Origin: Opitutales bacterium
GTDB taxonomy: Bacteria; Verrucomicrobiota; Verrucomicrobiia; Opitutales; UBA2987
Direction: 5' to 3'
DNA: 64,000 bases
Assembly: GCA_965226885.1 (NCBI GenBank)
Contig: CBDDEL010000014.1
Span: 160,001 to 224,000 of the forward strand
Of this stretch, positions 1 through 64,000 are shown one piece after another (the stretch's first letter is position 1; every line of letters begins with the position of its first letter). A program made the position numbers and the translations under genes. The notes beneath the pieces were generated by a model. It did no database searches. It had not been told where the DNA came from and worked only from the letters and a program-made list of their open reading frames with translations.

Positions 1-679
1 GTCGGTCCAGCAGAGCTCCGGTGAGCCGTTCGGAACCGAGCACTTCGATCCAGTTCTCAAAGGGCAGGTTGGTGGTGACGATGAGACTGGTGCGCTCGTA
101 AGCGCGGCTGACCACGTCGAAGAGCAGTTCGGAACCGGTCTTGGAAAAAGGGACGTAACCGAGTTCGTCGAGGATGAGTAGGTCGAGCCTTTCGAGTTGC
201 TTCATGAAGCGCTGCAGGTCGTGGTTGTCGCGTTGCTCGAGCATATGGGTAACCAGGGCGGTGACCCCGAAGAAACGGATCCGCCGGCCCTGGGCACAGG
301 CGGCAAAGCCCAGGGCGGTGGCCAGGTGCGTTTTACCGGTACCGGCGTTACCGAGGAGCAGCACGTTTTCGCGCTGGTCGACATACTCCCCGCGCATGAG
401 CTCTCGGATGAGCGCTTCGTTGATCGAGGGCTGCGCTTCAAAGGCGAAGCTCTCGAGGGTCTTGAGCACGGGGAAACGGGCGTTTTTGATCCGCCGCTGG
501 GCGGCCCGCTGTTCGCGTTCAATGAGCTCCCGTTCGACCAGATGCAACAAAAAGGCGGCGTAATCGAGCCGGTCCCGGGAACAAGCCGCGGCCACCGCCG
601 GCCATTCGCGCAGGATGGTGGGCAACTTCAGTTTCTTGAGGTGATGGTGTAACAGCAGCTGGTTTTTTTCTTCCTTCAT
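1..679 (-). CDS. istB: IS21 helper ATPase IstB (runs off window)
   Basis: Manual translation MKEEKNQLLLHHHLKKLKLP...GNAGTGKTHLA (Walker A)...LLILDELGYVPF (Walker B). ATGA overlap with the istA stop. Confidence 0.9.
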   Translation of the reverse strand, partial: MKEEKNQLLLHHHLKKLKLPTILREWPAVAAACSRDRLDYAAFLLHLVERELIEREQRAAQRRIKNARFPVLKTLESFAFEAQPSINEALIRELMRGEYVDQRENVLLLGNAGTGKTHLATALGFAACAQGRRIRFFGVTALVTHMLEQRDNHDLQRFMKQLERLDLLILDELGYVPFSKTGSELLFDVVSRAYERTSLIVTTNLPFENWIEVLGSERLTGALLDR

Positions 680-2158
680 AAAGCCCCTCCTGGAATCTTG
701 AGCAGTTCGCTGTAGGCACCGAGGTCAGGGGCGGCCACACGGACGTGACGCAGGTGTGGATGGCCGTCCAGCCGGAAGGTTCTGCTCCCGTAGTCTTCCT
801 GAGGATAGAGATACTGGGCGATGGCCTCACGAGTCAGTCCCCCCACCCGCAGGGCCGAGACGACGGCCTGCTGCAAGGCCGCCATGGGGTGTTTCTCCAA
901 CAGCCGCAGCACCCGGATATACTCCCGGGTGCCTTCGCCCCCGCATTGGCTTTCGAGCCGGCGTCTGAGGACCTGCAGGCACTGCGGCAACTGCCAGCCC
1001 GAGAGTGGGCGGGCGAAGTCCAAAGCGCCCGGTTTTTTCTCCAGCAAAGCCAGGTAGTGCACCGGCTCGAAAGAGACTTGCTCTTTATCCCAAATGCGGC
1101 GGTGCCGGGCCACCTCTTGGCCCCCACAGAAGATCACCACCTGCCGACAGGACCCTTCCACCACCACCGGATGGTGGGCGCAGCGCACCGGCACCGAATA
1201 GTCGTTGCACTCGAAGCGCACCAGCGAGAGGCTGCTGACGCAGGTCGAGCGTTTGCGGCTCGCTTCAAAGGGTATGGGCGGCAACGCCAGCATGACGGCG
1301 CGCTCCTCGGCCAGCAGTTCCTTTTTCACCGCCCTTTTCCCGCGTAATTTACGCTCCATGTCCCGCTCACATGCCTCCAACAGCTTTGCGTTGAGTTCCT
1401 CCAGGTCCCGAACCTGCGGTACCGGTACCAGGAAGTTGGCCCGGGCATAACGCACGATCCCCTCGACCACGCCCTTCTCGTTGGGCCGGGCGGGCAGACA
1501 GAAGTGTTCCTCGAACAGGTAATGGCTCTGTAGCTGCAGAAACCCGTCGGTCAGCTTGCGTTCACGCGAACCGATAATCTTACCCACCGCCACCTTCGAG
1601 TTGTCATAGCTGATGCGCCGGGGCACCGCCCCGAAAAACTCAAAAGCTCGCAGGTGCCCCTCCCAGAAGCTCTCCGTGCACTCCCGTTCGAACACCTGCA
1701 CGAAAAAGGCATCGCTGTAGGGCAGGCTCATGGCAAAAAATGGCCGCCTACGCAATTGCCCCGCCTCCTTCACCAGGGCATGACCGAAGTCCACCTGTCC
1801 CTCCCCGGGGCGGTGCTCCAGCGGCACGAACACTTCCCGCCGCCTCCTTGACCGCCGTGTAGCCCCCTTGGTAGCCCTTCTCCCGACCCAAACGCTGGTA
1901 GATCCGTTTGGCCGTATGGCGCTGCTTCTTGGGCACGTTCCGGTCCGCTTTGAGCACCTCCTCGATCCAGCCCACATACGGATCGATCTTGCGCTCTCGC
2001 CTCTTCTTGCGCCGGTATCCCGGCGGCTGGGAATAGGCCAGCATCTTTCCCAGGGTCTCCCAGTGCAGTCCCTCTTCTCGCATTACAGAGCGCTTGCTCT
2101 GCTTGTCCCGCAGCACTTTGTGCCGCACTCTTGTCCATTGCTTCATATCTCGATACAC
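676..2158 (-). pseudogene. istA: IS21 transposase IstA, frameshifted near 1835-1850
   Basis: N-terminal HTH part (1748..2158, ...GYTAVKEA) and catalytic part (EVFVPL...QVDFG...YDN...NEKGVVE) lie in different frames. Confidence 0.85.
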
Positions 2159-2439
2159 TCCTCCTTTCTAGGATAAGCGTACCGGTTTTAAAGCGCCCTC
2201 TTTACCGTACCGGTTTTTCCCCGGCGTTTACAATCGTTGCCGGGAACTTTACGAGCGTCTGCCACGGGCCTACAAAAGATGTGCCACCTACAGCGACTTT
2301 TGGAGCACTTATGATGAAGTCTTTCCTCATAACCGATCCGTGGGAAAAGAAACCGGTGAAACGGCCCATGTGGAACGATGGAACAATACCCTGCGCCAAC
2401 GACTGGGTCGTTTCACACGCAAAGCCCTCTCCTTTTCCA

Positions 2440-3235
2440 GGTAGTGTTAACATGACGAATGTTTGATATTGCTGTTGTATTCCCAGATGAACAAGCACAG
2501 GACGCGAAAATGCATGACCAAAGACTTCGAGAATGACAGCGTTTTACGCACATAGCGTGACAGGGACTGTCGCAAGGTATTGTTCCAGCGTTCGATATGG
2601 GCGGTTTGGCCGGATTGTTTCCCGCTGGCGCTGTTGTGAGGGAAAACCTTGTCGTAGCTTTCCCAGTAATCGCTTACGGTGGCACAGTCGCGATAGGGTT
2701 GGGCGATGTTGTGATACAACTGCCAGCACGTTTGATCGCTACGATCACCCAGAGAAAACCCGACGACCTGTCGGGTACGTCGACACAAGGCTACCCATAG
2801 CCATACCTGCCCCGAACGCTTATCGCCCCAGAATGACCACACCTCGTCCAGTTCCAGCACATCACTACACTGGCGGGCAAGCAGAGTGGACTCCAGCTTC
2901 GGCAAACTCAGGACTTTTTTTTAATCCATTCGATGACCGTCTTTGGGGCTACCCCGAAGGTACGGTAAATGGCACGCAGGCTCATCCGGTTTTGGTGCGC
3001 ACGGAGCACCTGCTTGACCAGCGCCGGAGGATGCTCACGACTTTTGGGGTGAAGCCGAAACTGATAACCACACCCCTTGCATCGATACTTCTGAACCCCT
3101 TTCGGATCCTTGCCGTGCTTGATGATGTGATCGCTTCCGCATTGAGGACATTTTACTGTGATATGGACCATTCCCAGTTCACAACATAATCACGCTAAAA
3201 AGTACAGCTTAAACATTCAAAATGTTAACACTACC
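2440..3235 (-). mobile_element. Inner IS1-family element, apparently intact (796 bp)
   Basis: IR GGTAGTGTTAACAT at 2440 and its inverse ending at 3235. 8-bp target duplication CTTTTCCA at 2432-2439 and 3236-3243. Confidence 0.92.
2447..3171 (-). CDS. IS1 transposase InsA (2908..3171) + InsB (2447..2905), joined by -1 frameshift
   Basis: InsA zinc ribbon CPQC...CKGC plus HTH. InsB ELDEVWSF...HIERWNNTLR. A8G slippery run at 2914-2922. Confidence 0.88.
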
Positions 3236-3332
3236 CTTTTCCAAGCTTAAGAGTATGCATGAAACCTGTCTGAGACTTTTCATTCATCAATATAATCAAG
3301 AATTAGCCACCATTCCTACTTAATACACTACC

Positions 3333-4647
3333 GGGTGTTGCGCACGATGACCGCTCCGATCTTGATTAATTTGAGCCGCAGGGTGTGGCATTGGGCCCGC
3401 GCCCACTTCGTCCCTTTTAAGGCTAACCGGCGCATGGCTTCCATCAAGGTGTAGGCCAGCGCCGACAAGAGCAATCGGCACTGATTGGCCCACCATTGAT
3501 GGGCGCTGGTGCGCTCGCTGAACAATTGCATCTGTTCCTTGATTCGGTTCTCCATTTCACCGCGGCCACAGTATACCTTGTCGTAAAGCTCCTGGGGATC
3601 GCCCGGCAGGTTCGTCACCACGAAGCGCGGGTTGGACCCCTGTGCGGTGTGTTCGGCTTTATGGATGACCAACCGCAGCCATCGCCACGAATCGGCAGCA
3701 TAGACGAAGTCCTGGAATAACCGTTGTTTTTTACCCCTTAGTTCGAACCATTCTTTGGCCTGCTTTTGCAACTGCTGGGCGTCTTGCTGCAAGCGTGCAT
3801 TGCGAGCCATCCCCACGATGTAACTAACTTCGTTGCGGTCGCACCAAGAGAGTATCCGGTCTCGACAAAATCCACTGTCGGCGCGCCAAATAATCCGCGT
3901 ACGGGGCCAGCTTTGGCGAATCCGTTTAACCAGCAATTTGAGGATGGCCCCGGCATGCTTGCTGGCATCGATCTTGCTCGGCCGCAGGTAGGCCACCAGC
4001 AGCTGATCACCGCAAAAAACATATAGCGGCAGAAAACAGTAATGATCATAATAACCGTGGAAAAAACGTCCCTCCTGGAGCCCGTGCACCGGATTGTCGG
4101 TGGCGTCAAAGTCCAGGATGATCTCTTCGGGTTCCTCGGCAAAGGAGCCCATGAACTGTTCGACCAACAGCTCGTTTACCGCAAAGGCCGCCCGCCGATC
4201 CTGCCCGTTTTCAAAACGACACAAAGTCGGCGCGCTGGCCAACGTTTCAATGCGCCCCGTTACCGTTTGCAACAATGGATCGTGGCGCAGGGTATCAAAG
4301 TCGTTCAAATCCTCATAGCCCGCCACCAGCCCGTAAACGCGCTGCCGCAGCATCCCCAATACCTCATGGCGTACTTTGCCCTTCTGCCGTTTGTCCACTA
4401 ACTGTCGGGCCGCTCGTTCGGTCAAGCCCAACTGCCGATCCACTTCCCGGATCAAAAGCAGTCCGGCATCCGAAGTAACCTCTCCGCCCTTGAAATCAAC
4501 CCGCACACGGCGGCCTTTTACCCTTGTCAACTGTAGCTTTAATTGTTTACCTTTTGTCATCGCTGATATTGCTTTAATTATTGATCTATCCTGCTGTATA
4601 TCAGCAGTTAAGCATATCAACGATACTTTTTTTACGAAATATCCGGG
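3333..4647 (-). mobile_element. IS1380-family copy 1, 3'-truncated by the outer IS1
   Basis: Near-identical to the copies at 22180 and 35176. The ORF stops at VIVRNTR where the IS1 end begins. Left IR CCCGGATATTTC at 4647. Confidence 0.92.
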
Positions 4648-5194
4648 CTAAGTTGTCATTTGAATCACAATTTGATGTAGTATTTTCAAACGCGGCTCTA
4701 CACTGGGTTAAGAATCATAAACTGGTTATAGAGGGGTTGTTCAGAAGCCTTAAATCAAATGGAAAAATACTCCTGCAAATGGGAGGTGAAGGCAATGCGG
4801 CAGTTATACTTTCAATTTTAGATGAGCTTCAAACCTCCAATGAATGGAAGCGATACTTTACCGATTTTGACTTTCCTTACGGCTTTTATGGTATAGAAAA
4901 ATACAAAAGATTATTAGATGAATCTGGTTTTAGTATTAATCGTGTAGAACTCATCCAGAAAGATATGGAGCATGATGGTAAGTCTGGTTTGGAAGGGTGG
5001 ATTCGAACGACGTGGTTGCCCTACGTAGAGCGAATCCCGAATCCCGAATCCCTTTAGAAAAAAGGGGAAATTTTATAAAAACTCTCTCCACCGAGTACAT
5101 AAAGATACAGCCATTAGATTCTAGGGGTAAAGTACACGTGGAAATGGTCAGAATTGAAGTTGAAGCGGAAAAGCTTGAACCCCCTACTATTTAA
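4648..5194 (+). pseudogene. Class I SAM-dependent methyltransferase (Tam-like), 5'-interrupted by IS1380 and frameshifted
   Basis: FDVVFSNAALHWV motif. Triple CGAATCC repeat at 5031-5051 shifts the frame. Confidence 0.8.
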
Positions 5195-5269
5195 AAGAAA
5201 TAGTAGTATTTCCCTTATACCTCAAAACGCGTTGTAGTGGTCAGCTGTCTGAATTGGCAAGTGCTGTCC

Positions 5270-6478
5270 CTAACTGGTAGAGTCGAGGGCGAAGCGGATA
5301 TGGGGGGAGTAAAATTCCGGTTCGAGGAGGAAGGAGTCGTGGCCTTTTTCCGAATGAACGGTGATGCGGGTGGTTGGCAACTGGGCCTTTTTTAATTGGG
5401 ATTCGAGCCGTTTTTGCTCTTCCGGGAAATAGCAGGAATCGGAGTCGATGCTGAATATGAGGTGTCGCTGGTTCCGGCAGCAGCTGAACAGTTCCGTGTA
5501 ATCGGAAGTTTCTATATCGGCGAGGAGGTTGAAACTGGACCAGGCATCGAGAATTCTGAGGTAGGAATTGGCGTCAAACCGGCGGGCGAATTTTTTCCCC
5601 TGGTGCAGCATGTATGCCTCCAGGTCGTGATTGAATCGATACCAGTCGAATGATTTTTCCGAATGAGGCGTATTCTGTTTTACGCGGGTTTCGAGCAAAT
5701 CCGGGGCGACAAAAGTTTTATGGCTGATGATGCGGGCATGAGCCATGCCTGAATCGGGCGTTTTTTTACCATAATAGTTGCCGCTCTGGAAGTTCGCATC
5801 CTTTTCTATGGCGTAGATTTGCTCGAAAATAAGGATTTGTTGCCGCGGCGTTGTTTCCAACCCAGTGGCGATGAGGACGACGTTGCGCACCCGATCGGGA
5901 TAACGAACGGCAAAGTTGAGGGACAACTGGCCGCCGGTCGAGCTGCCCAGAACGGCGTGAGCAGTTTCGATGCCGAGATTATCGAGCAATTTTACCTGCG
6001 AATCCACTATGTCGAACAAGCTGATGCGGGGAAAAAGCGGCCCATAGGGAGCCGAAGTTTGAGGATTGATGGAGGTCGGTCCGGTGGAACCATAGCAGCC
6101 GCCCAGGTAATTTGCGCAGATGACGAAATATTGATCGGTATCGAGGGCCTTTCCGGGACCGATAAAGCGATCCCACCAACCAATCTGGCAGTCCTTTGTC
6201 CAGAGGGCGCCAACCCCCTCGACGGCGGGATTGAAACCGGCGGCGTGCTGGCTGCCGGTCAAAGCGTGAAAAAGAAGGATGGCGTTATCCCGCCGCCGGT
6301 TGAGGCGCCCGTAGGTTTCGTAACTGAGAGAGGCTTCCAGAAGGGATTCACCCGACTTCAATAAAATAGGATTGGAGGCATTTGCGATAGGCATCCACCG
6401 GGTCGTGGCGCGACCATTGGCGGAAACGGAAATGCTGCTTTCCCCAGTGCTCAAGGTTTTTGTCCTCTCGGAAATCAT
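5270..6478 (-). CDS. metX: Homoserine O-acetyltransferase (MetX family)
   Basis: HALTG, GGCYGSTGP, GSSTGG nucleophile, RRFDANSY and GHDSFLLE motifs. Confidence 0.9.
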   Translation of the reverse strand: MISERTKTLSTGESSISVSANGRATTRWMPIANASNPILLKSGESLLEASLSYETYGRLNRRRDNAILLFHALTGSQHAAGFNPAVEGVGALWTKDCQIGWWDRFIGPGKALDTDQYFVICANYLGGCYGSTGPTSINPQTSAPYGPLFPRISLFDIVDSQVKLLDNLGIETAHAVLGSSTGGQLSLNFAVRYPDRVRNVVLIATGLETTPRQQILIFEQIYAIEKDANFQSGNYYGKKTPDSGMAHARIISHKTFVAPDLLETRVKQNTPHSEKSFDWYRFNHDLEAYMLHQGKKFARRFDANSYLRILDAWSSFNLLADIETSDYTELFSCCRNQRHLIFSIDSDSCYFPEEQKRLESQLKKAQLPTTRITVHSEKGHDSFLLEPEFYSPHIRFALDSTS

Positions 6479-6509
6479 GCCCTTAAAAGGCGCTTACAGT
6501 TATTTATTT

Positions 6510-7811
6510 TCAGCCTGCACCCGCGAGGACGGTTGGCAAGGCTTTGCTGAAGGCCAGGTCGAGGTCTGCAAGAATGTCGTCGATATTTTCAATGCCCACA
6601 GATAACCGGATGAGGTCCGCGGTTATGCCGCCTGCTGCCTGCTGTTCCTCGGTCATTTGCGAATGTGTGGTGGTGGCCGGGTGAATAGCCAGGCTTTTGG
6701 CGTCACCGACATTTGCCAGATGCGAAAAGAGTTCGAGGCTTTCAATAAACTTGCTGCCCGCTTCCTTGCCGCCCTCGATTCCAAAGACGACCATGGCGCC
6801 GCCCTTGCCGCCCAGGTATTTCTGGTTCAGGGCATAGGCCGGATCGTTTTCCAGTCCCGGAAAGCGCACCCATTTGACGGCATCCTTTTTGCCAAGGTGT
6901 TTGGCCACCGCGAGGGCGTTTTCGCAATGCCGATCCATGCGTAAAGGAAGCGTTTCCACCCCTTGAAGGAAAATCCAGGCATTGTCCGGGGAAATGCAGG
7001 CGCCCAGGTTGCGCAGGGGCACTACCCTCATGCGGAGAATGAAAGCCAGTGGACTGAGATCGCCCAGGTCATGGGCCCAGCGAATGCCGTGGTAGCTCGG
7101 GTCGGGATCGGAAAGGAGGGGAAATTTCCCGCTCGTCCAGTCAAACTTGCCGGAATCTACCACCACTCCGCCAATGCCGGTGCCGTGGCCGCCGAGCCAC
7201 TTGGTGAGGGAATGAATAGAGAGATCCGCACCGAACTCTATGGGCCGCTCGAGGTAGGGAGTGGAAAAAGTGCTGTCCACCACCAGGGGAATCCCGTGGG
7301 CGTGAGCGATAGCGGCAATGGCCTCGATATCGGCCACATCAAGGCCGGGATTACTGACCGATTCGCAAAAGAGCAGTTTGGTTTTTTCCGTAATGGCGGC
7401 GGCAAAATTTTCTGGATGATTGGGATCGACGAAACGCGTCTTGATGCCGAACTGGGGCAGAATATCGTTAAACTGGGTGTAAGTGCCCCCATACAGATTG
7501 TTGGCCGATACAAGCTCGTCCCCGGCCTGGCAAAGATTGATTACCGAGTAGAACACGCCGCTGGTGCCCGAGGCCGTGAGGAGGGCGGCGGCCCCGCCGT
7601 CGAGGGCGGCAATGCGTTGTTCGAGGACATCGTGTGTCGGGTTCATGATGCGGCTGTAAATATTGCCGAGTTCTTTTAGGGCAAAGAGATTGGCCGCGTG
7701 TTCGGTGTTTTTGAACACATAGGAGCTGGTCCGATAAATGGGAACGGCGCGGGAATTGGTGGTGGGATCGGGCTGCGTCCCCCCATGAAGGCATGTGGTT
7801 TCAAATTTCAT
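6510..7811 (-). CDS. metY: O-acetylhomoserine aminocarboxypropyltransferase (sulfhydrylase)
   Basis: IYSRIMNPT, HSLTKWLGGHG (PLP lysine), HLANVGDAKSLAIHPATTTH. Confidence 0.92.
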   Translation of the reverse strand: MKFETTCLHGGTQPDPTTNSRAVPIYRTSSYVFKNTEHAANLFALKELGNIYSRIMNPTHDVLEQRIAALDGGAAALLTASGTSGVFYSVINLCQAGDELVSANNLYGGTYTQFNDILPQFGIKTRFVDPNHPENFAAAITEKTKLLFCESVSNPGLDVADIEAIAAIAHAHGIPLVVDSTFSTPYLERPIEFGADLSIHSLTKWLGGHGTGIGGVVVDSGKFDWTSGKFPLLSDPDPSYHGIRWAHDLGDLSPLAFILRMRVVPLRNLGACISPDNAWIFLQGVETLPLRMDRHCENALAVAKHLGKKDAVKWVRFPGLENDPAYALNQKYLGGKGGAMVVFGIEGGKEAGSKFIESLELFSHLANVGDAKSLAIHPATTTHSQMTEEQQAAGGITADLIRLSVGIENIDDILADLDLAFSKALPTVLAGAG

Positions 7812-7837
7812 GTTAGTTAAACTTATGTTATCTTATC

Positions 7838-8599
7838 TTAGGTATTTGATTTTGAAGGGTTGATTTTATCGCTGTAATTGATGTTGCAGTAAATGGGCCG
7901 GTTGCCGTTGGACGCCCTTAAGTGACGCCATCTCCCGGCCCGGCTGACTTCACCCGGTTTTACGGGAGTCGTGCAGACGGCGCATCCGATGCCTGCATAG
8001 GATTGAGCGTAAAGGGGGTGAACGGGGACATCATGCTCACGTATATAGGACTCTAATCGCTCAGAGTTCCAGTCAAAAAGCGGGTTGAAAACAGTGCAAT
8101 TAATGCGTGGGTCCCTGCTGATGGCCTGCACATCTGTGCGTCTATTGCCTTCGGCTCGCATGAGCCCGCTGATGAGGGCCTTGGCCTGGAAGCGATCGAC
8201 CGCTTTGATGAGGGGTAGTTCCTTGCGCAAATGGCAGCATAGGGGCTGTCCGTCAACATAGCGGTGAAGTTCCGCGGCAAACCTTTTGTTCTGTTCGAGG
8301 GGAGTCAGGTCCGGTTGCACAGTGGTAATATCCAGGCCGTATTTTTTCTGAAATTGATCCCGGATGGCCAGGGTCTCGGGAAAATGCAATTGGGTATCGA
8401 TAAAAACAATGTTGGCCTGTGCCCTGGTTCGGTAAATCATATGCATGAGGACGCCGGCCGTTTTCTGCATACTTGAGAGATGGATCGCTCGGGTGCCGTA
8501 AATGGCGTCGATCATACGAATCCGGTCCAGAGCATCCGCGGTCGCGAATTCCGCTTTATTGATTTCAGCTGCAAGTTCAGCTGCAAGCATAGTATTCAT
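7838..8599 (-). CDS. cysH: APS/PAPS reductase (CC + CxxC iron-sulfur type)
   Basis: FIDTQLHFPET, LCCHLRK, IGCAVCT, RAGRW. Start placed at ATG 8599, just after the cobA stop. Confidence 0.85.
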   Translation of the reverse strand: MNTMLAAELAAEINKAEFATADALDRIRMIDAIYGTRAIHLSSMQKTAGVLMHMIYRTRAQANIVFIDTQLHFPETLAIRDQFQKKYGLDITTVQPDLTPLEQNKRFAAELHRYVDGQPLCCHLRKELPLIKAVDRFQAKALISGLMRAEGNRRTDVQAISRDPRINCTVFNPLFDWNSERLESYIREHDVPVHPLYAQSYAGIGCAVCTTPVKPGEVSRAGRWRHLRASNGNRPIYCNINYSDKINPSKSNT

Positions 8600-8601
8600 G
8601 T

Positions 8602-9396
8602 TCAGGCGTTGACAATATAAGGTTGAGGTTGGTCGGTGAACTCCTGCCTCCCGGCGCAACCCAGTTGGCCGATGGCTGCTCCAATTTCGACCACAGGGCC
8701 GATGACGATTATGGCGGGGGGCTGCGCCTCGGCTGCTTTTTCCACGATATCGGCAAGGTTTCCGGTGTAGGTTTTCTGATCCGGCAAAGTTCCGCGCTCG
8801 ATAATGGCAACCGGTGTTTGCGGGCTTCGTCCAAACGTTGTCAGATTGGAAACGATTTCCCGCAGATGACGCACCCCCATGAGAAAGACGGCGGTGTCCA
8901 CCCGGGCGGCCAGTTCCCAATCGATCCCGAAGAGGGAGCCTCCGGCGGCATGCCCGGTAAATACGGCGAAATTAGCCGCCGTGCCCCTGTGGGTGAGGGG
9001 AATGCCCGACATGGCCGGCACTCCGCTGCACGAGCTGACACCCGGTATGAGTTGAAATTCAATGCCTGCCTGACGCAACTCAAGGCACTCCTCCGAACCG
9101 CGCCCAAATATGAACGGGTCGCCGCCCTTTAGCCGCACCACGGTTTTCCCCTGGCGGGCCCAGGCAATCAACAAACGCGCAATGCGTTCCTGCTCGCTGA
9201 ATGGCGTATGATTGCTCTGTTTGCCGACATAAATGTGCTCCGCCTGGGGGGCGTAAGAAGCGAGCAATGCTGGATTGACGAGCCGGTCGTAAAGGACGAC
9301 ATCCGCCTGCTTGAGGGCTTCCACCGCGCCCACCGTAATCAAGGATGGATCCCCTGGGCCCGCCCCCGCAATAATCACTTTTCCTGTCGTCGTCAT
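8602..9396 (-). CDS. cobA: Uroporphyrinogen-III C-methyltransferase
   Basis: GAGPGDP, YDRLV, RLKGGDPFIFGRG motifs. Confidence 0.92.
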   Translation of the reverse strand: MTTTGKVIIAGAGPGDPSLITVGAVEALKQADVVLYDRLVNPALLASYAPQAEHIYVGKQSNHTPFSEQERIARLLIAWARQGKTVVRLKGGDPFIFGRGSEECLELRQAGIEFQLIPGVSSCSGVPAMSGIPLTHRGTAANFAVFTGHAAGGSLFGIDWELAARVDTAVFLMGVRHLREIVSNLTTFGRSPQTPVAIIERGTLPDQKTYTGNLADIVEKAAEAQPPAIIVIGPVVEIGAAIGQLGCAGRQEFTDQPQPYIVNA

Positions 9397-9416
9397 CTAA
9401 ATTTAATTAAGATAAT

Positions 9417-10103
9417 CTAAACCAGAACGGGTTCTTCCCGCGCCGATACCTTTTCGTTTTTGAATGATTCCAATAATTCGTTGAACCGTGCTTCCGCCGC
9501 TCCATCATTTTTCTTCAGGAGGCCGGGTAATGACGATTCGAGGACTGCGCTCCAAAATTGTTTGCGCACTTCATAGGTGGGCAGGGACCTGATGACCAAT
9601 GGGCGTTTGGATCCCAGGAAATCGGCCAGTTGACCGAGAGAATCGGTCAGCAGATGGCGTTCAATCCTGTTCCTCAATCGTTGGGCCATGGCCGGGCTTT
9701 TCCCGGAAGATGTGACCGCTACCTGAATCGGCCCGGAGCGGGCCACGGCGGGGTAGATGAAATTGCTGTTAGCCGCGTCGTCATGGGAATTGACAAGCTG
9801 CCGAGACATTGCAGAAGGGGAGCAGACCTCGCTTTTCTCCGCCTCGTCATCGGTCGTGACAACGACTAGAAAAGCGTCAATCGCATCGGAGGCCCGCACT
9901 TTCCGCCGCAACCACCGTACCTGGCCCTTTTCAGCCCACGACTGGATTTTGTCGTCCGCATTTTCAGCAATAATCGTTACCACGGCTCCAGCATGAAGGA
10001 AGCTTTCGATCCGGGAAATGGCAACTTCGCCACCGCCCACGACCAGGCATCGGCGGTCTGCCAAATCGAGGTATACGGGAAAATAATTGTTCGATGCGGT
10101 CAT
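9417..10103 (-). CDS. Precorrin-2 dehydrogenase/sirohydrochlorin ferrochelatase (CysG N-terminal/Met8-like)
   Basis: YFPVYLDL, LVVGGGEVA, TSSGKSP motifs. Adjacent to cobA and sulfite reductase. Confidence 0.88.
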   Translation of the reverse strand: MTASNNYFPVYLDLADRRCLVVGGGEVAISRIESFLHAGAVVTIIAENADDKIQSWAEKGQVRWLRRKVRASDAIDAFLVVVTTDDEAEKSEVCSPSAMSRQLVNSHDDAANSNFIYPAVARSGPIQVAVTSSGKSPAMAQRLRNRIERHLLTDSLGQLADFLGSKRPLVIRSLPTYEVRKQFWSAVLESSLPGLLKKNDGAAEARFNELLESFKNEKVSAREEPVLV

Positions 10104-10106
10104 GAT

Positions 10107-11966
10107 TCAGGCGGGAACGAGGTCTTTCTCGGTAGTTTGATCCGGTTTTGAGTCCATAAATGTTGTTACCGTTTCGGGTTTCATCAGATCGACGGTGGCG
10201 GGGTTTTCCTGAAAGCGGCGAATAATGTCTTGCATTCCGGTGCGCCGCAGAAAGGCGCCCAAATCCTCGGCTTCGCTGCGGTTTTCAAGGTAAAACCGAA
10301 AAAGGACGTCGATGACGCCGGGGATCCGATCGAGGGGCACTTTTCTCAGGTAAAGCTGCGAGCCGTCAGTTGAGAGGACGGGCACTCCCTGAAAACGCCC
10401 GTCTGCCGAGCCGAGGAGCCTGATTTGGTAGCGGCCACTGCCGGAACCGATCAACCCGATGGTTTTGGTCGCCGGGCGGAAGCATTGGCGCTCGCACCCG
10501 GTTACACCGATCGATTCGGTCATGCCGCCCCAGCCGAGTTTTTCCAATTGGTCGATTAGGAGGGGTTCGATTTTTTCAGATTCGGTGTAGGCCAGGCGGC
10601 AGGTATCCAGGCCGACGCAGGCGCCCGATCGTAACCGGAGCGCCGAGTAGTCCGACCCATTGCGCGAGCCGTAGCCATGTTCCTTCAGGTCGGAAGTAAA
10701 CTCCTCTTTCGCTTCCGATGGAAGGCCTGCGAAGATCAGGTCCTGGTTCGGTGTGAATCGAAGTTCCACCGGATATTTGTCCATGATGAATCGAACCAGA
10801 GTTTTTAAACGGCCGTTGGGGCTATCGTCCGTCAACCGCCCGTTTTCGATGAATAATCCGTAATTAACCATATCATCGTCGGGATGATCCAGCCAGCCGT
10901 GGTGCAGGTGGCGTTTACCGATATCGTGGTCTGTATGGGGGGCATCGAGGGAGAAACCGGCAATATCCTCAACCTGGCGGCGGTACCAATCGATCCCCTG
11001 GGCTTTGACGACGTATTTGAGGCGCGCCCAATGCCGGTTTTGGCGGTCTCCCCAGGTTTGATGGACCTGCACGATGGCGTCGAGAATGGGCAGGAGGTTT
11101 GCTTCGGAAGCCTGGGCAAAGGGCTTGGCAAAGGCGGACATGGTCGGTTTGCCGTTCTTCTCGCCCTGGCCCCCGCCAATGTAGATTTGAAAACCTTGCA
11201 GCTTTTCCTGGCGCACCAACGGGGCAATTCCAAGGTCGTGGGTGAGCAGCTCGACGCAATTGTCGGGAATCAATAAACCAGTGGTTTTGTCGCGGATATG
11301 CGCGGAAATGCCGATTTTAAATTTTCGATTGAGGAGCTGCTTGCCGTATTTGAAGGATTTGCTGTCATCGCGAACGGCTTCCGGGTCGATGGCGAAAATC
11401 TTGACAAAAGGTTCTGCCGGCAGACGGAAAAAGCTGGTCAGCTGCTGGGCCAGCCGGTTGCCATTGAAGGTATCGCTGAACGAAGCCAGAGGGCAGGCCA
11501 TGACATTGCGGACATTGTCGCCGCAGCCATTGATGCTGTAGAGTCCGCTATGGGCCAGGGTGCGCACAATTTCAATAACATCCTGTTTCCTGACCCAGTG
11601 AAACTGGAGGTTCTGCCGGGTGGTAATGCGTAGCGAAGGCCGGTGTTCAGCGGCATGGGCATAGCGCTCGGATAAATCATCGAGGACCCGCCATTGCTCA
11701 CTTGTAATGGGGCCGCCACCGGGAATCGAAACGCGGATCATATAAACCCAATCCTTTTCCCGGCCCGTCCTGGCCCGGTTGTATTCGAGGTAGATGCCGT
11801 AGGATTTGCTCAGTTGCTCGGCTTCCCAGGCCAGCTTGGGATCGTCCTGGCGCAACTCTTCGTAAAGATCGCCACGCACTCCGTTGGAAGCCGCTTTGTT
11901 GAGCTCTTCTCGCGAGTGATCCTGCTGTGGGGTCAGGAAATTGGGTTCGAAAAATTTCTTTTTCAC
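10107..11966 (-). CDS. cysI: Siroheme sulfite reductase hemoprotein (CysI/Sir family)
   Basis: RITTRQNLQFH, GCGDNVRNV, RKFKIG, ACVGLDTC...TGCERQC siroheme/4Fe-4S ligands. Confidence 0.88.
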   Translation of the reverse strand: MKKKFFEPNFLTPQQDHSREELNKAASNGVRGDLYEELRQDDPKLAWEAEQLSKSYGIYLEYNRARTGREKDWVYMIRVSIPGGGPITSEQWRVLDDLSERYAHAAEHRPSLRITTRQNLQFHWVRKQDVIEIVRTLAHSGLYSINGCGDNVRNVMACPLASFSDTFNGNRLAQQLTSFFRLPAEPFVKIFAIDPEAVRDDSKSFKYGKQLLNRKFKIGISAHIRDKTTGLLIPDNCVELLTHDLGIAPLVRQEKLQGFQIYIGGGQGEKNGKPTMSAFAKPFAQASEANLLPILDAIVQVHQTWGDRQNRHWARLKYVVKAQGIDWYRRQVEDIAGFSLDAPHTDHDIGKRHLHHGWLDHPDDDMVNYGLFIENGRLTDDSPNGRLKTLVRFIMDKYPVELRFTPNQDLIFAGLPSEAKEEFTSDLKEHGYGSRNGSDYSALRLRSGACVGLDTCRLAYTESEKIEPLLIDQLEKLGWGGMTESIGVTGCERQCFRPATKTIGLIGSGSGRYQIRLLGSADGRFQGVPVLSTDGSQLYLRKVPLDRIPGVIDVLFRFYLENRSEAEDLGAFLRRTGMQDIIRRFQENPATVDLMKPETVTTFMDSKPDQTTEKDLVPA

Positions 11967-12041
11967 TTTGAAGGGATTTCGTTTGGAGGTTATCTTTTTA
12001 AATCTTTGGAAAGTGGAACTAAACGCTGGAATGGCCTGAGA

Positions 12042-12254
12042 TTACTTATGTTGACTGAGGGTCCCGATAATTTCGTCTCGCCGCTGCCGGGCTTCGGCCA
12101 GGGATTTTGTGCCCAGAGAATGGCGGATCCGCTTTTTCGTCAGATAAGTTGGGTGAACGGTATAGTGAATGAACCATGTTCCATTATTGTTCCACAGGTG
12201 GTGGTTGGGATTATCGAGAGAAAACCTCAAGGCTTTGGGGTGATCTGTTTTCAT
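12042..12254 (-). CDS. Small basic hypothetical protein (70 aa), first gene after the attenuator
   Basis: Clean ORF between terminator and sulfite reductase. The RHSLGTKSLAEARQRRD segment resembles integrase arm-type DNA-binding domains. Confidence 0.7.
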   Translation of the reverse strand: MKTDHPKALRFSLDNPNHHLWNNNGTWFIHYTVHPTYLTKKRIRHSLGTKSLAEARQRRDEIIGTLSQHK

Positions 12255-12312
12255 GTTGGATTTGCTATTTGCTTATTAAAGTGAAGTGAAATTGCGGGTG
12301 AATGTTTTGAAT

Positions 12313-12356
12313 AAAAACAAAAAAAGCCCCGCAGCTTGAGGAGGCTGCGGGGCTTT
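12313..12356 (-). terminator. Intrinsic terminator in the 5' leader of the sulfur operon (attenuator)
   Basis: Minus strand AAAGCCCCGCAGC-CTCCTCAA-GCTGCGGGGCTTT, ending in TTTTTTTGTTTTT. Confidence 0.9.
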
Positions 12357-12397
12357 AAAAAGTTAGTTCAGGTCTTATTATATTTTACCTGGTCGCT

Positions 12398-12535
12398 CTA
12401 TTTGATGGCACAGCCGTTCTCCTGTTGTTGGTTGATGCAACAGCACATAATCGCCATAATTATACAAATCCATGCCCCCGCCTTCGATATGAAGGGGATT
12501 TCAATGAATCCGAAACGATGTGTGTCAATAGACAT
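12398..12535 (-). CDS. Putative Cys/Met-rich leader peptide (45 aa)
   Basis: MSIDTHRFGFIEIPFISKAGAWICIIMAIMCCCINQQQENGCAIK*. Ends 41 nt before the terminator, and its 3' end is complementary to the terminator 5' arm. Confidence 0.75.
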   Translation of the reverse strand: MSIDTHRFGFIEIPFISKAGAWICIIMAIMCCCINQQQENGCAIK

Positions 12536-12559
12536 GCTCAAAATAATAATTCGACGGGT

Positions 12560-12588
12560 ATTTATCGGTTGAGAGTCTCTCAAGTCAA
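12560..12588 (-). promoter_or_regulatory. Putative promoter with a 15-bp palindrome
   Basis: TTGACT (-35-like, 12583-12588) followed by TTGAGAG-A-CTCTCAA (12569-12583). The -10 match is weak. Confidence 0.4.
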
Positions 12589-12638
12589 GAGAGATTCCCA
12601 AAAAACTGTGTCATAAAATTTTTCTCGGTCAAATCCGT

Positions 12639-12676
12639 CTTTAAGCAAACCTGCTGCCTTTAAGCAAACCTGCTGC
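12639..12676. repeat. 19-bp tandem duplication (intergenic)
   Basis: CTTTAAGCAAACCTGCTGC x2. Confidence 0.95.
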
Positions 12677-12706
12677 AATTGCGTCATAGAATAATGAAAT
12701 ATGAAC

Positions 12707-13732
12707 CTACGGTTCACTGATCTCATCCATTCGGAGGAAGCGGGCGGCGTTGTTATAAAAGATGTCGCGCTTTTGTTCCTCAGACAGGAAATCGGCCGAT
12801 TCAATTCCGTCGATCGCCATTTCAATGGCTTCGGGCCAGAACAATTGGTCTGAGCCAAACATGAGGCGCTTGCCATAACCGGCCCGCATAAGACCCTTGA
12901 GGTAGTAGTGAAACTCTTCCCGCGGCCACAGCCATGGGAGGGTCGCCAGGTCGACATAAACTTGGGGATAGTTGTGCAACAAGGCCTTGATTTCCTGCAA
13001 GTAGGGCCAACCCGCGTGCATGACGTAGAGGCGTAATTTCGGGTGCCGTACCAGAACTTCCTCTAATTCCAGGGGGTTGCCGAGGGACATGCGCAAAGGC
13101 GAGGGGCCTTGTTGAGTCCCCGGTCCCATGTGCACGCCAACGGGCAGGTCTAACTCCTCAGCCAGGGCAAAATAGGGCTCCAAAGCAGGATCGCTGGGAG
13201 AAAGCCCCTGAAATTGGGTCGTTACTTCTCCCAGCGCTCCCAGTTTCCCAGCCAGGTAATCGGCTCGGAGGGAGGTTATATTATAGTGCGGGTCCTGGGG
13301 GGAGGTTTTACCGTTGATCATGGGCGAGGCTATAATTCGGTCGGGCGCCGCTGCCTTCCACTTATCGAGAAGTTCTCGATCCGGTCCGCAAAGGATAGCT
13401 TTAACGATGTTGAAACGTTTAAGGTTTGCAACGGAGGCTTCCATGATTGCCTCGGTGGAGATGGCTGCGGAAGGCTTGCCTGTGATTGGATTGAGCTTAC
13501 CCGGTGGGCCCAGAAAATCCGCCGGAAAAGCATGCAGATGCATGTCGATTATCGGACCCCTTGATTTCGGTTCAGCTCCAATTACACTCTGCAATGAGAA
13601 AATGAAAATTAAAAGCAGCCCGATTACTGTCGATGCCGGATGACAACCGGATTGTGAACGGAATGATAAACAAAATTTTATCATATTTCGATTCTTATAA
13701 TGGTATTCGACCAACTCCAACTCCTGTTCCAT
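12707..13732 (-). CDS. Amidohydrolase_2 family metallohydrolase, probably exported (true start may be ~13684)
   Basis: IIDMHLH, LPVGVH, VMHAGWP, LMFGSD, FYNNAARF. Hydrophobic N-terminus. Confidence 0.85.
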   Translation of the reverse strand: MEQELELVEYHYKNRNMIKFCLSFRSQSGCHPASTVIGLLLIFIFSLQSVIGAEPKSRGPIIDMHLHAFPADFLGPPGKLNPITGKPSAAISTEAIMEASVANLKRFNIVKAILCGPDRELLDKWKAAAPDRIIASPMINGKTSPQDPHYNITSLRADYLAGKLGALGEVTTQFQGLSPSDPALEPYFALAEELDLPVGVHMGPGTQQGPSPLRMSLGNPLELEEVLVRHPKLRLYVMHAGWPYLQEIKALLHNYPQVYVDLATLPWLWPREEFHYYLKGLMRAGYGKRLMFGSDQLFWPEAIEMAIDGIESADFLSEEQKRDIFYNNAARFLRMDEISEP

Positions 13733-13833
13733 ATACGGCAGGATTAACTAGATGAAATGCTGAATGCCGGCGATAAAAGGAATTACCAATATTTTAGCTG
13801 ACTGATCAGACATTGTGATTTTGGAACAAGCAG

Positions 13834-16064
13834 TTAATTTGCGGATAAATCGGGAGGAACGCTGAAAAGGCTGCCGTCGTCAAACCTTTGGAAAAAACGG
13901 CTATAGGGATTATTGTCCTCGAAAGTCCAAACCCAGCCGGGGTTTGCGCCGTATAGATACATCCAGCGGTAGGTGTTTTGGTTGAGAAATATCCAGTTTA
14001 TCAAACCAAAATCAAAAAGAAAGATTCCATCGCTGTTGCTGTTCTCAGAAACGAATTGCCAGCCGTGTTCGTCGTGATAAATCCAAGGCCAGGAATCCAC
14101 ATTATAGTTCTTATACCAAGAGGAGGTCCTCCAGCCGGGAAAGCCTTCTATGGGGGCTCCTCTAAACATAAGATCCGTTGGATCCTCGCTCAATTCTCTG
14201 AGTGTCATTTGGGCCGGGTCTATGACCAGACTGCTCAGACCCCGAGTTGCAAATTTCCATGGGGTATCTTTTATAAATATCAGATTGTCACGGCTTGTTG
14301 CCGTCGCATATTCCTTGAATGAGAGTGTCAGCCATGTCATCTCGGCTTCGGTATGCTGCCTGTCGCTGATAAAAAGAATCCCGACGTTCCAGCTTTTTTG
14401 ACTCTCGTTGTATGCGGGTTCTCTGACACCGAACTGGGCGATGAAGTCATCGATTGTAAAGGGGATCACTTCTTCCGCGGTTACCAGGGTTTCGCTGCAA
14501 ATTAGGCCATTCTCATTTGACTCACACCCATCAATATGCGGGTTGACCAATTTATAGTAGGTCTCCGTCACATCCTCGGGAGGAAGCAGTCCCATCATGT
14601 AGAGGAAGATGTCCGCCCAGACGTATCGCTGGTCATCGATCGGTTTGATCCTGAATTCCCCACTATCGTCAACCGTCAAGTAAACTTCCTCTCCATTCGG
14701 AGTCAGCACTGGGTATGGCCATCCCCGGGCGGGATCCCAAAACGGCCCGGATAGCTCCCCGGTTACCGTAGTATCCGAGTCCAGATGTTGACCGTCGCCA
14801 GCATTCCAGGCTCGGTTGCCCGCAGCGGGAAAATCATCGGCCTCCATCCCAAGAAGCCCATGCCCCAGTTCGTGAGTAAATCCCTCCGAAACGATGTAAT
14901 GATTGTCTAAAATTCCAATGAATTCCCGATGTTCTCTCCCATCAACAATCTCATAGCAGTGGGATCTTGGTTCGCATGGAGGTTTAAATCCCGTGTTCAC
15001 AATATTATCGTGGACGCGAATGTAGCCGCCGCCGGCGGTAGAATCACGATCCTGGATTATGAAGAAATCAAACACATCACCGGAGATGTCCCATGCCACC
15101 GCACAGGACAGACAAGTCTCCGGGGAGATCAAGTTCCACAGGTCGCTCCTTCTATCAGCATATTCGTCGCCAATGTTAATAAAATAGCCGGAATCCGTGG
15201 TGCGGACGTGTTGATTTACTTGAGTGTGATCCACCGTTCCACGAAGTGAAGTTGAAAGAACAATTGTACCAAAAAAATCGGTAAAAAGGTTACCACCGAG
15301 GGACTCCTCGTTTAAACTTAAACAGGACCGGGAATAGACGCCGTCATCAGCAATCGCGTCACCATGAGTTCCATCATCGTAGAGTTGATGGCGTCCTGCC
15401 TCGCCTTCGAGCAATAGTTCCCCATAGATTTCGGGGGTTTCAACCATGCCAGATCCTTCCACTGTTTCTGGATGGTAGAAGAGCGTAAATGTCTCATCGG
15501 AGAAAATAACCGAAGGTTCAATCTGGGTTTCTCCAGTTGGTAAGGCTGCGGCCTGGGCCTCGGCGACAGGCGACAACGCATCCTCGTCGCAACCTACAAC
15601 CCGCTGGGGTATGAAATCGACGCTGGTGACGCCTGCCATCCAGTCGTCTAGCAATTCACTCAGGAATTGAGTGTACCAAATCGCTTTCCACTCGGCCGAG
15701 GGGTCATCTCCGACCCATTCAACCGTAATATCCCCATTCCACCCCGGATTCGCAGGGTTCCAGGCGTCAACATCGCTATATTCTTGCGCATTCCAGACGT
15801 CAGATGGCAATCCTGGTTGGACGACCCAAGTTTTTCCGGCAAAGTAAAAGAGGTAGATTCCATTACTATTCTGAAAGACAGGCCGATCGGTACGAAATTG
15901 ACCGGTCAACCGGTCATAGTGTAATCGCCATTGTATTGATCTTGATCGAATCCACTAACTATTAAATAGGGTGGATCGGGGTCTTGCGCACGAGCCACAC
16001 CGACAAGGGAAATTCCAACAACAAGGGATATGACGGCAACGAATACTGAAGAGATACTACTCAT
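13834..16064 (-). pseudogene. Secreted HExxH metallopeptidase-like protein with C-terminal Trp-rich domain; signal-peptide part out of frame
   Basis: Signal peptide MSSISS...VARA. The 8-bp duplication ACCGGTCA at 15901-15916 breaks the frame. THELGH and LYDDGTHGDAIADDGVYS motifs. Confidence 0.75.
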
Positions 16065-16070
16065 GGATTG

Positions 16071-16106
16071 AAACGATTCGCGGTTTTCAAACGATTCGCG
16101 GTTTTC
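16071..16106. repeat. 18-bp tandem duplication (intergenic)
   Basis: AAACGATTCGCGGTTTTC x2. Confidence 0.95.
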
Positions 16107-16477
16107 ATAAGCATTTAAATTCGAGAACATTCTGACGCGGGGTACTAGCAAATGTGGGGCTTGGAAGAGTGAGGGAAATGTGGGGTTAACTTAGGACGTT
16201 TGTATTCCCTTATCCTTTTATGTAGCGATTTTCTCTATGCGGTCAATGAATTTGACGCCGCAGATGACTTTCCCGATCTGGTAGGAGCCGTCCCACCGCC
16301 TTGGCTGGGCCGTGTGGGTCTGTTTTAAGCCCACGGCAAGAGATGGCTGCGCGTACGCTGCGCTCTGGCCGATTTAATAAAAAGGTTTGTGCAATCCGCT
16401 ATGTCAATTTACGGTGTTTAAAGAAGCTTATCAACGCAACTACCCCGAATGTTAAATCTCATTTCAAGGAATCGTTT

Positions 16478-16885
16478 ATGAAGGATAAAGATCGTTTGCC
16501 CCTGGCCCTGCTGTTTATCCGTTTGAGCGTGTTTCTGGTGATGCTCATGTGGACCCTGGATAAAATCGTCAACCCCGAACATGCGGGTAGGGTTTATGAG
16601 AAATTTTATTTTATACCAGGCATGGGATCGACGGCGCTTTCGATTGTGGCCGGGCTGGAATTGCTTCTTATTCTCGGTTTCGTAGTCGGTTTTGCCAAGC
16701 GGTTTACCTACGGAGCGATGTTGGTATTCCACGCCGTTTCCACTCTATCCAGTTATGGCCAATACCTGGATCCATTCAAAAATCTACTCTTTTTCGCCGC
16801 CTGGCCCATGCTGGCCGCCTGTTTTGCCCTCTACCTTCTTCGCGATGAGGACACCCTGTGGGTTCTTGGCAGTAGGGGAAGGTAG
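16478..16885 (+). CDS. DoxX-like membrane protein
   Basis: Four hydrophobic segments. AAGGA precedes ATG 16478. Confidence 0.7.
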   Translation: MKDKDRLPLALLFIRLSVFLVMLMWTLDKIVNPEHAGRVYEKFYFIPGMGSTALSIVAGLELLLILGFVVGFAKRFTYGAMLVFHAVSTLSSYGQYLDPFKNLLFFAAWPMLAACFALYLLRDEDTLWVLGSRGR

Positions 16886-16986
16886 TAGGTTTCAGGTGTC
16901 GGGTGTCAGGATTCAGTATGGGGAATACAGGTCGGGCTTGCGTTTGAGGCTTGTTTTTGATTAAAGTTCAGCCATTGATCCAGCTT

Positions 16987-17835
16987 ATGAGATCCTCCAT
17001 CGCTTTTTACCTGCTTCTGTTTTGCCCAACTCTGTTCCTGTCTCCTTTGATGGCGGGAAAAAAGGCCGCCAATAATTACAGCCATGATTCCTTGCAGGCT
17101 ACTTTGTGGATGCAAACCTCGGCGGAATATAAGGCCGTAACTACAGGCATTTACAATTCGGCGAGGGAAAAACTGGTATTGGCTTTGCAGAATACCGATT
17201 GGACGGCCTCCGGCGAGCAAACGGGCAATTATCAGGATTTGCCGCCGGCTGTAATCCTCGACGTGGACGAAACGGTGTTGGACAACTCTCCTTATGCCGC
17301 CCGCCTTATTCGCAAGAGAGAGGGTTATACGCCGGAATCTTGGGCTCAATGGTGCGATGAGGCTCAGGCAGAGTCCATTCCCGGAGCATTGGAGTTCACG
17401 CGGTTTGCGGCCAGAAACGGGGTCGCCGTGTTCTATATTACGAACCGGAATTCCTCACTCGACGGGAGCACCCGGAAAAACCTTGAAAACAAGGGCTTTC
17501 CGCTGGACCCCAACATGGATACCGTGTTGACCAACGGGGAGAAGCCGAATTGGGGTTCTTCCAAAGTGGAACGCCGTCGGCATGTGGCGGAAAATTACAG
17601 GATTCTCTTGCTTTTCGGTGACGATTTTAACGATTTTGCACCAGTGCGCGAATCCTCCAGGGAGGAGCGCCAAAAAATTCTGGAAGAGGCCACCGGACGT
17701 TGGGGTGTGCGCTGGTTTCTCTTTCCCAATCCCACCTATGGCAGTTGGGAGCGCGCCCTCCGTATATCGGCGGATAGAAAAGATGCCAAAAAATACTACG
17801 AAGCCAAACTGCAATTACTGGATGCGGCTGAATGA
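16987..17835 (+). CDS. Class C acid phosphatase / 5'-nucleotidase e(P4) family (HAD)
   Basis: LDVDETVLDNS, ITNR, GDDFNDF, PNPTYGSWE. Signal peptide present. Confidence 0.9.
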   Translation: MRSSIAFYLLLFCPTLFLSPLMAGKKAANNYSHDSLQATLWMQTSAEYKAVTTGIYNSAREKLVLALQNTDWTASGEQTGNYQDLPPAVILDVDETVLDNSPYAARLIRKREGYTPESWAQWCDEAQAESIPGALEFTRFAARNGVAVFYITNRNSSLDGSTRKNLENKGFPLDPNMDTVLTNGEKPNWGSSKVERRRHVAENYRILLLFGDDFNDFAPVRESSREERQKILEEATGRWGVRWFLFPNPTYGSWERALRISADRKDAKKYYEAKLQLLDAAE

Positions 17836-17974
17836 AGGGCTGGATGCTGGATGCTAGATACTGGATGAAGAAAGATGAATTTTTAACCACGGATTACGCG
17901 GATGAACACAGATGATAATAAAAAGTCGTTAACTCCATTGCTCCGAAGCCCAAACCCTGAACCTGTAAATTTCG

Positions 17975-18820
17975 ATGCCTGATTCATCCCACTTTTATTC
18001 TGAAAAATGGCCGGTCAAGGCCTATAACAATCGGGATTTCATGAACGGTTCCGACGCCCGCTCCATCCGTGTGCAGTGCGAATTACTGGAACCCGAATAC
18101 CGGCTGGAAATGCTGGGGATTCGCAACACCATCGTCTTTTTTGGCTCCGCCCGTTTGAAATCACCGGAAGTGGCCGAGAAAAACCTCAATGTGTTGCAGG
18201 AAAAGGTCGAAAAATCGGAATCCCAAAGCGAGGAATGGGAAGAAAAGCTTTCGGCTGCCAAGCGGGATGTGCGCACCTCGGTCTATTACCGGGTAGCGTC
18301 AGAGTTGGCCAATAAAATCACCCGATGGTCCCTCACCATCCGCGACCCCTTGGAGCGCTTCCTGATTTGCTCCGGTGGCGGTCCCGGCATTATGGAAGCA
18401 GCCAACCGGGGCGCTTCCGAGGCGGGGGGGCGATCCATCGGGTTGGGCATCAGCCTTCCCTTTGAGCAGGGCAATAACCCTTACATTTCAAGGGACTTGA
18501 ATTTTGAATTTCACTACTTCTTCGTGCGTAAATACTGGTTCCTCTACCTGGCCAAAGTCCTCCTGGTATTCCCGGGCGGCTTTGGCACCATGGACGAGTT
18601 GTTCGAGGTTTTGACCCTTATCCAGACCAAGAAAATTGAGAAACGTATTCCTATTATTCTTTTCGGGTCGGAGTTTTGGAAAGAGGTGATTAATTTTAAA
18701 TCCCTCTGCAAGTGGGGGGTCATTTCGGAAAAGGACCTGGACCTGTTCCAGATAATGGATTCGGTGGAGGATATCTATGAATTCATCGTCAAGGAAATGA
18801 CCGAGCATTACCTGAGTTGA
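17975..18820 (+). CDS. LOG family (lysine decarboxylase-like Rossmann fold) protein
   Basis: FFGSAR, SGGGPGIMEAANRGA, PGGFGTMDE motifs. Confidence 0.88.
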   Translation: MPDSSHFYSEKWPVKAYNNRDFMNGSDARSIRVQCELLEPEYRLEMLGIRNTIVFFGSARLKSPEVAEKNLNVLQEKVEKSESQSEEWEEKLSAAKRDVRTSVYYRVASELANKITRWSLTIRDPLERFLICSGGGPGIMEAANRGASEAGGRSIGLGISLPFEQGNNPYISRDLNFEFHYFFVRKYWFLYLAKVLLVFPGGFGTMDELFEVLTLIQTKKIEKRIPIILFGSEFWKEVINFKSLCKWGVISEKDLDLFQIMDSVEDIYEFIVKEMTEHYLS

Positions 18821-18830
18821 GGAGCCGGCC

Positions 18831-20002
18831 ATGAAAAAGGAGACGCTGGTCAGCCATCAACCCCCGGTGCGGCCGGAGCCCGAAAACGCGCCTTTGGTGG
18901 AGCCGATTCACCGGTCGGTCAAATTTACTTTCCCTTCGGTGGAGGAAATGGCAAAGTTTTTGCGAGGGGACAGGGAGGGCTATTTTTACTCCCGCTATGC
19001 CAATCCCACGCTGCGGCAGTTGGAGTTGCTCCTGTGCCGTTTGCAGGACCGCGATGACGCCCTCGCCACCAGCAGCGGAGTAACGGCCATCACGCTTTGC
19101 CTCCTGTCCTTGCTCAAGCAGGGAGACCATGTGGTGATGTTTGTCGAAACCTATCGGCCGACCCGTTACATCGTGCGCAATCTCCTGGCCAGGTTCGGCG
19201 TAACTAATTCGCTCCTGTCGATCAAAGACCATCGGAGAATTGCTCGCCAACTGGCGCGGAAAAAAACACGGCTCATTATTTTCGAAACTCCCACCAACCC
19301 CATGACCTGGATCGCGGACCTCGATTTCATAATCGGGCAAGCCAAAAAAAACCATGTCCTGACCTTGCTCGACAGCACCTTTGCCGGGTTGCACAACTAT
19401 GGTCAATATGGCATTGATCTCTTTCTGCACAGTCTGACCAAATATGCCTCGGGCCATGGGGACGCTCTGGGCGGGGCCGTTATCGGCAACAAAGAACTCA
19501 TTTCATCCATGCGGCCCGATTATGCCGCCACCGGCGCAGCCCTCACCCCGGATTCCGCTTATTTGATTCTTCGCGGGCTCAAGACGTATTTTTTGCGTTA
19601 TAGCCGTCAATGCGAGAATGCCCAACAAATAGCGGCTTTTCTGGAAGAACACGAACGTGTGGAAAAGGTTTTTTACCCTGGCCTTAAATCACACCCGGAT
19701 CACCAATTGGCCAAAAAGCAAATGCAGGATTTTGGCGGAATCGTGGCTTTTTACCTGTGCGGAAATGAGAGGCAAATGTACGCCTTTATCGATTCTCTGC
19801 GTTTGTTCCGTTTGGCCGCCAGTCTTGGGTCAACCGAGTCGATGGTGACCCCGGGCAAACTGTTTTCGCTTCCGATCTGGAAGCGGAGGAACGGGAACTG
19901 GGCGGTGTAGGAGATACCACCGTGAGGTTTTCCGTGGGCATTGAAGACCCTGACGACCTGATGGCGGATATTGAGCAGGCTTTAGATAAGGCCTTTTCCT
20001 GA
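18831..20002 (+). pseudogene. Cys/Met metabolism PLP enzyme (cystathionine gamma-synthase/lyase family) with 1-bp frameshift near 19863-19866
   Basis: YSRYANPT, HSLTKYASGHGD, AASLG. The C-terminal VRFSVGIEDPDDL lies in another frame. Confidence 0.78.
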
Positions 20003-20725
20003 TTAACCTTTATCCAGGGTAATGTCCATCAAGGCGGCTTTTATTTTGGCGGCCGCTTCCTCCTCGTCCTTGCAATCGAGCTGGGAATAGGGCGGCAACC
20101 GGCCTATGCGCACATCAACCCTTGAAAATGGAATGGGGAAAAAATGTCGGTCCCAGGAATTCAATCGCCATGCGAGGCTGAAATTGGCGGAAATCAAGGC
20201 CATGGGCGTATCGGTTACCCTTGCCAGAAATACGGCGCCGCGCTTGAAATCGTAGAGGGGTCCGCTGGGCCCGTCCGGGCTGATCCCGATGTCCTGGCCG
20301 GATTTCCGGATGGCCAGCAGCTCGCGGGTGGCGGTGATGGAACGGCGGCTGCTGGAGCCGCGAATGGACCGGATGCCCAGGGTTGAGAAAAAGTCGGCCT
20401 CCCATGCGGCCATGCGACTGGGGCTGACCAGCAGATGGATTTTTCGTGGATCGTGAAAACGCCGGAATATTTCCGAAAATATGAAGGAACGGTTGTGCCA
20501 GCCAATGAGCATTTTGGGAATTTCGGTGTTGCGCAGCCAGGCCTCATCCAGCGGATCAATGCGCAGCCTGAGGGTGGCGTGCCAAAGACGGACAAAAAGG
20601 CAGGCAGGCCAAAAGAACAGCAGCCGCCAACCCCGGATACGATAAATATGACCGCTTTTAAAGGGCTGAGCCTCTCCACCCCGGACGGAACCGTCTGATT
20701 GGGCTAACGATTCGCTTTCACTCAT
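20003..20725 (-). CDS. DUF374 / lysophospholipid acyltransferase-like protein
   Basis: WHNR, IRGSSSR, SPDGPSGP, SWDRHFFPIPF motifs. Confidence 0.82.
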   Translation of the reverse strand: MSESESLAQSDGSVRGGEAQPFKSGHIYRIRGWRLLFFWPACLFVRLWHATLRLRIDPLDEAWLRNTEIPKMLIGWHNRSFIFSEIFRRFHDPRKIHLLVSPSRMAAWEADFFSTLGIRSIRGSSSRRSITATRELLAIRKSGQDIGISPDGPSGPLYDFKRGAVFLARVTDTPMALISANFSLAWRLNSWDRHFFPIPFSRVDVRIGRLPPYSQLDCKDEEEAAAKIKAALMDITLDKG

Positions 20726-21696
20726 GAATTAAGCCAATTATGATTGGATGTTGCCTTTACAAAATAGGAGTCTGCCCACCAATAGCTGGAAATGAGTGTT
20801 AATTCAATATTTTGAAATCCAACTGATTTAAGGTCGGATTTCCAGTAATCCATGGTCTGCTCGAAGGTAACCCGATTATCATCTTTGTGCAAGTTTCCCA
20901 ATAAAACCGGTATGAGAAATTCTTGTGCCACTACGTCCCTTTCCTCGCCTTCCTCATATTCACTAATGCCTGTTTCGTATTTTTCAAAATAATACCTAAA
21001 ACTGTCCGGCTCGCAGGGAGATGCAAATTCGGGGACGTCGAATTCGGCAAAGACAAAAGTTTTCCCATGCCGGCAAATCCATTCCAGCATCGTTTTGCGC
21101 TCTTCCATCGGTATAGTGTGAATGCTGTAGGTTGCCTGGATGATGTCCCAACGCTCCCTCTCTTCCCGGACAAATTCTTGCAACGGGCCGTTAAATGAGC
21201 GAAAATTTATCTGCCTTTCATCAAGGGCGGCACAGAGGCTGGAAAGCATTTGTTTGGACGGCTTGATGATACTTACCGATTCTACATTAGCTGTCAACGA
21301 AGGCAAAAGCGCGCGACCGTCTCCCGCTCCGATATCGAGCAGTTTCAATCCATTGTTTTGGACGTAAAGCCTGCGCAACAATTTTATCAGATTTTCATAA
21401 AGCTCGATATTTCCCCCGCCCCGTATGAAACGATTGAACCCATTCGGCGTGGCATAAATGGCGTCGCGGTTCGACGACTTTTTTTTGGCAAGATATTTAT
21501 CCAGTTCCGAAGCGACTAGAGATCGCGGATTGGACTCAAGGGCCAGGCCCAAATAATTTCGAGCGGCCTCCAAAAATCCTTCCCAGTAAGACAGGATGGT
21601 CTGGTAACAGTTGTCCAGAAACCCTTCCGCCGGGATTTTTCGGTGGATGGATTCAGGATCCTCAATATAACTTTTCCAGATACTTTCCAATCTCAT
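20722..21696 (-). CDS. Class I SAM-dependent methyltransferase
   Basis: LLDIGAGDG motif I. Confidence 0.75.
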   Translation of the reverse strand: MRLESIWKSYIEDPESIHRKIPAEGFLDNCYQTILSYWEGFLEAARNYLGLALESNPRSLVASELDKYLAKKKSSNRDAIYATPNGFNRFIRGGGNIELYENLIKLLRRLYVQNNGLKLLDIGAGDGRALLPSLTANVESVSIIKPSKQMLSSLCAALDERQINFRSFNGPLQEFVREERERWDIIQATYSIHTIPMEERKTMLEWICRHGKTFVFAEFDVPEFASPCEPDSFRYYFEKYETGISEYEEGEERDVVAQEFLIPVLLGNLHKDDNRVTFEQTMDYWKSDLKSVGFQNIELTLISSYWWADSYFVKATSNHNWLNS

Positions 21697-21773
21697 GCAA
21701 GGAGACTATTTCGGGTTAGGTTGCGTTTCGCATAGACACCAAATTCTTTCCGGAAAGGGAAAGAGGGAGTATC

Positions 21774-22130
21774 TTAAAAAGGCTTCCACAGCGCCAGGTA
21801 GGCGGCGATAAAACCGAGAACCAAAACGCCCCACCACATAGGAAGGGCCAGGGCCGGTTTTCGATTGGCCGCCGCGATCAATCCGCCAAAGGCAATCCAG
21901 ATAACGAGTTTTGCCAGAGCCCAGCCGGGAAATCCGTAGCCCAATTTTGCCAGCAGCCCAAAGCCGCCAATCAAGATCAATATCAGGCCAAGGCCGGATG
22001 TTATGCCCCCCAGTTTCTTCAGCCGAGCGCCCTCCACGCCCAACAAGCTCCGCCCGATCAATCCGCCGAAAGCCAAAAAAATCATCAGCGCCCCTAAGAT
22101 GTGAATCAATTTATAAAAATTTGCGTCCAT
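21774..22130 (-). CDS. Small four-TM membrane protein (SirB2-like)
   Basis: YKLIHILG N-terminus, WALAKLVIW motif, four hydrophobic helices. Confidence 0.7.
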   Translation of the reverse strand: MDANFYKLIHILGALMIFLAFGGLIGRSLLGVEGARLKKLGGITSGLGLILILIGGFGLLAKLGYGFPGWALAKLVIWIAFGGLIAAANRKPALALPMWWGVLVLGFIAAYLALWKPF

Positions 22131-22179
22131 AATAAGCTCCGTTTTTTGATTTTAATACAACAGTTTCCAGAAAACCTAA

Positions 22180-23742
22180 CCCGGATATTTCGTAAAAAAA
22201 GTATCGTTGATATGCTTAACTGCTGATATGCAGCAGGATAGATCAATAATTAAAGCAATATCAGCGATGACAAAAGGTAAACAATTAAAGCTACAGTTGA
22301 CAAGGGTAAAAGGCCGCCGTGTGCGGGTTGATTTCAAGGGCGGAGAGGTTACTTCGGATGCCGGACTGCTTTTGATCCGGGAAGTGGATCGGCAGTTGGG
22401 CTTGACCGAACGAGCGGCCCGACAGTTAGTGGACAAACGGCAGAAGGGCAAAGTACGCCATGAGTGGGGATGCTGCGGCAGCGCGTTTACGGGCTGGTGG
22501 CGGGCTATGAGGATTTGAACGACTTTGATACCCTGCGCCACGATCCATTGTTGCAAACGGTAACGGGGCGCATTGAAACGTTGGCCAGCGCGCCGACTTT
22601 GTGTCGTTTTGAAAACGGGCAGGATCGGCGGGCGGCCTTTGCGGTAAACGAGCTGTTGGTCGAACAGTTCATGGGCTCCTTTGCCGAGGAACCCGAAGAG
22701 ATCATCCTGGACTTTGACGCCACCGACAATCCGGTGCACGGGCTCCAGGAGGGACGTTTTTTCCACGGTTATTATGATCATTACTGTTTTCTGCCGCTAT
22801 ATGTTTTTTGCGGTGATCAGCTGCTGGTGGCCTACCTGCGGCCGAGCAAGATCGATGCCAGCAAGCATGCCGGGGCCATCCTCAAATTGCTGGTTAAACG
22901 GATTCGCCAAAGCTGGCCCCGTACGCGGATTATTTGGCGCGCCGACAGTGGATTTTGTCGAGACCGGATACTCTCTTGGTGCGACCGCAACGAAGTTAGT
23001 TACATCGTGGGGATGGCTCGCAATGCACGCTTGCAGCAAGACGCCCAGCAGTTGCAAAAGCAGGCCAAAGAATGGTTCGAACTAAGGGGTAAAAAACAAC
23101 GGTTATTCCAGGACTTCGTCTATGCTGCCGATTCGTGGCGATGGCTGCGGTTGGTCATCCATAAAGCCGAACACACCGCACAGGGGTCCAACCCGCGCTT
23201 CGTGGTGACGAACCTGCCGGGCGATCCCCAGGAGCTTTACGACAAGGTATACTGTGGCCGCGGTGAAATGGAGAACCGAATCAAGGAACAGATGCAATTG
23301 TTCAGCGAGCGCACCAGCGCCCATCAATGGTGGGCCAATCAGTGGCGATTGCTCTTGTCGGCGCTGGCCTACACCTTGATGGAAGCCATGCGCCGGTTAG
23401 CCTTAAAAGGGACGAAGTGGGCGCGGGCCCAATGCCACACCCTGCGGCTCAAATTAATCAAGATCGGAGCGGTCATCGTGCGCAACACCCGAACGATTCA
23501 CTTTCACCTAAGTGAGAGTTATCCTTGGGCCAGTCTTTTCAACCATGCGGCCCGCCGATTGGTGCCAACCTAAAGGGTGCATTGGTGCTGCCCCCGGCAC
23601 TACCGAACCAATGGGGGAAAGGGGGCAGTGTCTCTACACCCTGAAAAACACCTAAAAATCAAGACGATCTGCTCAAAATACAAAGAAATCCATCTCCAAT
23701 AGCAATAACGAGCCAAACTTTACCCTTCATGAAATATCCGGG
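22180..23742 (+). mobile_element. IS1380-family copy 2; transposase frameshifted by 4-bp deletion near 22464
   Basis: IRs CCCGGATATTTC / GAAATATCCGGG, flanked by CTAA. Reads CATGAGTGGGG where the other copies read CATGAGGTATTGGGG. Confidence 0.93.
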
Positions 23743-23868
23743 CTAAAGTGTTCACAATCAAAAAAGAATGAGGTGGTTGTGTTTGGCAAATGATTGGCGG
23801 CAGCCGTAAAAAAGGTCCATTGGAGCGGTTTGACATCTGATCGCCTGATTTCTTAAACATTTGCCCCC

Positions 23869-24315
23869 ATGCAACGAGAGGAAGACCGGAAGTTTTTGCG
23901 CCTGGCTCTGGAGGAAGCGCGTAATGGAGTGGATGAGGGCGGCCTGCCCATCGGCGCCGTTCTGGTGCGGAATGGTGCAATTGTGGCCAGGGGACATAAT
24001 CGCCGTGTGCAGGAGGGCGATCCCATTGCCCACGGGGAAATGGATTGCCTGCGGCGGGCCGGAAGGCAGGCTTCCTACAGCGACACGATTCTCTACACCA
24101 CCTTGAGCCCCTGTATGATGTGCAGCGGTGCCATCGTTCAGTTCAAGATACCGCGCGTGGTTATTGGAGAGAATGTCAATTTTGGCGGCAACGAAGCTTT
24201 TCTGGTGTCGCAGGGGGTGGAGGTAGTCCTGCTCAACGATGGGGATTGCATCGGTCTCATGGGGGCATTTATCAAAAATCATCCCGAATTGTGGAATGAA
24301 GACATCGCCGAATGA
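23869..24315 (+). CDS. Zinc-dependent cytosine/nucleoside deaminase (fungal Fcy1-like)
   Basis: HGEMDC...LSPCMMC motif and C-terminal PELWNEDI. Confidence 0.88.
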   Translation: MQREEDRKFLRLALEEARNGVDEGGLPIGAVLVRNGAIVARGHNRRVQEGDPIAHGEMDCLRRAGRQASYSDTILYTTLSPCMMCSGAIVQFKIPRVVIGENVNFGGNEAFLVSQGVEVVLLNDGDCIGLMGAFIKNHPELWNEDIAE

Positions 24316-24386
24316 TATGGGGGCATTTGAGGTAAGCCAACCCCGCCGTCAAGCAGGTTGGCTCATTGGGGTGTGCCAGGTATGTC

Positions 24387-26000
24387 TCAATCCTCGGCAG
24401 TCTTGCGGGATATCCAGGGAGTGATGAAGAACAGGGCTCCCATCACTGCGTAACCCAATGCCCATTGCCAGGCGGGAAACAACTCCGCCCATCCTCGCGG
24501 TCCACCGGATGTGCCGTTTATCAAATCGAGCAGCGGCAGGTTTACGACGGTGTCGCCGGGCGTGTAGCGGTAGGAGTGCATGAGGCCGGCCAGGCAGAAG
24601 ATGGTCCCCACCAGGCTCCAGATGGAGGCCAGCCGAAACCGATGGTCGATCACATAGACGGCGATGACGGAGAGGATGACGGCGGTGTACAAAAATCCCT
24701 GTTCGAGGGCAAACCCGCCCTCCAGGTAGAGATTGTTGGCGTGAAAAGCAGGGAGCATATCGGCTGAAAAAACTCCGCCTTCTCCCCCGTAGCCAACACT
24801 GCGCAGGGTATTCTTGGCCGTTAGAATACCCCAGGCGGACAATCCCGGCAGCATGCCAACGGCTACCGCTATGTAGTGTCTTTTTGGGGTGACTTCGAAC
24901 GATTGCACCACCAGAACGAGCCCGATCCAGATAAAGATGGCGATCCCAGCCTCGATGGGAATGGCCCAGGCGACCAGGGAAAGTGTCCCCGTGAGGCAAA
25001 TCAGGGTGATAAAAATTCCGTTCAGGGTAGAGTAGCCGGCCCGCGCCCCCATTGCTTTCCAGCCGGGATGCCCGATGTAAATCGAGGTTGGAAAGGTCGA
25101 ACCGAAACAGGCCGCCGCCATGGTGCCAAGGCCGTTGACGATGAGGGACGGCTTCTCCGCATAGGCGTCGCCGGCCGCTTCCGCCGACTCGATATTTTGC
25201 AGCGAGGCCAGGCCGCTGATTAGCCCCATGGGCAAAATGATGGATAGGTAGGGCAGCAAATTATTTCCTTTCAGGGCGGTGAACAGTTCTCCCAAAACAG
25301 GGTAGGGCAGGTAAAAACCGGTGTGTTCCAGAGGCTTTTCTCCCAGAGGGGCCACACCCGTCAGCCAGGCCAGGGCGGTTCCCACCGCTACTACAACGAC
25401 CAGCCCCGGTGTGCCTTTGAGAAACTGCACCTTGCCGAAACAAACCAGGAAAACGAGGCCCAGTGTGGGCAGCCCGATTATGGGCAAGGCAAAGAGCTGG
25501 AAAAGAAAACCTAGAGTAAGGAAAGCCAGCCCAACCCCGGACAAAGTGGCGATCATTGCCGCCCGAGGGGTTACCGCACGGATTTTTTTAGCCACGAAAG
25601 CACAGGAAAATTCGATAATCCCGGTGGCGAAACAAGCCACCAGTCCCGCATGCCAGGCCACCCGGTCAGGGTCAGCCGCCCCTTGCGCGATGGCTATCTG
25701 CTTGGCTGGAAGCATGACCAGGAAAACAAAGGCGATCAAACTTATGGTATTGATGCCATAGGGCAGGGCGCAGATATCATTGCGGCCCGTTCTTTTCGCC
25801 AGTTGGAGGGCTTGCCAGGCGTAGAAAAGATTTCCGACTAGAAAAGAAACGGCCACTCCCGGCAAAATTCTCCCGTAAACTATCTCCGCGGAAAAACCCA
25901 GTACGCCATTGAGCAAGCCGAGCAGCAGCAGCAACTGGACAAGGTTGTCGATGGCGATGGCGAAAAATCCATCTATATCTCCTTTGACGAAAGGCTTCAT
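24387..26000 (-). CDS. NCS2/AzgA-like nucleobase permease
   Basis: Multi-TM protein with GDIDGFF, ALPYGINT and IYIGHPGWKAMGAR. Convergent with the deaminase. Confidence 0.8.
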   Translation of the reverse strand: MKPFVKGDIDGFFAIAIDNLVQLLLLLGLLNGVLGFSAEIVYGRILPGVAVSFLVGNLFYAWQALQLAKRTGRNDICALPYGINTISLIAFVFLVMLPAKQIAIAQGAADPDRVAWHAGLVACFATGIIEFSCAFVAKKIRAVTPRAAMIATLSGVGLAFLTLGFLFQLFALPIIGLPTLGLVFLVCFGKVQFLKGTPGLVVVVAVGTALAWLTGVAPLGEKPLEHTGFYLPYPVLGELFTALKGNNLLPYLSIILPMGLISGLASLQNIESAEAAGDAYAEKPSLIVNGLGTMAAACFGSTFPTSIYIGHPGWKAMGARAGYSTLNGIFITLICLTGTLSLVAWAIPIEAGIAIFIWIGLVLVVQSFEVTPKRHYIAVAVGMLPGLSAWGILTAKNTLRSVGYGGEGGVFSADMLPAFHANNLYLEGGFALEQGFLYTAVILSVIAVYVIDHRFRLASIWSLVGTIFCLAGLMHSYRYTPGDTVVNLPLLDLINGTSGGPRGWAELFPAWQWALGYAVMGALFFITPWISRKTAED

Positions 26001-26148
26001 GGTAATGTTGGCCCGTAGAATGCCTATTATCCTATCCTTGGCAAGGTATTCAAACGCCTTGCCAAGATACCGGAAATGCCTCTAAGATGTGAGTCACACT
26101 GATGGAGGCACTTTCATTGCCCTCCGTATCCCAACCACCTGCCTACTG

Positions 26149-27768
26149 ATGAATAAAATGAAATTCCTATTCCTGAAAGAGACTGTAAATGGAGTCCAGA
26201 TACCTGGAACCCTTCTTTTTGCCACCTTAACGATTGTTGGTCTTGGTCTGAATCAATCTTATGGCCAGGGAGAGGCCGATCCCGTAAGGTTCTCCACCTA
26301 CAATGCCTCCCTCAATCGAAGCTCAGACGGGAGACTTGTCACCGATCTGTCCGATGCCGATGATTCACAGGCCAAGAGGGTGGCGGAAATCATTCAGCGG
26401 GTTAATCCAGATGTTCTACTCATCAATGAATTTGATTTCGTGGTGAATAATGAGGCAGTTGACCTTTTCAGGACCAACTATCTGGAAATGACACAGGCTG
26501 CCGGTGTTTCGACCATCACTTTTCCCTACAGTTTTGTGGCCGAGTCCAATACCGGCATATCTTCCGGTTTCGATCTCAATAATAACGGCACTGCCGTTAC
26601 CACACCGGGATCTTTTAGCTATGCGGATGATTCCTTCGGGTTTGGAGTTTTCCCCGGCCAATACGGCATGGTCCTGTATTCTAAATACCCGATTGTCGTT
26701 GAGGATATTCGCACCTTCCAAAAGTTTCTCTGGAAGGATATGCCGAATGCTCTTTTACCGGACGATTCCGGCACGCCCGAAGCGGGCGATTATTACTCCA
26801 CCGAAGAACTGGAGGTTTTTCGCCTCTCTTCCAAGAGTCATTGGGATGTCCCCATCGAAATCGACGGCCAGGTCGTCCATGTTCTGGTCAGCCATCCTAC
26901 GCCTCCGGTTTTCGATGATGATGAGATAGACCACAATGGCCGGCGCAACCACGACGAAATTCGTTTCTGGGCCGATTATGTGACCCCTGGAGCAGACGAC
27001 TATATTTATGACGACGAAGGGGCAATCGAAGGACTCGGAGAAGACAAAAGATTCGTCATCATGGGAGACCAGAATGCCGACCCGAACGATGGCGAGAGCA
27101 CCGGAGATCCTATCCAGTTGCTGTTGGATAACAGCAATATTGACACTTCAATAGAGCCCACCAGCTTGGGCGGTACTCAGGCGGCCCTGTCTCAGGGAGG
27201 CGTCAATGATAGCCATACCGGCCCTTCAGCCCTCGACACTGCCGATTTTTCCGATAATTCCAATGACAGCCCGGGTAACCTGCGGGCCGATTATGTCCTG
27301 CCTTCCGTCTTTGGATTTAGCATCATTGAGGCGGGTGTATTCTGGCCATTGAGTAGCGAGGGCACATTTTCCCTCATCAGCGCATCCGATCACCGTTTAG
27401 TATATGTCGATCTTGAAAGTGTGCCCCCCGACCCCGTCCCCGATGTCCTCGGGGGTCTGCCCATTGATGGCTTTCCCGGCTGGCATGGCTCGCCCTGGTA
27501 TAAGAACTACAACAACGAAATGTGGCCCTGGATTTACCATGACGAACACGGTTGGCAATGGGTTGACGACGGTAGCACAATTGACATCATTTTTTTGTGG
27601 GATTTGGGCCTGGGGGAATGGATTTTCCTCAATGAACAGACCTACCGATGGCTTTATTTATTCAGCCAAAACTTCGGCTGGATATTTACCTTTGAAAATA
27701 ATACAGCGGGCAGCCGTTTCTTCCAGCGTTTCGACGACGGATCGATCTTCAGCATTCCGCCCGGCTGA
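26149..27768 (+). CDS. Secreted endonuclease/exonuclease/phosphatase (EEP) protein with C-terminal Trp-rich domain
   Basis: TYNASLNR, LLINEFD, SHPTPPVFD, GDQNAD, RADYVLPS, SDHRLV. Confidence 0.87.
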   Translation: MNKMKFLFLKETVNGVQIPGTLLFATLTIVGLGLNQSYGQGEADPVRFSTYNASLNRSSDGRLVTDLSDADDSQAKRVAEIIQRVNPDVLLINEFDFVVNNEAVDLFRTNYLEMTQAAGVSTITFPYSFVAESNTGISSGFDLNNNGTAVTTPGSFSYADDSFGFGVFPGQYGMVLYSKYPIVVEDIRTFQKFLWKDMPNALLPDDSGTPEAGDYYSTEELEVFRLSSKSHWDVPIEIDGQVVHVLVSHPTPPVFDDDEIDHNGRRNHDEIRFWADYVTPGADDYIYDDEGAIEGLGEDKRFVIMGDQNADPNDGESTGDPIQLLLDNSNIDTSIEPTSLGGTQAALSQGGVNDSHTGPSALDTADFSDNSNDSPGNLRADYVLPSVFGFSIIEAGVFWPLSSEGTFSLISASDHRLVYVDLESVPPDPVPDVLGGLPIDGFPGWHGSPWYKNYNNEMWPWIYHDEHGWQWVDDGSTIDIIFLWDLGLGEWIFLNEQTYRWLYLFSQNFGWIFTFENNTAGSRFFQRFDDGSIFSIPPG

Positions 27769-27818
27769 CCTTTTTTTCTCTACCATGAACTTATATTAGG
27801 ACTGAGAAACAAAGCGTT

Positions 27819-28151
27819 ATGGACAATGAGAAGTTGGAAATATTCAGAATTCTGGTTGAGGCAAGGATCACGGAGATTAATGAAAAACTGGGAATGGGTG
27901 ATGCCGACACCCAACCCATCGCTCCCGATGTAGCCATAGGTCGTTTATCGCGATTGGATTCCATGCAGATGCAGCAAATGGCGCTCAATGCCAAACGCCG
28001 CCTGAAAACGGAATTGCAGAAATTACAAAACGCTTTGGCGCGTATTGATAAGAAAACCTACGGCAATTGCGGCCTATGCCGAAAAGAAATCGCCGAAGCG
28101 CGGCTAGAGGCTCAACTGGATGCCGGCCTCTGCATCCATTGCGCCAGGTGA
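27819..28151 (+). CDS. TraR/DksA C4-type zinc-finger protein
   Basis: YGNCGLC...CIHC with a coiled-coil N-terminus. Confidence 0.85.
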   Translation: MDNEKLEIFRILVEARITEINEKLGMGDADTQPIAPDVAIGRLSRLDSMQMQQMALNAKRRLKTELQKLQNALARIDKKTYGNCGLCRKEIAEARLEAQLDAGLCIHCAR

Positions 28152-28168
28152 GGCCACTTTACTTTTTT

Positions 28169-28495
28169 TTAAAGGTGCGGTGAAATCTTTTCGAGCAGGT
28201 CTTCCTTGCCTCGCAGGCCTATGATTTGTTCGACCATTTTTCCGTCCTTGAAAAGGAGGAGGGTGGGAATCGACTGGATGCCGTATTCTTTGGCCAGATC
28301 GAAGTTTTGATCGATGTCCACCTTGGACACTTGCAGTTGGCCGGTCAGTTCCCCTGCCAGTTCTTCCAGGATTGGCGCCATTTGTTTGCAGGGACCGCAC
28401 CATTGGGCCCAGAAGTCTACCAGGACCGGTGTGGAGGCAGTCTTAATGGAGTCATTGAAAGTTTCCGTATTTAAATCGAGCAGGGTTTCAGACAT
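28169..28495 (-). CDS. trxA: Thioredoxin
   Basis: WCGPC active site. Confidence 0.95.
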   Translation of the reverse strand: MSETLLDLNTETFNDSIKTASTPVLVDFWAQWCGPCKQMAPILEELAGELTGQLQVSKVDIDQNFDLAKEYGIQSIPTLLLFKDGKMVEQIIGLRGKEDLLEKISPHL

Positions 28496-28563
28496 AATTT
28501 TTAGACTGTTTAAAGGTTAGACGGGCAAGTTAATGAATGAAAGGGCAGCCAGGAATCTTTTTC

Positions 28564-28878
28564 TCAGGATTTTGGATCGTTTTTGGACAGCAGGTCTGAG
28601 AGCTCCCTGGCCTCGACATCTTCCAGCTCTTTGCCGCGATCTTTTAGGTTTTCAAAAGTTTTCACAACGGTTTCTGTCATGCGTTCGTGAGTCTCCTCGG
28701 AACCGCCCACGATAGAAAATTTTTCCGCCGCGGTAATACGTTTATGCCCATCCTTATTGTCAAGGCCGATTCCCAGCAGGCGTTGTTCCTGTTTTGGCGA
28801 TTTATTGTTCACGCTTTGAAGAAGTGTTGGTTTTGCCGTAAATATCAAGACGGAATTACGTTGACCTGCTATTTTCAT
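28564..28878 (-). CDS. Hypothetical protein (start uncertain)
   Basis: Co-oriented ORF between scpA and trxA. Confidence 0.65.
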   Translation of the reverse strand: MKIAGQRNSVLIFTAKPTLLQSVNNKSPKQEQRLLGIGLDNKDGHKRITAAEKFSIVGGSEETHERMTETVVKTFENLKDRGKELEDVEARELSDLLSKNDPKS

Positions 28879-29674
28879 TCATTTTTTCCGATTCCTCATC
28901 GACATCCAGTTCGGCTTCCGGTTCCTCGTGTGCGGTGCACAGGACATCCTCGAATTCCCCTCGCTGCTGCACGTCCAGTTTTCTCAACCGCACCAGTTCG
29001 AGAACGGCCAGCAAGGTGGCCACAAAGTAATTGAGATTGTAAGTCTCTTTTGTGAAAAGGCTCGAAAATAGAAACTCCCGACGCTTCTTAAGGACATCGA
29101 GGAGGTCTTCCATGCGGTCGGAAACGGTCACCGTTTCACCATGTATTTCGCCGACCACGATTTTATCGGCCAACCGTCGCAGGACCTGATTGAAGACGTT
29201 CCAAACTTCTATCTTGTCGGTCGGTTTCATCTCGCGGGGCACTTTATCTTCCTTGGCCAGTTTGCATTGACGTGGAAGAAATTTCTGCGCCTCCGCCATC
29301 AAATCGTTGATTTTAAAGGAGGCTTCCTTGAATTTACGGTATTCGAGGAGTTGCTGGACCAATTCCCAGCGGGGATCGATTTCTTCCTCTTCTTCCAGAG
29401 CGCCTTCCAGCGGCTGTTCATTTTTGGGCAGCAGCATGCGGCTTTTAATGTGCATCAAGGTGGCCGCCATGACAAAAAATTCCCCGGCCACTTCCAGGCT
29501 CAGTTTTTCCATCTGATCCAGGATTTCGATGTACTGGCGGGTGACCGTTTTGATCGGAATATCGTAAATCTCGATTTCATTTTTACGGATGAGGTAGAGA
29601 AGGAGATCGAGTGGACCTTCGAAAAGAGCGAGTTTCACCGGGTGTTCCAAAGGTTGGGTAAAGGCTTCGGCCAT
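28856..29674 (-). CDS. scpA: Segregation and condensation protein A
   Basis: FEGPLDLLLYLI, MAATLMHIKSRMLLP, LLAVLEL. Confidence 0.92.
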   Translation of the reverse strand: MAEAFTQPLEHPVKLALFEGPLDLLLYLIRKNEIEIYDIPIKTVTRQYIEILDQMEKLSLEVAGEFFVMAATLMHIKSRMLLPKNEQPLEGALEEEEEIDPRWELVQQLLEYRKFKEASFKINDLMAEAQKFLPRQCKLAKEDKVPREMKPTDKIEVWNVFNQVLRRLADKIVVGEIHGETVTVSDRMEDLLDVLKKRREFLFSSLFTKETYNLNYFVATLLAVLELVRLRKLDVQQRGEFEDVLCTAHEEPEAELDVDEESEKMNENSRST

Positions 29675-29678
29675 GATA

Positions 29679-31754
29679 TTAAAAACTCAATAGATTTATG
29701 CGGATATTGAAACCAAAATCGTCCTCGCGAACGCTGCCCTGGTGGAAGACAAGCTGGTATTCGATGTCCCAGGTATTGGCGATGCGCTGGCGGATGGCGT
29801 AAATCTGCTCCGTCAAATCGTTTCGCCGGGTGTCGATTCGCCAACGGCTGCGAAAGGCCCATCGCTCGTTGAATTTATAGAAAAAATCGATGTCGTATTG
29901 TTCGATCTGTCTTTGCAGGTTGTTCGTCTCGAATGATAATTGCCAGGTATCGCCATCGCTGAGCCGAAACCGGGTGCGGGTCTCTTGCAGGGTGAGCTGC
30001 TCCGTGTCTATTTTACTATAGAGGCCGAAACTGAACCAGTTGAACGGATGGATATTCATTTGGGCGAAAAAATAGGACCATTCATCCTCTCCTTTTTCCG
30101 CCGAAAACAGAATGTCCTGATAAAAGTTAAGTTCCGCCAGATTCCGCGAACCATATTCGTCATCCCGTGTTTGCAGGAGGTTTTCGATCCCGAGACGGAC
30201 CACGTTGAGATCGCTCAGGTCATCGGTATTGCGGATATTGGCCAGGCTGATGGGTGGCAGGCTGGTATTGAATACCTCGCGGTCGATGGGTATGATCTCC
30301 CTGCGGCCGCTGCTTCCCCCCGGCAGGTAACGCCAGCGGACGACCGGTTTTATGAGGTGGCGCAATCCGTCGATACCCAAAATTTTATTTTGATAATCCC
30401 AGGTGGCATGCGCCAGGATTTCCACATCCAGGCCCAATTCGCCCATTACCCTGGTGAAGGAACCGCCGCTCCCCAAGGTGTTCGTGTAATGAGTCACACG
30501 GGCGCTTGCCACCGGCAGCAGGTGCAGCCATTTACGTACTTCGATGGGGTTGTAGAGGGTGTAAAAGAAATCAAGACGGTCGCTTTCACGCTCCGGCTGC
30601 AGGTTAAAGGCATCCTCTTGCAGACGCACGTAGGAAGCGCTCAAACTTTGGTAAACCCCCGATTGGAGAATTGGCGAGGGCATCCAGTCGAAGCGAATTT
30701 CCGGCAGCCTTTCCTGTATGTTTTGAAAATTGTTGGGCCCAAATCGGACAAATCCAGTGAGGAAAAAATTTTCACCCCGGTAAATGGTTTCCACAAAGTT
30801 GTCCGGTTTCTGATGGTCCCGGAATCGATCCGGCCGGAAATCCCGTACCACCTCCGAATCACTCCAGGCATGGATGGAGGCATTTACGGATAAATGCTCA
30901 CCGGTTTCTTGCCGGTGGCGGATCGTGATAAAATAACGATCTTTATTGATGGGTTTTCTCAGAAGGTCCCGGCCGCGTTGGCCGCTGTCCGAAATAAATC
31001 CGCTTTCGAATTGGAAAATCGCCTGGTTGTCCGGTTCTCTCAACTTCCACTCGAGGGCAGGACCGATGAGCAATCCCCGTGCCGTGTAAGCATCGATAAC
31101 GGTGCCCGCCCGCCAGTTTTCGGTCAACGGAAAGAGACTGTTGGTGCGGAAATAGGCGCCCAAGTTGTCCCGGTAGCCCAGCTTGGCGGTGAGCAATACA
31201 GCCAGGCTTTCGACGCTTTGCCTGTAGCGCGGCAGTTTGAATATGGGGAAATTACCGATGCGGAAGGTGACATTTTCCGCCTCGATGCGATCCTTAGGAT
31301 AGACGGTGGCTTGGGCCGCCCGGATGTTGAGCCCGACAGGTGAAGGTTCGCCAAAATAGATCGTGACCCCTTGGGCCGTGAATTTATCGATTGTACCGCT
31401 AAAGCCGTCTCCTTCGGCAAAAATGGGAGGCGAACCCAGGCGGAAAGCTTCCGAGCTGGTCTTTCGGCTTTTCACCTCATAAATCAGCCCGCGGCCGACC
31501 AGCCGGAAATCGCCATAATGCATACGCGCATCTCCCACCGCCATAGCCTTATTCTGCTCGTCAAAGTAACGAATTTCGTCGGCCACAACCGTCAAACCCT
31601 GGTGAGTCAAGGTGGCATTACCCCGGGCAATCGTGCTTTTGGAAGCGATGTCGAATACGATTGCCTGGTCGGAACTCAATTGGGGGGCTGGGTCCGGGGC
31701 TTGTGCGGCCATTAAAAGATAGGCCAGGGCTGATAAATTTAATCCCGAGAACAC
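29679..31754 (-). CDS. lptD: LPS-assembly protein LptD-like outer-membrane barrel
   Basis: OstA-like N-terminus (ARGNATL...ADEI), ERLPE motif, C-terminal Phe. Confidence 0.75.
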   Translation of the reverse strand: MFSGLNLSALAYLLMAAQAPDPAPQLSSDQAIVFDIASKSTIARGNATLTHQGLTVVADEIRYFDEQNKAMAVGDARMHYGDFRLVGRGLIYEVKSRKTSSEAFRLGSPPIFAEGDGFSGTIDKFTAQGVTIYFGEPSPVGLNIRAAQATVYPKDRIEAENVTFRIGNFPIFKLPRYRQSVESLAVLLTAKLGYRDNLGAYFRTNSLFPLTENWRAGTVIDAYTARGLLIGPALEWKLREPDNQAIFQFESGFISDSGQRGRDLLRKPINKDRYFITIRHRQETGEHLSVNASIHAWSDSEVVRDFRPDRFRDHQKPDNFVETIYRGENFFLTGFVRFGPNNFQNIQERLPEIRFDWMPSPILQSGVYQSLSASYVRLQEDAFNLQPERESDRLDFFYTLYNPIEVRKWLHLLPVASARVTHYTNTLGSGGSFTRVMGELGLDVEILAHATWDYQNKILGIDGLRHLIKPVVRWRYLPGGSSGRREIIPIDREVFNTSLPPISLANIRNTDDLSDLNVVRLGIENLLQTRDDEYGSRNLAELNFYQDILFSAEKGEDEWSYFFAQMNIHPFNWFSFGLYSKIDTEQLTLQETRTRFRLSDGDTWQLSFETNNLQRQIEQYDIDFFYKFNERWAFRSRWRIDTRRNDLTEQIYAIRQRIANTWDIEYQLVFHQGSVREDDFGFNIRINLLSF

Positions 31755-31829
31755 GGAATTCGGACTATGCGGACCGGCATTTTAGGGCACAAGATAAATA
31801 TTGAAGGTGTCTACAAAAATACCAGCCAT

Positions 31830-34800
31830 TCATGCTTCCAGGATTTTTACGATACTGAGAACGTTTCGGTCACTTGCCCGATGATAGGATATTTCGTCCA
31901 CCAGATTTTTCACCACATGAATACCCAATCCGCCGATTTCCCGTTCCTCAATGGAAGTGGAGATATCCGGGGTTTCCGATAATAATGGGTTAAACGGAAC
32001 GCCGTCGTCAATAATGGTCAGTTCCAGTCGATTTCCATTCAATTCAGCCCTTAATTCAATGTCGTGGCTCAACTCGTCTTTGTAGGCATAAGTCATGATG
32101 TTGCTCAGCAATTCGTCGATGACGACATCGATCGATCTTGCCATGGATAATGAAATTGCATTTTGCTCGGCGAATTGATTGAAGCGTGATTTCAGGTTTT
32201 CCAACTCGGATAAGCGGTTTTTCAGGTTAACGCTGAAATGTGGCAAAACCGTCTCTACCTCGCTTCCGAGATACTCCAGACCCAGAACCGTAATATCGTC
32301 GGATTGAATCGCTTGTTCCTCGAATTTGTTTACCTCTGCAACGATCTCCGTTACGGTATCTTCAACCGAGAGGGAGGGTTTTTCCACAAGTGAACTGATC
32401 AATCTCTGTTCGGTATAAAGTTCATCGTTATGATCCATGGCCTCCGTTACGCCGTCCGTGTAAAGGAAAAGCAAGTCGTGTTTGCCGAGCTTTAAATTCG
32501 ATTCGCCGTAGGCCATACCCTCGACCGCTCCAACCACAGGGCCATGAAGCTCATCGATGCGTTCGATGGCGCCGTTGGCACGCCTCAAGGCGGGAGGGTT
32601 GTGGCCCGCGTTGGTGTAGGTGACTTTCCCCGAATCGACCTCCAGGATGCCCACGAAGAGGGTAACGAACATGCAGGTTTTATTATCCTGGCTGAGCGCT
32701 TCATTGACATGGGTTAGGATGCTCGCGGTCGAGTGAACATCATGCGCCCAGGACTGAATGAGGGTTTTCGTCATGGCCATAAAGAGGGCGGCGGGAACGC
32801 CTTTACCGGAAACATCGCCGATGCAGAAACAGATTTTGTTATCGTTGAGAAAGTAGAAATCGCAAAAATCTCCCGCTACTTCGTTGGCCGGCTGCAGCAT
32901 GGCGTAAATGGAGAACTCATCGCGGTCCGGAAAGGCGGGAAAAGTCCGCGGAATCATGCTCATCTGAATTTCTCTGCCGATGTTCAACTCTTCCTCCATG
33001 CGGTCCTTGCTTTCCTTGATGATTCCGTAGGCATCGTTCAATTTAGCGTTGGCGGTGGCGATTTTGATACGGCCTCTGATAAACATGCCCGTCAACCCGA
33101 GGATCAGGATTATGGCCAGACTGTTTCCGAATCTGGCTTGCCGGCGATACCCGCGCATCAATTCGTGGGCTTCGGTCGCCTCCATCTCGGTTGCCAGGCC
33201 GAACCCAAAACGCTCATTCCAGGTCCAGGTACCGATCACCGGAATTCCCCGATAGTTGTTATAGCTGTCGAGATTGGTGCCGTTGCTTCCCGCGATGGCT
33301 CTGTGGGCCATTTGCGTGAGAGGCCATGCGCTTTTATCTTGAGTGGGCTTAAACCCGTCCGCCAAGCTGCCTCCCGGATCACGGATTTCGATGTTGAGGA
33401 TTTCCGATTCGTCTTCACCAAGATAGCCGCTCTGACGCATAACTTCGTCGAAACGGCAATCGCTGAGGAGTTGTCCCGATTGATTGAAGGCGTAACTTTC
33501 TCCGGTTTCGCCGATGCGGCCACGCTGCAGGATGGAGGTCAGTTCACGCTCGGGCGAGACCCTGAATACGAGGACACCGATATTTCGGCCCTCGTCGTTT
33601 TGAATGGCCGCCCCCGCCAGGATTTCCCTGGAAAATGGATTTTCAATCCCGTTATTTTCATTTCCGGATTCATTCCCTGGGATGGATATGAAAGTGAAGA
33701 GGGGTGGCTTCGTAACCTGAGTAAGAAAACCGCTCGGCAGGAAGCCGGAAATATCCTTGCCCATGAGCGCATCCTCGTCACTGGAGAGGACTTTGCCATC
33801 CGGGGTTAAAAGCAGGTAGCCTTCATTGGAAAGAATAGGATTCAATAGGGCGTAGACCGGCTCGAAACCCGCCGCATGGCTTCTGGTTTGCAGCCAAGTT
33901 TTCAGGACGGGAGTGGCCGCCCATATCCGCATTTCCGATTCCAGATTCTGAAACCAATTTTCCAATGTAATTATGGAGTTGCGCATTACGGCTTGCAGCG
34001 TATTTCCGGTTTCCCGCCGCATATTGTCCATGTGATGCGTTTTCGTCCACCATGTGGTGCTCTGGATGGCCAGACAGGCGATGACGCCGTCCAAAGTGCC
34101 GATGGTAACGATTTTCCCCCGTCGAGGCCGGCTGTTTCCACTGTCAGGCCGTCCTCGGACGGAAGGGAAGATAATCGACGCTGGATTACGAGCAGAGAGA
34201 TTAAAATGAGCGCTACCGAAATGCTCATAATGGCCACGGCAACGGTGTTCAGTCTTTGGCCCCGTTTTTGCAGCCTGGAAACTTCCGCCGCCGTCCGTCT
34301 GTCGATATTAACCAGGAATTCCTCGATGGGTCCCATGATTTCAGCTTTGGCCGCCAGGTAATCGGCGGAATGCATAAGTTTGCGAGCGAGGTCCTGATCG
34401 GGTGCGCTTTTTATGGTATAATGGCCGTCTGCATCTGCAAAAATGCCGAGCATGGCATTCATGGCCCGCTCCTCAAATTCGATCAGGGTGTCGGAACGTA
34501 TCTTGGATTGATGCAGCAACTCAAAATCGTCTTTCGTGAAATGCATGGCCCGCATGAGAGATTCCAATGCCACGGGCGCCCCAGGCGGATGTGGATCTTT
34601 TCCGGTTGCGGCTACAAAATCCCAATAGATTCTGTCATAGTGAACCGGGCGTGGCGCCTCGCCGTCGCGAATGGCCCTGATTTTTTCGAAATAGTCTCTA
34701 AATCTGGGGTCGGCTGTATTAACGTAGAGCCGGGCCATTTGGGTTAAATCATCAGAGCTTTGGCGCAGTTCGTCGGCCAGTTTGTAGGAATTGTAGCGGC

Positions 34801-34921
34801 GTATTTCAGCCGGCCCGATCTCCTTCTGGCTTTGCACCGTGAGCCTTACGACATAAAGAGCCCCTCCGACCATCGCGAGGAGGGCCAGGAAGATCAACAT
34901 GAGGCCTAATCTCAGGGTCAT
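31830..34921 (-). pseudogene. Membrane sensor with SpoIIE/PP2C phosphatase and RsbW-like HATPase, frameshifted near 34080-34100
   Basis: Split into ORFs 33986..34921 and 31830..34094. IGDVSGKG, YTDGVTEA, SDDIT, DELLSN, GGLGI motifs. Confidence 0.82.
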
Positions 34922-35175
34922 ATTTTCTCAGAATATACCAAGATTGTAATTGCTAAAATCGGTTTCATGGTTGTAATAGCTTCTGAATCCGATAAAGACT
35001 TTTGTTTTGATGAAAGCGAGTCGAATCGAACATTGAATAGATATAGTTACCGGCCAAACGTTATAATTAAGATTAGGAGAGAGGCAATCTAACGATTTAT
35101 GAAAATTACTAGCTCCACGGTGGAATCCATTTCGGTTTTGCGATTCGAGGGGAATCTCGATATGAATACGGCTAA

Positions 35176-36742
35176 CCCGGATATTTCGTAAAAAAAGTAT
35201 CGTTGATATGCTTAACTGCTGATATACAGCAGGATAGATCAATAATTAAAGCAATATCAGCGATGACAAAAGGTAAACAATTAAAGCTACAGTTGACAAG
35301 GGTAAAAGGCCGCCGTGTGCGGGTTGATTTCAAGGGCGGAGAGGTTACTTCGGATGCCGGACTGCTTTTGATCCGGGAAGTGGATCGGCAGTTGGGCTTG
35401 ACCGAACGAGCGGCCCGACAGTTAGTGGACAAACGGCAGAAGGGCAAAGTACGCCATGAGGTATTGGGGATGCTGCGGCAGCGCGTTTACGGGCTGGTGG
35501 CGGGCTATGAGGATTTGAACGACTTTGATACCCTGCGCCACGATCCATTGTTGCAAACGGTAACGGGGCGCATTGAAACGTTGGCCAGCGCGCCGACTTT
35601 GTGTCGTTTTGAAAACGGGCAGGATCGGCGGGCGGCCTTTGCGGTAAACGAGCTGTTGGTCGAACAGTTCATGGGCTCCTTTGCCGAGGAACCCGAAGAG
35701 ATCATCCTGGACTTTGACGCCACCGACAATCCGGTGCACGGGCTCCAGGAGGGACGTTTTTTCCACGGTTATTATGATCATTACTGTTTTCTGCCGCTAT
35801 ATGTTTTTTGCGGTGATCAGCTGCTGGTGGCCTACCTGCGGCCGAGCAAGATCGATGCCAGCAAGCATGCCGGGGCCATCCTCAAATTGCTGGTTAAACG
35901 GATTCGCCAAAGCTGGCCCCGTACGCGGATTATTTGGCGCGCCGACAGTGGATTTTGTCGAGACCGGATACTCTCTTGGTGCGACCGCAACGAAGTTAGT
36001 TACATCGTGGGGATGGCTCGCAATGCACGCTTGCAGCAAGACGCCCAGCAGTTGCAAAAGCAGGCCAAAGAATGGTTCGAACTAAGGGGTAAAAAACAAC
36101 GGTTATTCCAGGACTTCGTCTATGCTGCCGATTCGTGGCGATGGCTGCGGTTGGTCATCCATAAAGCCGAACACACCGCACAGGGGTCCAACCCGCGCTT
36201 CGTGGTGACGAACCTGCCGGGCGATCCCCAGGAGCTTTACGACAAGGTATACTGTGGCCGCGGTGAAATGGAGAACCGAATCAAGGAACAGATGCAATTG
36301 TTCAGCGAGCGCACCAGCGCCCATCAATGGTGGGCCAATCAGTGGCGATTGCTCTTGTCGGCGCTGGCCTACACCTTGATGGAAGCCATGCGCCGGTTAG
36401 CCTTAAAAGGGACGAAGTGGGCGCGGGCCCAATGCCACACCCTGCGGCTCAAATTAATCAAGATCGGAGCGGTCATCGTGCGCAACACCCGAACGATTCA
36501 CTTTCACCTAAGTGAGAGTTATCCTTGGGCCAGTCTTTTCAACCATGCGGCCCGCCGATTGGTGCCAACCTAAAGGGTGCATTGGTGCTGCCCCCGGCAC
36601 TACCGAACCAATGGGGGAAAGGGGGCAGTGTCTCTACACCCTGAAAAACACCTAAAAATCAAGACGATCTGCTCAAAATACAAAGAAATCCATCTCCAAT
36701 AGCAATAACGAGCCAAACTTTACCCTTCATGAAATATCCGGG
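35176..36742 (+). mobile_element. IS1380-family copy 3, intact (1567 bp)
   Basis: Both IRs present, CTAA duplication at 35172-35175 and 36743-36746, uninterrupted transposase. Confidence 0.94.
35263..36573 (+). CDS. IS1380-family transposase
   Basis: TSDAGLLL, LDFDATD, RADSGF, YCGRGEMENRIKE. Confidence 0.92.
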   Translation: MTKGKQLKLQLTRVKGRRVRVDFKGGEVTSDAGLLLIREVDRQLGLTERAARQLVDKRQKGKVRHEVLGMLRQRVYGLVAGYEDLNDFDTLRHDPLLQTVTGRIETLASAPTLCRFENGQDRRAAFAVNELLVEQFMGSFAEEPEEIILDFDATDNPVHGLQEGRFFHGYYDHYCFLPLYVFCGDQLLVAYLRPSKIDASKHAGAILKLLVKRIRQSWPRTRIIWRADSGFCRDRILSWCDRNEVSYIVGMARNARLQQDAQQLQKQAKEWFELRGKKQRLFQDFVYAADSWRWLRLVIHKAEHTAQGSNPRFVVTNLPGDPQELYDKVYCGRGEMENRIKEQMQLFSERTSAHQWWANQWRLLLSALAYTLMEAMRRLALKGTKWARAQCHTLRLKLIKIGAVIVRNTRTIHFHLSESYPWASLFNHAARRLVPT

Positions 36743-37975
36743 CTAAAGGCGCTCAGGAGAGTGCGGACAAGGTAATTGATGGCGGGGCGTTAAAGATAAT
36801 TATCAATTTTGACAAAGTTAATTTCGTGAGCAGTGCCGGGCTGAGGGTCTTGCTCTACACGGCCAAAAGAATGAAACATGCCGAGGGCGAATTGCGCATC
36901 TGCGGGTTGAATGATTCCGTGCAGGAAATTTACAAAATTACCGGTTTTGATAAAATATTTAATGTTCTCACCGACGAAATAGAAGCGCTGGCCAGTTTTT
37001 GATTTTTCGGTGTAGGCTCCATAGGAATTTTCCCCTTGACGGCTGGAATTTTTTGTTATTGCCCGTTACTATCAGTAGACCGTTTGCTGTGACGGTATAA
37101 TCAAAACCTCATCGCAATTTATACATTCTTTTATTTTCATTTGTAATGAACGGACTGTTTGCATGACAGTTCCGTGTTCCGATCGGGGTGAAAATTCAAG
37201 GAAAATCTCCACATACACCTTGCCCCCGGAACATCGTGAGCGGATCTCCAGGATTTGTTGGAAATCATCGAAATGAAGGGCCAGTTGACGAAGAATGAGC
37301 AATTGCGCCCGCTCTTCGATCGCACAATCGAGCAAGTCGCGCACGGAAAACCGAAACATCTTAGAGGCGCTGACAACAATGGTAAGCGCAATGACCATAG
37401 CTACCATCGGATCCACATAGCCGACCCAGGAATAATTGGGGAAAAAATAGGAGGCGCTGAGAGATCCGAACATGAGCACATTGGACCATAGCTTGACAGT
37501 GTATAAACGGCGCTGAGCAGTGACCAAAGCGGACTTTATCCGTTTTTCAATCCTCAGGGTTTTGACCAGCAGATTTCTGTTGATAAATCCTAAAATCAGG
37601 TGGACAGCCAAGCCGAAGCTTATTCCCATACCCTGTATGGGAATGGGATCGATCAACCGCAGCAGACCCGCCCCTGATATGCAGAGGAAGGAAACGCCCA
37701 TCAAGATAGACATGATCAGGCCGATAAGGCTCTCAATTTTCCCAAAACCGTAATTAAAGGAGTCCGACTTCTCCATTACGGTTTTTTTTGAACCCCACCA
37801 GGCAATAAACACTGCCAGTAAATCAAGCGACGATGCGATGACGCGAGCCCAGAGAGCAATGGAGTTGGCCGTCAGTGCGATGAAGAGGCCCAGCAAAAAT
37901 CCGACGATACCGGTTAAGAGCCCAAAGGCCGCGACGGAGGCACCGGTTTCGTTTTCTATCTTGCTGGATGAGGTA

Positions 37976-39300
37976 TGATGTGCACTGGAAAAAGTGGACA
38001 CGAGATTCTCCTAAATGGAGAATCGAAGCATGGGAAGAAGACGCAGTATAGAGTTCAAAAATGAGGCAGTTCAACTGATGATACTCGATGGTCTGAGCGC
38101 CACCGAGGTATCGACCAAACTTGGGGTCAACACCAACCAATTGTATAGGTGGAAGAGGCTCTATCTGGACGATCAGCAGGGCGAAGCCACCTCAAAGCGA
38201 CAGAGCAGTCCGAAGGAGATGGCGGCCGAGATAGATCGTCTTCGCAAAGAGCTGCGCCGCTCGGAGCGGATCAACCAGATACTAAAAAAAACGGTGGGCT
38301 ACTTTGCCAAGGACGAACAATGAAGTACCAGTTTGTCAAAGACAACGAGGGGCGCTTCAAGATCGAGGAAATATGCTCGGCGATGGGGATTTGTCGCAGT
38401 GGCTATTACTGCTGGAGGCACCGAGCGCCCTCGGCCCGGCGGATCGAGGACGAGGGAATCAAGGGGGCGATCCTGAAGGTACACAAAGAGGCCAAGGGCC
38501 GCTATGGGCATCGGCCAATGCACCGCCATCTGAAGGATGATGAGGGCATCGATTGCGGCCGTGACCGGGCTCTGCGTCTGATGCGTGAAATGGGAATCAA
38601 AAGCACCCAGAGTAAACGCTTTAAGCCATTAAAAACCAACAGTAACCATCCCTATGGTTACAGCCCCAATGTGCTTAAAAAGCATGGCCAGCCGACCCAT
38701 ATCGACGAGGTCTGGGTGGCGGACACGACCTACCTACGGACCCTGGCCGGTTGGATGTACTTGGCCACGGTGATGGACCTGTTCAGCCGACGCCTGCTGG
38801 GCTGGAGCGTTTCCAACCACAACGACGCGAAGCTGGTTGGCAAGGCCCTCAAAGCCGCGGCCATGACCCGCGGCACACTGCGCACCGGGATTATTCATCA
38901 CAGCGATCGGGGCAGCCCCTACGCCAGCGACGACTATCAGAGGCTGGTCTCTGAACTAGGCATGAAGCCGAGCATGAGCGCCCAAGGCAACTGCTACGAC
39001 AACGCGGCCATGGAATCGTTCTACGGCCGCTTCAAGACCAGCACGATTCGAGGCCGCCACTTTGCCGACGAGCGCGAACTGCGATCAACTGTCTTCGAAT
39101 ACGTGGAAATCTTCTACAACCGATATCGCAAACATTCCTCTCTGAGTTACCAAAGCCCAGTCCAATTCGAGGAAAATATTTGCCCCCCATGGGGGGCAAC
39201 GAGAAAACAAAACCCTTTACCAAAACAAGCCGCCTGACACACTAATCAATAAACAATGAATATAAGAGAATCCCGTGTCCAACAAATCCAGTACACGTCA
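37976..39300 (+). mobile_element. IS3-family element, intact (1325 bp)
   Basis: IRs TGATGTGCACTGGA...GGACACG and CGTGTCC...TCCAGTACACGTCA. 3-bp GTA duplication. Confidence 0.93.
38015..39237 (+). CDS. IS3 transposase OrfA (to 38323) / OrfB, -1 frameshift
   Basis: HTH OrfA. A8C run at 38284-38292. WVADTTY, HSDRGS, DNAAMES DDE motifs. Confidence 0.9.
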
Positions 39301-39325
39301 GTATGAGGGTCGTCTGCCTTTGCCA

Positions 39326-40290
39326 TTAATTCAAAAGAGTGTTCGAAGGCAGCGACGGAATGATGAGAACCTCATCGCAATGGATACGTTCCGATATTTT
39401 TTCTTGCAAGGACTGGATAGTCCCCAGCACCGCGCCGTGTTTTAAATGGGGAGAAAATTCCAGGAATATTTCCACATACACCTTACCACCGGAACATCGT
39501 GACCGTATCTCGAGAATTTGTTGGAAATCATCGAAATGAAGGGCCAATTCACGAAGAATGAGCAATTGTGCCCGCTCTTCGATCGCATAACCGAGCAAGT
39601 CTCGCACGGAATACCTAAACATCTTCGAGGCGCTGACAACGAGGCTGAGGCGCTGACAACGAGGCTTAAAGCTATCAAAACAGCGGTTATGGGATCGGAG
39701 TAAACGGCCCAGGCATAATCGCGTAAAAAATAGGATACACAAAGGGAGCTGAAGAGCAGCACATTGGCTCCGACCTTGATGGCATAAAGGCGGCGCTGTG
39801 CCGTCACCAAAGCGGTTTTTTCACTCCTTTCGAGCTTCAGGCTGGCTATCAACAATCTGCCATTAATGATTCCGAAGATGAGATGTATAGGTATGCCGAC
39901 CATTACTCCGAGGCCACTAATGGCTACCGGATCCTGAAATCGTATAATGGACGCCCCCGATATACAGAAAAAGGAAACCACCATGAGGGCCGCCATGGCC
40001 ATGCTGGTTAAGCTCTCGAACCGGCCGAAACCGTAATTAAAAATCTCCGTCTTACCCCTCTCGGTTTTCCTTAAACCCCACCAGGCGATAAACACCGCCA
40101 GGAAGTCAAGCAGCGTGGCGGTCGCGTCTGCCCACAGCGCGATTGAATTGGCTGTGATGGCCAGGAAAAAGCTCAGCAAGACCCCAAATACTCCCGATAC
40201 CACCCCCGATGCCGCTACCGAAGACCTTCCTTTGGAAGCGTTTTTCTTGTTGTTGGAAACGACGTGGTGTTTCTCCTGCTTCTCAGTCAT
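39326..40290 (-). pseudogene. CDF transporter paralog, frameshifted by a 20-bp duplication
   Basis: GAGGCGCTGACAACGAGGCT x2 at 39627-39666. FNYGFGRFES motif. Confidence 0.85.
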
Positions 40291-40460
40291 TTATAAATTC
40301 ACAGCCAAATAGTTTCAAAACGGTTTAAATAAATAATGATTGATAACCTGGTGGAAATCACAAGCGCAATGACCAATGGCTATTACAGCTTGGCAGAGGG
40401 CTGGTTTTCTGGTTTATAAATGCGCTTTTCCCGCTTAACCATTTAGGAGCAAGCAGTTTC

Positions 40461-42689
40461 GTGATTATAGACCAAGCCGAACTTGAATCCCTCATTAAAG
40501 CCGAGCATGGGCATCCCCACAGCCTTCTCGGGATGCATCCTTGCTCCCACAAAGGGAAGAAAAAGCTGGTCGTGCGGGCCTTGATCCGGGACGCCGCCAG
40601 TTGTGAGGTCATCGATTATCAAAGCGTGTCGGAGAAACGCTATGTTTTGCGGAAAATTTCTCCCGAAGGTTTTTTTGAAGGCTTTATTGATGGTCGAAGC
40701 AAAGTTTTCCCCTATCGATTGCGAATCGAACGGTACAATAGTGAAATCCGGCAATTTTACGATCCCTACGGCTTCCTGCCCAGCCTGAGCGAGGAGGACA
40801 CCTACCTCTTCAACGAAGGCAATGAACACCGGATTTATCAAAAACTGGGCGCTCATTTACGGGAGATGGAAGGCGTCAACGGGGTTTCTTTTGCCGTTTG
40901 GGCACCCAATGCCAAGCGCGTTTCGGTGGTGGGAAATTTTAATAATTGGGATGGCCGCTACCATCCCATGCGACCACTGGGCAATAGCGGCATTTGGGAA
41001 ATTTTCATTCCCGGTCTGGTCGAGGGGCAAAAATATAAATTCGAGATTTTGGGGCCCGACGGATACGTTCGCCTAAAAGTCGATCCATTCGGAACATTCT
41101 TCGAGGCGCCGCCGCACAACGCATCCATTATCCACGATGTCGGCAGCGCCGGATGGAGCGATGCCGAGTGGCTGCAAGCGCGGGCCAGCACCGATTGGAC
41201 AAAGAAGCCCATCAGTATTTACGAGATGCATCCCGGTTCCTGGAAAAGGGTGGTGGAGGATGGCAACCGGCCCTTGAGTTACCTGGAACTGGCCGACGAA
41301 CTGGTCGCTTATCTCAAACCAATGGGCTATACCCATGTTGAGTTTCTGCCACTGTCCGAGCACCCATTCGACGGTTCCTGGGGCTATCAGGTGACCGGGT
41401 TTTTCGCTCCGACCCACCGCTTCGGCAACCCGCAAGACTTCATCTCCCTGGTCAATACCCTGCATGAGAATGGCATCGGCGTGATTCTAGATTGGGTGCC
41501 GGGGCACTTCCCGGTGGACCAATTCGCCTTGGCCGAGTTTGATGGCACGCAACTATTTGAACATGCCGACCCGCGTCAGGGCGTTCATCACGAGTGGGGA
41601 ACTCTGGTGTTCAACTATGGACGCCATGAGGTGCGTGGTTTCCTCATCGCCAGCGCTTTGGCCTGGTTCGACCGCTACCACATCGACGGGCTCCGGGTCG
41701 ATGCCGTCGCTTCCATGCTCTATCTCGACTACTCGCGGGAAGAAGGGGAATGGATACCCAATCAATACGGGGGCCGTGAGAATATCGAGGCCATCCGATT
41801 TCTGCGCAAAACCAACGAACTGGCGCATCAGTATTATCCCGGCGTTCTCATGATTGCCGAGGAGTCCACCGCCTGGCCGGGAGTGACCCGGCCGGCCTCC
41901 GAGGAAGGGCTGGGGTTCGATTTGAAGTGGAATATGGGCTGGATGAATGACACCTGCGAATATTTCTCGAAAGATCCCGTTCATCGCAAATGGCACCAGC
42001 ACAACCTGACTTTCGGCATGGTTTATCAGTTCAGTGAAAATTTCGTGCAGGTTTTTTCCCATGACGAAGTGGTGCACGGAAAAGGCTCCATGATGTTGAA
42101 AATGGGGGCTCCCTCGATGACCGGAAAAGCCAATAATTTGCGGGCCCTTTATGCATTGATGTGGGCTTGGCCGGGCAAAAAAACCCTCTTTATGGGAAAT
42201 GATTTCGGGCAGTCCGCCGAATGGCGCTATGACGGCAGCCTGGATTGGCATTTGCTGCAATACAAGGACCATGAAGGGGTGCAATTAATCGTGCGCGACT
42301 TGAACGCCCTTTACCGTTCCTCGCCGGTATTGTATGAAACCGATAACGAGCCCGGCGGTTTTGCCTGGATCTCTCACGAAGACACGGAGAGTTCCGTCAT
42401 TTCATTCCTGCGCCTCAATGATAAGCCGGAAGACACCCTGGCCGTGATCGGCCATTTCACTCCCGTTGAGCGCTCTCTTTACCGCATTGGAGTTCCCTGG
42501 CCAGGGTTTTGGAGAGAAGTCATCAATTCCGACTCGAAAGCTTATGGCGGGTGCGGGGCCGGCAATCTGGGCGGCCTGCATACCGATGACATTCCGTTCC
42601 ATGGCCAACCCTATTCGCTGGAGCTGCTGCTGCCCGGCGACAGCACCCTGATTTTCAAGTTCGAGGGCGAAAAAAATAAAACCGGATAA
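40461..42689 (+). CDS. glgB: 1,4-alpha-glucan branching enzyme
   Basis: VWAPNA, SWGYQ, GLRVDAVASMLY, AEEST, SHDEVVHGK. Confidence 0.96.
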   Translation: MIIDQAELESLIKAEHGHPHSLLGMHPCSHKGKKKLVVRALIRDAASCEVIDYQSVSEKRYVLRKISPEGFFEGFIDGRSKVFPYRLRIERYNSEIRQFYDPYGFLPSLSEEDTYLFNEGNEHRIYQKLGAHLREMEGVNGVSFAVWAPNAKRVSVVGNFNNWDGRYHPMRPLGNSGIWEIFIPGLVEGQKYKFEILGPDGYVRLKVDPFGTFFEAPPHNASIIHDVGSAGWSDAEWLQARASTDWTKKPISIYEMHPGSWKRVVEDGNRPLSYLELADELVAYLKPMGYTHVEFLPLSEHPFDGSWGYQVTGFFAPTHRFGNPQDFISLVNTLHENGIGVILDWVPGHFPVDQFALAEFDGTQLFEHADPRQGVHHEWGTLVFNYGRHEVRGFLIASALAWFDRYHIDGLRVDAVASMLYLDYSREEGEWIPNQYGGRENIEAIRFLRKTNELAHQYYPGVLMIAEESTAWPGVTRPASEEGLGFDLKWNMGWMNDTCEYFSKDPVHRKWHQHNLTFGMVYQFSENFVQVFSHDEVVHGKGSMMLKMGAPSMTGKANNLRALYALMWAWPGKKTLFMGNDFGQSAEWRYDGSLDWHLLQYKDHEGVQLIVRDLNALYRSSPVLYETDNEPGGFAWISHEDTESSVISFLRLNDKPEDTLAVIGHFTPVERSLYRIGVPWPGFWREVINSDSKAYGGCGAGNLGGLHTDDIPFHGQPYSLELLLPGDSTLIFKFEGEKNKTG

Positions 42690-42714
42690 AGAAGCTTAAC
42701 CAGTCCACAAAGTC

Positions 42715-44250
42715 ATGACCCAGGAAATTGGAAAGGGCAAATCCCTCCTTATTTTTATTGTGGCTTATAATGCCGAAAGCACTCTCTTGAGCACGTTGCG
42801 GCGCATTCCTGAAAGTCTGCATAAAAAATGCCGTTGCCGCATTCTCATTATCGACGATTCCTCCGTCGATGAAACTTTTACCCTCGGCCTCGATTTCAAA
42901 AAACAAAATCCCGGCCTGGATATGGAAGTCCTTTTCAACCCCGTCAACCAGGGCTATGGGGGCAATCAAAAATTAGGCTACAAATATGCCATCGACCACG
43001 GGTTTGACGCGGTGGCCTTGCTCCATGGCGACGGCCAGTATGCGCCGGAAATGCTGGAAGAGCTGGCCAGGCCGGTACTTGAGGGGCGATGCGACGCCGT
43101 TTTCGGCAGCCGCATGTCGAAGCCGCGGCAGGCTTTAAAAGGCGGTATGCCCCTCTACAAATATGTGGGCAACCGCATTTTGACGATCCTCCAGAACAAG
43201 CTTTTGAGGGCCAGCCTGAGTGAGTTTCATTCCGGCTACCGCATTTATTCGGTGAGGGCTTTGGCCGGGATACCTTTTCAAAACAATACCAACGACTTCC
43301 ATTTCGATACCGAAATCATCATCCAGTTTTTGATGAAAAAATATGTCATCAAGGAAATTCCCATTCCCACTTATTATGGTGATGAAATATGCTACGTGAA
43401 CGGTTTCAAGTATGCCCGCGATGTCGTATGGACGACCATTGCCAGCCGATTGCACGGCATGGGTATTCGCTACCGCAGAGTCTTTGATGTGCAAGGTCCA
43501 CAGGACGACTACGATCTTAAACTGGGTTATGCCTCTTCCCACACGGTCGTTCTCGATACGGTTCCAAACGGTTCAAGGATTCTAGATCTAGGCTGCGGCC
43601 AGGGATTGCTGGCTAGGGAATTGAAAAAAAAAGGATGCCACGTGCATGGCGTCGATTTGCACGAACTGGTAGATCCTTCCAATGTCGATGAATTCACCCG
43701 CGGCGATCTTAATTTCGAAAGCCTCGCTCTTCCCGTCGAGGAGGAAGATTTTGTTTTGCTACTCGATATAATCGAACATCTGTCCAGCCCGGAAGATTTT
43801 CTGGAACGGCTGCGCGCGGCCATTCCCCATAAGGCGGCGAAAACCAGTATCCTCATAACAGTTCCCAATGTAGCCTTTTGCATTATCCGTTTTCAACTCC
43901 TGTTCGGTAAATTTCAATACGGTAAATCGGGTATCCTGGACCTTACCCACCGGCGGCTCTTTACGAAAAGTTCCCTCCGCATCCTGCTGCGGCAAAACGG
44001 TTATGAGATTGAAGAACTTAGAGGCATTCCGGCCCCTTTTCCCAAAGCCCTGGGGGATCATTTTTTCAGCCGGACCTTGCTCGCCCTGAACCGCTTCCTG
44101 ATCAAGCTTAGCCTGGGGATGTTTTCCTATCAAATTTTTGTTCGGGTGAAAGCCTTGCCCACGGTTGACGATTTGCTGGAGGCGACCAGGAAATCCTCGC
44201 AACAGCGGGCCTCGAGGCACTTTGAAAAGGAAAATGAAGCGGTTTCCTAA
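42715..44250 (+). CDS. GT2 (DPM-synthase-like) glycosyltransferase fused to a SAM methyltransferase
   Basis: IDDSS, NQGYGGNQK, HGDGQY. C-terminal LDLGCGQG, LDIIEHL. Confidence 0.88.
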   Translation: MTQEIGKGKSLLIFIVAYNAESTLLSTLRRIPESLHKKCRCRILIIDDSSVDETFTLGLDFKKQNPGLDMEVLFNPVNQGYGGNQKLGYKYAIDHGFDAVALLHGDGQYAPEMLEELARPVLEGRCDAVFGSRMSKPRQALKGGMPLYKYVGNRILTILQNKLLRASLSEFHSGYRIYSVRALAGIPFQNNTNDFHFDTEIIIQFLMKKYVIKEIPIPTYYGDEICYVNGFKYARDVVWTTIASRLHGMGIRYRRVFDVQGPQDDYDLKLGYASSHTVVLDTVPNGSRILDLGCGQGLLARELKKKGCHVHGVDLHELVDPSNVDEFTRGDLNFESLALPVEEEDFVLLLDIIEHLSSPEDFLERLRAAIPHKAAKTSILITVPNVAFCIIRFQLLFGKFQYGKSGILDLTHRRLFTKSSLRILLRQNGYEIEELRGIPAPFPKALGDHFFSRTLLALNRFLIKLSLGMFSYQIFVRVKALPTVDDLLEATRKSSQQRASRHFEKENEAVS

Positions 44251-46384
44251 AGGTCTGCTGAATTGGCGAAAAGGGGATTCCGCCGGTTTTCGGATTTCAT
44301 CGGATCGGCTTTTGGGTTTGGCTTGCGGAACGCTGGTTTTTGTTTGGCCCTTTATTTTTTTTCGCGCCTTCCTCTCTTCCTACAGTCCGATCGCCATCGA
44401 CAATGATTTTTATGTGCTTTATTACGGTCATAAGGCCTACTTTCTGGAGATGATGGCTCAGGGCCATTTCCCTCTTTGGTCTCCGGGGGAGGGGGCCGGC
44501 TTTCCCTTTTTCTCAAATCCGTTCAACCAGGTTTTTTACCCTTTAAACGTTCCCCTCGTTTATTTTTACAAAATCTTTGACCAGTATTCGGTCTTTGAGC
44601 ACCAGATTTATTCCGTTTTTGGAGCCGCACTCTTTGGTTTGGGGCTTTATTTCTGGCTGGGGCAAATCCTGCCGTGCCGCCGGGGGGCATTGTTCGCGGC
44701 CCTCGTTTTCTCGATCAGTTTCAAAATCGGCGATCTGATGCGGCTGCCCAACGCGATCCATGCGGCGGCCTGGATACCCTGGATTTTATATGGAATCGCC
44801 CGCGCCCGGGAAACTAATAAAAGCCGTGAATGCGCGCTTATTCTCTTTGCCGCCTGTATCATGCTGCTTACCGCCGGTTACCCCTACTACTGTTATTACT
44901 GCCTGTTCCTGATCCCCCCTTATGTTGTTTTGCTGCTTTTTGAGAAAACCCGCCGGGCCCTCCATTTCCAATCTGGGCCGCCGCCGGTATCCAATTTGCG
45001 GTTTATGGCAGCTTGTGCCATCCCGGCCCTTACAGCCCTATTGATAACGATTCCTTATTACCGGAAAATGTTTCAGCTTTTTGAGAGAACGGCCGGGCGC
45101 GGTGGGAAAAGCTATGAATTTTCCACCTCTTTTATTTTCGATATCATCGATTCCATCGGGTCGTTGATTTTTCCACCCTCCGCCCAGGCCGACGGATGGT
45201 TTTATTTCGGTTTTACGGGATTGTTTTTAATCACTTTATACACCGTAATCGTTTTCCGGAATCGAGAAAGGATGCGCCGCGATTGGCTCTTTGTGGGAAT
45301 CGGGGTTTGCTGGTTTTTGGTTATTTCGATGATTACCTATGGAAAACAATCCTACCTGTTTGACTTTCTCTACCGATGGCTACCCGGTTTTGACAGTTTG
45401 AGGGTTTGGAGCCGTTTAAACATCATCCTGGTTCCCCTTCTGGCTCTGGCAGTGGCAAGAGCCTATCTGCATTTTGAATCTCTGGTTTCCCAAAGTATGG
45501 AAAAAACTAGCGACAGGAGTCGGTTGGGTCCACTCTGCGTTCTCTCAGCGGCGGCCATTGTCTTTGGTTTTTTGCAGTTGCTGCTTTTGAACTTTAAAAT
45601 TTTCGACTCCTACTGGGTCGATATGTTCTACTACCTGCATGGGGCTGAGTGGCGATTTCCGGTATTGAACCTGATTGCCGTTTTGCTGCTGGCGGGAATC
45701 CTGTTGATAGCCCTTAAAAAGCCCTTTGCTTCCCAATTTTCGAAATATGCGCTCGTTTTAATACTGACGGTGGCGGCTTTTGCCGAACTTTCCCTGGCCG
45801 GAGGGGCCAAACAGTGGATTTACGCTAATGTTTACGGTTCCAAAAAAATAACTCCCCGTTTTGTCAGATACATCCCCGCCGCATTTTTCATTCCCAGGGT
45901 CCGGAGTTATTATACCTTCAAGTTTCCGCATTTCAATGTCGGCGTGATCGACCAATGGTATTTTCAGGATTACCTGGAGTTTTACGGCAGAACATTTGAT
46001 GATTGGGGGGAGGTCAAAGTTGCCCATAAAGTGCCCTATTTCAATGAGTTAATGGGCATTGCCAGGCCCAAGCTTCTCTTTGTCTCCGAACGTATCGACC
46101 ATCCCACCATGGAGGATTTCCTGGCCGATTCCGAAAGGGCCGAAGCGGCTCAAGGTTTCAACCTCGAACTGCTCCACTACGACGGCGACCTGCTCACGTT
46201 CAACCTCATCGTTGGGCAATCCGCCTATGTCAGCTTTATCGACAATTGGGATCCCGACTGGAAGGCCTATGTCAATGGCCGGGAAGTTCCCATCCACAAA
46301 TTGTTCGGCACATTTAAAGCGGTCGCCCTGGAACCGGGTTTGAATGAGGTGCGATTTGCCTACCAGCCATTCTCATTTTTATAA
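44234..46384 (+). CDS. YfhO-like polytopic membrane protein (GT-C-like)
   Basis: FPLWSP...GFPF...FYPL N-terminus, many TMs, C-terminal WDPDWKAYVNG. Confidence 0.75.
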   Translation: MKRFPKGLLNWRKGDSAGFRISSDRLLGLACGTLVFVWPFIFFRAFLSSYSPIAIDNDFYVLYYGHKAYFLEMMAQGHFPLWSPGEGAGFPFFSNPFNQVFYPLNVPLVYFYKIFDQYSVFEHQIYSVFGAALFGLGLYFWLGQILPCRRGALFAALVFSISFKIGDLMRLPNAIHAAAWIPWILYGIARARETNKSRECALILFAACIMLLTAGYPYYCYYCLFLIPPYVVLLLFEKTRRALHFQSGPPPVSNLRFMAACAIPALTALLITIPYYRKMFQLFERTAGRGGKSYEFSTSFIFDIIDSIGSLIFPPSAQADGWFYFGFTGLFLITLYTVIVFRNRERMRRDWLFVGIGVCWFLVISMITYGKQSYLFDFLYRWLPGFDSLRVWSRLNIILVPLLALAVARAYLHFESLVSQSMEKTSDRSRLGPLCVLSAAAIVFGFLQLLLLNFKIFDSYWVDMFYYLHGAEWRFPVLNLIAVLLLAGILLIALKKPFASQFSKYALVLILTVAAFAELSLAGGAKQWIYANVYGSKKITPRFVRYIPAAFFIPRVRSYYTFKFPHFNVGVIDQWYFQDYLEFYGRTFDDWGEVKVAHKVPYFNELMGIARPKLLFVSERIDHPTMEDFLADSERAEAAQGFNLELLHYDGDLLTFNLIVGQSAYVSFIDNWDPDWKAYVNGREVPIHKLFGTFKAVALEPGLNEVRFAYQPFSFL

Positions 46385-46456
46385 ACTGCTCAATTCAAAC
46401 ATTGACCATAGTTTATCATTGGTATTTATTGCCCTCTTTTTTCATTTGTAGAAGCG

Positions 46457-46496
46457 CAACAGCAGGCATCCAAGGTCAACAGCAGGCATCCAAGGT
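46457..46496. repeat. 20-bp tandem duplication at the tig start
   Basis: CAACAGCAGGCATCCAAGGT x2. Confidence 0.95.
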
Positions 46497-47811
46497 GAAT
46501 GTTACTATCCAAGAGGTCAGTGAGACCCGCAAAAAATTAATCGTATCCATATCCGGGGAGGAAATTCTGGAGGAGGAAAAATCTCTCCTTAAGGAATTCA
46601 TCCAGCAAGTCCGGATTCCCGGTTTTCGTCCCGGCAAGGCGCCCCCGCAGCTTGTCCGTTCGCGCTACGCCAAGGAATTTGCCGGCGAGCTGAATCGAAA
46701 GCTATCCGCCAGCGCTTACGAAAAGGCCGCCAAGGAGGCCGATATGGATATTGCCGGCGTAATTGAAATGGATGAGGGGGAGTTTGATTCCAGCCGGGAG
46801 GGCCAGATCACTTTTACCGTCGATGTAAATCCACACTTCAATCTTCCTGAGTACAAGGGAATCAAGACCGAAGTGGTGTCCGAGGAAGTTTCCGACGAAG
46901 AAATCGAAACCGCCATTGAGGAAATGCACAAACAACGTTCCAGCTTTGATGTGGTCGATCGAGCCGCGGCCCAGGGAGATTTCGTCAAGGTAAGTTATGA
47001 GGGCGAGATCGAGGGTCGGCCCATTGCCGAAATCGCGCCGGACAAGCCGATTTGGGGAAAACAGGAAAATACCTGGGAGGAGGCCGGGACTAAAAAAGAA
47101 GAATTAGGGGTTCCGGCGGTTGTGGAAGGCATCGTGGGAATGAATGTGGGGGAGAAAAAAGAGGCGGAAATGGAATTTCCGGAAGATTTCCAGGTTCCGG
47201 AATTGGCCGGTAAAAAAGCCAATTACAAGTTTGAAGTCCATGAGGTGCGGACCCGTGTCTTGCCCGAACTGGATAAAAAATTTCTCGAAAGCATGAAACT
47301 TGAAAGCGTTGAGCAGCTAAAGGACCAGGTATTTGAGGATTTGGAGAACCGGAAAAAATACCAGAACCGGCAGGATAAGCGTCAACAAATTATCGAGGAA
47401 CTCAATTCACGGGTAGAATTTTCATTGCCGGAGAGCACTTTGGAAAACGAGACCAACATCGCCATGAGGGAGATCATGATGCAAAATATGGATCGCGGAG
47501 TGCCCGAAAGCGAATTTGAAAAGCATAAAGAGGAAATCTATGAAAACGCCCGCCGTGCCGCCGCCCGGCGTGTGAAAACAGGCATTCTAATCTCAAGAAT
47601 CGCGGCGGAGGAGAAAATTTCCGTTGAGCAGAAGGATATGCAAGCAGCCATATTTTCTCAGGCCATGGCCACACGCACAAAGCCGGATGATTTCGTCAAG
47701 GAAATCCAAAAAGATCCCGCCCGCTTGCAGGCTTTGCAAAAATCGGCTTTAAACGATAAAGTCCTCGAGTGGTTGGTCCAAGAGTCCGTGGAGGAGATAA
47801 AATCCGATTAA
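46495..47811 (+). CDS. tig: Trigger factor
   Basis: IPGFRPGKAP signature and FKBP domain. Lies upstream of clpP-clpX. Confidence 0.93.
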   Translation: MNVTIQEVSETRKKLIVSISGEEILEEEKSLLKEFIQQVRIPGFRPGKAPPQLVRSRYAKEFAGELNRKLSASAYEKAAKEADMDIAGVIEMDEGEFDSSREGQITFTVDVNPHFNLPEYKGIKTEVVSEEVSDEEIETAIEEMHKQRSSFDVVDRAAAQGDFVKVSYEGEIEGRPIAEIAPDKPIWGKQENTWEEAGTKKEELGVPAVVEGIVGMNVGEKKEAEMEFPEDFQVPELAGKKANYKFEVHEVRTRVLPELDKKFLESMKLESVEQLKDQVFEDLENRKKYQNRQDKRQQIIEELNSRVEFSLPESTLENETNIAMREIMMQNMDRGVPESEFEKHKEEIYENARRAAARRVKTGILISRIAAEEKISVEQKDMQAAIFSQAMATRTKPDDFVKEIQKDPARLQALQKSALNDKVLEWLVQESVEEIKSD

Positions 47812-47900
47812 GGTTTCCCCATTTGCAACGTCATATGATTATATTCAAAGAGTATTATAGTCCCGCAGCTGGTTTCAACCATCCGTTAAATTCCCTTGCT

Positions 47901-47980
47901 TCGATGGTGGGGATGAACTAATTAAAGACTAAAAACCCAATCGATGGTGGGGATGAACTAATTAAAGACTAAAAAACCAA
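47901..47980. repeat. 40-bp tandem duplication upstream of clpP (1 mismatch)
   Basis: TCGATGGTGGGGATGAACTAATTAAAGACTAAAAA(C/A)CCAA x2. Confidence 0.95.
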
Positions 47981-48000
47981 TCTAATAAGGAGAAAAACTA

Positions 48001-48621
48001 TTGAGCTATTATCTTCCCATACCAAGCGTCGTTGAAAACGACGGCCGCACGGAGAGAGAGTGGAATATTTACAGCCGGCTGTTGAAGGACCGGATCATTT
48101 TTGTCGGGACTGCCATCGACGATTATGTGGCCAATGGCGTAATCGCCCAGCTACTTTTTCTGGAGATGGAGGACCCGAAAAAAGACATCAATATTTACAT
48201 CAATTCCCCCGGAGGCAGCGTGACCGACGGCATGGCGGTTTACGACACGATGAATTTCCTTTCCTGCGATGTGGCCACAACCTGTATCGGGCAAGCGGCC
48301 AGCATGAGCACCGTTTTGCTGGCTGCGGGCACTCCGGGCAAGCGCAGCGTTCTGCCGCACAGCAGGGTCATGATTCACCAGCCCACCGGGGGCGCCACCG
48401 GGCAAGCCTCGGACATTTCTATCGCGGCCAGGGAAATCCTGCGCTGGAAACGCATTATAAATGAAATTCTGGCCGAACACACGGGCCGGGATATTGCGCT
48501 GATCGAAAGCGATTCCGACCGCGATTACTACATGACTGCCACTGAGGCCAAGGATTACGGCATCGTTGACCATGTCATTGAATTTAAAAAAGACCGTTTG
48601 AAGAAGAAAAAGAGCGCCTGA
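48001..48621 (+). CDS. clpP: Clp protease proteolytic subunit
   Basis: [29 protein letters not shown]. Confidence 0.96.
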
Positions 48622-48633
48622 TTCGATCAATTT

Positions 48634-49935
48634 ATGGCCCGTTCCACGAAAATAACCTTCTGTTCCTTCTGCGGAAAATCGCAGAATGAAGTCCGCAAAA
48701 TGATTGCCGGACCGTCCGGGGTTTATATTTGCGATTCCTGCGTCTCTGTCTGCAAAACCATCATTGACCGAGAGCTTCGCTCCCCTGAGGGAAGTGCCGA
48801 AACCGCCTTCAAACTCGTCAAACCCTCCGAGATCAAGAAATCCTTGGACGATTATATCATCGGACAGGATCAGGCCAAGAAGGTGCTCGCGGTGGCCGTT
48901 TACAATCATTACAAACGGCTCATGGCGGAGAAACCGGTCGCCGGCATCTCACTCGGCGGCAGCAGGCATGAGTTCGATGGAGTCGAGATCGAAAAGAGCA
49001 ACATACTGCTGGTGGGGCCGACCGGCAGCGGCAAAACCCTTTTGGCCAGAACCCTGGCCAACCTGCTTGAGGTGCCTTTTGCCATTACCGACGCCACCAC
49101 CCTGACCGAGGCCGGTTATGTCGGCGAGGATGTCGAAAATATCGTTTTGCGGCTTTTGCAGTCCGCCAATTACGATGTCAAAAAAGCCGAATGCGGCATC
49201 ATTTATGTTGACGAGATCGACAAGATCGGGCGCAAGACGGATAATGTTTCCATCACCCGCGATGTTTCTGGAGAAGGGGTCCAGCAGGCGCTGCTCAAAA
49301 TACTCGAGGGAACCGTTTGCAATGTTCCCCCGCAGGGAGGGCGCAAGCACCCCAATCAAGAATACATCCAGGTCGATACCAGCAATATCCTCTTTATTTG
49401 CGGCGGCGCCTTTGTCGGTCTGAAAAACCTTATTCGTCAACGAGTGGGGGTTAGGATTCTCGGCTACAACTCGGCTCGGGAGGAATTACATCAGGAAAAA
49501 GATGACAGCGAATTGATGAAACGGATCGCTCCGGCAGACCTCATGAAATACGGCATGATTCCGGAATTTGTGGGCCGCCTGCCGGTTATTTCGATTCTCC
49601 ATGAATTGCGCATTGGAGAACTCGAGAAAATTCTCCTCAACACACGTAATGCCCTTATCAAGCAATACGGGAAATTGTTCGCCATGGAAGGGGTGCGCCT
49701 CAATTTCACCAAGGATGCGATTCGCGCAGTGGCCGAAGAGGCCATCTCCCTGAAGACTGGCGCTCGCGCCCTGCGCTCAATACTGGAAAGGCTCATGCTC
49801 GACATTATGTATGAAATTCCCAATCTAGATGAGATTGAGGAGGTAGCCATTACGAGGGCCGTGGTAGAGGGCAAACGTCAGCCCAGGCTGCGCAAAATGG
49901 TGAAGGTTAAAAAAGCGGGCAAAGACGCCGCCTGA
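48634..49935 (+). CDS. clpX: Clp protease ATP-binding subunit
   Basis: CSFC zinc finger, [20 protein letters not shown] loop. Confidence 0.97.
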
Positions 49936-49971
49936 GCTTGAATAAGAAAACTTTTCCGGCCCGCTGTATGA

Positions 49972-51066
49972 TTACCAGCGACCGTGGCTGCCCTTTTTGA
50001 GCGATCGGGCGAAGGCCACGATGAGCCGGATGCAGTTTTCGATATCTTCCAGGTCCACCAGTTCGCTGGGGGTGTGCATATAGCGCAGCGGGATGGACAA
50101 AACGGCCGTGGCCACGCCGGCCCGCCCGATCTGGATGGACCTGCCGTCGGTTCCGGTGGGCCGTGGGTCCGCCTCCATCTGAAAAGGTATGCCCTCCTTT
50201 TCCGCGGAATTTATTAACATTTTTAAAATGACAGGGTTGATGTTGGCCCCACGGGTCAAAATAGGGCCGCCCCCCAGCTTGGTTTCTCCATATTTGCGGT
50301 TGTCGCAGTCGGGATGGTCGGTGGCATGGCTGACATCCACGGCGATGCCAAATTGCGGATTGACCGAATAGGCCGCGGGAATGGCTCCGCGTGTGCCGAT
50401 CTCCTCCTGGGCGGTCGAAACGGCTACCACTTTGGCGTGGAGCCGTTTTAGTTTGGCCAATCTTAGAAGGGCTTCGTTGACTACGTAGGCGCCCGCCTTG
50501 TTGTCGAAGGCCCGGGCCACTCCGACGCTTCCGCGCAAAAGCTCGAAACTCTGGTCGTAAATGGCGGGATCGCCGATTTGCACGATTTTGAGGGCCTCCT
50601 TTTTGTCTTTGGCCCCGATATCGATCCACATCTGGTGCAGTTCCGGCACCTTTTTGCGATCTTCGGGAGTCATCAGGTGAACGGCTTTCTTGCCTGTGAC
50701 CCCTTTGACAATTCCCTTTTTTGTCAGGATAGCCACCCTCCGGCCGGAAATCATAATCTTGTCGTGCCCGCCGATGGTATCGAAATAGAGGAACCCATTT
50801 TTATCGACGTAACGAATTTGCAAACCCAGTTCATCCATGTGGCCGGCCAGCATAAGGACCGGGTTGCCCTTGGGGTTGATCGTGGCGATGCGGTTGCCCA
50901 TGGTATCTTTTTCATAAACATCGGCAACGGGTTTGATGACCCGATCGACGACCGCCTGGGCTTCCCCCTCATAACCGGAAGGAGAACGAGCATTGAGCAG
51001 GTCGATTAAAAATTTTGGTGGCGCCAGGATTTTCTTTTTCGGCATGGGATTTAAGCAGTCATACAA
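49972..51066 (-). CDS. M42 family metallopeptidase
   Basis: GHMDE, FDNK, QEEIG, GTDG, RYMHTP. Confidence 0.9.
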   Translation of the reverse strand: MYDCLNPMPKKKILAPPKFLIDLLNARSPSGYEGEAQAVVDRVIKPVADVYEKDTMGNRIATINPKGNPVLMLAGHMDELGLQIRYVDKNGFLYFDTIGGHDKIMISGRRVAILTKKGIVKGVTGKKAVHLMTPEDRKKVPELHQMWIDIGAKDKKEALKIVQIGDPAIYDQSFELLRGSVGVARAFDNKAGAYVVNEALLRLAKLKRLHAKVVAVSTAQEEIGTRGAIPAAYSVNPQFGIAVDVSHATDHPDCDNRKYGETKLGGGPILTRGANINPVILKMLINSAEKEGIPFQMEADPRPTGTDGRSIQIGRAGVATAVLSIPLRYMHTPSELVDLEDIENCIRLIVAFARSLKKGSHGRW

Positions 51067-51098
51067 TTAATTTCGGGAAAGGGTTAAAGGGTTATATA

Positions 51099-52915
51099 GA
51101 GGCTGTCCCAAAAGGGTGATTTTTGCGAGGGCTTTTGATAGGCGCTCATTTTAGAGGTATTTGCATTTGGGAGAGTATCAACTTTGCTCTCCTATGACGT
51201 TAGGATACTGGTTTTGGGGTCCGGTTGCCTGGTTTTCTTTGTATGAGCCGACAGTAAGGCTGTGAAAAAGTATTGTCCTTGCTTTTCCGCTCTCTAGGCC
51301 GCCGCTTTGGTTTTTAGTTCGTCTTGCTGGGCCAGCATCTTGGCTACTTTCCATAGGTTGTGCGAGAGTACCGACCAGGCTACGCTGATCGAGCGGTTGG
51401 CAAAGCCTTTGCTGCGCAACCGCCCGGCCTGCCAGCGATTCTTCAATACCCCGATCCGCCCTTCGGTGCTGGCCCGGCGCTTTTGCAATTGTCTGAACAG
51501 TGGTTCCTCCCTCCGTTTTTTCAACTGCTTCGGATCGCGTGGACAGAGCGCGTCGTAGATTCCCTCCTGGGCTAACTGCCGGCGGGCCCGCTGGGAGGCA
51601 AATCCCCGGTCCGCGCACATGGCCGCTATGGGTTCTTCCAGGTTGAAGCGGTTCTGTCTTTGCAAACTCTCTTGCATTTGTTCATTTTCGCTTGGAGTTC
51701 GGCTGCCGTAGAGTTTCCAGTCCAGCAGGTACCCTTCAACGCTTTCTCCCAAAAACAGGGTGTTGCCGAACTCGACCTCTTGGCCCGCTTTACCTCGCAC
51801 AATCACCTGCCCATCGAGTTCGTAAACACTCAAGACTTTCTCTGCGTTTTTCACCTGGCGGCCGCCAATGATCCGCTCGTGCGCCTGTTTGATGACCACC
51901 GGGATTTGCTCGCTCATGCGCTCCATCCGGGCGAGGATCTGTTGGACCTGTTTTTCGCTGTAATCGCTTTGCTCCCAGCAGGCTTGCAATAATTCCCGGT
52001 GACTGCGGGCATGCTCCCCGATCCGTTTGAGCAGCTTTTTCATCTGCCTCAAGATACCCTTGCGCTGCCGCGCGCTGTCCTTTCGCCGCCGGCTGTGGGT
52101 CATCTGTATGCACAGCCGATTCATCTGCCGAGCCAAGGGCTCCGGTTCGATCGGCATGCGATGGCGCAAACCGGCCTTCTCGCGGATCAGCCGGATCGCT
52201 TTGAGCAACGTGCCGGCTACATCCTTGAGTAATACCCAGTCCGTCGGCCAATGAATGTTAGCCTCCAAACAGGTGCCGTCGATCAGGCAAATGGTGGTGT
52301 CAATCGGCTTGTCCAATCCCACCTGCCGGGCCAGAAGGGCATCGCCCACCACCTCAGTCAAGGTCCGGTGCAAGGCCCTCAACTGCTCTTCGCTGAAAAA
52401 CTTCGAGGCCCGCTCCAGGGTGCTTTTGGAGATGCCCCTGATGCCATCGATCTGCCGGACACGGCAAAAGTCGGCCAACAGATCGCTGCTGCCCAGAGCC
52501 CGCGACAAATGCCGAAACGAAATCCCTCCGAGCAGACGGCCCAGCGTATCCATGCGCAGTGCCTTGATGGCAAAACTGGCCCGCTGCCGCCGGGCCTTTA
52601 GACCCATTGGCTGCCACCCCTCCAAGGCCAGCTCAATGGCCTGCGATTCCACCTCCGAGTCGATCAGCAGCCGATCGATTCGATCAATGGTGGCGCGGAA
52701 GTTATCGTCATCGAGGCACCGGTCGACCACAGTTAAAGCTGGACGCAGGAGGCATTGGATGGCTATATTTTTCATAGAAAGGGCTATATTGATTTTCGCT
52801 AACTCAATTATAGAACCCTTTTTTGGCCGGATCGAGCAAAAACTTGCTCTTTCCGGCTCTTTTTATCAACGTCATCCAGTTGACTATAAAATCTTTATAT
52901 TTTTGGGACAGCCTC
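51099..52915 (-). mobile_element. IS with IS5-like (ISNCY-type) DDE transposase
   Basis: 15-bp IR GAGGCTGTCCCAAAA, flanked by TATATA on both sides. Confidence 0.88.
51294..52775 (-). CDS. Transposase (493 aa)
   Basis: IDGTCLEANIHWPTD, RGKAGQEVEFG, ADRGF, RASTEGRIG. Confidence 0.88.
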   Translation of the reverse strand: MKNIAIQCLLRPALTVVDRCLDDDNFRATIDRIDRLLIDSEVESQAIELALEGWQPMGLKARRQRASFAIKALRMDTLGRLLGGISFRHLSRALGSSDLLADFCRVRQIDGIRGISKSTLERASKFFSEEQLRALHRTLTEVVGDALLARQVGLDKPIDTTICLIDGTCLEANIHWPTDWVLLKDVAGTLLKAIRLIREKAGLRHRMPIEPEPLARQMNRLCIQMTHSRRRKDSARQRKGILRQMKKLLKRIGEHARSHRELLQACWEQSDYSEKQVQQILARMERMSEQIPVVIKQAHERIIGGRQVKNAEKVLSVYELDGQVIVRGKAGQEVEFGNTLFLGESVEGYLLDWKLYGSRTPSENEQMQESLQRQNRFNLEEPIAAMCADRGFASQRARRQLAQEGIYDALCPRDPKQLKKRREEPLFRQLQKRRASTEGRIGVLKNRWQAGRLRSKGFANRSISVAWSVLSHNLWKVAKMLAQQDELKTKAAA

Positions 52916-53003
52916 TATATAGGCTATCTCGAGATAAAAAGAAATTCTTTAATTTGAAATTTTTTTCTTTGGAAAATCTTTTATTTACCTTAGCTATGAT
53001 TTC

Positions 53004-53726
53004 ATGAATTTATATCCGGCAATCGACTTACGGCAGGGGCGCGTAGTGCGTCTTGAGCAGGGTAGGGTGGAACGGGAAACCGTTTACTATGATGATCCCT
53101 CGATACCGGCCGGACTCTGGAAGGATGCTGGGGCGCAATGGCTCCATGTGGTTGATCTGGATGGCGCTTTTAGCGGTCGTCCGCAAAACTGGGCCGCTAT
53201 TGAAAAAATTGCCTCCAGCGGGCTTAAGATTCAAATGGGCGGCGGTATGCGGCGTCGGCAGGATATTGAGCGGGCTTTCGAGAGCGGGGTGTCGAGGGTC
53301 GTTTTGGGCACCAGCGCAGTAGAGGACGGTGAATTTCTGCAATCCATGGTTGAGCGATTCAGCTCCCGTATTGCCGTTGGAATCGATGCCCGCTATGGCA
53401 AAGTGGCTCTGAGGGGATGGGTTGATGAAACTGAGATGACGGCCCTCGATCTCGCCCGGCGGGTTGCTTCTGTCGGTGTGGAAACGATTATATTCACCGA
53501 TATTTCCACCGACGGCATGTTGACCGGGCCGAATTTCGCGGCTCAAGAGGAGATGCTGGAAACGATTCCCATACGTCTGATTGCCTCCGGCGGGGTGGCT
53601 TCTTCAGGCGATGTGCGGAAATTTCAAATCCTGTCGGAAAGCTATCCAAACCTGGAGGGGGTCATTATCGGGAAAGCGCTTTATGATGGCAAAATAAATC
53701 TGGGTGATTGGGTCGGCCGAGACTAA
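53004..53726 (+). CDS. hisA: ProFAR isomerase
   Basis: YPAIDL, HVVDLDGA, GGGMR, TDISTDG, ASGGV. Confidence 0.95.
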   Translation: MNLYPAIDLRQGRVVRLEQGRVERETVYYDDPSIPAGLWKDAGAQWLHVVDLDGAFSGRPQNWAAIEKIASSGLKIQMGGGMRRRQDIERAFESGVSRVVLGTSAVEDGEFLQSMVERFSSRIAVGIDARYGKVALRGWVDETEMTALDLARRVASVGVETIIFTDISTDGMLTGPNFAAQEEMLETIPIRLIASGGVASSGDVRKFQILSESYPNLEGVIIGKALYDGKINLGDWVGRD

Positions 53727-55120
53727 CTTTTCTTATTTGCCGTAATCGCATCGGCAATTTCCTCGATCGGGTAGGTCCAGATTTCCGATAGGGTGGGGTG
53801 GTACCAATGGGCTTTCAAGAGGTCGAACACGGTCGCCTCCAATGCCACCGCCACGGCCATGGAGTGGATCAGCTCGCCGGCATCTTTTCCCACACATTCG
53901 GCCCCCAGGACGACCCCGCGCGATGGTTCGGCCAAAACTTTTACATAACCGTATTTGGCCTCCATGAGGATTGATTTGCCATGATCGTTGAAGGGGTAAT
54001 CCGCCGTTAAATAGGAAATATTCCTGTCCCGCAATTCCGCTTCCGTTATCCCTGTGGCGGCGATTTGAGGATCGGTGAAAATGATTTTCGTCAAATGATC
54101 GTAATTGACCGGTTTCGGGTTCAAGCCGGCTGCATGGCGGGCCGCCACCTCACCCTGCAGGATGGCTACGTGCACGATTTCGTGCGGACCGGCGGCGTCT
54201 CCGGCAGCGTAGACTTGAGGATTGGTTGATTGTTGGATGGAATTTGTTTTGATATGCCCGCTGGGGAGTAGTTCAACCCCGGCATTTTCCAGGCCCAGGT
54301 TTGCTGTATTGGGTTTACGGCCCAAGGCGTTGAACAGATAGGCGGCTTCTTTGACGACTTCCCGCCCATCGGCCTGAAAGGTCACCCGGAAATCGTCACC
54401 CGCCCTCTCGATTCCGGTAATTCGGGTTTCCGTGTGCAATTCGATGCCCTCATCGCGAAAGGCTTGCATGACGACTTTGGCCGATGAGGCGGAAGCTTCC
54501 CTCAATATCAGGGGGCTTCGCTGTATCTGGATGACTTTTGAGCCCATGCGGTTGAGAAATTGAGTCAATTCACAGGCCACCACCCCGCCGCCCAAAACGA
54601 TGATCGATTCCGGCAGGTGGTCCAGGTCGATTACGTTGTCGCTGGTCATGGCTGAGTCGGGTTCCAGTCCTGGAAGTGGCGGGAAGTTGACCACCGAACC
54701 GGTTGAGACCAGAAAGGCATCTGCGGTCAGCTCCGATCCATCGTCCAAACGAATAGTTTTGTCGTCCAGAAAACGAGCGGAATTGCGGTAAAGCTGGTAT
54801 TTACCGGATTGCAATTGCCCTGCCCTGTATTCGGAAAATTCACCGATGATTCGCTTTTTGCGCTCGTGGACGGCCGCCATGTCGGCTTTGGCCGAGGGGA
54901 TATCGAGCCCGAAAGTGGCTCCGTGGCGGGCATGATGGAGCACCTCGGCAATGTAGAGAAGGGTTTTCGACGGCATGCAGCCGCGCAGAATGCATAACCC
55001 TCCTAGCTCGGCAGCATTATCCACCACGGCCACGCTTTCGCTGGAATCCCTATAAGTGCTGGCGGCTGCATAACCGGCACTGCCCCCACCCAAAACAATA
55101 AATTCAAAGTGTTTGTTCAC
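53723..55120 (-). CDS. Class I pyridine nucleotide-disulfide oxidoreductase (dihydrolipoamide dehydrogenase family)
   Basis: GGGSAG, GGLCILRGCMPSK, HPTLSE. Confidence 0.88.
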   Translation of the reverse strand: MNKHFEFIVLGGGSAGYAAASTYRDSSESVAVVDNAAELGGLCILRGCMPSKTLLYIAEVLHHARHGATFGLDIPSAKADMAAVHERKKRIIGEFSEYRAGQLQSGKYQLYRNSARFLDDKTIRLDDGSELTADAFLVSTGSVVNFPPLPGLEPDSAMTSDNVIDLDHLPESIIVLGGGVVACELTQFLNRMGSKVIQIQRSPLILREASASSAKVVMQAFRDEGIELHTETRITGIERAGDDFRVTFQADGREVVKEAAYLFNALGRKPNTANLGLENAGVELLPSGHIKTNSIQQSTNPQVYAAGDAAGPHEIVHVAILQGEVAARHAAGLNPKPVNYDHLTKIIFTDPQIAATGITEAELRDRNISYLTADYPFNDHGKSILMEAKYGYVKVLAEPSRGVVLGAECVGKDAGELIHSMAVAVALEATVFDLLKAHWYHPTLSEIWTYPIEEIADAITANKKS

Positions 55121-55251
55121 TTAATCTTCCTGATGAAAATCAACAGGCAATCGTCAACATTATCAATCCAAAAAATTGGGTGGGTAAAAGATGCAGGGAA
55201 AATGATGGGATTTGTTTTGATCTATATTTATCTAGCAGTTTGAAATATTCC

Positions 55252-56798
55252 ATGCCAACAAATATAAAGTCATTTTGGCGGGATCTTCTTGTCCTTTTAC
55301 CTATATTGGCTGGAGTTTTGGCAACAAAGGCTAACGTCGATTTAACGCAAATCGATATTAACTCCCCGCCGCCGGGAGTTTTTTGGGAAGACTGGCAGGA
55401 AGTATATTTGGGTGAAAACAAGATCGGCTATTCCAGGACTGTTTTTTCCCGCGCGGCAGATTGCATTTATTCCACCAACCTGATGTCGATGCGTCTTGCC
55501 CGCGGCGCGGTGGCTGTTTCCATGGAAACGGAGCAATCAACCGTGGAAACGCTTTCAGGGGAGCCCATTTCCTTTTCCCTGAAAATACTCATGGGCAGCA
55601 TTCCGGTGTCAATTGAGGGAGAGATTTCAGGTGAGCTTTTGCGAGTCACGACTAGTCAGGCGGGAATTCTTCAGTCAAAGGAGTATCCCTGGACGAAAGG
55701 AACTCTCCTGCTCTGGGGGGTCACCCGGGAGACCCTGCGGCGCGGGTTCGAGCCCGGCACGGAATACCGGCTTCCCATGTTCAACCCGGAGGTGCAACTG
55801 GATGGCCCGGTGCAGACCGATATCAATATAGGAGAAATGGAATCCTTTGCCGTAAGGGGGAAAATGGTCACGGGCCAAAAGGTGGCAACGCTCATGCATA
55901 TGGGCATGGGTTCGCTGGAAAGCATTTACTGGGTGGATGAAACGGGCCGGGCGCTGAAAACCGTTATGCCCATGGGGGGCATGGAACTGACTCTTTATGC
56001 ATCCGATGAATCGACTGCCCTGACAGATTATGTTCCCGCCGATATGTTCGAGTTTACCCTCCTGGACCTGTCCGAGAAGATTCCCGATAATGCAGCCGCA
56101 GTTACATATGCCGTTAATTATTTAAAATCCCTGGATAATTCCTTTCCCTGGCCAGAATATTATTCGCAGAGCATTCTCAAATCGGATGCGTCCGGCGCGT
56201 TAATTAAAATCGTGCGGGCCAATCACGAATCCCTGCCGGAAAATCCCGGCGGAGGAGCGGAAAGTATGGATCCCTCCCGCTACCTAAGCGGTAACCCCAA
56301 CATGAATATTGAGGATGAAAAATTGATCGAACTTGCGGCAGAAGCGGTCGGTCAATATTCGGGTTCCGTTGAGAAGGCCGATAGGCTAAGGCAATTTGCC
56401 AGCCGCTTCATTTCTCAAAAATCGCTATCCGTCGGTTTCGCCACGGCCAGCGAGGTCGCCCGGAAACCCGCCGGCGACTGCACCGAGCACGCCGTCTTTC
56501 TGGCCGCTCTCGGTCGCATAAAGGGGCTGCCAACGCGTATAGCGGTCGGCTTGGCCTATGTGGCGAATTACCAGGGAAGGCAAAATATATTAGGATTCCA
56601 CATGTGGACCCAGTTTTACCTGCACGGCCGCTGGGTGGATTTCGACGCGACGCAGCTCTGGGGGAAAGCGAAACCTCACCCACCAGGATTGCCTTTTACA
56701 CCGGATCGCTGGATGAAAGCAGCCTTTTCGACATGACCTTGCCGCTGATGCGTTTAATGGGTAATCTTAAAATTGAAATAGTCTCCATTTCCTATTGA
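55252..56798 (+). pseudogene. Exported transglutaminase-like protein; C-terminus frameshifted by a 5-bp duplication
   Basis: GDCTEHA, FHMW, WVDFD triad. GACGC x2 at 56644-56653; removing one copy gives FDAALGESETSPTRIAF. Confidence 0.78.
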
Positions 56799-56833
56799 GT
56801 TCAAAATCTAAAGAATGCTTAACTTATTATCCG

Positions 56834-58423
56834 ATGAAAATATTGATCGCTGACAAAATCTCCGATGCGGGAATCGATTATTTAAAAGAACAGACCGGCT
56901 TTGAGGTAGTCGTAGCCGTTGGCTCCGCGCCGGATCGGCTGATGGAGTTAATCTTCGATGCGGCGGCCGTTATCGTACGCAGTGAAACCAAAATTACGGT
57001 CGAGGTCATCGCCGCGGCCCAATCGCTTAAAGTGATCGCCAGAGCCGGAGTGGGAGTGGACAATGTGGACCTGGAGGCAGCCACCGAGCGCGGTATCGTA
57101 GTGATGAACGCGCCCAGCGGCAACACCAACGCTACAGCGGAACTGACTATCACCCACATGCTCTGCGCGGCCCGGCCCATCTGCCAGGCGGACGCTTCCA
57201 TGCGGCAGGGCCAGTGGGACCGGAAGCAGTTCATCGGCACGGAACTTTTCGGCAAAACAGTCGGCATTCTCGGCCTTGGACGGGTGGGCACCGAAGTGGC
57301 CAAACGAGCCCAATCCTTCGGGATGAAAGTAATTGCCTGCGATCCCTACCTGGCGCCCGAGCGCGGGCAAGCCCTCGATGTCGAATCGGTCGAGTTTGAG
57401 GAGATTTTGAAACGGGCCGATTTTATTTCCGTGCACATGCCCTTGACCGAAAAGTCTCGCGGGTTGATAAATGCCGCCGTCATTGCCCAGATGAAAGACG
57501 GCGTTCGCATCATAAACTGTGCCAGGGGCGGAATCGTGGTGGAAGCCGATTTGGTAACGGCATTAAAAAGCGGCAAAGTCTCGGCAGCTGGCCTCGACGT
57601 TTACGAGGAAGAGCCCGTTGCCCCGGAAAGCGAATTGAGGAAGCTGCCGGGATTGGTGATGACTCCGCATCTGGGCGCATCCACCCGCGAAGCCCAGCAA
57701 AGCGTGGGCCTGGAAGTTGCCAAGGGAGTGGCCGGCTTCCTCAAAGAGGGGATCGTCGTCAATGCGCTCAATATGCCCTCGGTTGAGTTGGGAACCCTGA
57801 AAATACTGAAGCCCTATCTGGAACTAGGGGAAAAGCTGGGCAGGGTTTTGCAGCAAATCGTCAATCCGAGCATCGAGAAGTTGAGAATCACTTACTGGGG
57901 AAGAATTATCGGGTTGGAGACTCTTCCGCTCACCCGCAGCATTCAGACTGGTTATCTACGCAACATTGGCGGGGAAAATGTCAATGCGGTGAACGCGCCT
58001 CATTATATGAAGCGGTTGGGCATCAAGGTAATCGTCACTCAATCGGACAGCGATCGGGACTATACGGAGTTAGTGCGGGTCGAGGCCGTCGATGCGGATA
58101 AGAACCTCTCCAGCGTGGAGGGAACCTTGATCGGGTTAAAGCAATCACCGAGAATCGTGCGCATCAACCGGAGGGAAGTGGAGACCAGTATGGACGGAAA
58201 TTTGCTCATCCTCGAACACGTGGATATGCCCGGAATCATTGGTATGGTGGGAAGCGTCCTGGGCCGGGATAAGGTCAACATTGCCAGCATGTCCTTGAGC
58301 CGCAACACCCTGGGGGGACTTGCCCTTACGGTTTTGCAGTTGGACAGTTTGCCCGGCAAAAAGACCTTGGATGAGATTACCTCTCCTGAGGCAATAAAAA
58401 AGACCCACCTGGTGGAATTATAG
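56834..58423 (+). CDS. serA: D-3-phosphoglycerate dehydrogenase
   Basis: RAGVGVDN, GLGRVG, NCARGG, TPHLGAST, C-terminal ACT domain. Confidence 0.95.
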   Translation: MKILIADKISDAGIDYLKEQTGFEVVVAVGSAPDRLMELIFDAAAVIVRSETKITVEVIAAAQSLKVIARAGVGVDNVDLEAATERGIVVMNAPSGNTNATAELTITHMLCAARPICQADASMRQGQWDRKQFIGTELFGKTVGILGLGRVGTEVAKRAQSFGMKVIACDPYLAPERGQALDVESVEFEEILKRADFISVHMPLTEKSRGLINAAVIAQMKDGVRIINCARGGIVVEADLVTALKSGKVSAAGLDVYEEEPVAPESELRKLPGLVMTPHLGASTREAQQSVGLEVAKGVAGFLKEGIVVNALNMPSVELGTLKILKPYLELGEKLGRVLQQIVNPSIEKLRITYWGRIIGLETLPLTRSIQTGYLRNIGGENVNAVNAPHYMKRLGIKVIVTQSDSDRDYTELVRVEAVDADKNLSSVEGTLIGLKQSPRIVRINRREVETSMDGNLLILEHVDMPGIIGMVGSVLGRDKVNIASMSLSRNTLGGLALTVLQLDSLPGKKTLDEITSPEAIKKTHLVEL

Positions 58424-58529
58424 GCGGACCATCGAACCGAAGGGCGAAGCCGATGAGGGTCAGCCCTTAGCTTTGCGCCTTTATCGTTAGAAACGAAGGA
58501 AGGTGAATTGGCCTGGAATCGGGGTTTTC

Positions 58530-58976
58530 TCAGGATACGTCCTGGCCGTGAATATAGGCCAGGAGGTTGTGGCTGTAGCTCTTGTTCTCCTGCAATGTGC
58601 GGATCATTAAATCGCCGATGGAGACGACGCCCATAAGTCGTTCGTCATCGACAATGGGCAAATGCCGAAACTTTTCCGTCGTCATGATTGTCATCGCTTC
58701 GCTGACAGATATGGATGAATTCTCGGTGTGCAGGTTTGTCGTCATAACCTGCTGAACGAGGGTCGTATTTGGGTCCATCTGGGCGTCGACCACCCTCACG
58801 AGCACATCCCTTTCGGTAAAAATACCCAACAGCCGCTTGCCCCGGTGGACGAGGAGCGCCCCGATTTTATTCTGATTCATCAACTGAACCGCTTCCATCA
58901 CGGTCGCTTCCGGTTCAATACTGTGAACAAGGCCGCCCTTGTTCTTGAGAATGGTGCCAAGTTTCGAATCTAACAT
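58530..58976 (-). CDS. CBS-domain protein
   Basis: GIFTERD, FRHLPIV, GVVSIGDL. Confidence 0.88.
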   Translation of the reverse strand: MLDSKLGTILKNKGGLVHSIEPEATVMEAVQLMNQNKIGALLVHRGKRLLGIFTERDVLVRVVDAQMDPNTTLVQQVMTTNLHTENSSISVSEAMTIMTTEKFRHLPIVDDERLMGVVSIGDLMIRTLQENKSYSHNLLAYIHGQDVS

Positions 58977-59039
58977 CGTTTCACATTTAATGCGTTCAAG
59001 TTTTATTTATCAATATTTATTCTTGGTAATATTTTTGGA

Positions 59040-59768
59040 TTATTCGGCATCAAGTGAAAATGCCTGGAAATGAGGGCCGGCCTGATGGCAAACGGCTTTC
59101 AGGGTCGCCATTGAAGATTTAAAATGTTTGTTCAGGCGTGCCAGGTTTTTCCATTCGCCAGGTTTGAATAGAGCGCCGGATAAAAAACGAAACCACTTTA
59201 TGCGCCCCCATTCATCAATGCTGTGGGACACAAAATCCGGGATCGGGTCGTCCGTGCAATCGGCAATTACGCGAATGGCCAAAAATGGTGCATTCTTTTC
59301 CATGGCCGCCAGGGCCAGGGCGCCGCTTTCCATATCCGCGGCCAAGGCCCCGGTTTTATTTTTCAGGGCAGACCTTTCATGATTGTTTTTTAAGATCGTG
59401 GGGCTTTCCGCAAGAGAACCGACAGCGATCATTTCCAACTCCAAGGAGGAAAGCGTCACGTTGAGTCGTTCGTGCCACATATTATGGACGGGGCTTTTGC
59501 GGCCATCGCCATGAAAAATAGTTTGCGGCAGAAAGAGGCTTCCGGGTTTCAGCCCTTCTTCGAGAGCGGTAGCGCAACCCCAACTGAGAATGACACCGGC
59601 TCCGTTTTCAAGTAGGGCTCGTCCCGCCGCGAGGGCTTTTTCCGGGCCGATGCCGGAGTGAATGGCGATCACGTCGTGGCCGAGATCGAAAGGTTCGCCG
59701 GGAGGTGGGATTTTCCTCGTGAGGCATTGCAATTCCCCAGGCATAGCCGCGCTGATGCCCAGCTTCAT
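59040..59768 (-). CDS. hpnG: Hopanoid-associated phosphorylase
   Basis: PNP/UDP-phosphorylase fold (ADMES, IRVIAD). Overlaps the shc stop. Confidence 0.8.
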   Translation of the reverse strand: MKLGISAAMPGELQCLTRKIPPPGEPFDLGHDVIAIHSGIGPEKALAAGRALLENGAGVILSWGCATALEEGLKPGSLFLPQTIFHGDGRKSPVHNMWHERLNVTLSSLELEMIAVGSLAESPTILKNNHERSALKNKTGALAADMESGALALAAMEKNAPFLAIRVIADCTDDPIPDFVSHSIDEWGRIKWFRFLSGALFKPGEWKNLARLNKHFKSSMATLKAVCHQAGPHFQAFSLDAE

Positions 59769-61699
59769 GGATTGTTCGAAGTCTTCGAAAGGTGGTTCTT
59801 GTAACGGGCCAAGGCCCAGAGTGGAAAAAATTTATCGTATCCGTGGTATTTTAGAAAAAAGACCTTGGGGAACCCCGGAGCGGTAAATTCGATGTCTTCC
59901 CAAAGGCCGTCTTTTTCCTGGTTGGCCAGAAGAAACCCGATGCCTCGCTCGACCGCCTCGCAATCCACTTCCCCTGCCGCCATCAAGCCGAGCAATGCCC
60001 ATGCCGTGTGAAATGAATTGCTTCTCCACTTTTTATGCTTCAATTCCGCCGGTTGGTAGTAGGTATCGTTACCCTCGCCCCAGCCTCCGTCCGCTTGCTG
60101 CACCTGTTTCAGCCATTTCACGGCTTTTTTGACATGAGGGTTTTCTCCCCCGATCCCGGCGTGTTCCAATCCTGCCAGGACGGACCAGGTTCCGTATATG
60201 TAATTGGTGCCCCAGCGGCCAAACCAGGAACCATTCTCCTCCTGTTCCCGATAGAGGTATTGCAGGCATCGTTCCACGACCGGCCGGTAACGTTCGTGTT
60301 TTTCGATCAAGGGGGCCAGCAGCATGACGCATCGGGCGCTGACGTCGCTGGTGGGAGGGTCGAGCAGGGCGCCGTGATCGGCGAAGGGTATCTCGTTGAG
60401 GTAATAATTGGCGTTGTCGGCGTCGAAGGCGGCGAATCCATCATTTTTCGACTGCATTCCGCAAAGCCAGTCGGCGGCGCGTTCAATGTTTTCCTCGTAG
60501 CGTTCCAGGCCCGTTTGCCACATGGCGAAAGCCACCACCGCGGTGTCGTCGAGATCGGGATAATAGTCGTTGCGGAACTGGAAAGCCCAGCCGCCTCCCT
60601 TTAGTCCGGGCCGGTATTCGCGCCAATCCCCCGGTTCTTCCAGGAGCTGTCTTGGCACCAGCCAGTCGAGCGCCCGTTCGATCGATTCTTCGTTTTCAGA
60701 GCCTTGGCCGGCCGCTTCCTGCAAAGCCAGAACGGCCAGGCCGGTGTCCCACACGGGTGAAACGCAGGGTTGGCAATAGGCGCGCTTTTCATCCACCACC
60801 AGGAGTTTGCGCAGAGCCTCCCGGGCGACAACCAGGTCTGGATGATCGCGGGGGTAGCCGAGGCATTCGAGGGCCTCTACGGCATTGACCATGGCCGGAA
60901 AAATGGCCCCCAGGCCGCCATCGCCGTTGAGCCGGTCCAGGATCCAGTTTTCCGCTTTTTTAAAAGCCCTTTTTCGTACCGTGGCCGGGATGAGTGGTTC
61001 GATCAGGCGGCCCAATTTATCGATTGCGATAAAAACGTAATTGAGGCGGGAGCGAATGGGGAAATATTTTTTCTCATCCTCCGGGGGGGTGACGAACAAT
61101 TCCCGGATGCCTGTTTTTTGCGCGTTCACCGCTTTGGGTTTTACGGTGCATAAAATGAAGAGGGGAATCATTACGGTCCGCGACCAGTAGGAGACTTTTG
61201 AGATGTGAAAGAAAAACCATTTCGGCAAAAGCATGATCTCGACTGGAATGAAGGGGACGCCTCGCCAGGGAAGCTGCTCGAATAACGCCAGGGCGATGCG
61301 AGTGAAGACATTGCAGCGGGCCGCGCCTCCCTGGGCCAGAATCGCTTCCCTCGCCCGGCGCATGTGGGGCAGATCCGGGTCGTCCCCCGAAATTTTTAAG
61401 GCGTAGTAGGTTTTAACGGAGCAACTGAGGTTCATCTCTCCACCATAATATAAAGGCCAGCCGCCGTCCGCGCCCTGCCGCTCGCGCAAATAGACGCAGA
61501 TTTTCGATTGCAGTTCTGCCTCCACCTCTCCCCGGAAGTGCATCATGAGGATGTATTCGGCCGAGATGGTGCAATCGGCCTCCAACTCGAAACACCAGTA
61601 TCCGTCCTCGTGCTGAAGGTCGAGAATCCCTTGCCGGGCCCGGTTTAAAGCACTTTCCAAGGCGGAGGGAGAATTGACCAGCGCTTGATCGTTTGGCAT
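59765..61699 (-). CDS. shc: Squalene-hopene cyclase
   Basis: YPDLDDTA (DxDD), QW repeats, GRWGTNY, APGFP. Confidence 0.95.
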   Translation of the reverse strand: MPNDQALVNSPSALESALNRARQGILDLQHEDGYWCFELEADCTISAEYILMMHFRGEVEAELQSKICVYLRERQGADGGWPLYYGGEMNLSCSVKTYYALKISGDDPDLPHMRRAREAILAQGGAARCNVFTRIALALFEQLPWRGVPFIPVEIMLLPKWFFFHISKVSYWSRTVMIPLFILCTVKPKAVNAQKTGIRELFVTPPEDEKKYFPIRSRLNYVFIAIDKLGRLIEPLIPATVRKRAFKKAENWILDRLNGDGGLGAIFPAMVNAVEALECLGYPRDHPDLVVAREALRKLLVVDEKRAYCQPCVSPVWDTGLAVLALQEAAGQGSENEESIERALDWLVPRQLLEEPGDWREYRPGLKGGGWAFQFRNDYYPDLDDTAVVAFAMWQTGLERYEENIERAADWLCGMQSKNDGFAAFDADNANYYLNEIPFADHGALLDPPTSDVSARCVMLLAPLIEKHERYRPVVERCLQYLYREQEENGSWFGRWGTNYIYGTWSVLAGLEHAGIGGENPHVKKAVKWLKQVQQADGGWGEGNDTYYQPAELKHKKWRSNSFHTAWALLGLMAAGEVDCEAVERGIGFLLANQEKDGLWEDIEFTAPGFPKVFFLKYHGYDKFFPLWALARYKNHLSKTSNNP

Positions 61700-61742
61700 G
61701 CCTTTGATTTTAAGTAAAATTAGTTTCGTTTATCGGGAATTT

Positions 61743-62753
61743 TCAGGCACGGCTGAGAGGAGAACCGGTAAATCGGAAAAGGGCTCGCAGCAAGAAGTCG
61801 CTGTGGGCCGTGACACGAGTGGCCATGATGGTGGCCTTGACGCTGCGCCGGGAAATCTTGACCTCGGCCCCGTTGGTATAATTGCGGTTGCTATGGATGT
61901 TGCGCAAGGTCAGCAAGGCCATCCCGATGGCCCATAGACAAAAATTCCGCAATCCGGTCTCCTTTTTGGGAATGAGGAGGGAATAGGCGAGGGCGTCTTG
62001 CAGGTGTTCGTAGGAAATGCCCACCAGCTTGCGGATGCCGACAGTAAAATTTTCGCGATTCTTATCGGAGGCGAGGTCATTGAGGTCGTAGCCAGCCTCG
62101 GCAAAAATATCTCGCGGCAGCCAGCAGGCGGAGCGCTGCCGGTCTTCCCAGATGTCTTTTAAAATATTGGTCATCTGCAAACCCTGGCCGAAAGAGACCG
62201 CTCTTTTCATCAAGGCCTCCCGGTTTTCCGCTATCTGCGGGGAATAGAGGCAAAACAGATCGGTCAGCATTTCTCCCACCACTCCGGCCACATAATAGCA
62301 ATAAAGCTCCATTTCCTCCAGATTGTCGAGTCCGGCGGGGCCTTCCTTCTCCTGAAACCGGGCCATTCCCTCCGCCATAATGCGGATGCAGCGTTCCATA
62401 GCCCGGCGCTGATCGGCCGAGAAGCTGTGCGTGAGGCGGATCACTTGCGGGGTGTTTTCGATCAACTCGTGCTCGGCCGGTATGGTTGAGTCGGACAAAA
62501 GCGGGGCCAGTTCCCCGGCAAACTCCTCCAAATTTTCCTGACCCAAAACAACCTTCGAAAAACGGCTGCAAAAAGACCTCTTCTGTTCGGCCGACAAAGC
62601 CGGTTCATCTTCTATGGTGTCAACGATCCGGCACAGTAAATAAGCATTGGAGACCACCAGGCACAATTCCCCCGGCAACTGGGGAATGGTGAGGGCAAAA
62701 GTGCGCGAAACGCCTTCCAGCATTTGCTCCTGTAATTTTTCCAATGAGGACAT
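61743..62753 (-). CDS. Squalene synthase (farnesyl-diphosphate farnesyltransferase type)
   Basis: VSRTF, DTIED, YCYYVAGVVG, GLQMTNILKD. Confidence 0.88.
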   Translation of the reverse strand: MSSLEKLQEQMLEGVSRTFALTIPQLPGELCLVVSNAYLLCRIVDTIEDEPALSAEQKRSFCSRFSKVVLGQENLEEFAGELAPLLSDSTIPAEHELIENTPQVIRLTHSFSADQRRAMERCIRIMAEGMARFQEKEGPAGLDNLEEMELYCYYVAGVVGEMLTDLFCLYSPQIAENREALMKRAVSFGQGLQMTNILKDIWEDRQRSACWLPRDIFAEAGYDLNDLASDKNRENFTVGIRKLVGISYEHLQDALAYSLLIPKKETGLRNFCLWAIGMALLTLRNIHSNRNYTNGAEVKISRRSVKATIMATRVTAHSDFLLRALFRFTGSPLSRA

Positions 62754-62977
62754 GCTTTTTGTTATTTATCCAAAATTGACGGCCCTCGAGGGAAAAGATT
62801 GAGGATAACCGGACCTGCCAAGGCCTATTATTGACAAGGCAGCATTCTTGGCAAATCCCGTTCCACCGCAAGGATTAATGTGCTGGACGAGCATGGCAAC
62901 CGGCAGCGGAATTGCTCAGGTTTTAAGATGGGATACTGGATGCTGGATCTTGGTGTCAGGTGTCGGGTGTCAGGAGG

Positions 62978-64000
62978 TGATCGGACCCCATCTTTGCTAC
63001 CACTTTAAGTGAGAGTATTTCCGTAGGTTTGGTATTGTAGGTTTTGCAGCGGGTGGCGCAATGAGGCCGTAGGCCGAATGGAGCCAGCCGCTGCTTTGTT
63101 GATTGTTCGCCAGAGTCTGGCAAATGTATTTGGGGAGAGAAAGCCTAATCGGCTGTGGGGGTGTTTCGCGTTGTATTTGTGTCGCCATTGTTCGACCACC
63201 ACACGCGCTTCGGTCACGCTCAGGAACAGTTCCTGATTAAGGCATTCATCGCGCAAACGATTATGAAAGGATTCTATATGTCCATTCTGCCAAGGGCTTC
63301 CTGGATCAATGTATGCGATGGCAATTTCCTGTCGCTGCAGTTCTTCTTTGACTTGGTGGGCTATAAACTCCGATCCGTTGTCCGAGCGGATGCACTGAGG
63401 TTTGCCGTTCTCTCTTATGGCATCGTTCAATACCTCTACCACATCGGCACTTTTCAGTGAGCGCGCAACCTTAATGGCCAGGCATTGACGGGTATGTTCA
63501 TCGATCAGTGTCAAGAGCCTGAGCGGACCGCCCCGGTCGGTGCGATCCGCCACAAAGTCCCAACTCCACACATGGTTGGGCTGCACTGCTCGGGTCGGGG
63601 TAGCCGTGGATTGGCCCTGCCGGCGACGGCGCTTGCCAGGCGGCCGCACACCCAGTCCTTCGAAACGACGCACTTTTTGGACGAATTTGCGACTCACGGG
63701 CCAACCTTCATGGGTCAACAAAGCGCGGATCCGACGATAGCCATAGCGCGGATGCTTCTTCGAAAAGGCAATGATGCGTGCCACCAGTTTATGCCTATAC
63801 TCAGTAGCTTTCTTGGGTTCACTTTCTTGGGTTCATACAGGTAGGTTGAGCGGTGCAACCCAAAATACTGACAGGCCCGACGCAGCGAGCACGACCCTTG
63901 GGCCAATACATGCTTCACCGCTTCCTTTTTCTGCTTCGGGCCTACCATTTTTTTGCGTTCACCTCCTTGAGCACACGGTTCTCCAGCATCTGCTCGGCTA
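62978..64000 (-). mobile_element. IS3-family (IS407-like) element, partial; OrfB broken by a 14-bp duplication
   Basis: WSWDF, RSDNGSEF, WQNGHIES. A7 slippery run at 63948-63954. CTTTCTTGGGTTCA x2 at 63808-63835. End TGATCGGACCCC at 62978. Confidence 0.88.

Follow-up and report, generated by a model that had tools for sequence, protein, structure and literature searches.

A candidate leader-peptide attenuator with cysteine and methionine codons preceding a sulfate-to-homocysteine operon in Opitutales bacterium

What does a short open reading frame (ORF) with a cluster of cysteine and methionine codons do in front of an operon of sulfur metabolism, when a strong intrinsic terminator lies between it and the first gene? 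Most documented cases of leader-peptide attenuation concern Trp, His, Thr, Leu, Ile/Val and Phe in Proteobacteria, and the sulfur amino acids are usually controlled by SAM riboswitches, T-boxes or protein regulators; to our knowledge, gene regulation in Verrucomicrobia is almost unstudied. Here we analyze such a leader in a 64,000-nt stretch of the genome of Opitutales bacterium (the stretch is called the window, the genome G000) together with its counterparts in related genomes. The reading that we favor, with a probability of about 0.65, is that the element is a ribosome-mediated (leader-peptide) transcription attenuator; this model takes kinetic control and a steric ribosome barrier as assumptions.

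Organization of the leader, its promoter region and the operon

The leader, the operon and the flanking features are all located on the minus strand (Table 1). A promoter-like site precedes the leader ORF and the terminator, and the operon orf70-cysI-sirC-cobA-cysH-metY-metX follows them; the coordinates given in a preliminary description of the locus for the 45-codon ORF, the Cys/Met cluster, the three Cys codons and the terminator all proved correct on re-reading. An alternative 31-codon frame (12473-12378) was ruled out, as it has no start codon in two related genomes, G002 and G001.

Table 1. Features of the leader, its promoter region and the operon (positions in the window).
Feature	Position	Strand	Remarks
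TTTATGACAC element	12608..12617	-	directly 5' of the -35 box; invariant in 5/5 genus genomes
Promoter-like site TTGACT-N17-ATAAAT	12560..12588	-	sequence inspection; kept in 5/5 genus genomes
Leader ORF	12398..12535	-	45 codons; ATG 12535-12533, TAG 12400-12398
Hairpin H1	12464..12512	-	within the ORF; 3' end at the start of the Met/Cys cluster
Codon cluster C-I-I-M-A-I-M-C-C-C	12437..12466	-	codons 24-33; three consecutive Cys codons TGC TGT TGC at 12445-12437
Region 2, candidate antiterminator 5' strand AGGAGAAC-GGCUGUGCC	12407..12423	-	
Small hairpin CAGGU/ACCUG	12369..12391	-	arms 12391-12387 and 12373-12369; enclosed by the antiterminator
Region 3, CGCAGCCTCCT	12339..12349	-	terminator 5' arm and loop; complementary to region 2
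Intrinsic terminator	12313..12356	-	13-bp stem 12356-12323, 8-nt loop; U-tract TTTTGTTTTT 3' of the stem, down to 12313
orf70	12042..12254	-	first operon gene, between the terminator and cysI; 70 aa
cysI, sulfite reductase haemoprotein	10107..11966	-	Pfam NIR_SIR and NIR_SIR_ferr
sirC / cysG N-terminal part, sirohaem synthase N-terminal type	9417..10103	-	Pfam NAD_binding_7, Sirohm_synth_M, CysG_dimeriser
cobA-type uroporphyrinogen methyltransferase	8602..9396	-	Pfam TP_methylase
cysH, APS/PAPS reductase	7838..8599	-	Pfam PAPS_reduct
metY, O-acetylhomoserine sulfhydrylase type	6510..7811	-	Pfam Cys_Met_Meta_PP
metX, homoserine O-acetyltransferase type	5270..6478	-	Pfam Abhydrolase_1 only

The operon had been described as cysI-cysG-cobA-cysH-metY-metX. 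These names are borne out by Pfam domains, with metX agreeing with size and context, but the first gene, orf70, had been missed. The NCBIfam sulfite reductase models match cysI below their equivalog cut-offs. The likely start of cysH is the Met codon at 8599 or 8590; a longer TTG-started frame overlaps cobA. The metX-size alpha/beta hydrolase gene is followed by a DDE transposase gene, as seen with Pfam.

If the promoter-like site is used, transcription would start near 12553, leaving an A/U-rich untranslated leader of 18 nt before the AUG. The site was absent from the output of a simple promoter scan because its -10 hexamer is non-canonical. The strict pattern TTTATGACAC…GGAAT…TTGAC has a single occurrence in the genome, which is this locus, so no regulon was detected.

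Conservation of the leader within the genus and signs of its translation

A DNA search with the leader was run against 41 genomes (G000 and 40 relatives). Long matches, with 68-81% identity, were found only in G000 and in all four other genomes of the genus, and four other genomes of the same family yielded no leader match. Six further matches of 24-67 nt (E 0.001-0.007) were treated as chance. The leader precedes the seven-gene operon in all five genus genomes; its upstream neighbor, an amidohydrolase gene, adjoins it only in G003 and G004 among the four relatives, that of G001 being a different one. Since the operon is constant on the 3' side in the four relatives while the amidohydrolase gene is found only in two of them, the leader travels with the operon.

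The preliminary description had expected that related operons, if controlled in the same way, would share the codons, and the alignment of the orthologous upstream regions agrees with it: 5/5 genus genomes keep the Cys/Met codons, an open frame and the terminator. The cluster is CIIMAIMCCC in the window and CMMMMIMCCC, CIIMINMCCC, CMMMIMCCC and IDMCLCII in the relatives, the last one being G001, where it is reduced to M-C-L-C (DMCLCII). Thus the Cys block is CCC in four of the five species and C-L-C in G001, and it is preceded by one to five Met codons. The most conserved stretch of the ORF is ATT-ATG-TGC-TGT-TGC-ATC-AA. Comparison of the window with contigs from four sequencing runs yielded one close strain, a marine one. 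Its contigs contain no insertions or deletions in the leader; a change of ATA to ATG at 12461 replaces Ile25 by Met and adds one Met codon, and the variants at 12378, 12379 and 12384 are all located in the loop of the small hairpin.

The arrangement of leader, cluster and terminator exceeds chance expectation. The 5.48-Mb genome contains 286 sites with three consecutive Cys codons (all frames, both strands), only one of which, the site described here, lies in an ATG-started frame of at most 80 codons with a strong terminator at most 160 nt after the stop. Conversely, when 279 strong terminators were scanned for frames rich in Met/Cys codons on their 5' side, the locus described here was returned together with a single other frame, whose end is a GGM repeat and which looks like a chaperonin tail. 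Other short frames are linked to terminators as well. Directly upstream of thrS there is a 23-codon frame with six Thr codons and a terminator, and this leader frame is kept, Thr-rich and with a terminator, in all five genus genomes, which lends independent support to the use of ribosome-read terminators by this genus. Before PhyH and enolase-family genes there is also an 8-codon, Phe-rich frame with a terminator, which was set aside as probably due to chance.

Several observations suggest that the leader frame is read. The distance from the AUG to AUGUGC equals 87, 81, 87, 81 and 72 nt in the five species and is always a multiple of three. Summed over the five species, frame 0 contains no stops and the other two frames contain 14 and 10; frame 0 remains open in just 6-15% of shuffles. 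Substitutions affect the three codon positions evenly, with no third-position bias, so selection does not act on the peptide itself, which is what one expects of a leader peptide. On the 3' side of the Cys block the frame changes in two species, by a 1-nt deletion in G004 and by a 2-nt insertion in G002. The motif GGCUGYGCC, which belongs to this part of the leader, is kept as nucleotides in all five species despite being read in two frames, and in both frame-shifted species a UGA is located 1 nt past it, so that the stop codon lies 6, 6, 1, 1 and 0 nt past GGCUGYGCC in the five species. Such tracking of the motif by the stop across a frame change would be hard to explain without a ribosome terminating there. 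The leader ORF is not preceded by a Shine-Dalgarno (SD) sequence. This is normal here, as the genome is largely SD-free: an SD-like 4-mer is present at 250 of 1028 well-defined gene starts, compared with 17% of random 17-mers, and the regions 5' of gene starts are A/T-rich. From these sequence features we infer that the leader ORF is translated.

The conserved block could also be explained by an arrest of the TnaC kind, in which the nascent peptide (…IMCCCIN…) would hold the ribosome in response to a small molecule and not to an uncharged tRNA. The block ATT-ATG-TGC-TGT-TGC-ATC-AA would suit a peptide of this type, but G001 has DMCLCII at that place, and we regard the arrest as very improbable.

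Which of the codons would be sensed by an attenuator can be judged from the same alignment. The preliminary description stated that the sensed amino acids match the products of the operon. The operon spans sulfite reduction to metY/metX, so that the regulatory codons do match its products. Sensing of cysteine is better supported than that of methionine, G001 having only M-C-L-C. The narrowest form of the model is an attenuator that reads only the Cys codons, the Met and Ile codons being hydrophobic or ATG-repeat filler. It is consistent with the Cys codons being the invariant part (CCC in four species, C-L-C in the fifth) while the number of Met codons varies, with the interconversion of ATG, ATA and ATT through single third-position changes, and with the published leaders of such kind, which read Cys only (PMC8632094; PMC1262725; bioRxiv 10.1101/834739). 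On the other hand, the AUG directly 5' of the Cys codons never varies, G003, G002 and the marine strain have gained Met codons, and the operon ends with metY-metX; moreover, relatives use a SAM sensor, that is, a signal of the methionine pathway, at the same position (see below). We consider the Cys-only form rather unlikely; its share is contained in the probability given above for the attenuator and is not additional to it. That Met codons are sensed along with the Cys codons is a tentative proposal, to which we give somewhat less than an even chance.

Competing folds of the leader RNA and the proposed mechanism

The terminator is preserved in all five species: the consensus fold retains the complete stem of 13 pairs, three of them being changed on both sides, and the stem energy ranges from -18.5 to -28.1 kcal/mol. 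The small hairpin CAGGU/ACCUG has five pairs, two of which are changed on both sides in the five-species consensus fold. Hairpin H1 was seen in all minimum-energy folds, and its inner stem CCCCU/GGGGG is retained in the consensus fold; judging from these folds, H1 is possibly a pause or structural hairpin.

The antiterminator would be formed by regions 2 and 3. Its 5' strand, AGGA-GAAC-GGCTGTG (AGGAGAAC-GGCTGTG, 12423-12409), begins 13 nt past the last Cys codon, and the reported complementarity of this strand to 12349-12339 is present, as is the small hairpin between them. The two strands are separated by approximately 57 nt including this enclosed hairpin. When alignment columns 137-147 are paired with columns 214-223, 90% of the cells are paired, compared with 38-58% when the partner is slid by one to three columns, and two pairs are changed on both sides (AU/GC and CG/UG/UA). 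The covarying stems anticipated in the preliminary description were recovered in the terminator, with its three compensatory pairs, but not with significance in the antiterminator, where 92 of 500 shuffles reach the observed score, the five sequences coming from one genus and being non-independent; with five related sequences, the covariation of the antiterminator is suggestive only. The core duplex is short (6-7 bp), and shuffling of single leaders yields a duplex at least as stable in 3 to 123 of 300 cases. In four of the five leaders, nothing pairs more stably with the terminator 5' arm and loop than region 2 does, and in G000 it ranks second, behind the G-rich 3' strand of H1.

The claim that the antiterminator is free when the ribosome stalls on Cys or Met codons and masked when it reaches the stop agrees with folding in which the ribosome is a barrier, so that only the RNA on the 3' side of the stalled ribosome folds, before the 3' arm of the terminator emerges. 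A barrier at the Met/Cys codons gives the antiterminator as the minimum-energy structure in 5/5 species, with 8-12 pairs, and one at the stop codon gives it in 0/5. Less uniform results were obtained when the ribosome was treated merely as a mask. Constrained folding, which the preliminary description had proposed, gave the antiterminator in transcripts lacking the 3' arm of the terminator in G000 and G003 (2/5); in the three other species the partner of region 2 is the start-codon region. This helix of the start region and region 2 has 87% of its cells paired and no covariation. In full-length RNA of the five species the terminator wins thermodynamically whatever is masked, so any control must be kinetic. 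No convincing anti-antiterminator (a 1:2 hairpin) was found among these folds; the candidates are H1 and the start-region:region-2 helix, neither of which overlaps the regulatory codons in the classical way.

The anatomy and the conservation of the leader, the behavior of its frame, the position of the stop and the alternative folds, all of them established in silico, can be combined in the following model, in which stalling and the response to Cys and Met are presumed. The transcript would start near 12553, and translation would begin at the AUG at 12535 after the short A/U-rich leader. When Cys-tRNA, and probably also Met-tRNA, is scarce, the ribosome would stall in the cluster (12466-12437) with its footprint ending upstream of 12423, so that AGGAGAAC-GGCUGUG would stay free, pair with the terminator 5' arm and loop (12349-12339) once these are made, and block the terminator, and the polymerase would continue into orf70-cysI-sirC-cobA-cysH-metY-metX. 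With both tRNAs charged, translation would proceed to the stop, 0-6 nt past GGCUGYGCC, where the ribosome would cover that strand; the 13-bp terminator would then form, and transcription would end.

A SAM-I/IV riboswitch at the orthologous position and comparison with known systems

The first gene of the operon, orf70, is 70-89% identical in 4/4 other genus genomes. It matches the Pfam family DUF6538 (arm DNA-binding-like) with 24.9 bits at a cut-off of 27, and Arm-DNA-bind_3 is also below the threshold; the NCBIfam search with orf70 returned no family, and the predicted structure, with a mean pLDDT of 58, is too low in confidence for a fold search. The family has 802 relatives of 38-123 aa in the protein collection, all of them unnamed; from the genome collection 216 relatives were obtained, and the best 80 were kept; homologs were found in Opitutaceae, Chthoniobacter, Lentisphaerae and others. 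Among the matches listed, cysI is located 3' of orf70 only at the four same-genus loci, and elsewhere orf70 is a free-standing small gene behind a conserved structured RNA. We also considered orf70 as an integrase stub beside a tRNA gene and rejected this reading, because no tRNA or tmRNA gene adjoins it (ARAGORN found 0 genes in 15 loci) and the homologs are free-standing. The metagenome scan with orf70, in which 80 loci were kept, returned none from this genus and added no leader sequences.

The structured RNA of the other Verrucomicrobia is a SAM-I/IV riboswitch, which occupies the position of the leader at 73 of the best 80 of the 216 orf70 loci. The Rfam SAM-I/IV model scores the RNA upstream of orf70 at 32-37.5 bits, compared with a threshold of 41.1, and a simple aptamer-core pattern is present in 127 of 145 orf70 loci with at least 300 nt of upstream sequence. 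The count of 73 was obtained, at E ≤0.001, with a lineage-specific covariance model (R1) built from 27 orf70 loci. The seven loci missed by R1 are the four same-genus loci, one locus with 142 nt of upstream sequence and two from Lentisphaerae.

No such aptamer, with its core of P1 (CAUC/GAUG), CCAACC, GGUGG and a pseudoknot, was seen in the leader. With filters off, R1 gave no hit on the leader strand at any of the five genus loci; its best score over these loci is 7.1 bits, and a pair of hits of 1.6-1.7 bits on the opposite strand overlaps the leader of one of them (L005). RF01725 matched 0/5 genus genomes, and the whole window gave no Rfam matches at gathering scores. When the locus from the window (L001) was searched at E up to 5, only chance-level Rfam matches were obtained, no SAM-I/IV aptamer being among them: the trpB motif at 27 bits (threshold 59), the L10 leader at 24 (threshold 44) and two others. 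Within the family, where 150 first-look candidates per genome were scored, R1 identified the riboswitch in 3/3 sister-genus genomes and in 0/6 others. In the sister genus it precedes a homocysteine S-methyltransferase gene; the homocysteine-methyltransferase-like gene of G000 has no Met/Cys-rich short ORF upstream.

The promoter region links the two kinds of loci. In other Verrucomicrobia, 61 of 124 orf70 loci have the core heptamer of the TTTATGACAC element, in either orientation, at most 120 nt 5' of the aptamer, so the promoter module appears to be shared, with the Met/Cys leader in the place of the aptamer. Two further explanations of the leader were considered.

The first is that an untranslated structured RNA, such as a new riboswitch or the target of a protein or sRNA, controls the terminator and that the open frame is a by-product. 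The riboswitch of the relatives at the same position, the several blocks conserved at the nucleotide level, the predicted H1 and start-region:region-2 helix, and the leader having no SD sequence are all compatible with this. However, it does not account for the open frame, the length steps of three or the stop that tracks region 2 across a frame shift; no Rfam match reaches the gathering score, and the lineage SAM-I/IV model is blank on the leader strand. Moreover, the cluster of Cys/Met codons before sulfur genes would have to be a coincidence. We consider such an RNA improbable.

Still less probable, in our view, is an independent small gene that codes for a small hydrophobic peptide or for an sRNA and has a promoter and a terminator to itself, with the operon driven from elsewhere. 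The promoter-like site, the very strong terminator and the hydrophobic middle of the peptide would fit such a gene; yet the peptide lacks sequence conservation and its C-terminus is read in different frames in different species, the promoter scan found no minus-strand promoter-like site in the interval from the terminator to orf70, and the same promoter element drives orf70 in other Verrucomicrobia.

Under the attenuator model, the position of the leader between a retained promoter element and a retained first gene, orf70, suggests a history of the locus. The SAM-I/IV riboswitch may have been replaced in situ by an attenuator sensing Met- and Cys-tRNA, the exchange coinciding with orf70 joining the genes of sulfite reduction and direct sulfhydrylation; we regard this scenario as possible, its odds being a little below even. 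If true, this would be a clean natural example of a single orthologous locus at which a sensor of tRNA charging has taken over from a metabolite-sensing RNA, and the paired loci (leader versus SAM-I/IV behind the same promoter element) would allow one to ask why a metabolite sensor is swapped for a translation-based one. The leader would further represent a methionine-reading leader peptide, a type that we did not find in print: no leader-peptide attenuator with methionine codons was found in the full-text literature searched, a body of sources in which subscription journals are mostly uncovered. A Cys and Met sensor before a sulfate-to-homocysteine operon would add methionine to the amino acids sensed by attenuation and Verrucomicrobia to the phyla with leader-peptide attenuation.

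Of the systems with which the leader can be compared, the SAM-I/IV riboswitch (RF01725) of other Verrucomicrobia occupies the same slot between the same promoter element and orf70 and reports on the same pathway. In Opitutaceae it likewise ends in a terminator, and a strand further upstream pairs with the 5' arm and loop of that terminator. It differs in binding SAM directly via its aptamer, whereas the leader has no detectable aptamer.

By mechanism, the classical leader-peptide attenuators of the enterobacterial trp, his, thr, leu and pheA operons are the model. Like them, the leader has a short ORF (here predicted to be translated), a cluster of codons for the product and a terminator before the first gene, an upstream strand predicted to compete for the 5' arm of the terminator, and a stop codon so placed that the ribosome can cover that strand. 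Unlike them, it carries Cys and Met codons, belongs to Verrucomicrobia, has neither an SD sequence nor a clear 1:2 hairpin, and has about 57 nt, including an enclosed hairpin, between the antiterminator strands.

Cysteine codons in leaders have been described in other groups. In Actinobacteria, Cys-rich leader ORFs without obvious terminators have been predicted (PMC1262725), and leaderless polycysteine ORFs of mycobacteria act by unmasking a ribosome-binding site (bioRxiv 10.1101/834739). The leader shares with them a short ORF with a run of Cys codons before a cysteine-metabolism operon and, in the proposed mechanism, the ribosome as the sensor of cysteine supply (PMC1262725; 10.1101/834739). 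Unlike the actinobacterial leaders, it carries Met codons and an intrinsic terminator and is preceded by a predicted 5' leader; from the mycobacterial leaderless type in particular it departs by the putative 18-nt leader and the intrinsic terminator after the ORF. In Rhodobacterales, the motif uORFC-8-2 upstream of cysS has been predicted to act as a ribosome-mediated attenuator (PMC8632094). Tandem Cys codons in an upstream ORF and a terminator-like stem with a U run are common to both leaders. The motif uORFC-8-2 combines two Cys codons with a tRNA synthetase gene in alpha-proteobacteria (PMC8632094), whereas the leader described here combines three Cys codons and Met codons with a biosynthetic operon, and its sequence and structure are different.

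The orf70 family and SAM riboswitches

The first gene of the operon, orf70, encodes a member of a large protein family whose sequences are 70-100 amino acids long and all unnamed. The family is distributed in Verrucomicrobia, Lentisphaerae and Kiritimatiellia, and its members have His, Trp and Asn positions that are invariant. Its weak likeness to DUF6538 and arm-DNA-binding domains suggests that the orf70 product may be small and DNA-binding, with a role linked to the methionine/SAM state of the cell. Outside the genus of the window nearly every family gene has a SAM-I/IV riboswitch (RF01725) upstream of it, with Rfam scores of 32-37.5 bits, just below the gathering cut-off of 41.1. In the sister genus, which belongs to the same family of bacteria, a homocysteine S-methyltransferase gene follows a SAM riboswitch at three loci (L179, L180 and L181), and at these loci a sirC homolog lies nearby on the opposite strand.

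Elements flanking the operon

The element TTTATGACAC, or its reverse complement GTGTCATAA, lies close to the -35 box of orf70 promoters, on its upstream side, across the phylum, its orientation differing between Chthoniobacter and Opitutales. The core heptamer was found at most 120 nt from the aptamer in 61 of 124 loci, and the element may be a binding site of a regulator. The direct repeat with the 19-nt unit GCAGCAGGTTTGCTTAAAG gave no alignment in relatives. At the other end of the operon, about 650 nt separate metX from a transposase gene, and the G+C content there drops to 0.42-0.46.

Coordinates of the features (L, extracted loci; C, contigs of the same genome)
Feature	Position	Strand	Context
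TTTATGACAC element	window 12608-12617	-	also upstream of aptamers in L016-L144
Direct repeat, two units	window 12639-12676	-	between amidohydrolase gene and leader promoter
orf70	window 12042-12254	-	family in loci L016-L172
DDE transposase gene (DDE_Tnp_1_4)	window 3328-4620	-	downstream of metX
SAM riboswitch	L179:1501-1641	+	sister genus
8-codon frame, four Phe codons, plus terminator	L174:4451-4477 (C15)	-	before PhyH and enolase-superfamily genes
23-codon ORF, six Thr codons, then terminator	L173:348-490 (C16, about 191047-191189)	+	directly upstream of thrS

Leader-like frames elsewhere in the genome

Since the genes downstream of the Phe-rich frame have no link to Phe metabolism, its combination with a terminator is probably due to chance. 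The ORF preceding thrS is retained and Thr-rich in all five genomes of the genus, and with its terminator it is, judged by sequence, a candidate Thr-codon attenuator of this tRNA synthetase gene.
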